From NCBI GenBank assembly GCA_024626585.2, contig JANKJI020000002.1, positions 228,063,976 to 228,087,781 of the forward strand: a DNA stretch of 23,806 nucleotides, written 5' to 3'. Positions 1-23,806 of the stretch are shown here, one piece after another. The stretch's first letter is position 1. Each line of letters begins with the position of its first letter. A program made the position numbers and the translations under genes. The notes beneath the pieces were generated by a model that worked only from the letters and a program-made list of their open reading frames with translations, ran no database searches and was not told the DNA's origin. The stretch is from Ginkgo biloba (taxonomy: Eukaryota; Plantae; Ginkgophyta).

Positions 1-1
1 A

Positions 2-583
2 ATCCATTGGTTAGCTGTAAAGTGAATTATGAGATATCTTTGAGGAACATTGCAATATAGACTTGAGTTTGTTGAGAATGATGACTTCAAGTTACAAGTA
101 TACACATATTCAGATTAGGATAGTTGTGCTAACATGAGGAGATCTACATTTGGATACTCCTTTAGTATGGGATCAATTGCAGTGACCTGGAGTAGTGACA
201 AGCAGTCAACCATCGTCCTTTCCTTGATAGAAGTATAATATAAAGATGTAGTTGTAACTACATCAGAAGCCATCTAGTTGAGACAAGTTCTCGGTGATAT
301 AGGATTAGATCAAGAGGAAGCAACAAAGTTATAATGTGACAATCAAAGATTGATAAATTTGGCAAAGAATCATATGTTCCATGTGAGGACCAAACACATT
401 GAATTTTATCATCACCTCATCTAGAAGATGATATAGAATGAGGACATCAAGTTAGTGTACAAACTTACTGAAGATCAAATTGCTGACATATTCACCAAAC
501 CTCTATCTCAAGACAAATTTTAGAAGTTCGGGGATGGTATTGGTGTGAAATGTAATGATGTAAACATTAAGGGAAAGTGTTAA
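2..583 (+). pseudogene. Ty1/copia pol C-terminus (end of RT plus RNase H), degenerate
   Basis: Frame +2 reads IHWLAVK*IMRYL*GT...YTYSD*DSCANMRRSTFGYSFSMGSIAVTWSSDKQSTIVLSLIEV*Y...L*CDNQRLINLAKNHMFHVRTKHIEFYHHLI...TEDQIADIFTKPL. This matches the copia RNase H motifs (SDW, RRSTSGY, WSSKKQ, CDNQ, RTKHI, ADIFTKPL). It has several stops and no frameshift. Confidence 0.96.
569..577 (+). promoter_or_regulatory. Polypurine tract of the copia element
   Basis: AAGGGAAAG lies at the end of pol, immediately before TGTTA at 578. Confidence 0.8.
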
Positions 584-924
584 AAATATTTATATTTTAT
601 ACTGTTTACAGTGCCAAATCTATTGTAAAGGGTCACGACCTAATGTCATTATTCCTATTACTATTCAAAGGGTTAAAGTGTCATTAGGGTGAGTCGTAGT
701 TGAGTCAACCCTATGGTGACAAGTGTTGGGAGTTACAAGACATGTGTCATGTCCGTATCTGATAATTACAAATTTATATTTGTATAAATGTACCTTGAGG
801 CTATGTACAAAGTTAATGTAGAGTTTGTGGTTTGAAGGTAGACCAATTCTACCAAATATTTGGTATTTTGTGTTCTTATGGAATGTTAAAGTTATTTTGG
901 CATTCTAAATTTATATGTATAACA
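578..924 (+). mobile_element. Copia 3' LTR (~347 bp)
   Basis: Starts TGTTA right after the PPT and ends TAACA at 924, giving a 5-bp terminal inverted repeat. There is an internal TATAAA at ~783, and sequence character changes after 924. Confidence 0.72.
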
Positions 925-2338
925 CTACACCAAGAACAATAAGAGTATTGACATACACAAAATGGAAGCATTGGAAATGATGATATTGATAAAGTTATAA
1001 GGATATCATATAACATCCAATTAAAGAAATTATAAAATTTAAATTTGATGACCTAATAAAGTCTTAATAATAGATATAAAACTAGTATGTGCATTTGAGC
1101 AAGAATGAAAATAAAGAGAAATTGATAAGGTATTTTCTACCTTTTAATATATGGAAGGATAATTGCATATATGGGGTTCTAAATGGATGTTTGTGTATCA
1201 AAATGACTAAATATTTTAATAGTTTTTAGATGACCTATGCAAGAGAGTGGATACAAATTAAGTATGTGGATATAAAATTCAACTTAACTAATTCTTTATT
1301 AGTTGCAAAGTATACTAAAAAATTTAAGGCCCTTTAAGAAAAGGTAAATATATTAAGGGATAATATTGTTTAGTACTACATTACCAAGTGAAGCCTAGAA
1401 TTGAAAGTATAATTATAAAGGCACGGCACATAGATATTAGAGAGCATATTTTACTTAGAAATGTAAATAGAATAAATCCATCAAGCATATAAAATACATT
1501 ATATTCATAAAGAAGATCTTAAATACCTCAAATAAATAATATCTATAAAGGATATTGCATTCCTTTAAGGGATAATATCCACAAATGCCATAGGAAATAA
1601 AAGAGGAACAACTTATGAATGAACAATTCTATAATGTTAAATATATTCTTATTAAGTAAGTGAAAGAAATTAGAGAAAGAGTTCTTCATAATAGAGGTTC
1701 TGAGGAAGGACCTAGAAATTAAGGACATAAAGAAAGAATAAATAGATGATAACAATAACAATGCCAATTAAGTTATTATAAAAGGAATAATATTAAAAAT
1801 AGTTAGAGTGAATATTTCATTATAATTAATGGAATGTCTTCTAAGGATGCATATCAAAGTCCAAGTCACTTATGATGGTGGATGCATAAGGTATGCACAA
1901 TTTTCTAGATATAAGGGAAGCCAAAAGATCAGGTATAAATCTCAATAGAATTTAAATAGATTCCCTATTTTAATCCTAAGGAATAAGCAAATAACATTTG
2001 AAATAAAAAACATGCATGTATAAATAATTAATTATACATTAAGAGATTTATTTTCCATTATTCCAATTAGAGGTGCAAATAGAATACTAGGAATATAGTG
2101 GTTGCAAGCCTTGGAAACTTCTGAGACAAATCATAATAAAGATTTTATTTCATTTAATAACTAAGGAGTAAAGTTAGAAATATAAGGCACAAAATATAGA
2201 ACCAACAAAATATCCATCCCTCAATATATGGGAAAAACTATGCAAAGGTGATACTTGGGTTTTATCATAAGACTAGTTAGCATGAAATCATAAGTAGATC
2301 TAGCAACTAACAATTTCAAATGGAAAAGAACGAACATG
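925..2338 (+). pseudogene. Highly decayed Ty3/gypsy gag-aspartic protease remnant
   Basis: Gag-like VAKYTKKFKAL*EKV (~1302) and LKV*L*RHGT*ILESIFYLEM*IE (~1401). Protease active-site region LMMVDA*GMHNFLDIREAKRSGI (1869-1940) resembles LVDSGATHNF. Protease C-terminal part DLFSIIPIRGANRILGI*WLQALE...FISFNN*GVKLEI*G (2045-2190) resembles DVVLGIQWL. Confidence 0.78.
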
Positions 2339-2438
2339 NNNNNNNNNNNNNNNNNNNNNNNNNNNNNNNNNNNNNNNNNNNNNNNNNNNNNNNNNNNNNN
2401 NNNNNNNNNNNNNNNNNNNNNNNNNNNNNNNNNNNNNN
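2339..2438. other. Assembly gap (100 N)
   Basis: Run of 100 N. Confidence 1.
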
Positions 2439-2535
2439 TTTTAGAGGAATTTGGCCTATTGGCGAATCTAATTTTTGAAAATTTTAGAAAAAATAGCCAA
2501 TTGGCTATATATAGCCACTAAGATTTTACCTGCTG
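2439..2535. repeat. Cluster of TGGC(G/T)A/TAGCCA motifs with overlapping palindromes; possible DNA-transposon subterminal region
   Basis: ATAGCCAATTGGCTAT (2493-2508) and TGGCTATATATAGCCA (2502-2517) are perfect 16-bp palindromes. Related TTGGCC and TTGGCGA motifs lie upstream. The block ends ...TTTTACCTGCTG (CAG-type end on minus). The hAT-like assignment is inference only. Confidence 0.35.
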
Positions 2536-3484
2536 TGAAGGCTTTTTATAACTACCCCATTAGTGGGAGATTAAGAAAGAATATCAATGTAGTTTCATGT
2601 ATTATTCTCCCTTTTAGATGTTTCTGATTATGTTGTGGCATTTGTAAGGGGAACGTTCCTTCTATGCAAAGTAAACCATTAAGTAAAGTTCATTTATGTA
2701 TGCCTTTAGTTATGTTATGGTATGTGTAGTTGAATGTATGACTTAAATGGCTCTTATGGATTCATCTAGCCTTTCTATTGAGTTCTAAAAAGGTTTGTGC
2801 TATAAGAGTCTCTACTCTAAGATTGGCCTGACACTATTGACCAATGTAGGTATGGTGGGAGGCCCAAATACTTCCTTCTCACTCTCCCTAGTTTTATGGG
2901 TGAATTTACTTCAGCCTTCCCTTACTAAAAGTTCTATTTCACTACTCACTTTCACCGCTGATATATATGGGCCTAGCCCTACTGACTTGGTATATTTTTG
3001 TATTATTCTTCCCCTTCCCTACTATTTCTTCTAGACATCTCCCTTACCTCCTCCTCCTATGCTCCAACCACTGTTCAGTGGCATTGAACCAAACCTCAAC
3101 CTCCCCATTTATAATATAGTCCTATGAATATTAGTTCGTGGCTTTTTGCTTTTGCTTTTATCATTTTTATACGAAATGAAACTGCACCTATTAAAGAAGA
3201 GGTCTTTTGACCCCTCACTGTTGACCCCAATTTGTCACTATTTTCCCTCTCTTTGAGTTGAGTAGACTAGCCATCGCCTTATCCAACTCTAGGTGTCACT
3301 TTGGACTATCAACATGAATGGTGTTGTCATCGAGTTGACTATTATTGTTGAAATGTCTCATTACTTTGAATCGAGTCACATAGAGGCTATCTCATTGAAT
3401 GGTTATTCTGAATGATGTGTCCTTAGAAAAACCTCTACATGGACCAATCAACAGTTAAGAAGCTACAATAAAAGTTGGCTAGAT

Positions 3485-3584
3485 NNNNNNNNNNNNNNNN
3501 NNNNNNNNNNNNNNNNNNNNNNNNNNNNNNNNNNNNNNNNNNNNNNNNNNNNNNNNNNNNNNNNNNNNNNNNNNNNNNNNNNNN
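3485..3584. other. Assembly gap (100 N)
   Basis: Run of 100 N. Confidence 1.
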
Positions 3585-3951
3585 GTCAATCTAAATTAAA
3601 GCCTAATCAAATTAATCTAAAATTAAATCAAAATAAAAACAAAAGAAAATCAAGGGAGATAAGGCGACGGCTCTTGGGGAGGTAAAGCGATTCATCTCAG
3701 CTGAAATGATTCAAATGGGAGGAACCAAATTGGTCCAGGGAGAAGAGAACATACAAAATCAACCCATCTATCTATCACAGAATCATGCATCTATCCCTAT
3801 TTGTTGCTGGATCTGGCATCGAATCTAACCATGCAACCGACATCCCTAACCTGAGAAAATTTGTCTAAGCTCAATCTGAGGTGTTCCTATTTTTTTTTTG
3901 GTTTTCTTTGGTTCTTACTTAGAATTCATAGGAAAAACAAAATGGTGCACA
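3585..3951 (+). mobile_element. 3' part (R/U5) of a 5' LTR of a Tat-type gypsy element
   Basis: Ends ...GGTGCACA (CA at 3950-3951), followed by TT and a tRNA primer-binding site. The left end is lost in the gap. Confidence 0.65.
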
Positions 3952-3953
3952 TT

Positions 3954-3971
3954 TGGCACTCCCGGTGTGAC
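3954..3971 (+). promoter_or_regulatory. Primer-binding site, tRNA-Arg type
   Basis: TGGCACTCCCGGTGTGAC lies 2 nt after an LTR-like CA end and is close to the TGGCACGCCC(A/G)GTGGGAC Arg-type PBS used by Tat-clade elements. Confidence 0.68.
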
Positions 3972-4768
3972 CAAACAAATGTCTTATTCTCACTCCTACT
4001 TTTCTTTTGTCATATTATTCTCCATGATGAGCATTCTCCATTTCCCATAGGTGATATCGTAAACTAATTCAATGCCTGCCAACACCCATGGCCGCTAAGT
4101 ATACTTTAAAAATTACACTATCTAGTGCAAGCGATTTTAACCCTGTTACAAATCGGTGACTTTATGAACCAGTGTTTTTATGCCTTGAGCGAATCTAACT
4201 TAAACCGATGACATTGGTATTGCTAACTTCATGGATTTTGATTCATCCACCCGAGTACCTACTTGTCGCATCTATACACAATTTTTTTTAACAGCCTTTC
4301 GGCCCTCATAGAAATCCTGTCATCCCCACTTAGCTGCGTATAACAATGTGAACTAGTTGAACTCTCCCGCGGCGTCATAAAATAAAAAAAACAAAATCCT
4401 AGTTTTCTAAAGGTTAATTTAATTAAAATATGAAAGGGGCTTATATTCAATTCATTTTGGTCATATGCTATTCATGAGATCATAGTCTAATTTCCCCAGG
4501 AGCTTAACTTTATTTCCTTTATTTTTGTCATCTTTTATTCATACCGTTGTCCACACTTCCATGTAAGTTTACACGTGGTTTAGTTCTTTATTATAATTTT
4601 GTCCTAATAAGTTGCTAGCTTATAGGAAAATTTTATTATGATGAAGACTCAAGTTTTAAGAAACTACTAACTATTATTGAAGTGAGGTGCGCAAAAATTG
4701 TACTAATACCCAGGCCTCAGACAACACCCATGCATCACGGACTTGGGCCTCACGTACCGAAAGGTATA

Positions 4769-4868
4769 NNNNNNNNNNNNNNNNNNNNNNNNNNNNNNNN
4801 NNNNNNNNNNNNNNNNNNNNNNNNNNNNNNNNNNNNNNNNNNNNNNNNNNNNNNNNNNNNNNNNNNNN
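4769..4868. other. Assembly gap (100 N)
   Basis: Run of 100 N. Confidence 1.
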
Positions 4869-5682
4869 CAAAATAAATAAAATAATAAAGTTGTATCCAT
4901 GAATATACTTATCTCCATAGGAAAATTGAATCTTCCCTAATCATACACTAGAAGTGCTCGACACATGATTTTGAAGCCAAGATTCAATGAGTATTATCCA
5001 GTGATATTGTTTTGTAATAGAATACTAGCATCTCTTGATAACCAAGTATACATATTTACCTCATTAAATGTACTAATATGATGATGAAATATCATTTCTC
5101 AATTCATCAATACATATATCATTTGATTCATGAGATATTCAAGAAGGGGAAAAAAATAATCACTTTAATTGAAATAAGATCTAAGATTACACGTATAAAA
5201 GAATCAAAATTTATAAAAATACGGGTGTAACCATTTTGATTATAATAATAAATATTTGAAGAAATAAAAATTTTATACTTGACCCAAAAGGTGTACACAA
5301 ATAATATGTAAAACATCTTCTTGATCAATAATCTATGAGAACGTAGGACATTCATGTTACTCTACAAAATACATAATAATAGGGAAGATAAAATAATGGG
5401 AAAGTATTAGGAAATATCCTCATTGATATTTTTGGTGGAACCCTTTTTCTTCCTTCATCCTTCCTTTTATCATTTTTTATTTAGAATCTTGAATCCGTTG
5501 CATGAAAATGAAAGACTAACTTCCTTTGGTTTTTCTTTCAACTTTCTGTTCATTATTGATCTATAGTTCTTGAAGACATTATAGTTTGGTTTGAATATCT
5601 ATCCTTCTAGCAGTAGTTAAATACTTATTATGAATAAAAACATTCATAATTCTTTTCTTCATTTTTATAAGTTCTTCATTTT

Positions 5683-5851
5683 TTAAATTTTTTTTTAAAG
5701 TATGATGGTTCAAGATAGGCCTACCTCTATAAACCCTATCCATGGGCAAGCGACCCCTCACTATCCATGGATGGTAAATCAAGGGGAATAGAACCTCGGT
5801 CTAGTGGGTATTAATCTAAAGTTGTAGCCGTTGTGCCAAACCCATGGGAGA
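5683..5851 (-). mobile_element. tRNA-derived SINE (copy 1, ~170 bp)
   Basis: On the minus strand: A box TGGCACAACGG, B box GGTTCTATTCC and an A-rich tail. Flanked by an identical 17-bp TSD TATAAGTTCTTCATTTT at 5666-5682 and 5852-5868. Confidence 0.9.
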
Positions 5852-8053
5852 TATAAGTTCTTCATTTTAACTTCTTATAAGATAATTTATTTCTTGATTA
5901 TGATGTCATTTATTACATAAGGAAGAAGTCATTTGACTAAAATCTATTACTTCCTATTTCTATAAGTATTGAGGACCTTCACTTTATCTAATTGAACTAA
6001 TTGCATATAATCTTCCTTTGGGATTATTTTATTGTCCTTCCATGAAGAAGGCATTTGTTCTTCCAGAACCAGCTTCATAAAAAAAGACCAAGCTTCAAGA
6101 ATTTTATTATTTACATTAAAAATTAGTTGGATCCCTCTCCAGTGAAATCTCTATTGATAATAAAAGAGGTTTCATACTCATGAATATCTTCTAGTTTGAG
6201 GTATGGGTATCCAACACATTTTCCCATATAATTATGGAATTCATTCAATTATTTATCCATAAAAGATTCCAATTCACTTAAGAATTAATAATACATCTCA
6301 AGGTAGAATTAAATATTATATAATAAAATTTATATTTTATGTACAAGCTCCCATACTTGGAGACCTAATTGTATTATTTCTTCCATTGCTTTCTACGTGA
6401 AGTCTAAGAAATCTTGTTTGCAAGTGTTTTTGGAGTAGAGTTGCTTATGCAACTAAGTTTCTTCTAAAATCAACATATAAGAAGATGATTTCAAGGATTT
6501 TAAGGCTAGTGGGGGGAGTGAATACTAACTCAAATGATGCTAATTTATTTTCAAGAGATAACTTTTAGTTGCTTAGCTAATAATTCTCCTAATAAATTTC
6601 ATCCAGTTTCACCTTAAGAGATTCAAAATAAAAATCATGAAATTGAACTGTATCTTAAGATGACATTTGACCTATGTCTAACTCAATATTTTAAACTAAT
6701 AAATCAATAATAGTCATACTGACTTTAGGTCTTAGGGTCCTTTATTTTTCCAATTGGACTTTGATCACCTTCTTGGTTGAAAAAAACTCAAAAGATGTAT
6801 GTTACTTACTAAAATTCAATGATGAAGAAGTACCTTATTTAACAAGAGATTTTTTTTTATTCAAAAACTCTATAATCTAAGGGTTTAGTACAGGATCTTC
6901 TTGAGGATTCCCTTCAAACATTTCTTTTGAATTTTTCTTAGCCATTAGAGAGGTTTGAATATTTTAGAAAGAACTAAGGTTAGGTGACTCTCTAAAAGGG
7001 GTTGACCTCATTTCTTAGCATGAATCCTTAGAATTATGATTCCTAGAGGCCCTTGAATTCCTAACAACATGACCTTCCTCCTCATGCTCAAATTTATATT
7101 TTTTCCCTTTATTCATGGGACCTTCACAATCCTCTCTCCCTAACACTACACTTTGTCTAGTTACTACCTAGTGTATGAGATCTTGATCCACCTAGAACAA
7201 CTTTGGCTACTTCATTAGTTGTAGATTTATCATCTTTATTTGATGATTCAGGAGGAGACTCTTCCCCTTGTCCCTTAGTGGCATCAGTGATTGAATTTTC
7301 TACATTTAGGATTTAGTCTTCCACATACTCTTCCTCTCAAGAGATATTACTATCTTAGGTGGTACTTGAACTATAGGGACTAGGTGGTACTACCTATTTT
7401 TTTATGAACTACCCATTCATAATATGTGGGATTTGTAAAACTATCTTCTAGGTCCACCATATGAAAGAAATACATCTTCAATTGCATTAAATATTTAAAG
7501 AAAAATTCATATGGTTCATAGTATATTTACAAAACAATATCAAGGTGATATTATTTAATATCATCTACTATACTCCTACGATGCCCAATATTTATGATGG
7601 TGATTTTACCTACATGGGAAGGAAACTTATGGAAATCTGACTTTTTTTGCAAATGCATCAGTTTGAAATGAACCAACCACATTTGTTGGCCAATTTAATT
7701 CAATAAGGTATAATCATTTTTAAATTTTGGGAGTCTATGAGGCTTTCCTTGAAATACATACAGGTAGATATAGGTATAATCCTTCTAAAAACCAATCACC
7801 AATTACTTTTAGGCATATTTCATTACAAAACTCACTCTATCTATCTCAAAATGATGAAGGTAATAAAATCCTTTAGAGGCAAATTTATTATTCAAGATGC
7901 AATGATATATCTTATGATTTTCCTTCTAGACCTTAGGGTACCAATGAGTAATTGGTAACCTTATTTCCTCCTTATTATACATATTGATGCTTAGTCCAAG
8001 GAATATTTGGGAAAAAAGAATAGCATACACCAAGTAAGAACTCCTATAAAAAT

Positions 8054-8250
8054 CCTCTGAGGGCGTGGTGCAATGATCGTAACTTTGGATTGATATCCAT
8101 AAGAATTTGGTTCCATTCCCCTCATATTCACCCCCTTATAGAATACGAGGAAACATCATAGGGCATGGGGATGAGGGGTAGGCCCAACTCGAAACCTTAT
8201 CTATGGCAAGAAAATTGTCTATGCCTGTTGGTACCCCATGCCTAAAAAAA
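8054..8250 (+). mobile_element. tRNA-derived SINE (copy 2, ~197 bp), related to copy 1
   Basis: A box TGGTGCAATGA, B box GGTTCCATTCC and an A7 tail. TSD TAAGAACTC(CT/AC)ATAAAAAT at 8035-8053 and 8251-8269 (17/19 identical). Removing the SINE restores FYVSSYLVY in ORF copy A. Confidence 0.88.
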
Positions 8251-9477
8251 TAAGAACTCACATAAAAATGGTGTGAATAGGGAAATTCAAGTAGTTGTTG
8301 AAAAATATTTTCACTAATAATATTGGCCTATTCGTAAGCAATTCCACCCTTTGCAACATTGAATATAATTTTCAAAAAATAATAATAAATTTTTTTCTCT
8401 CTCTCCAAAAACCTTAGTAATTAAATCCACAAGGATTTAAAATTTATTTTAGTTTTTACTCGTGTTGTATACTCACTACCAAATAGGTATTTGCACCTCA
8501 ATTTCAATTTAGTCATTTACCATTTTAGGTAATTTCCATGCTTTTTGATAAAAATATTATTCATTTTTAAAATAAAATGACTCCATATGAGGAGGAAGGT
8601 GAAGCATTATGGATAAAATATCAGGGGTTAAGTCACAGAGTACCGAATTCATTTTTGAAGTCATAGTTTATAACTACATATTGAATCTTGAAGCATACCA
8701 TTCTACCAATAAGCGTGAATGCATGAATTGAAGCATGACAATAGATTGAATTAAACCAAATTTCCATAGTGTCTTCTCTTCCCTCTTTTCTCCCTCCATT
8801 TGAATATGTTTCATAAATAGAGAACTAGAACTAGACTGACATGTATTAATTGTATCCATAATTTCCACCATTGATGAAGTTGCTAACACTTATGATCCTT
8901 TCGTAGGTTTCATCCCTATTGAATATTTTCTCAATTTTCTTATGAAATATTCAATTTATATTTAATAACCTTATTGATTAATGAAGATACAATCTTTGAT
9001 AGACACCTATATACCATGTTTATGGTCAAGATTTGGTGATTTCTTCAGTATTAAATGTACTCAACCTTGGTTTGATTTATGGTATGCAGTGTGATCACCT
9101 TAAATGATCCTTATTTTAAAATGAGTTATAGATGGGAAAGTAAGATAAAAGATCCTCAAAGTGACAATTTTCCATTAATGAGAGGCACCCAAATCCATTA
9201 TAGAAAAAAACATCATGTCTTGCCCAATTAATCCTTCTCATGAATCCTTCCACCTCCAAGAACCCAAAACCTAATGATTTCCTTTAGATACACTAGATGT
9301 GAACTTTGACTTAATCTTCCCTCATTCTTATTTTAAGTATGCAAATCCATGAAAAACTTCATAATTTTCTTAAATTTCTTGTAACCCCAAAATTTAAACC
9401 CTAAAACTATTGTGAACAATTTTATAGATATGATGTCCTAGTTAAATAGATTTAATTCTTTAGCTCAGGTCCATAAA

Positions 9478-9960
9478 CTATCTTTGAGATTTTGGGGATT
9501 TTGAAAGGTGACCATCCATTCCTTGGATATCCCAAATTTTAAAACTCAAAATCTCCCTATAGGGCATTAATGGGTGTAAGTCTTCATGTGAATGAACCTT
9601 CCATTCGAGTTTAGGGATTATCATAGTGTAATCGAATATTCTTGACCAAGAGAAACCTAATGAAGTTAGTTGCCAAAATTTATGCAATTTCTCTAACCAT
9701 TTCAACCTAAAAATATAGATCATAAGATTATCGTAACTTAAAAAACTATGTAGATACATATTACCAAAACTCATTATGCATTTGATGACATAGAATCAAT
9801 TGATCATCTAAGAATTAGAACTTGAGTCTTTCCAATACATTGGCATCCCTTCTTTACTTTGATCAAAATAATATTTTGATTTTAACTTTGAGTATTTTCT
9901 CTCTAAAATTTCATTCATTCATATTATAAACTATACCCATGGAAAAGAGGTCCCATTCAT
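9478..9960 (-). pseudogene. Second uncharacterised degenerate reading frame upstream of, and in frame with, the start of ORF copy A
   Basis: MNGTSFPWV*FII*MNEILERKYSKLKSKYYF...PMYWKDS...SFGNMYLHSFLSYDNLMIYIFRLKWLEKLHKFWQLTSLGFSWSRIF...PKLEW. About 4 internal stops in ~160 codons is few for this AT content. It includes track ORF 9478-9774. Confidence 0.5.
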
Positions 9961-10104
9961 GCCTCAATAATGTCTAACTATTCTAGTTTGCACAGATTCC
10001 TCAATTTTTAATAATGATAATTCTATATTTTCTAGAGTATATAAAGTTATCCATAGTTATGGGTATCTATATTAATGTGTTACCTTAAGTTATGTGCCAA
10101 TGTA

Positions 10105-10336
10105 TGTTGGAAAATGTGTCAGTTGTAAGCCAAAGTGTCAATATAAATATTGATTATTATTCCATGTATGTGTAATAGTTAGATACGAGAGTCTTTAAGT
10201 GATGTAATTGTGCATGTGCAAATATGGATTAAGTCTGTCTTCAAAGTGGTTTTTACCTTATGGGTTTTCTACTATAAATTGTGTGTTTCAAGCTTATGTG
10301 ATTGCATTATGGTATCAAAGTATAATGATTTTAACA
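10105..10336 (+). mobile_element. Short copia-like LTR fragment or solo LTR
   Basis: TGTTGG...TTTTAACA ends, TATAAATA at ~10142, and GTGGTTTTTACCTTATGGGTTTTCTAC resembling a common copia U5 motif. No convincing TSD. Confidence 0.4.
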
Positions 10337-11214
10337 AGATGTCTAATAAGTAAAGAGTAAATGTATATCATAAATACATGTATAATATGTTATGAATTGT
10401 ATAAAGTCATTAGGATAATCTAAATGGCCTATGAAATTTATCTTCTTCCTCCACTAAGGCTCTAATTTTTAATATTCTTGTGTTCTAGTATTGATGTTAA
10501 AGTTATCTTAATATGAAGTATTCATACTAATCTGTTGCATGATCTAAATACCAAATATATTTCCTTATATTATTTTTTGGGTTTTATCATAAGTGTGAAG
10601 CTCCTACTAGTGAGAAATGTGAACCAATTAGAACCCACCTTTGGAATATGATCATTTTTCCTAAAATTATTAGAAGCATTATTGTTGTTTATAATGGGAA
10701 TACCGTCAATCAAGTTGAAATTAATTTGAGAGGCTATGTTTTTTCATATTAATACCATCAATGTGAACACGTTTGCAAATTAGAAATATATGTAATAATG
10801 GAAAATAACTATTTCAATTGGTTCTTGCCATTCTTAGCTTAAGATGATTGGTCATTACTTGGCAGATTTCTCTATTTCATGCAATCTAGGGAAGCATTGA
10901 AGGCCTAGTATTGGTGCTACTCATTCATCCATATTTATTCCTTTACTTATTCATTTTATTGGAGAATGCACATGATTTTATATGTGTTTTGGTTACCATT
11001 CCTTTTACAAAATAAGATGCAACATGCTGCATAAAATACCTAGTTAAGGAAACTTTAGAATAAAGTTGTGATAAAGTAATGGCTACTAAATTTTGTTATT
11101 CTCTATAATGGAAAACAAACATATAAGGAGTAAGTTCACTAATAGATTTGATTTTATCGATATATTTGTGTTTGTAATTGATTATTCTTCTATGAAGGGT
11201 GCTTTAATTATTTC

Positions 11215-11314
11215 NNNNNNNNNNNNNNNNNNNNNNNNNNNNNNNNNNNNNNNNNNNNNNNNNNNNNNNNNNNNNNNNNNNNNNNNNNNNNNNNNNNNNN
11301 NNNNNNNNNNNNNN
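11215..11314. other. Assembly gap (100 N)
   Basis: Run of 100 N. Confidence 1.
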
Positions 11315-11315
11315 T

Positions 11316-14127
11316 GCTCGTAGAAGGACAATTCATGTAGTAGATGGCCAAGTTTTATGTGATCTGACTCCCAATTATTTCCAGAAGATGTTTGAGATAC
11401 CTAACATATAAGAGGTTTTCTCTTTTGACATAGCAAAACAATTTTACCAACATCATCATCAAGTTACGAGGTTGATTAATTCTTAGCACAATGATCTAGT
11501 GATAAACCTTGCTACTAAGCCTGTGTATGAGACCAATAAGTTAGAGGAGGAGTATAAGAACATTGTGGCCCTATTAAATAGGGTTTTTGAAGAAATATAC
11601 ACCATAAAGATGTATCATTCTATGGTTTACCTAGTATATCAAGTAAGTAAGGTGGGTAAAAGATTTAATTGGTCTAAAATTATCAGTGATACCATGGTAA
11701 GATAGTTTTTTGAGTTTCCCAAAATAGGTAAATTATATATGGTTTCATATATTATTTACTCCATACTCTTTTCTAGAGTATTTTTGGGATTTCTATATAA
11801 TCGCATACATAAGGAAGAGAGAGGATTACCAGTGTAATTTTGGTATCCTAAAGTGTGGAAAGATAAATATAAGCCTTACTATTTCTTTATTAATGATAAA
11901 TTTATATATCAAGTATATATCCTTCTACATGATAAACAACTTCCCAAAACTTACAACCATGTGAAAGAGGATTTGATTAGAATTAGTGATTGGTACTTTG
12001 AGAAGACTTATTCTTATAGTGTGCTTTATGACTTTGATGGTGCTCCCTATCATTTGCTAAAGTATATTGATGATCACATGAAAATTTATAAAATTTATTG
12101 GAAAATAATAGTTATTCATACCAAAGTTTCTCAGAGATGGAAAAAGGCATCCTTTCATTCATTCCCCTTTAGAATTGGAGATTTTATAGTAACCAATATT
12201 ATCCAGGCTAAGGCTCATACCAAAGAAATCTTGAGTTACATTTTGAAAGAAGATAGTTAGAGACAATATGATCTCGATGGGGTCTTTACAAACAATTACC
12301 AACTTCAATCCTATTATGTGTTTGATCTAGGAGATAAATATCGTAATCTGATTGATTATAATTGGGTGGCACACAAGTGCAAAAGTAGAAAAACACCTCC
12401 AAGCAGCCCTAAAAATTTGTGACTTTCTAAATAAAATGAATAAGATCAACAATGGGATGATATTGGGTTACCTTTGAGAAGTGAAGGGAATTGTGATCAT
12501 GGCAAAGAATAAGGTGAAGCCAAGCAAACACCTATTATTAATAAAGGAATAGGATAATCTTCAAGACCTTGTAGAGAAAAATAAACCCAAGAACAAATAT
12601 CTATAATAAATCAACATGGTATCTCTAAAGGAGGAGGGGATAATGGTTATGATGACCCTAAAAAGGGTAGGAAACATAAGCAAGCTCATGAAGAGGAAGG
12701 AACAACCCCCAAAGGTAAAAGATCTCTCTGATGCCAAAGTTTATTCAATACTAGTGATTCATTAGGTAAAGAAAAATAAGATGTTGGTTTGCCTTCTCCC
12801 AACACTTTGGTAGAAATCACGTCATCAAATACGAAAAAAGGTATGATCAGTACAGAGTCAATAGAGGAAGAAATCCCTTAAGGACAATTAGTCTTGAATC
12901 CTTGGTTAGTGGAATTGATGAATTATCATTAAATCTCTAGCGAGGAGAGTGATTTTACCATGATGGACTTCAACAAGTAGCACACATCCTTTACTTTGGA
13001 TTCTAAGAATAAAGCCATCAAGATAAGGTCTGCAAGGATGAAAGCTTCCAAAGATAAGACATAGGTGACTTATTTCTGATGTGTTGCTACAAGAGATAGA
13101 AATTGATATGAAGCAATTGACAACTCAAGAAGCTATGAGTTTTCATAAAGACTCATTTAAAGCTTTACAATTTAAAGTTAATGAATTAACTTCGGATAAT
13201 GCTCAGTTGAGAGAGCATAATCAAGCCTTAAGAGTAAGAATAAATGAATATGATTCTACTTTTTCTCCTCCTATCCTGGTGTAGCCTATTCAAGTGATTG
13301 GGCCTTCAAATGACACTAAATTATAATGGAAAATTCACAATGCTAGCATATGTCAAAATTCCTTTGTATAATATATGAAAGGTATGGTGAAGGATATGGT
13401 TAAGGAAGGGTCACAATTATGGATAATGGCCGATAAAATTAAGGAACTTATCATCAATACCTCGACATGCCAAGACGCTTATCCTAAGTTGATCAAAGAA
13501 TTGAAAGAATTCTTAGAAAATGAACTAGTCGAATATAGTAAATTCGTCAGCCTAGGAAGTAGAGATACATACCCCAGAATGAAAGACCTAGGTTATATTA
13601 GAGATTCCATCATTCTGGAAAAAGAATTCAGTAGGGAGGCATGTGAAAGGTTTGTAAGCATGAGGGGCAGTATTTTTGGGAAGAAGACCACCTTGGAGAT
13701 GGTGGCATTAGAAAACTTTATTCCATCCCCTTGGATGGAAGGTTGATTGGCCTTTAAGGGCGATAATTTAGGTGTACATCAATCCAAGGAGACTACGTTT
13801 GTACATTAATTATAGGAGGGGGAGATTATTGATCCTAACCTGTTAAACCAGATGCTAAAGGATAAGAGTAAGTAAAATCAAGAGATAGAGTTTATTTTAA
13901 GGCATGAAATTAAAGATGTGGGTTCAGGGATCTCTATTAGAAGAATAAATATTTTAAGAAAGAGAGTTTAGCGATCTCTATTGGAAGAATAAATATTTTA
14001 TAACAATAAAACCATGGTATATATAATAAAAATTATGGTCCTTGAATGAGTTAGAGGAAAATAAGGCACATATGGTCAACACAAGAACCCAGAGAAGTTA
14101 ATCACTAAACTTTGCCATAATCCTTAA
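11316..14127 (+). pseudogene. Copy B of the long uncharacterised accessory ORF (5' end lost in gap)
   Basis: One frame from 11316 to ~12580 includes track ORFs 11499 and 11853: QVLCDLTPNYFQKMFEIP...IVALLNRVF...FNWSKIISDTMVR*FFEFP...LYMVSYIIYSILFSRVFLG...GLPV*FWYPKVWK...ISDWYFEK...DLGDKYRNLIDYNWVAHK. A K/E/S/G-rich linker follows, then a helical C-terminus (track ORFs 13081 and 13375). Homologous to copy A in the N- and C-terminal blocks. Confidence 0.88.
13929..14000 (+). repeat. Short direct repeat, 28 bp x2, 44-bp period
   Basis: GATCTCTATT(A/G)GAAGAATAAATATTTTA at 13929-13956 and 13973-14000. Confidence 0.9.
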
Positions 14128-14425
14128 TTGTTTCAATTGTCCCAACGAACAAGGTCGCCAGCAAGTTTTATAAAAAGAGAGGATGAAAAGAGATTGGGGA
14201 GGAACCATTATTTACACTAGATGAGAAAATCCCTGACTTCTATCTCCCATTCTTTTCTTTTTCTTTCGGTAGGTTTGTAATACCAGTGTTATGATATTGT
14301 CTATGTTTGGAGCTTATGTACACCTGATTGGGTTCATCTTATCATTTTTATAGAACATTATAGGATCAATTGGTTCTAGATTTTAATATTTCTATGCATT
14401 ATTGAGATTCTACACTTGTAATCCA

Positions 14426-14634
14426 AATAATTTTTGAATAAAAGAAATGGTTTTCATGTTTACAACATTGATGTGATCGAGCATTATTAGAATGTTGTGT
14501 TGTGAATCATGAATAAAATTCTCTATTTCCTAATAATTTTTGAATAAAATAAATGGTGTTCATATTTATAACATTGATGTGATCAAGCGTTGCTAGCATA
14601 TTGTGTTGTGACTCATGAATAAAATTATTTATTT
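14426..14634 (+). repeat. Tandem duplication, 106-bp unit x2
   Basis: Units start AATAATTTTTGAATAAAA at 14426 and 14532, with about 13 mismatches over ~103 bp by eye. Confidence 0.93.
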
Positions 14635-15299
14635 AAAAATTGAGTGCTAATAGTATTTACCAGTAGATATTTTTGTGATATATTTAGGTTTTTATTCAAT
14701 GTTCATGTCTAGCATTGTTGGCATATTTTTGAGAACTTCCCTTAGATTATGAGATTAATTTTAACTAGTCATGTTTTATGATTCTAGTTTCTATATCTTG
14801 AGGTATTGATTTAAATGGTTCAAAGTTATGCCTTATCATTCCATGTTCAAAGGATTTTACTTTGAGAATTGCTGGAGGATTTTCTTTAAACATGATAAAT
14901 TTTAATATTTAGTTTTGATTTTGAGTTCTTTCGAGCATTGCTAAAAGAAGTCCAATTCAACTAGCCAAGAAGCTTGTATAATCAGAGGATCAGGAACTTC
15001 TAGTTCTTAAAATAATTAAGCCTTCTTCAAACCTACTTAAGAAGACCTGAGGGACCTCCTTTATAGCATTGAGAGGTATCCCTAGGAGGGTGCTCAATAT
15101 TTTTATTCTTTTCCTCCTTTTCCTCACCAAGCTTACACTTTTCTCCATTGCCTTTTTAGGCTATGGATTAGTTTGATATTCCTTTTCTATCTTTGTTGTT
15201 TGAATTATGTTCAATACATTACAACTTCCTTGCATATTGTGAATATATTGATTTGCGATTTTATTTTCATTCTTTGTGTTTAAACTAGTTCATTTTCCA

Positions 15300-15400
15300 C
15301 TATAAATACTTGAGGGAACTTCCCATTATAAATGTGAAGGGATTCTGACTCTCGTTTCTATCCTAATTTTGTATGATCCTTTCCTTGGGCTTGATAGTCA
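15300..15400 (-). pseudogene. C-terminal tip of a Tat/Athila-type integrase
   Basis: Minus strand reads KGSYKIRIETRVRIPSHL / NGKF / LKYL* with frameshifts, resembling the G(A/S)YxL...NGxFLKxY* end of non-chromovirus gypsy pol. Confidence 0.55.
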
Positions 15401-15444
15401 ATTATTGAATTATCCAAGATACAAAAAATATAGGCAACAAGTAT

Positions 15445-15764
15445 TTATTGGATCAAGATTCTTTAAAGCCTCTCACCTTAAAGAATTAGAGGAGATCAAT
15501 GGAAAAGATTCTCCTTTCATATTATCATTTGGAGGTCTATTATGATCATAGCTATATGTCTTATGAAAATAATATTAGGCAGAGATCCTTCCTCATGGGA
15601 GATAGTTCCCTTAAGCTTGACTCCCTCTTTTATAGAAAAGGAAAGTTTGTACCCAAATGTATTATTCCCTTCATTGTTCTAAAGGATCTAAAAATGGAGC
15701 CTATCATATTTCTACTCTGGATTGACATGATTTTCAACAATTTTTTAATCTATACTACCCATAG
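15445..15764 (+). pseudogene. C-terminal part of an Ogre/Tat-type integrase
   Basis: ASHLKELEEIN / KILLSYYHLEVYYDHSYMSYENNIRQRSFLMGDSSLK...RKGKFVPKCIIPFIVLKD / NGAYHISTLD*HD...LYYP* matches LxxLDExR..HL..YQ...VRxRxFxxGDLVL...KGKFxPxWxGPY...GAYxL...YY*. It includes track ORF 15499-15771. Confidence 0.82.
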
Positions 15765-15781
15765 AATCTAATTAAAAAATT

Positions 15782-15802
15782 TATATATATATATATATAT
15801 AT
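15782..15802. repeat. (TA)n microsatellite in the A/T-rich post-pol region
   Basis: About 10 TA units. Confidence 0.9.
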
Positions 15803-17416
15803 CAAATCAATAACTAAAAAAATATTTCAAACCACCAAAAATCATAAAAAATATATATATTCTAAAAAATATTTATATATATACAAATTTGTTTTTCCAA
15901 ATGGTTATAATATAATATTATCTCTCATATAACTACATATTTATCTAGTTCATAGCAAAAAAATATGTATATACATATACAAAAAAAAAATATATCCACC
16001 AAAGAGTTTGTGCTCAATGGTACTCATTGCTTGGGTCACTTTCTATGACTCCCTCTTACCTCAATATTCTCATCATTTTCTACTTGCTAAATTGTCTTTA
16101 GAGGGTCCTACAGGAAACTCCTACCAACCATCTTAAAATATTGACCTCAACTCATAGGTGCACATTGTTCACTAGTAGAGAATTATGGCACTCTTATGCC
16201 TAGATAACCAGTGCAAAGATGACTATATGAGAATGAGAAGTGACTGGATATTTCATATTAAAAAATGGATGAGATGGGTCCCCATAGGCATATTAGAATA
16301 CATCCTTAAGTATGGATCATACCTATTCCATTGGTATCATTATTTCTATGTTTACAATCATAGCATAAAATTGATGATTAGGATCCTTTTCAAATTTCTA
16401 TAGTTAAAAAAAAATTTGAAAGAAGGATAATAAATTATGCACCATGTGAAGGCTACTCACAATGATATCATCAAGGATCACCTATATCCCTATATTCCCC
16501 TATAAGAGAATAAATTGGGTCCTATATCTAGGCCTTCTCCTATCCTCCATGTTTTAATACAAAGGACATCCCATGTTCATTTCCCCCTTTATCTAAGGGT
16601 TGATCCTTCTATTTCTCTCTCACCTAACCCTACTCTCCAACTATTATAAATACCTCATGATGAACTTATTTCTTATCTCTTGTTCCCCCTTTTCCTCTCT
16701 ATTAAGTAGCTCTATATCTTATTCCTAATTAATGTCATTATAAATGTCTATGACCCTCATATCTAAAGTTAGCTCTGTAAATACTATCCAAGTGCCTCCC
16801 TTCCTTAGATGAGTGGGATGCCAGGGTGAGGATGTCATCATTATATACCACCTCCTCATAGTAGGATCATCTTCTCTTATATGGATTGGGGATTCAATGC
16901 GTTATCATCCTTTTTAGCACCTCTAAATTCACCCTTCTAGTACACATAATGTTATTCATTATAACCATTCTTTGAGCATTTTACCATTATAATTCAGATC
17001 TCATAGGTCAAGAATGAATCATCATTTCATGATCATTTGACATATATTCATATTATTATTTCTTTATTTTTCCTCTTATATCTCATGCTATCATGCCACA
17101 TACACACTTTAACCCTTATGTCCCTAATTAACCATTGACATTATACCTCTTACAAATATAACACCAATCATTCACTTGACCATATATTCCCATGACCTCC
17201 ATTATCAACCAAATTCATTCACTATCCTCAAGGTCATGGATACATTATTTAATTATAAATATCCTTTTTATTTTTCATCTTAAAGTGTTGATGTGAATTC
17301 TATGAACTTATTATCATTATATTAAGCACTTTTGTCAATTGTTATCATTGAGATTCTTCTACAAGACATATTTTATAAGCATGTTATTATCACTAGCACT
17401 AAGCATGAGATTCTAT

Positions 17417-17417
<1 letters not shown>

Positions 17418-17447
<30 letters not shown>
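17418..17447 (+). repeat. (AG)15 microsatellite
   Basis: Perfect AG dinucleotide run. Confidence 0.97.
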
Positions 17448-17451
<4 letters not shown>

Positions 17452-17708
17452 AATATATTCATCCGCATTACTATTACAAACATGGATAATATTATTCCAT
17501 TCATAAGTGATGTTGCATAATTTATATTAATAAAATATCTTCTTTCATAATTATTTATCTATCTTGTGTTGTCAATTTTACATGATTCTATAATCGCAAT
17601 GTGTGATTCTTTCATCATTATTGCATATATTATTTATGTTCCCTTATTCATAATATTTTGTAGGTCTAATTACAACTCAAAGTCTTGAATTAAATCACAT
17701 CAAGGGGA

Positions 17709-17730
17709 TTCACAAGAAGCTTCTTGTGAA
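17709..17730. repeat. Perfect 22-bp palindrome
   Basis: TTCACAAGAAGCTTCTTGTGAA equals its own reverse complement. Confidence 0.97.
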
Positions 17731-18649
17731 AGATCCATTATTCTCATCGACCAGTAGTGAGTTCTGAACAAACTCAATCCTTCAACGTGTGTTTGTGGTA
17801 TGATTTTACTCACCCCAAACTATTATTTTATATAGAGTCATTTTATACCACCAACACTATGGTAGGCCATAATTTATAAAAACTATTAAATATCCATGCC
17901 TATAATAATGAACTATAAGTGAGGGTCATATGGCCCCTTTATTGTATCACATCCAACAAGATTAATAGAGTGTTGAGAACGTATCCATATAGGTCATACC
18001 TCACATCCTATATACACCTATTGATCACTAGGATTTATCCAAATGGCATACCCTCAAAATTATAGCTATATGAGATTCTAAATATTATGATCATGTGAAT
18101 CACTCTTTGGATTAATGGGACCCTATCACTCTATAGTATATTGATGGACACCCTATGAGTGTTCATATTAATAGATATCTCATGTCCACTTAGATAAATT
18201 TCCACATCTCAATTAGTCACCTAATTCTATAATTTGGCTGCCTCTCATGTAGAACTAAGTCCCATTACTGTGTATACATCTATCTTTGTGAGATGTACTT
18301 TGCTAAAGACATATAGTTTGAAGACATGAACAACCAAATCCTAGTACCTATTAACAAATTCATAGGGTGGCACCTAGAGCTTAGGTTTGGATAAGGCCAA
18401 TTGGTCTGCAAAAAACTCTAGAGGTGGGAAAATGGGGTATCTTAGGACTTATGTGATTGTTTAAATCACTAACTAAACCCCCAAATTCAAATAGGATTTC
18501 CCAGGTAAAGTTAAAATTTCAACCAAAGATAATCTAGGATAAAGTGGTGACAAATATTGAAAGCAATCAAAGGAAATGAGACTGTTAAGACTCATACACT
18601 GTGACAGAAAATAGAATTTGTGAATTTTTAGTGCTAGCAATGAACCAAG

Positions 18650-18749
18650 NNNNNNNNNNNNNNNNNNNNNNNNNNNNNNNNNNNNNNNNNNNNNNNNNNN
18701 NNNNNNNNNNNNNNNNNNNNNNNNNNNNNNNNNNNNNNNNNNNNNNNNN
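18650..18749. other. Assembly gap (100 N)
   Basis: Run of 100 N. Confidence 1.
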
Positions 18750-19312
18750 TTTATCTCTGACCAATGTATAGGTCTGTCAATTTTTAAAGTCTCCCTTCAC
18801 GCTATCGAATTTTTTCTCTATCTATCTGTACAGAGAAATTGACTCCTCTATGTGCTACTCTGTTACTCTTCGTCTGAGTCGTTCGTCGGTTTATTTTCGT
18901 GTCCGTTCTCCCTTCTATTCCCTCTCTTTCAGTCATCCTGATCTCTGCTTTTTATAGTCGCACGGGTCGTTAAACCGTTGTGTAACTGATAACTGTCGGA
19001 CTGTCAATTATGGTATGTCGGAGTCCCTTCGTCGATTTTCTGCTTGTCGATTTATATCAATTTTGCTTTTGAAAAATTCACCTTCGTCGATCGTCGGATT
19101 AGAAAAATCCTTGTCGAGTTTTGTCATGTCGACTGTCGGATTTCTATGTCATGTTAGTCGTCGATTTTCTATGTCATGTCAGATTTTTACAAACCGACTT
19201 CATTTTTGAAGTCAACATCAGTTTGAAAATCGACATGAAATTTTGATTAACTTTTAAAGTTTATCAACTACTTTAAACTTTAAAGAATTGAAGTTTAAAA
19301 GTTATGTATTAC
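18750..19312 (-). mobile_element. Young CpG-rich LTR (U3 and TATA region) nested in the older LTR
   Basis: About 15 GTCG motifs (GTCGA/GTCGG), TATAAAAAG on minus at ~18948-18956 followed by purine-rich R-like sequence, and a right end ...GTTATGTATTAC(C) resembling a (T)GTAAT LTR start on minus. CpG content is far above the flanks. Confidence 0.62.
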
Positions 19313-21267
19313 CCCCACTCTGGGTTGAATGGTGATGGTCTCAGAGGCCATAGACATCCCGTTTGGAAGTTGTATTGAAATATTTTTTCGGTTATAGAAA
19401 ATAGACGATTTCAATAATTTTTTGAGCACCCCTTGGTCGCATCGTAACTTTTGATCCACAACTCTATTTCTTGAGTTCTTGGGCTCATTTTAAAGCCTAG
19501 AGAGAATTCTGCAACTTTTTCCTTATGGACCTTTTGCTAAATTCCGCTCTAATTTTTTTGCATTTTGACCTCAAGTTGGATTTTTATCCCAAAATGGCAA
19601 AATAGGGTCCTGGACCTGGATCAGGTTGAAACTCTTGAACCATAAATCCATTTCTTATACTGCTAAATTTATTGTAAATATATTTGAAAGCTGTACAACT
19701 CTTTCCTTGAGGACTACTAGCTCAAAAGTGATTACTTTCTTCCAAATTTTAGTTGTAAGTTAAGACTTCATGAAAAATTGACAGAAATATCACTATGAAC
19801 TAAAAGGGGAGACTTGGCACCATCCTATCATGGCTGAGTGAGAAAAATTTGGAGTCAACAGTACCTAATCAATTTCCTTATGATCTCCTTATCAAAGTTA
19901 AGTTGGGATTTCAATGATAGCCTCTACATCATGCACCTCTAAAGAATCCCCCAATCCTCCTCACCACATTATACTGCCAATTTGTGTATGATGTCTCCAT
20001 CATTCTCTTGACCATGCACTGTGACATGATCTTACAAATGGAAGTCAAACTAATGATTTACTTCTCTATTATTCTTCCCATTAATTCACTCATAGATTAT
20101 GTTTTATTGATAGTGTGCACCTTCAGTGCACTAATAAGTGGTACACTATTTAAAATAATATTGATTTGTGGCATACAGAGACTCTAAGGATCATACTAAT
20201 AATGATAATTATTTTATAAATAAAATAAAAAAATAAAAAAAGGATTTATAAAATAGATCTATGAGCTTAAGGCTGTCCCTCTATGAGAAATATTTTCATT
20301 TTTATGATCAAAATAAGAAATTTCTTACTATCCCTAAAATGAAATCCTACAATGTATAATATTAAAAAATTTAAATTATAGGGGTATGGGTCCTACTAGA
20401 ATATCATCCATCATAATTTTTTTATAGAATAAGTCTCATTATCTCTCAAGCTAAATAAATTGGAAGAAGAGAGGTCTTGACAAGATAATCTCCTCAAACC
20501 TAAAGTTTGAGGTATCTCTAACCTAGAAAACCCAATGGATGTTAGTACCACATTTTTACATGGTACATTATAGCTATCAGGCATATCTCTTGATAGATAT
20601 AATGTCACTCTTCATTCTACCCTAATGATATAATTTTGGTCAAGCAAATATAGGCTTCAAGTCCTTAGAGATAAAAGAAATATATTTGTGCTTCTTAAAA
20701 ATGTATATCTTGCTGAAGACCTTACCTCTATGTAAGTTATGTAACTTATAAAATATAAAGCCTAGGTTGTAGGAGAAATAAAGGATAAAAAATAGGTAAT
20801 TATTCATAATGGAAGAGAAGTGATTTAGGATTCTCCTCTTCTAGGTTGGTCCTTCCATTAGATTAATAAATGAAGACAAACTCAAAATGGGTCACCCATA
20901 AGATCCATAGTCATTTCTTGTTGGAATTACAATGGTGTGTCTAGTCTTATCCTAGAACCATCCATGATGTAATCTAGAGACAAGATATAATCTTCCTTAT
21001 TAAGACTCATGAGAGCCCTGAGATATCTCTTCCTCTAGTATCTATATTCGTATGTATCTCATATTATAGGTAGGAAAATAGGATGTATGGGGGGTTCATA
21101 GGTTGGGTGGAGTTTCTTATCTCACTAAGTACCACCTTTATCCTTTCATCTTCTTGGTTTCTATAGATATGATCTCTAGATTCATGAGGATTCATTTTAG
21201 AAGGGGGTATTCCAACAAGATCATTTATATTTCCATCTATTACTTTCCACATGCCATAAATATTTTT

Positions 21268-21479
21268 TCATTCATACATATGGTGACCTATCCCTTGACC
21301 TCTATCATAATATTTCACAGTTATTGGCTATGGGTGAAGTCATTTTTCTAGGGTAATTTAATGCTCAGACTAACGACCTTTAATATCCTCTCCATGACTT
21401 GATAGAGGATTGTTGATGGACTCATGAGTTTTACACCTTAAAATTCCATATAGATAGATGGTAAACTAACATAGATCTT
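21268..21479 (-). pseudogene. LINE (L1-type) ORF1 remnant with degenerate zinc knuckle
   Basis: KIYVSLPSIYMEF* resembles IWVxLPxLPxEFW and ERILKVVSLSIKLP resembles ARILVEVDLSxxLP. YDRGQGIGHHMYE* has exact CX2CX4HX4C spacing, and each Cys position is one substitution from TGT (TAT, GGT, TGA). Confidence 0.6.
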
Positions 21480-21779
21480 CTAATCACATCCTATAGTCAA
21501 CATATTCTTACTCTTGGTGAGTCTAATGGTGTATTTTGTTTTAACAGAATCATTATTTTTCTTAGGTCTAAAGGATTTACTTATTATCCTCATAAAGGAG
21601 GAGATAGTTTTGTTGATTCTGTATTATTTAGATCTTTTGTACTACCCTTTATCTAGGACTTTTGAGTCTCCAAATTCCTCCCTCTTGCTAATCATGCTTA
21701 ATTATTCTTCACTCCATCAGGTTCACCCCCTATCCCTCTTAGTTCCATCCCCTTACCACTTAGCCCCTAGATTCATTTT

Positions 21780-22300
21780 GACTTTGATGGGGCCTATGAA
21801 TTAATCTATAAGTATTACATTAGATAACTCCTCCCAAAATTCCTTTACCTTCCTAACATTTTCTTAAAGTCTAATATTTTTATCCAAACACTCTTTGATA
21901 AGGGGTATGCATATTTAGTGATTCTTGAGAGATACTATTTTCATCTTAATTTGCAAGATATTATGTCTTAAATTTATCTCTTCAATATGCCCATTAAATT
22001 GCCAATTTGATATGTATTATAATTTTTGGGTTCTTATTTAGGGAAGAGAGATTAGCAATAGATTGAGAGGGATCAAAATATAATGTTTAACATATTATAT
22101 GTTATAAGTGAACAATTCCTCAGAGTATTATTCAGGTAGAGTTTGATGCCCAACCTCTCCATGTTAAGACTTCCTTTAGGCTTATTACTTACCTATACAA
22201 TATATATGACATGGCGAAATAAACTCTAAGTAGATATAGATACCCATTTCTAGCCTTCCATTCTTTAGAAGGACTAGTGACCCTTAATTAGAAGGCTAAA
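21780..22300 (-). pseudogene. Second, more decayed LINE ORF1-like (DUF4283-like) remnant
   Basis: Fragments occur in expected order across frameshifts: HIFV*V...EVLTWRGW (cf. VLxxGPW), YFDPSQS (cf. FDP), YQIGNLMG (cf. IGNxLG), YLSRI...YPLSKSVWIK. Confidence 0.4.
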
Positions 22301-23806
22301 AAATAGGGTTTCTTATTCGAATTTTTCCTCTTTCTTGCAAACTATGGAAATCTCCATGGATCTCATTTTTTCCTATAGATTTTTTCTATATATATCTCCT
22401 CATCTTCTCCCTACTAAGAAGGATATCATTAGGGCCATCAAGGATGACATCCTTAGGAGTTTCATTCACATCACCTAAATCTCACCTTCACATTCTCTCA
22501 ACACCAAACTTATATTTGATTTGAAATATTTTATTTATATCTTAGATGGGACTGTAATTCAACTAGATTATCTTTAACATCATTGGTCTCATGATCTCAG
22601 GTTCTTCCTTAGCCAACTTAAAGTTTGTTCACATAAGTTATGTATGAAGATGGACCACCATGTTCCTAGGGATAAATATATATGAAAAATTTATTCTCTT
22701 ATAGATATTAATATAGAGGAATACCTTATTTTTTTGTTCCCAAGTTACCACAAGATCATAGGAAGATACTACTATATTTTTTAATATGGAGGAGGTTCAT
22801 TGACGACCTTATTCAAATTCTAGGACCACAGATGTTTGACCTTAATTATCACAGAGATTATTATTCTTAGGAGGTCATTATTTTAAATTCAATCTAGTTG
22901 TGGTTCTACCTAGTTGATCACCTCCTTCTTTAAGCCTACCCCAAGGGGGACTAGCCCCAAGTGCCCCTTATCATTATTAGATCAACAAGAGGTATATAGA
23001 TTGACCATACATTTTCATTTATCATAGACCATGAGATAACCAATATAAACCTATAGTTCTTGCATCCTTTTTTATAGGGATGCAATATCTATACATTCTA
23101 TGCCCCTAGCCAGAGGGTATATTACTATTTTCTTCACTTTGAGTAGGACACCATCGTCCTTTAGTGATAGGAGAGATTTATTTTTTAGCATGCTATGCCC
23201 TATGGGAGAGATTTATTGGATATATAAAACCCCTCCCCAGATGATATTCTCAGAGAAGTTCTAAAATATATAATGGTAGACATTTCTTGATGGATGAGCT
23301 CTATTATTATTCCCCAATAGGTGTTCTTAGAGATATTATGGTATAGATTTTTCTTAATAGATGATCTCCACTATTTTTCTCCATTTGATAGAGATCTTAT
23401 TTATGGGGGCTACTTCTCTTTTCTACACCATACTTTGAACTCTATTTACCACTCCTTATTTCTGCAACACATGTCTCCATAGAACTTAGGGTCACCACTA
23501 TTATAATTTGTATCTTTTATATTTTATATTTTGTACCTTCAATATTTTAGTTTAGGTATTGGATTATCTATGTGTGCTCCCTTTGCCTATATTACATGAT
23601 GCATGTTTTCATCCCTTTGACCATTTTTGGTCACTTATGTATATTAATATAATTTCTTTCTTATGGCCCATTGAATGATAAACTATACTCTTTAGTCTCC
23701 TCTCTGATCTAATCATCAAGTGAAAATGACATGTGAGATACCCTTTTTTTAATTTTATATGGTTGAAGTTTTCCATTTTAAAATGAAAAAGGGTGTCCTA
23801 ATTTTA

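Follow-up and report, generated by a model that had tools for sequence, protein, structure and literature searches.

The two broken reading frames in this 23,806-nt stretch of Ginkgo biloba DNA (the window) raise the question of whether they descend from one protein and, if so, what this protein did for the element that carried it. As the initial annotation had proposed, they are diverged, colinear copies of a single long protein, one on the minus strand (copy A, 5516..8913) and one on the plus strand (copy B, 11316..14101). In blastp comparisons of three-frame translations the N-terminal domains share 31% identity over 217 amino acids (E 3.6e-32), and further blocks align with E values of 3e-7, 7e-11 and 3e-8. 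A tblastx comparison returned ten ordered blocks running from 8643/11352 to 5644/13973 (sum E 6.7e-40). At the DNA level the similarity is weak, the best match being 70% over 96 nt. A profile search detected no third copy in the window.

The ends of the two frames could be placed by way of Ginkgo gene models. Of the matching A/B blocks listed earlier, the first nine are seen in the frame print, while the last (LLEG*IF/LLEE*IF) is probably off-frame, because the model Gb_02378 (P0009) finishes in another frame. That frame is also common to A and B (30% over 87 residues, E 0.001) and thus puts the stops of the ORF at about 14099-14101 in B and 5518-5516 in A. The 5' end of copy A, initially set at 8889, moves outward to an ATG at 8913, and its first ~25 residues align with the start of model Gb_06569. 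Copy B is missing the first ~60-90 residues, which fall inside an N gap (11215-11314). Both frames are decayed: copy A, with about 1000 codons, is interrupted by many stops, frame changes and two SINE-like inserts, and copy B has accumulated 17 stops over 584 codons (11316-13067) and another 8 over 303 (13069-13977). In our best explanation, to which we give about even chances as a whole, A and B are dead, silenced relics of one ~1000-residue transposon-borne protein family and stem from two diverged element families.

Relatives of this protein occur in Ginkgo and in Taxus (yew), where they are annotated as hypothetical host genes. One intact relative comprises 1010 amino acids, and P0022 is an intact natural member of the family. 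The alignment A4 consists of A3 (92 rows) minus 14 rows dropped mostly for poor alignment, and the tree contains 21 long members. A computed selection analysis bore out the suggestion of purifying selection: the protein was long conserved at the protein level before the copies decayed. A word-index homolog search gave no match near the query length, one that was longer and one with the alignment as query, and neither five scans of viral contigs nor one of plasmids turned up a family member.

The family alignment and a predicted model also agree with the view that the element-borne accessory protein combines an N-terminal domain, a charged linker and a coiled-coil C-terminus. The predicted layout begins with a globular N-domain of ~400 amino acids. 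Copy B encodes this domain in a single reading frame (11316..12401, plus strand), and a profile built with the five nearest rows taken out matches it at 11460-12401 (iE 7e-62). The corresponding domain of copy A (7377..8913, minus strand) is matched at 8057-7377 (iE 3e-28) and 8405-8247 (iE 2e-4). The low-complexity linker (12402..12900, plus strand) includes the basic patch KKGRKHK (~12660-12680), a putative nuclear localization signal with similar patches in the Ginkgo models P0004, P0013 and P0050. The C-terminal region (12901..14101, plus strand), predicted to form long coiled coils, gives sub-threshold coiled-coil Pfam matches and is alignable to Ginkgo-type relatives only. A wide VIA structure search returned coiled coils only and did not cover the N-domain.

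The earlier statement that the protein has no recognisable domain holds for sequence searches. Among the 48, 78 and 3 proteins scanned, none matched the HMMs for DUF1985, Transposase_32 (PF20167), ATHILA (PF03078) or TRP28 (PF04195). The HMM for PMD (PF10536), used with HMMER filters that drop weak matches, likewise matched 0 of 48 (E ≤ 0.05), 0 of 78 and 0 of 3. Sequence and profile searches of the PDB gave 0 matches, and Foldseek searches of the PDB and BFVD returned none at E ≤ 1e-3. Beyond such searches the statement has to be amended by a weak Transposase_32 lead from language-model features and by a modest structural match to VANC21 (PDB 9LNJ), a DNA-bound anti-silencing protein and the only solved structure that matched. 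In the predicted model the first ~250 residues of the N-domain resemble VANC21, with an overlap of 207 residues at 7% identity. By alignment to P0022, the VANC21-like part would correspond to ~8800-7880 in copy A and ~11316-11940 in copy B. This fold match, modest and predicted, is the first evidence for the idea of an anti-silencing or chromatin factor.

The reading that we rank first, and consider evenly poised, is that an LTR retrotransposon encoded the protein as an accessory factor that acts in the nucleus, binds DNA and has a PMD/VANC-like fold, and that A and B are dead copies of it. Such a protein would be made from its own ORF within the element, enter the nucleus through the basic patch and oligomerise by its coiled coil. 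The N-domain may bind short motifs of the element itself, in its non-coding repeats or LTR, where the bound protein would locally counteract silencing and so keep the element family transcribed. Like VANC21/DUF1985 of Arabidopsis VANDAL21, this protein is transposon-encoded and has a coiled-coil region (here predicted) in addition to the predicted fold overlap; both elements contain tandem repeats in their non-coding DNA (106 nt × 2 here), a common feature that is weak alone. Unlike VANC21, it lacks a Pfam match, has ~150 extra conserved residues past the aligned part and comes from a gymnosperm element that looks LTR-like, whereas VANC21 is Mutator-borne and VANC is described as dicot-specific (PMC13547354).

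A possible but rather doubtful alternative retains the fold and the kind of element and assigns the protein another job, as a gymnosperm counterpart of the Athila ORF, Transposase_32 or env-position proteins that would assist structurally or in targeting (particle, integration complex, nuclear import) instead of opposing silencing. In the Atlas language-model search, which contains P0115 and lacks P0022, P0033, P0034 and P0114, the top two rows have PF20167 in 13% and 26% of their members, and the ten best family-bearing matches all belong to this family or its clan. These are lead-level scores (0.78-0.80), and a third of shuffled proteins reach them. Transposase_32 has been reported in the sense extra ORF of Athila and is related to PF03078, Athila-domain proteins have been modelled as coiled-coil pentamers, and one review suggests that extra ORFs act in nuclear import or in regulation. 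As in Athila, a large extra ORF is followed by a purine tract and a long non-coding region. Against this alternative stand these scores of shuffled proteins, the unmatched PF20167 and PF03078 HMMs and the nature of the sole solved-structure match. No linked Athila pol was seen in the stretches scanned. The TRP28 antisense ORFs of Retand/Grande are similar as conserved extra ORFs with a proposed nuclear DNA-binding role; they differ in their HMM and are reported from flowering plants only.

It is unlikely that the N-domain has an unrelated new fold, with VANC21 as a chance helical overlap and the protein as a categorically new element-borne factor. Out of 350,542 chains Foldseek kept 492 candidates, VANC21 among them, and this protein came first in the subsequent ranking; its aligned length is about three times that of any other N-domain row, and the VANC family had been named beforehand.

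The kind of carrier has to be judged from the flanking DNA. The non-coding 3' region of copy A (4869..5515, minus strand; cut by an N gap) is homologous to 14127-14770 of copy B, with a score of 208 against 139±11 for block shuffles (maximum 169 of 100) and at most 141 for 14 unrelated window stretches. In both copies a purine tract follows the ORF stop (B, 14172..14203, plus strand; A, 5468-5437, minus strand). The non-coding region of copy B also contains two tandem 106-nt repeats that are 86% alike (14422..14634, plus strand) and an LTR-like terminal region of the form TGTT...AACA (14288..15439). Repeat depth drops ~8- to 33-fold at 15425-15481, the end of this region. Its core of ~50 nt (15045-15096) is common to many other, very abundant repeats, and TATA-like words lie on either strand (at 15066 on the minus and at 15300 on the plus strand). 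One such terminal copy is present; no second LTR was seen in the window, and N gaps cut both copies. Neither end is accompanied by a primer binding site that matches any of four motifs with up to 3 mismatches, nor is there a purine run ending in TG beside 14288. The ten window stretches scanned contain no gag/pol or transposase. An assignment of the carrier to Tat/Ogre/Athila elements goes beyond these data: neither copy has linked gag or pol in the stretches scanned, and an LTR element is suggested by the LTR-like ends only.

These observations also bear on the improbable case of a DNA-transposon carrier, Mutator/VANDAL-like or CACTA, for which the protein would be a true VANC-type factor. 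The Mutator origin of VANC21, the tandem repeats and the lack of linked gag/pol in the partial scan would fit; the ...CAACA end at 15439 with its matching TGTT at 14288, the 50-nt core in very abundant repeats, the absence of a transposase from the stretches scanned and of any visible long terminal inverted repeat, and the description of VANCs as dicot-specific argue against it. Two other candidates were rejected. A PBS-like site at 3954 was considered as part of copy A, and 3585-4768 did not match the terminal region of B (z -1.9 and 0.6 in the two orientations). A SIRE-like copia reading from L001 is unlikely: the copia pol ends with its own purine tract and LTR-like stretch ~100 nt before the ORF, which, as read by eye, fits a nested insertion.

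That the family consists of host genes, or encodes a membrane env protein, is very improbable and largely refuted: the hypothetical-gene annotations and one hydrophobic window in decayed copy B (1.77) speak for it, but the copies examined are intronless and repetitive, internal blocks of B are missing from the three Ginkgo models compared, a simple Kyte-Doolittle test (19-residue means) gave maxima of 0.95-1.59 in seven relatives and no transmembrane helix, and the predicted model is globular and soluble.

An LTR-borne factor with a PMD/VANC-like fold would be comparable to PMD (PF10536; PMD-A of Ogre/Gypsy, MAIN/MAIL1) in that PMD is an extra ORF of plant retroelements; it differs in that no scanned member matches the HMM and the fold link runs via VANC21. 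The order of conserved blocks in the family looks PMD-like. A more far-reaching and rather doubtful reading is that LTR retrotransposons of gymnosperms encode sequence-specific anti-silencing proteins of a VANC-like kind themselves, and that these form several subfamilies of 20-30% identity that are at least as old as the Ginkgo-conifer split. For VANDAL DNA transposons, proteins with an anti-silencing role are well established; for retrotransposon extra ORFs this role is only proposed in the literature consulted. In published structural comparisons the PMD of MAIN/MAIL1 resembles VANC, and a 2026 atlas suggests an origin of VANC by capture of MAIN-like genes (PMC13547354). In another study, PMD clades are described from angiosperms and the origin of PMD, from Gypsy elements or host genes, is called "fully open" (PMC5418596). 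A Pfam-invisible gymnosperm family with this predicted fold bears directly on that question. If gymnosperm elements do carry VANC-like proteins, the PMD/VANC fold in its transposon-borne form would predate the MAIN genes of angiosperms, and it might be part of the reason why these elements could build giant genomes that are heavily methylated. Both copies at the locus itself are dead, and plant LTR elements with extra ORFs are already well known; the intact P0022 makes the family open to testing. We found no description of the gymnosperm family or its VANC-like fold in a literature search that covered mostly open papers, and the extra-ORF groups of REXdb may already include it.

Finally, the two inserts in copy A resemble SINEs. 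Insert 1 (8054..8250, plus strand) has an A-rich tail and a 19-nt target duplication (8035-8053 / 8251-8269; 17 of 19 nt identical), and is absent from related-copy contigs, which join 7987-8251 and 8003-8255. Insert 2 (5683..5852, minus strand) has a 16-nt target duplication and is related to insert 1 (76% over 42 nt).

The initial annotation had described two diverged, colinear copies of one long protein, and a comparison of copy A (minus strand, from an ATG at 8913 to an end near 5516) with copy B (plus strand, starting beside a gap at 11316 and ending at about 14101) bears this out. The two align colinearly as proteins, with a blastp E of 3.6e-32 for the N-domain (the globular front part of about 400 residues) and of 3e-7, 7e-11 and 3e-8 for other blocks; the tblastx sum E is 6.7e-40. 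The last matching block of that annotation (LLEG*IF/LLEE*IF) was probably read off-frame, because the Ginkgo protein model Gb_02378 ends in another frame shared by A and B. The surrounding DNA is AT-rich, CpG-depleted repeat (CpG o/e 0.17–0.23) with several 100-N gaps. Both copies decayed after the selected phase: B has 17 stops across 584 codons and a further 8 across 303, and A carries two SINE-like inserts, each with target duplications, the first of which is absent from contigs of related copies. A 44-nt tandem duplication (13911–14005, plus strand) lies close to the end of ORF B, at a frame change.

This element-borne ORF is conserved at the protein level. Eight ungapped blocks spanning 379 codons give an A–B identity of 52% at the first, 68% at the second and 40% at the third codon position, and of the 133 residues that agree, 64 are encoded by different codons. 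The pN/pS of 0.56 (bootstrap 0.48–0.63) leans low because the blocks were picked by protein similarity; the control frames gave 0.95 and 1.46 (shifted) and 0.98 (antisense). A third copy of the ORF, on the separate contig L001, has a pN/pS of 0.30 against B over 165 codons, in blocks with 75–77% DNA identity and a smaller choice bias. The two values support the purifying selection proposed from the sequence alone, and we consider it almost certain that the family represents a real, selected element protein. RNA depth on ORFs A and B was almost nil in three runs (2–6% of each read), which is weak evidence that they are silent in those three libraries. Between them lies a processed retrocopy of ribosomal protein uS19/S15 mRNA (10590–10945, plus strand; weak PF00203 match, E 0.008) with about 117 nt inserted at 10725–10841; it reached 25–98-fold RNA depth in two runs. 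Host-gene reads with fixed differences stack on it.

A word-index search returned one relative, the Ginkgo model Gb_06569 (E 7e-62), colinear with B across N-domain, linker and C-terminus; the host is accordingly probably Ginkgo or a near relative. A seven-row profile found 105 relatives at E ≤ 1e-3 and 24 at ≤ 1e-10; the 20 looked up comprise 4 Ginkgo models, 1 from Taxus chinensis and 15 Logan/JGI/ENA records. The Taxus representative scored only 4e-4 in the full search, its clade mate P0034 5e-10. Another relative, P0022, has 1010 residues without stops and the same three-part layout. Alignment across the family was possible for the N-domain only, and the C-terminus of B could be aligned to Ginkgo-type matches only. 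In a FastTree phylogeny of 21 members (244 columns, rooted at the midpoint without an outgroup), A, B, Gb_06569 and P0008 form a clade (support 0.97), from which three other groups stand apart at about 20–23% identity; A and B share 31%. A family profile stripped of its five nearest rows still recovers B at 7e-62 and A at 3e-28, with no further copy in the window. The Ginkgo models compared lack some blocks found in B, probably through false introns placed over broken parts. P0004, P0009 (Gb_02378), P0013, P0025, P0050 and P0101 form a cluster of element ORF copies that the Ginkgo and Taxus annotations list as hypothetical host genes.

Plant LTR elements often carry extra ORFs, and therefore this kind of protein is already known. 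Three reports (PMC6317226, PMC7264820, PMC11963269) give 3372 Ty3/gypsy elements with an extra ORF in 314 groups, a known domain in only 21.4% of the encoded proteins, and a plant mobile domain (PMD) in 57% of Ogre elements. The members scanned had no Pfam match to PMD, DUF1985, Transposase_28, Transposase_32 or ATHILA, and by sequence the family appears to belong under no named family, the HMM test having failed for each. In the literature searched (further PMC10508981, PMC13468544, PMC2633040, PMC11728184, PMC5418596, PMC13547354), we found no account of this gymnosperm family, nor of its fold; the family is real and apparently new within a known kind.

The N-domain fold and the C-terminal coiled coils are predicted, and modeling makes a PMD/VANC-like fold probable. 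On present evidence the family may work like PMD-A/VANC proteins. VANC21 of Arabidopsis is reported to bind its own element at non-coding regions with tandem repeats and to strip silent marks (PMC10398659). By analogy, the basic patch of the linker would permit nuclear entry, the coiled coil would mediate oligomerisation, and the protein would bind non-coding DNA of its own element and shield it locally from silencing. An action on the DNA or chromatin of an LTR element has an even chance in our view; strict VANC-type anti-silencing is rather doubtful.

The DNA 3' of the stop is homologous between A and B over about 630 nt (score 208 vs 139 ± 11 for block shuffles) and contains a purine tract in both, and in B also a 106-nt tandem repeat. 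Repeat depth in B drops about 8- to 33-fold at 15425–15481 (four DNA-type runs), just past ...GGCAACA at 15439. Together with TGTT at 14288 this end would make a 1.15-kb TG...CA repeat, and 14288–15439 fits an LTR; for this terminus we found neither a second LTR nor a target duplication, and neither a clean PBS nor a PPT next to it. Positions 15045–15096 are common to very abundant repeats with unlike flanks (core of about 50 nt, summed contig depth 30,000–170,000), and as a putative conserved promoter core or binding site are worth a look. On its minus strand this core has a TATA-like word, and it occurs in many other repeat families.

The carrier is probably an LTR retrotransposon. No Pfam gag or pol domain linked to A or B occurred in the ten window stretches scanned; N gaps cut off the 5' side of B and the 3' side of A. 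In L001, a decayed Ty1/copia pol with an LTR-like stretch (together 1–3200, plus strand) ends about 100 nt before the family ORF, from which about 130 internal codons are deleted; this pol is apparently a nested insertion. It matches by tblastx the copia pol 3' end (RNase H region) at 1–600 (plus strand) of the window, where a purine tract and an LTR-like start follow. By eye, a decayed gypsy gag–protease junction-like frame lies at about 1800–2338 (plus strand; no Pfam match). The segment 2543–3313 (plus strand), ending ...ATCAACA, may represent the diverged LTR of a related family, which, given a correct scaffold, would lie in the opposite orientation to A. It aligns weakly and colinearly with 14727–15418 of the B terminus (score 160 vs block shuffles 118 ± 11, maximum 158). 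An LTR-end-like sequence at 3585–3975 (plus strand), which leads into a PBS-like site of Arg type at 3954 with 2 mismatches, shows no homology to the B terminal region. Between A and B, a short high-copy LTR-like stretch (10104–10322, plus strand) that starts with TGTTGG and runs into a PBS-like site of Met type at 10310 (2 mismatches) is a separate element.
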